Shown here in pieces: positions 1 through 13,475 of a stretch of DNA of 13,475 nt. The translations under genes were made by a program, and so were the position numbers. Positions within the stretch are counted from its first letter, which is position 1, and each line of letters starts with the position of its first letter. This stretch comes from Candidatus Woesearchaeota archaeon (GTDB lineage: Archaea > Nanobdellota > Nanobdellia > Woesearchaeales > UBA10216): positions 1 to 13,475 of the forward strand of contig JACPBX010000012.1 in the NCBI GenBank assembly GCA_016180085.1, given 5' to 3'. The notes below the pieces were generated by a model. It was not told where the DNA came from. It was given only the letters and a program-made list of their open reading frames with translations, and made no database searches.

Positions 1-2
1 CA

Positions 3-305
3 GGATTCGCTATAACAACTATAACACTTTGCGAGCTTTACAAGGGCGCGTTTTTGTCTTCTAATAAAGAACAAAGCATTGCACAAGTGAATGCGTTTCT
101 TGAAAGTGTAAGTCTTTACACGCAGGATAAGTTAAGCTGCTTATTATTTGGACAAGACTTTGCTCTGCTGAAAGATAAGGGAATGCAGACTGAAGAAGCA
201 GACCTCATGATTGCCAGCATCAGCAAGGCAAACAATTGCATACTTGTTACAAGAAACATTAGGGACTTCAAGAATATTCCAGACTTGGTAGTTAACAGTT
301 GGTAA
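3..305 (+). CDS. vapC: PIN-domain ribonuclease (VapC-like toxin), 5'-truncated by the window edge
   Basis: The frame is open from base 3 (GFAITTITLCELYKGAFL...), upstream of the listed TTG at 54. ITTITLCELYKGA and the C-terminal DLMIASISKANNCILVTRNIRDFKNIPDLVVNSW match the VapC pattern (IS.IT..EL..G ... D..IA..A......LVT.N..DF..I..L...W). Confidence 0.85.
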   Translation, partial: GFAITTITLCELYKGAFLSSNKEQSIAQVNAFLESVSLYTQDKLSCLLFGQDFALLKDKGMQTEEADLMIASISKANNCILVTRNIRDFKNIPDLVVNSW

Positions 306-331
306 TTGCCAAACAAAGCCGTTTTTGATTA

Positions 332-379
332 GTTTTTTGGTTGAACTTTTTTGCGAACCGCAGTGAGCAAAAAAGGTCA
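332..379 (-). repeat. Hairpin/A-tail repeat, copy A (intergenic)
   Basis: The minus strand reads TGA-C-CTTTTTTGC-TCACTGCGGTTC-GCAAAAAAG-T-TCA-ACCAAAAAAC. There is a perfect 9-bp inverted repeat (346-354/367-375) plus a 3-bp outer stem. The architecture matches 8678-8723, 8768-8849 and 13452-13475. Confidence 0.7.
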
Positions 380-381
380 TG

Positions 382-396
382 CGAAACATTTAAAAA
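382..396 (+). promoter_or_regulatory. BRE-TATA promoter candidate for the 446/470 gene
   Basis: CGAAACATTTAAAAA matches the GAAA(C/G)ATTTAAATA pattern seen before several genes in this window. Confidence 0.55.
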
Positions 397-445
397 CATA
401 AGTTGCGAAGAAGCAATGCAAGTGCGTTTAAGAGGTGCGTGAACT

Positions 446-898
446 ATGTTTCCGGTAGCTGAAGGTGTAATGAAAGTGCTTTTTGGGAAAAAGGGCCAGA
501 TGGGCATGATGGGCCCAAGGAAGCCGATAAGCCTGCTTCTCGGCGTTGTTTTCCTGGCTTTTGGGCTTATTCCGCTGCTTAACCAGTTCAAGATTATCGG
601 CTTTACCATACCAACTCTGCCGAACATAGTGCTTCAGGTGCTGGGCATAATCGGAGCGGTAATCCTGTTGTGGGACGCCATCTCAGAAGGCATGACTGCC
701 ATGATGGGCTTTCCGCAGATGGCAAGGATGGCGACTTTTGTCATGGCCCTGGTGCTGCTTGCCATCGGGCTGATTCCGCTGCTTAACAGCATGAATATTA
801 TCGGCTTCACCCTGCCGGTTCTTGCAGCAATCATTGTCAACGTGCTTTACATCGTAACAGGCGCGCTGCTGCTTTATGGCGGAACGCAGGGATTTTAG
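446..898 (+). CDS. Uncharacterised membrane protein (about 4 TM) built from a tandem duplication; start at 446 or 470
   Basis: Hydrophobic ORF with two copies of LA(F/I)GLIPLLNxxxIIGFT(I/L)P, 68 codons apart. SD-like AGAGGTG (431-437) precedes ATG 446, and GAAGGTG (461-467) precedes ATG 470. Confidence 0.85.
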   Translation: MFPVAEGVMKVLFGKKGQMGMMGPRKPISLLLGVVFLAFGLIPLLNQFKIIGFTIPTLPNIVLQVLGIIGAVILLWDAISEGMTAMMGFPQMARMATFVMALVLLAIGLIPLLNSMNIIGFTLPVLAAIIVNVLYIVTGALLLYGGTQGF

Positions 899-945
899 GC
901 TTAATTTTCGTTAAGAAATAATAAAAAATTGGTGCTGCTCTAAAG

Positions 946-2553
946 ATGGACTTCAGTAAATACGACAAGAGAAAGCTTTTGCTGCTGCTAATTTTCTCGC
1001 TGCTTGTTGTGCAGACTGTTGCTGCCCAGAACCTTGCAGACATGCTGGGCAACATACCTGCTTTTGAGGGTTTAAGCGCTGAGAGGGTGGAAGAGCTTTA
1101 TGATGATTTCTGGTGGCTGTGGGATGCTATCATCTATACCATAATACTTGGCGTGGGGCTCCGGTTTGGCGCTGCACAGTCCAAGGTTTTCGGGGAAAAA
1201 GGCGGCATGGTCGGAACAGTAATCGCCTTAGTGCTTGCTTTTGCTGCCGTCTTTGCAGAAAACCAGTTTGGTTTCAATCTCAAGAAGTTTGCCCCGCTGG
1301 CACTTGCCATTGCCCTCTTTGCGATTGCATATTTCCTGTGGAATACGATAAAAGGGATGAACCTCGGCAAGGGCTCCAGGATCGTCTTTGCACTTCTTTT
1401 TTTGGGGATGTACGGGCTCACCAGCGACTTTCTTAAGGGACTAAGGGAAATGACAGGGAGCTACCTGACATGGATTCCTTCGATAATGGATATACTTGCT
1501 GCTGTTTTCGTAATAATGCTGCTAATTGAGCTTTGGAACTTAGTCAGCGGGGCGTGGAAAAGCGGCGGGGGCGGAGGTGGAGGAGGCTTTTTTGGCAGGC
1601 GAGTGAATGAAGGGAATGAGGGGGAAACGAGGAGGGACGTACAGGTCAGCGAGCAGGAAGCTCAGCAGATTGCCAACGTGGAACTGTATGAGAAAAAGCT
1701 TGACCAGTTTGCAAAAAGGCTTGGGAAGAAGGAGATAGGAGACGAGCGGCAGTTTGAGCAGGATATTGGAAACGCCATAACGCTTGCCGGCGAGGCAGAG
1801 AATGCGGAGGCAAAGGCTGAGGAAATCATGCAGGGCGTCCAAGCTGGAAGGTATGGCAAGGACGCAATGAATGGCGTGGAGTCCTTAAGGAAAAAGTATA
1901 AAGATGCTGTTGAAAAGATGTTTAACCGCGTCAGGGCAGCCGTAGCATTTGCAAGAGCTCAACGCCAGGCAATGATTGCGGAGTGGAATGAGACTCTGGC
2001 TGCTGCTAAAGCAGACATGAGAGTGCGGGGGCTTGTTGCAAACCTTTCAAAGATTGTTGGGACGGATAAGGACCGTTTTCTCAACAACCACAACCTTACT
2101 GGGCAAGGGCAGGTTAAACAAGATGTTGAAGCCCTCTTCAAGGCTATTGGGGAGTTCCAGCTGCTTGAGAATGAAAAGAGGCAGGTCTTTGGACCTCAGG
2201 AGCAGCAAGCACTCAGGGCGCTTATAGCCGAGACCAACAAGGAGATTATGGACCTGAACGACCTGCTTACCAGAATGGAGGCGCTTAAAAAAACTGGCAA
2301 CCTCAGAAAAGAGGAGCTGTACCAGATTAAGCAGCACCTTACTGCCTTGCTGGAAATGTCAAAGGTAAAGCAGCACGGCATACAAAGGGCGCAGGACATC
2401 CTTAACAGGGTAAGAAACGTTGACAACAAGATAAGACAGGTAGCGGTTGTTTATCAGAGGCTTCTGCCGCAGCTGCAGAGGCTGGTATTGACTCCGAGAA
2501 CTCCTGCAAAGAATGCAGCGAACCAGCAACTGATGAGAACGTTCAGAATCTAA
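946..2553 (+). CDS. Uncharacterised protein: signal-like N-terminus, about 5 TM helices, Gly8 linker, long predicted helical/coiled-coil C-terminal domain
   Basis: 535-aa ORF. Hydrophobic segments fill residues ~10-200, GGGGGGGG lies at residues 207-214 (nt 1564-1587), and an E/K/Q/A/R-rich helical region follows. Confidence 0.85.
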   Translation: MDFSKYDKRKLLLLLIFSLLVVQTVAAQNLADMLGNIPAFEGLSAERVEELYDDFWWLWDAIIYTIILGVGLRFGAAQSKVFGEKGGMVGTVIALVLAFAAVFAENQFGFNLKKFAPLALAIALFAIAYFLWNTIKGMNLGKGSRIVFALLFLGMYGLTSDFLKGLREMTGSYLTWIPSIMDILAAVFVIMLLIELWNLVSGAWKSGGGGGGGGFFGRRVNEGNEGETRRDVQVSEQEAQQIANVELYEKKLDQFAKRLGKKEIGDERQFEQDIGNAITLAGEAENAEAKAEEIMQGVQAGRYGKDAMNGVESLRKKYKDAVEKMFNRVRAAVAFARAQRQAMIAEWNETLAAAKADMRVRGLVANLSKIVGTDKDRFLNNHNLTGQGQVKQDVEALFKAIGEFQLLENEKRQVFGPQEQQALRALIAETNKEIMDLNDLLTRMEALKKTGNLRKEELYQIKQHLTALLEMSKVKQHGIQRAQDILNRVRNVDNKIRQVAVVYQRLLPQLQRLVLTPRTPAKNAANQQLMRTFRI

Positions 2554-2580
2554 TGCTTTGGGCTTTGCCTACTTTCTGCT

Positions 2581-3837
2581 CTACCTTCTGCCAATGGTAA
2601 CAGGCGTTCTAACGTGAATAGGCATTGTTAATATTCTGCCAACTGCGCTGCCAGTCCTGCCAAAAAGTGAAGGCTGGCTTGCTCCTGCGCCGTGATGCCC
2701 TCTGGCTGGAAATGGAGCATAAAGCTCACCGCTCGCCGCTCTGCTATGAAGTTCGGCAAGCCACGAATAGGTTTCACGTCTTGGCTCCAGGGCTAAAGAC
2801 TCGTGCAGGAGCTGCCTTGCCTCATCAGGGAATTGAGGCTCGAGTGTAAGGTAAGCAACAGCTAGCTGGTAAAGCTGTGACGCTTTTTCTTCCTTGCTGA
2901 TGTGTGCCGCTCTTATAGACTCAGGTGTCAAAGTGCTCATAACGCTTTCTAAAACGTCGTTCCTCACAGAAGTTGGAACACTTTTGGCTGTCTGTGCCTT
3001 TTGCCTGTAAAGCCTCACAAGCGCTGTGTTGGCTTCTTGGTCAGCAAGTGTGTCTTTCAACACAGCGTTAAATGCGCCAATTGCCTGGTCTATGCTGCCA
3101 ATTCCCTGGTAAGCCTTTCCCAAGCCAAGATAAACGGCAGGGTCTTCGTAGCCAAAGATGTGCTCAGCTGTCACTAAATCATCAATTGCCTCCCTGTGCT
3201 TTCCGCCTTCCTCAAGGAGCAGGCCTGACTCAGACAACACATAGCCCCAACCTGCACCTTCTAGCAGGTTGTGGATGAAAAAGAAGTCCCTTACCCCGCT
3301 TTCAATGCCAAGTGTTGGAATAGTTCCTGTACGAGTACGCGCAACATCATCAAGGTACTGAACTACAATCTCAGCAGCCGGCTCGCCCCGGCCAGCCAGT
3401 TGCATAGCCTCGTGCCTGAGCCTGGTGTTGTCTGCGCGAACAGCAGCGTAATTTATAGAAACATCAACTGCTCCAACCCCCCGCAGACCATTGAGGTGCT
3501 GCTGGATTTGGCGGTAAGCTGTCTGGTCTGCAGGGCCTGTCATGACCTGCTCTATAAGCCTAAGAAAATTTTCAACCGTGTCCCACTGCTGCTCTTCAGT
3601 TTGAAGCTGACGATTAACTTGTGGCCTCAGATTCTGCCTTGCTTGTCTAAACAGATTTGCCGTGTTACTATTCAAGGGACCTCGCACTTGGTTGCCTACT
3701 ATAATTTCCAAAGTGGCTCCCTTGATATCTGCTACCTCAGCAGTTATAACATCTCGATAATGGTTCTGCCCGTCAAGAACGTTCAGCACTCTGGCAGCAA
3801 CCAGATTGCCCCTCACAAGGTATTCTCCAACGCTCAT
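2581..3837 (-). CDS. Uncharacterised TPR-containing protein with a lysine-poor N-terminal helical domain
   Basis: 418-aa ORF with SD-like AAGGTG upstream. TPR-like segments are PAVYLGLGKAYQGIGSIDQAIGAFNAVLKDTLAD and SQLYQLAVAYLTLEPQFPDEARQLLHESLALEP. Confidence 0.8.
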   Translation of the reverse strand: MSVGEYLVRGNLVAARVLNVLDGQNHYRDVITAEVADIKGATLEIIVGNQVRGPLNSNTANLFRQARQNLRPQVNRQLQTEEQQWDTVENFLRLIEQVMTGPADQTAYRQIQQHLNGLRGVGAVDVSINYAAVRADNTRLRHEAMQLAGRGEPAAEIVVQYLDDVARTRTGTIPTLGIESGVRDFFFIHNLLEGAGWGYVLSESGLLLEEGGKHREAIDDLVTAEHIFGYEDPAVYLGLGKAYQGIGSIDQAIGAFNAVLKDTLADQEANTALVRLYRQKAQTAKSVPTSVRNDVLESVMSTLTPESIRAAHISKEEKASQLYQLAVAYLTLEPQFPDEARQLLHESLALEPRRETYSWLAELHSRAASGELYAPFPARGHHGAGASQPSLFGRTGSAVGRILTMPIHVRTPVTIGRR

Positions 3838-3916
3838 TTTTTAATGCACCTTTGACCTGAAAACTCAAAACAGTTCTGCAGATGACTAAAACCAAAAATT
3901 AAAAAATAAAAATTGC

Positions 3917-4651
3917 TCAGCGTATAGCGTACTGAGCAAGCATGACTGTTGCTGCTGTCTGGACTGGCAGCTGATAGTCAACTAGCTGTGTCCTCTGCGC
4001 CATGAACTGGTTAGTTGCCAGGCGCTGCCTCAGTCCTTCCAAAACCGCGTTTGGAACCACCAAGGCACCTGCAGCTGGCTGAGGTGTCATGAGCTCGACA
4101 AAGCTTGCGAATCTCCTGACAGACTCATATAGCTCGGCAGGGCTGAATGTGGTTCTCATGTTGCCAGTTGTGTTAAGTGTGCCAACAAGCCGCTGCACTG
4201 TCTGCATGGCTTGCTGTCGGCCCATTGCTTTAAGGTTCGCTTCGTTAGTGATCTGTTCCAGTGTGGTTTCGAGATTACCCCATTCTGTATCTAATGCGTC
4301 AACTTGCTGCTGTATGTTTTGTTTAGTAGCTTGGCGAGCAGTTGCAAACGCATTCTTACTAAAAGCACTTCTTGGCCGAGGTGCTCGAATGACGACTGGA
4401 TCTGTATTAGGGTTGTAAACGTTTGTGTTGTTTTCCATGACAACTGCAGGTCTTGCATCATAATTCGTTGCCGGGTTTGCTGTAACATTACCATAAGCAA
4501 CCTGTAACGGAGCTGTCACGTTCTGGCCGTTAGCTGCAATGTAATCAACAGCCATTAAAATTCCTTCAACCATCGCGTTGATTCCATCCTCAACCTTTTG
4601 TGCATCTGAAATCCTTCTACGCCCGATGTTTATGCCTAAAACATTTACCAT
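3917..4651 (-). CDS. Uncharacterised Ala/Asn/Gln-rich, lysine-poor protein; probable paralog of the N-terminal domain of 2581-3837
   Basis: 244-aa ORF with a strong SD (GAGGGTGA) and an upstream TATA (4725-4732 on minus). It has a gapless 36-aa similarity to the downstream gene. Confidence 0.8.
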   Translation of the reverse strand: MVNVLGINIGRRRISDAQKVEDGINAMVEGILMAVDYIAANGQNVTAPLQVAYGNVTANPATNYDARPAVVMENNTNVYNPNTDPVVIRAPRPRSAFSKNAFATARQATKQNIQQQVDALDTEWGNLETTLEQITNEANLKAMGRQQAMQTVQRLVGTLNTTGNMRTTFSPAELYESVRRFASFVELMTPQPAAGALVVPNAVLEGLRQRLATNQFMAQRTQLVDYQLPVQTAATVMLAQYAIR

Positions 4652-4724
4652 TTCGTCTCACCCTCGCCAATGTTTTTGTTGTTTTTATTACTATTCAATA
4701 GTTGAAACAAGAAATCCGTACCCC

Positions 4725-4741
4725 TATTTAAATCTTTCTAT
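4725..4741 (-). promoter_or_regulatory. BRE-TATA promoter candidate for the minus-strand 4651 gene
   Basis: The minus strand reads ATAGAAAGATTTAAATA. Confidence 0.6.
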
Positions 4742-4887
4742 TTATGACTACTGTCAAGTAGTTCCAAATGTGGCGTTACTGGGAAAACGCACTGCCCACT
4801 TGAGGCTTGGGCAAAAACCGCATCAGTACGCCTTCCCGAACCACGCAGCAACGCCTTCTTTGCCGCATACCAATTGCAACTGGCGAG

Positions 4888-4904
4888 ATAGAAACATTTA
4901 AATA
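4888..4904 (+). promoter_or_regulatory. BRE-TATA promoter candidate for the PIN/UPF0175 pair
   Basis: ATAGAAACATTTAAATA ends 31 nt before ATG 4936, a spacing typical of a near-leaderless archaeal transcript. Confidence 0.65.
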
Positions 4905-4935
4905 TACGTTGTGCACATTGTAATACGATGCTTGC

Positions 4936-5433
4936 ATGCTTGCGGTTAAGGACGCAACGGTTTTGATACATTTGGCGAAGATATCGCTGCTCGAAAGAAG
5001 TTGCATTCACTTTAAAGATGTCATTACCCCGAAGCTTGTTTACAAAGAAGTAAGGAAGGGTATAGAAAAGGGCTACGCCGATGCTGTGGTTGTTGTTGAG
5101 GCTGTTAGGAGGAACCTTATCAGGGTTAAAAAAGTGAGGAAAAAGCTTGTCAAGAAGTGCAATGCGTTCAGCATTTACGGAGGAGAGGCGGAAGCAGTTG
5201 CGCTTTACTGGCAGGAAAAAGCCAGTATACTGGCTACTGACGATGACAACGTCAGGAAAAAAGCCGCAATAATCAGCATAAACGTGGCAGGGACTCCAGC
5301 AATATTGCTGAGACTGGTAAAGAACGGCAATATTGGCAAGGAAAAGTTTAAGGAATCGATTTCAGAGTTAAGAAAAGTTGGATGGTTCAGCGAAGCGTTA
5401 CTTGACAGGGTGTTGATGGAGGGATTAAAATGA
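4936..5433 (+). CDS. PIN-domain protein, DUF3368/COG2405-like (putative toxin)
   Basis: VKDATVLIHL (first acidic residue), GGEAEAVAL and LATDDDNVRKKA, followed by GTPAILL, fit the DUF3368-type PIN pattern. Confidence 0.8.
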   Translation: MLAVKDATVLIHLAKISLLERSCIHFKDVITPKLVYKEVRKGIEKGYADAVVVVEAVRRNLIRVKKVRKKLVKKCNAFSIYGGEAEAVALYWQEKASILATDDDNVRKKAAIISINVAGTPAILLRLVKNGNIGKEKFKESISELRKVGWFSEALLDRVLMEGLK

Positions 5434-5729
5434 CTCAAGCTATAGGCGTTAGGTTGCCAAGGGAAGTGCTTGTGAAGATAGAGGAATTGGGGAAGTCTGA
5501 ACTGGAGGACAGAAGTACTGTGCTAAGGAAAGCGGTCGTGCAGGGACTGAAAGACTTGCTGGCAAAGAAAGCTGCAGGGGATTACCTGAAAGGGAAAGTG
5601 ACTCTTTCAGAGGCAGCCCGGAAAGCAGAACTGACACTCTGGGAAATGGAAAAATATCTGGTTGACAACGGATTCAAATCGAGCTATTCTGTGGAGGATT
5701 TGGAGAAGGAGCTTCGGCTGCTTGAGTAG
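5430..5729 (+). CDS. UPF0175-family protein with N-terminal ribbon-helix-helix (putative antitoxin)
   Basis: The RHH-like MTQAIGVRLPREVLVKIEEL...DRSTVLRKAV is followed by YLKGKVTLSEAARKAELTLWEMEKYL. It has an ATGA overlap with the PIN gene. Confidence 0.8.
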   Translation: MTQAIGVRLPREVLVKIEELGKSELEDRSTVLRKAVVQGLKDLLAKKAAGDYLKGKVTLSEAARKAELTLWEMEKYLVDNGFKSSYSVEDLEKELRLLE

Positions 5730-5735
5730 CAAATT

Positions 5736-11978: not shown

Positions 11979-12947
11979 ATGAAACTGCACAAGCTCTTCC
12001 CTAAAATAAAGCCCTACCGCCACGGCTATCTTTCGGTTGGCGATGGCCACAAGCTGTATTATGAGCTATGCGGCAACCCTAAGGGAAAGCCTGTTTTGTA
12101 CGTGCACGGCGGGCCTGGAGCAGGCTGCGACGGGAACAGCAGGAGGTTCTTCAACCCCAAGGTGTGGAACATAATCCTTTTCGACCAGAGAGGCGCCAAC
12201 AGGAGCAAGCCCTTTGGCTCAACAAGGGCAAACACTACCTGGAAGCTTGTCGCGGATATCAGGCAACTGCTGCGGTTTTTGAAAATCGGCAAAGCCTTCC
12301 TTTTTGGAGGCAGCTGGGGCTCAACGCTTTCCCTTGTTTACGCAATCAAACACCCCGAAACGGTTATTGGGATGCTGCTGCGCGGGATTTTTCTGGGAAG
12401 AAAAGAAGATATAATGTACACCTATGGCGGAGGAGCCCAGGATTATTTCCCTGATAAGTGGGAAAGGTTTATCAGGATAGTGCCAAAAAGCATGAGGAAG
12501 GACGTAATTGGCCACTACGCCAGGCAGATGCAGTCAAAGAACAGGAGAATCAGGGACAAGTTTGCTTTCGAATTTGCGTACTACGAGCTTTCGTTGCTGA
12601 AGCTCAGCATGCCCCATAAGGATGTAATGAAAATTATGGGAAAGGCAAGCTCCCATCCAGGGCACAAGTCAATGGCGATTATAGAATCGCATTACATGAC
12701 CAATGACTGCTTCCTGCCCAGGAACTACATCCTAAACAACACTGGCAAAATCAGCAGCAGGAAAATACCGGTAAGCATTGTGCAGGGCCGCTATGACGCG
12801 CTGTGCCCGCCCATGCAGGCTTGGCTGCTACATAAGGCAATTCCGAAGTCAAAGCTTTTCTTCGTTACTGGCGGCCACGGCAGCAGCGAGTTAACAGTGC
12901 AGAGCAAGCTTGTTGAGGAGATGAAGCGGATGGCTCGCATTTTATAG
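11979..12947 (+). CDS. pip: Proline iminopeptidase (alpha/beta hydrolase, peptidase family S33)
   Basis: GNPKGKPVLYVHGGPGAG, FDQRGA.RS.P, the nucleophile motif GGSWG, LRGIFL, QGRYDALCP (Asp) and GGH (His) are all present. Confidence 0.95.
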   Translation: MKLHKLFPKIKPYRHGYLSVGDGHKLYYELCGNPKGKPVLYVHGGPGAGCDGNSRRFFNPKVWNIILFDQRGANRSKPFGSTRANTTWKLVADIRQLLRFLKIGKAFLFGGSWGSTLSLVYAIKHPETVIGMLLRGIFLGRKEDIMYTYGGGAQDYFPDKWERFIRIVPKSMRKDVIGHYARQMQSKNRRIRDKFAFEFAYYELSLLKLSMPHKDVMKIMGKASSHPGHKSMAIIESHYMTNDCFLPRNYILNNTGKISSRKIPVSIVQGRYDALCPPMQAWLLHKAIPKSKLFFVTGGHGSSELTVQSKLVEEMKRMARIL

Positions 12948-12956
12948 GGAACCCAT

Positions 12957-13373
12957 ATGACGACTGAAAGAATCAAATTGCCGCAGGAACTGGAACACCG
13001 GTATGTGCGACTTAATCTGAAGTTCGACAGCGCAGATTGGAAGGCGTACAACGATCAGATAATACCAGAAGATAAGGAATACGCTAAAGAGATAGTCAGC
13101 TTCCTTATAGACTTAATAGACTTTATTTGCAAGAACTTTGAGAAACTAGACAAGAATGCTCATATAGAGTTTCTTGGAAATTACTACTATAAATTCTACT
13201 ATGGGCCGCATGGGGACGACAGCAATTACCTTGATTTTGACGAAACTACAGAAGAAGGGAAAAGCGTTTACGAAATTTTCACTGAAATCTGGCAGATACA
13301 AGAAAAGCCCGCAAAAGCAAAACTGCTAAAAATCAAGGAGCAATTTTGCAGTCTCCTTAAAAGATTTGATTGA
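12957..13373 (+). CDS. Uncharacterised acidic/aromatic protein, AT-rich gene
   Basis: 138-aa ORF starting 9 nt after the pip stop. No family was recognised. Confidence 0.7.
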   Translation: MTTERIKLPQELEHRYVRLNLKFDSADWKAYNDQIIPEDKEYAKEIVSFLIDLIDFICKNFEKLDKNAHIEFLGNYYYKFYYGPHGDDSNYLDFDETTEEGKSVYEIFTEIWQIQEKPAKAKLLKIKEQFCSLLKRFD

Positions 13374-13379
13374 ATAGAA

Positions 13380-13475
13380 TGGGCCCACTCGGACTTGAAC
13401 CGAGGACCTCCGCCTGGCTGATTCGCTAACCGAATATCAGACTCGCCCATCTTTTTGGTCAAGCTTTTTGCTTGC
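13380..13475 (-). tRNA. 3' half of an intron-containing tRNA (3' exon 13415-13380; intron of at least 60 nt runs off the window); anticodon not visible, GAN (Ile-GAT or Val-GAC) inferred
   Basis: The minus strand reads A38-GGCGG-AGGTC-CTCGG-TTCAAGT-CCGAG-TGGGCCC-A73. C70 excludes Ala. The intron ends ...TCAG-CC, where TCAG would pair with C32-T33-G34-A35 in a bulge-helix-bulge. Confidence 0.85.
13452..13475 (-). repeat. Hairpin/A-tail repeat, copy D (right arm, inside the second tRNA intron; truncated by the window edge)
   Basis: Minus-strand 13471-13452, GCAAAAAGCTTGACCAAAAA, is identical to plus-strand 8702-8721. Confidence 0.8.

Follow-up and report, generated by a model that had tools for sequence, protein, structure and literature searches.

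The tRNA-Ile(GAU) gene that runs across the end of the window (the whole stretch of 13,475 nt that was analysed, which is all of contig C37) contains in its first intron a member of a dispersed hairpin repeat. Our main reading, to which we assign a probability of about 0.7, is that of a BHB intron holding a dispersed repeat that was copied or swapped at the DNA level, is kept by intron splicing, and was exchanged inside an older intron. The genome (G000) originates from groundwater and comprises 998,598 bp in 45 contigs, with a completeness of 83%; the ProRS encoded in the window is 82–87% identical to proteins named Candidatus Woesearchaeota.

The 20-mer GCAAAAAGCTTGACCAAAAA is present in the window in two exact copies, at 8702–8721 (+) and 13452–13471 (−). 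As the initial annotation had described, both lie in the sense orientation relative to their own tRNA, and the second is directly preceded by GCAA (13472–13475, in tRNA sense). When dinucleotide shuffles were searched with up to three mismatches, about 0.01 matches of the 20-mer were obtained per window, and none of the 200 shuffles reached two. A search of the whole genome with up to two mismatches gave seven contig matches against none for the reversed control; C35:27–46 and C37:13452–13471 represent one locus seen on two overlapping contig ends. In the ~1-Mb genome, four loci were exact (tRNA-Arg, tRNA-Ile, tRNA-Val, and tRNA-His) and two were near-exact, with one or two mismatches (a tRNA-Leu-like 5′ half and the T-loop of tRNA-Met(CAU)), and all six are housed in tRNA genes. 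Judged by the shuffles and the reversed control, this genome-wide count, which had been proposed as a check, shows that the 20-mer is too rare for intron matches by chance. The tRNA-Leu(CAG)-like 5′ half (C36:48655–48815) is interrupted by two or more intervening sequences. An acceptor 3′ strand to match it was not found in the 850 nt downstream, and it may represent a split gene or a pseudogene.

The second copy is located upstream (in tRNA sense) of a T-arm and an acceptor 3′ strand ending at position 13380. Rfam gave a weak tRNA match at 13380–13448, and no tRNA was called in the window by ARAGORN in default mode. The last 50 nt of C37 are identical to the first 50 nt of C35 on the same strand, with 26 of the 50 nt specific to tRNA-Ile; none of the other contig ends compared with the end of C37 fitted it. 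Since the sister genomes G005 and G007 hold the exact 139-nt tRNA-Ile pre-tRNA in one unbroken piece, the join between C37 and C35 is real. Reading the contig past the edge of the window had been expected to reveal a left arm and a tRNA 5′ half, and both were found: a 32-nt exon (GGGCCCA...GCCGC) directly follows the left arm on C35, and the same pre-tRNA was obtained from G005 and G007. The left arm reads AAAAAG-G-TTG-T on the plus strand, but the additional loop and GCAAGC arm that had been predicted with it do not exist, because the final six bases of the window (GCTTGC) are already the hairpin loop itself.

In tRNA sense, the joined sequence is GGGCCCAUAGUUCAGCUUGGCUAGAACGCCGC / ACAACCUUUUUGCAAGCAAAAAGCUUGACCAAAAAGAUGGGCGAG / UCUGAUA / UUCGGUUAGCGAAUCAGCC / AGGCGG...GGGCCCA. 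The gene has two introns, namely a repeat-bearing one of 45 nt at position 30/31 and a canonical one of 19 nt at 37/38, and their removal in silico gave a canonical 75-nt tRNA-Ile(gat) that was called by ARAGORN. The initial annotation had counted at least 36 further intron nucleotides after the 20-mer; 10 nt of intron 1 and 19 nt of intron 2 were indeed found there, but the 7 nt between them are the exon UCUGAUA with the anticodon GAU. This micro-exon stretch runs straight on from exon 1 in G003, which is without intron 1. The coordinates of the described features are collected in Table 1.

Table 1. Features of the two tRNA genes and of the repeat copies in the window and on the adjoining contig C35.
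Feature	Position	Strand	Basis or remark
Type-C-like intergenic copy UGACC U6 ... A6 GUUCA ACCAAAAAA	333..379	−	Between two plus-strand ORFs
tRNA-Arg(UCG)	8638..8765	+	Rfam tRNA, 47.2 bits; anticodon loop CUUCGGA
tRNA-Arg intron, 54 nt at 37/38	8677–8730	+	Element at ~8678–8722 with exact 20-mer
Type-A member UGACCUUUUU ... AAAGGUCA AUCAAAAAAC	8769..8849	+	Starts 3 nt past the tRNA-Arg 3′ end
tRNA-Ile(GAU) exon 3, positions 38–73, 36 nt (AGGCGG...GGGCCCA)	13380..13415	−	ARAGORN on spliced sequence
tRNA-Ile intron 2, 19 nt (UUCGGUUAGCGAAUCAGCC), position 37/38, without repeat	13416..13434	−	Found by ARAGORN once intron 1 is removed
Micro-exon UCUGAUA, 7 nt, positions 31–37, anticodon GAU	13435..13441	−	Splicing and BHB analysis
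3′ end of intron 1 (GAUGGGCGAG)	13442..13451	−	BHB scan; GGCG pairs with exon CGCC (25–28), AG in the 3′ bulge
20-mer of the type-C hairpin repeat: loop end (GC), right arm AAAAAGCUUG, A-rich tail ACCAAAAA	13452..13471	−	
Hairpin loop GCAA; end of window and contig	13472..13475	−	50-nt overlap of C37 and C35
Left arm ACAACCUUUUU (11 nt) and exon 1 (32 nt)	C35:51–93		Identical unbroken sequence in G005 and G007

We give almost no credence to an assembly artefact, that is, to a wrongly joined contig end or a chimeric collapse of repeats with no real 20-mer-bearing tRNA-Ile intron behind it. The contig does break inside the repeat, and the groundwater unitig graph branches at 13448 and 13470, with depth rising from ~6–22 to more than 1000 across the tRNA; the metagenome unitigs provided no bridge over the end of C37, only branch points and variant alleles. 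Nevertheless, the same 139 nt are unbroken in two other genomes, the overlap includes 26 unique nucleotides, and the spliced product is a perfect tRNA. The gene was probably split by the assembler because the dispersed repeat fills most of intron 1. A second tRNA 3′ end lies 14 nt upstream of tRNA-Ile (C35:94–140, −), and this tandem was also observed in G007 and G008. The region upstream of tRNA-Ile in G005, G001, G002, and G003 is occupied by a promoter-like TTTATAAA/TTTAAAG stretch, not by a tandem tRNA. The selenocysteine identity given to tRNA-Arg by ARAGORN (-i) was rejected as a miscall, the anticodon loop CUUCGGA giving Arg(UCG).

The BHB scan of intron 1 revealed a central helix H (CGCC/GGCG) with no mismatches and 3-nt bulges (GC|A and AG|U). 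The flanking helices are short when counted as contiguous pairs (2 bp for h′ and 0–3 bp for h), and a longer irregular rod is formed via pairing of the left arm with the tail. The minimum-energy fold of the whole tRNA-Ile precursor (z −4.0) contains the CGCC/GGCG helix; the same fold includes two pairings within the repeat, one between CUUUUUG of the left arm and CAAAAAG of the tail and the other between CAAGC of the loop and GCUUG of the right arm. This rod makes the motif of intron 1 a relaxed BHB. According to the predicted fold, intron 1 is an archaeal BHB tRNA intron with a relaxed motif, and we infer that it is spliced. In intron 2, the 4-bp central helix CUGA/UCAG is perfect, with 3-nt bulges on either side. 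The BHB in the intron of tRNA-Arg is likewise relaxed: H contains one mismatch, and the outer helix measures 7 bp. The hairpin in this intron has a folding energy of −16.3 kcal/mol (z −2.7).

The genome encodes a single EndA catalytic domain (PF01974, C40:45896–46156, 97 bits, in a 205-aa frame) and an RtcB ligase (476 bits). RtcB is located in a 1001-aa open frame (C15:48015–50810, −) in which the Pfam match is split into 1–58 and 49–426, and this split suggests an intein-like insert. In DPANN archaea, alpha4 EndAs with an L3 loop have been reported to go together with heavily disrupted tRNA genes (PMC5829648).

The repeat is ~35 nt long and consists, in its type-C form, of a 10-bp hairpin CAACC-U5 / A5-GCUUG, a variable loop, and the A-rich tail ACCAAAAA. 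A structural pattern search of the genome yielded 38 complete copies, which fall into the subfamilies type A (...AAAAAGGUNN AUCAAAAA), type B (...AAAAGGUUC AAUCCAAAA), and type C (...AAAAAGCUNN ACCAAAAA, with a C.C mismatch). In all 38 copies, the two outermost pairs of the stem are Watson-Crick pairs, with four and two pair types, respectively, indicating that the stem covaries. The Rfam search of the window matched only tRNA and no family for the repeat, and neither C/C′ (RUGAUGA) and D/D′ (CUGA) boxes nor a K-turn were found in the element sequence.

Twelve of the 38 copies are inside mapped tRNA intervals; of the others, seven are no more than 60 nt away from a tRNA end, and 19 are at other places. 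Since mapped tRNA intervals make up 0.36% of the genome, the repeat is ~90-fold enriched in tRNA genes, and seven of the eight type-C copies are held by tRNA introns. The occupied tRNA positions, each with a BHB, are 30/31 (Ile), 37/38 (Arg, His, and Glu), and 59/60 (Val and Met). The introns of tRNA-Ile, tRNA-Arg, and tRNA-Val share ungapped identical blocks of 11 and 20 nt and differ in their remaining parts; in tRNA-His, the 20-nt block is kept and the 11-nt block deviates by 1 nt (ACAATC). The tRNA-His intron at 37/38 is 69 nt long and contains the exact 20-mer, and the spliced product was identified as His by ARAGORN. Two tRNA-His(GUG) genes are located 1.4 kb apart (C41:25650–25791 and 27067–27137), one of them intron-less; the gene with the 69-nt repeat-bearing intron has a C.U mismatch at pair 27–43.

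The free copies often lie just upstream of a start codon, at a distance of a few bases, or immediately beyond a tRNA 3′ end, and some are antisense. Among the type-C-like copies, that at 333–379 alone lies outside tRNA genes; it is also present in G007. The corresponding site of G005 (window 314–372) was considered as a clean empty site and rejected, because the 17 unrelated nucleotides found there represent a replacement. The type-A member beyond tRNA-Arg is interrupted by ~53 nt of two GC-rich hairpins (8780–8831), so that repeats are nested within repeats. Three further ideas were pursued. The scan of asymmetric U-run interruptions, which asked whether the tail is a direct or mirror copy of an arm, yielded no informative case. 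A role of GGUUGAUC similar to that of an SD sequence before start codons was dropped, as most subfamilies are without the complementarity, and pairing of CUUGACC with a D-loop GGUCAAG was dropped because tRNA-Ile and tRNA-Arg are without that D-loop.

The repeat is not limited to this genome. The 18-nt core motif AAAAAGCTTGACCAAAAA, searched with up to two mismatches, gave 3–25 matches in each of the ten congeners. Within the order, the 18–20-mer motif (up to two mismatches) was detected in 32 of 201 genomes belonging to many families, against one match for the reversed control, and the copies are mostly at the 5′ edge of introns in the T-loop, D-loop, or anticodon loop. In other families of the order (L015, L021, L025, and L033), antisense repeats beside tRNA genes are accompanied by 17–22-nt direct duplications of the tRNA 3′ end, which resemble integration footprints or very long target duplications. 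Also in other families (L022, L036, L042, L020, and L043), the tRNA-intron repeat is followed by a second conserved module, approximately UUCGCUUCGCUCA or CGAGCGACAUUCGCUCG.

A member of the repeat family is present in the tRNA-Arg intron of all ten congeners. The subfamily differs even between sister genomes, namely between G000 (type C) and G005 (type A), between G007 (type C) and G004 (type B with nested inserts), and between G003 (type C) and G002 (type A). The stems of the Arg introns are compensatory: CAACC/GCUUG, CCAUC/GCUGG, GAACC/GCUUC, and CAAAC/GUUUG were found. In the tRNA-Arg introns of L098 (G001) and L103 (G009), a matched change (UUCUU / AAGAA / tail AAGAA) was observed; the U-run, the A-run, and the A-tail all carry it, and hence the tail covaries with the stem.

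The Ile 30/31 site was read in nine of the ten congeners; in G004, the gene was not recovered. An identical type-C intron is found in G000, G005, and G007, and G009 has type C with a different, compensated stem (UGACC/GCUCA). G008 and G001 carry type A together with a second GGUUG arm, which forms a 4–5-bp h′ beside GGCG. In G006, the intron is plain, 31 nt long, with its own 5-bp h′ and no repeat; G002 has the G006 backbone with a type-B repeat in the loop, and G003 has no intron at this position. The unitigs from the source groundwater contained one more type-B allele, which continues into the same GGGCGAG|UCUGAUA. All eight intron alleles in the genus, as well as the metagenome variant, end with GGCGAG at the 3′ side. 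A search for a target-site duplication around the Ile intron (GCCGC|...|UCUGAUA) found none.

The tree of a single protein, ProRS, divided the genus into clade I {(G000,G005),(G008,(G007,G004))} and clade II {(G001,G006),(G003,G002)}. Type A is present at Ile 30/31 in both clades, and the 30/31 intron is therefore older than the genus split. It also predates the type-C copy, because introns ending with GGCGAG and holding other subfamilies or no repeat occur in both clades. The intron-less state of G003 is best read as a precise loss rather than as a pre-insertion state, and under this interpretation no clean insertion event is documented for the 30/31 intron. As the origin of the type-C core in G000, we favour replacement within an intron already in place over fresh insertion. 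The initial annotation had proposed an independent insertion or a transfer of the element between introns. Transfer or replacement is thus the alternative that we favour, and independent insertion seems less likely in view of the GGCGAG-ended 30/31 intron of both clades. The plain (G006) and intron-less (G003) alleles show that, as far as gene sequences can tell, the repeat is dispensable at the Ile site; from the repeat-less alleles, the different subfamilies, and the constant GGCGAG end, it appears that the repeat was swapped in an older intron.

At both the Ile and the Arg site, the distribution of the subfamilies disagrees with the ProRS tree, itself a single-gene tree, and this does not fit vertical descent. 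It is quite improbable that no transfer took place, with the Arg and Ile introns each inheriting an old element vertically and purifying selection alone maintaining the 20-nt identity. Introns bearing the element are present at both sites across the genus, and change is slow, intron 2 of tRNA-Ile differing by only 1 nt between G000 and G008. However, close relatives differ in subfamily at both sites. The changes are clustered (the loop, two arm/tail bases, and a 14-nt indel), with identical flanking intron and exon bases, and the exact 20-mer of four different G000 tRNAs is absent from the sister-genome orthologues.

According to the main reading, the repeat would be selfish or neutral DNA. 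Copying or swapping between sites would take place at the DNA level, either by transposition, with an enzyme that was not found, or by gene conversion between copies. No match to Y1/HUH (PF01797), TnpB (PF07282), or reverse transcriptase was obtained in the 83%-complete genome, and one tyrosine recombinase is present. Inside tRNA genes, the repeat may persist only in BHB introns because EndA and RtcB would remove it together with the intron. The left arm, which directly follows the 5′ bulge, could provide a strand for h′, the inner helix. At the Ile site, the BHB-forming ends would have stayed fixed, and the interior would have been exchanged among subfamilies. The identity of the 20-mer among tRNA-Ile, tRNA-Arg, tRNA-Val, and tRNA-His would then reflect recent copying or homogenization in one subfamily, and not chance or tRNA ancestry. 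A more far-reaching proposal, which we put forward only tentatively and with considerable doubt, is that the repeat is a non-autonomous mobile element from which new spliceable BHB introns arise in the tRNA genes of DPANN archaea, with the inner helix provided by its left arm and its movement catalysed by an enzyme not yet recognized as a transposase.

The conservation across the order, the covariation of the stem, and the occupancy of all ten Arg introns count against mobility in that they would also fit a selected RNA function. The main rival to a mobile or exchangeable repeat is accordingly an RNA module kept by function, which may serve as a platform for protein binding or stand in for the inner helix of the BHB, guiding EndA, RNase Z, or RNase P to their cut sites. 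We regard such a module as unlikely. In addition to the compensatory stem changes, the three-way change in G001 and G009, and the retention of the motif in many families, its structural setting would suit it: the hairpin foot lies directly against the 5′ splice site or the tRNA ends, the left arm pairs with a second arm beside H′ to form h′ in G008, G001, and G009, and the G000 allele has a rod, stacked on H, that is built from the left arm and the tail. On the other hand, tRNA-Ile manages without the repeat in G006 and G003, and intron 2 of the same gene is also without it. Half of the copies are far from any tRNA, some of them antisense or just before start codons; the subfamily switches between sister genomes, and no Rfam family was matched.

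The arrival and spread of archaeal tRNA introns is an open question, and a 2026 census of Asgard tRNA introns found no general arrival route (bioRxiv 10.64898/2026.10.13.758758). In the present case, the shared intron content is a defined and countable hairpin repeat. One orthologous site within one genus displays five states (no intron, a plain intron, and an intron with any of three subfamilies), and this series separates the needs of splicing, met by the fixed ends, from an exchangeable cargo. The natural Ile alleles are ready substrates for probing how relaxed the DPANN endonuclease is. If the repeat does create introns, it would give a specific way in which archaeal tRNA introns could arrive, a step for which an explanation is still lacking. 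In practical terms, such repeats break assemblies inside tRNA genes and hide the tRNAs from standard finders, as with ARAGORN in its default mode. The completed tRNA-Ile gene with its micro-exon, the allelic series of the 30/31 site in nine genomes, and the conclusion of a swap in an older intron are new; the literature searched contained nothing on hairpin repeats in tRNA introns of Woesearchaeota or DPANN.

The archaeal tRNA-Trp intron carries a box C/D guide RNA, and the repeat resembles it as a structured, conserved RNA housed in a BHB intron. Unlike the box C/D intron, it is without C/D boxes, a K-turn, or an Rfam match and is dispensable at the Ile site. The short hairpins, tens of copies, subfamilies with covarying stems, and non-coding nature are shared with REP/REPIN sequences, which are moved by RAYT, and with palindromic miniature elements derived from IS200/IS605. 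The many dispersed copies and the presence/absence differences at Ile 30/31 and at window positions 333–379 are likewise MITE- or REP-like traits. In contrast to REP/REPIN, the repeat is without doublets, no Y1/HUH or TnpB gene was found for it, and no conserved 5′ tetranucleotide was identified; it also differs from REP in its strong bias to tRNA genes and introns. In the model for Caldiarchaeum subterraneum, an integrating element of 1.8 kb that encodes a recombinase disrupts a tRNA gene (PMC3293823). Common to both cases is a mobile element tied to intron gain and to duplicated tRNA fragments, here the 17–22-nt duplicates in other families of the order, whereas our repeat is ~35 nt long and non-coding.

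The repeat-bearing introns are a variant of the known transposed BHB introns, groups of which were described in the tRNA genes of Thermoproteales (Fujishima et al., 2010, Mol Biol Evol 27:2233, as presented in PMC4090602). In the account given there, “intron transposition” was inferred without a vehicle (PMC4090602). As in the Thermoproteales groups, near-identical intron sequence is shared by different tRNAs and by differing positions (30/31, 37/38, and 59/60 in our case), each site needs a BHB, and gain or exchange at the DNA level is proposed with a mechanism that is not known; the likeness is based on the shared 11-nt and 20-nt blocks and not on the 70% whole-intron threshold used for those groups. 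Unlike there, the shared part is a discrete repeat of hairpin plus tail, with free copies between genes and next to tRNA ends as well. The repeat is divided into covarying subfamilies, and its host is a DPANN archaeon (Woesearchaeota) with a single short EndA. Moreover, the repeat at the Ile site was, in contrast to the Thermoproteales introns, apparently swapped in an older intron and did not arrive together with the intron.
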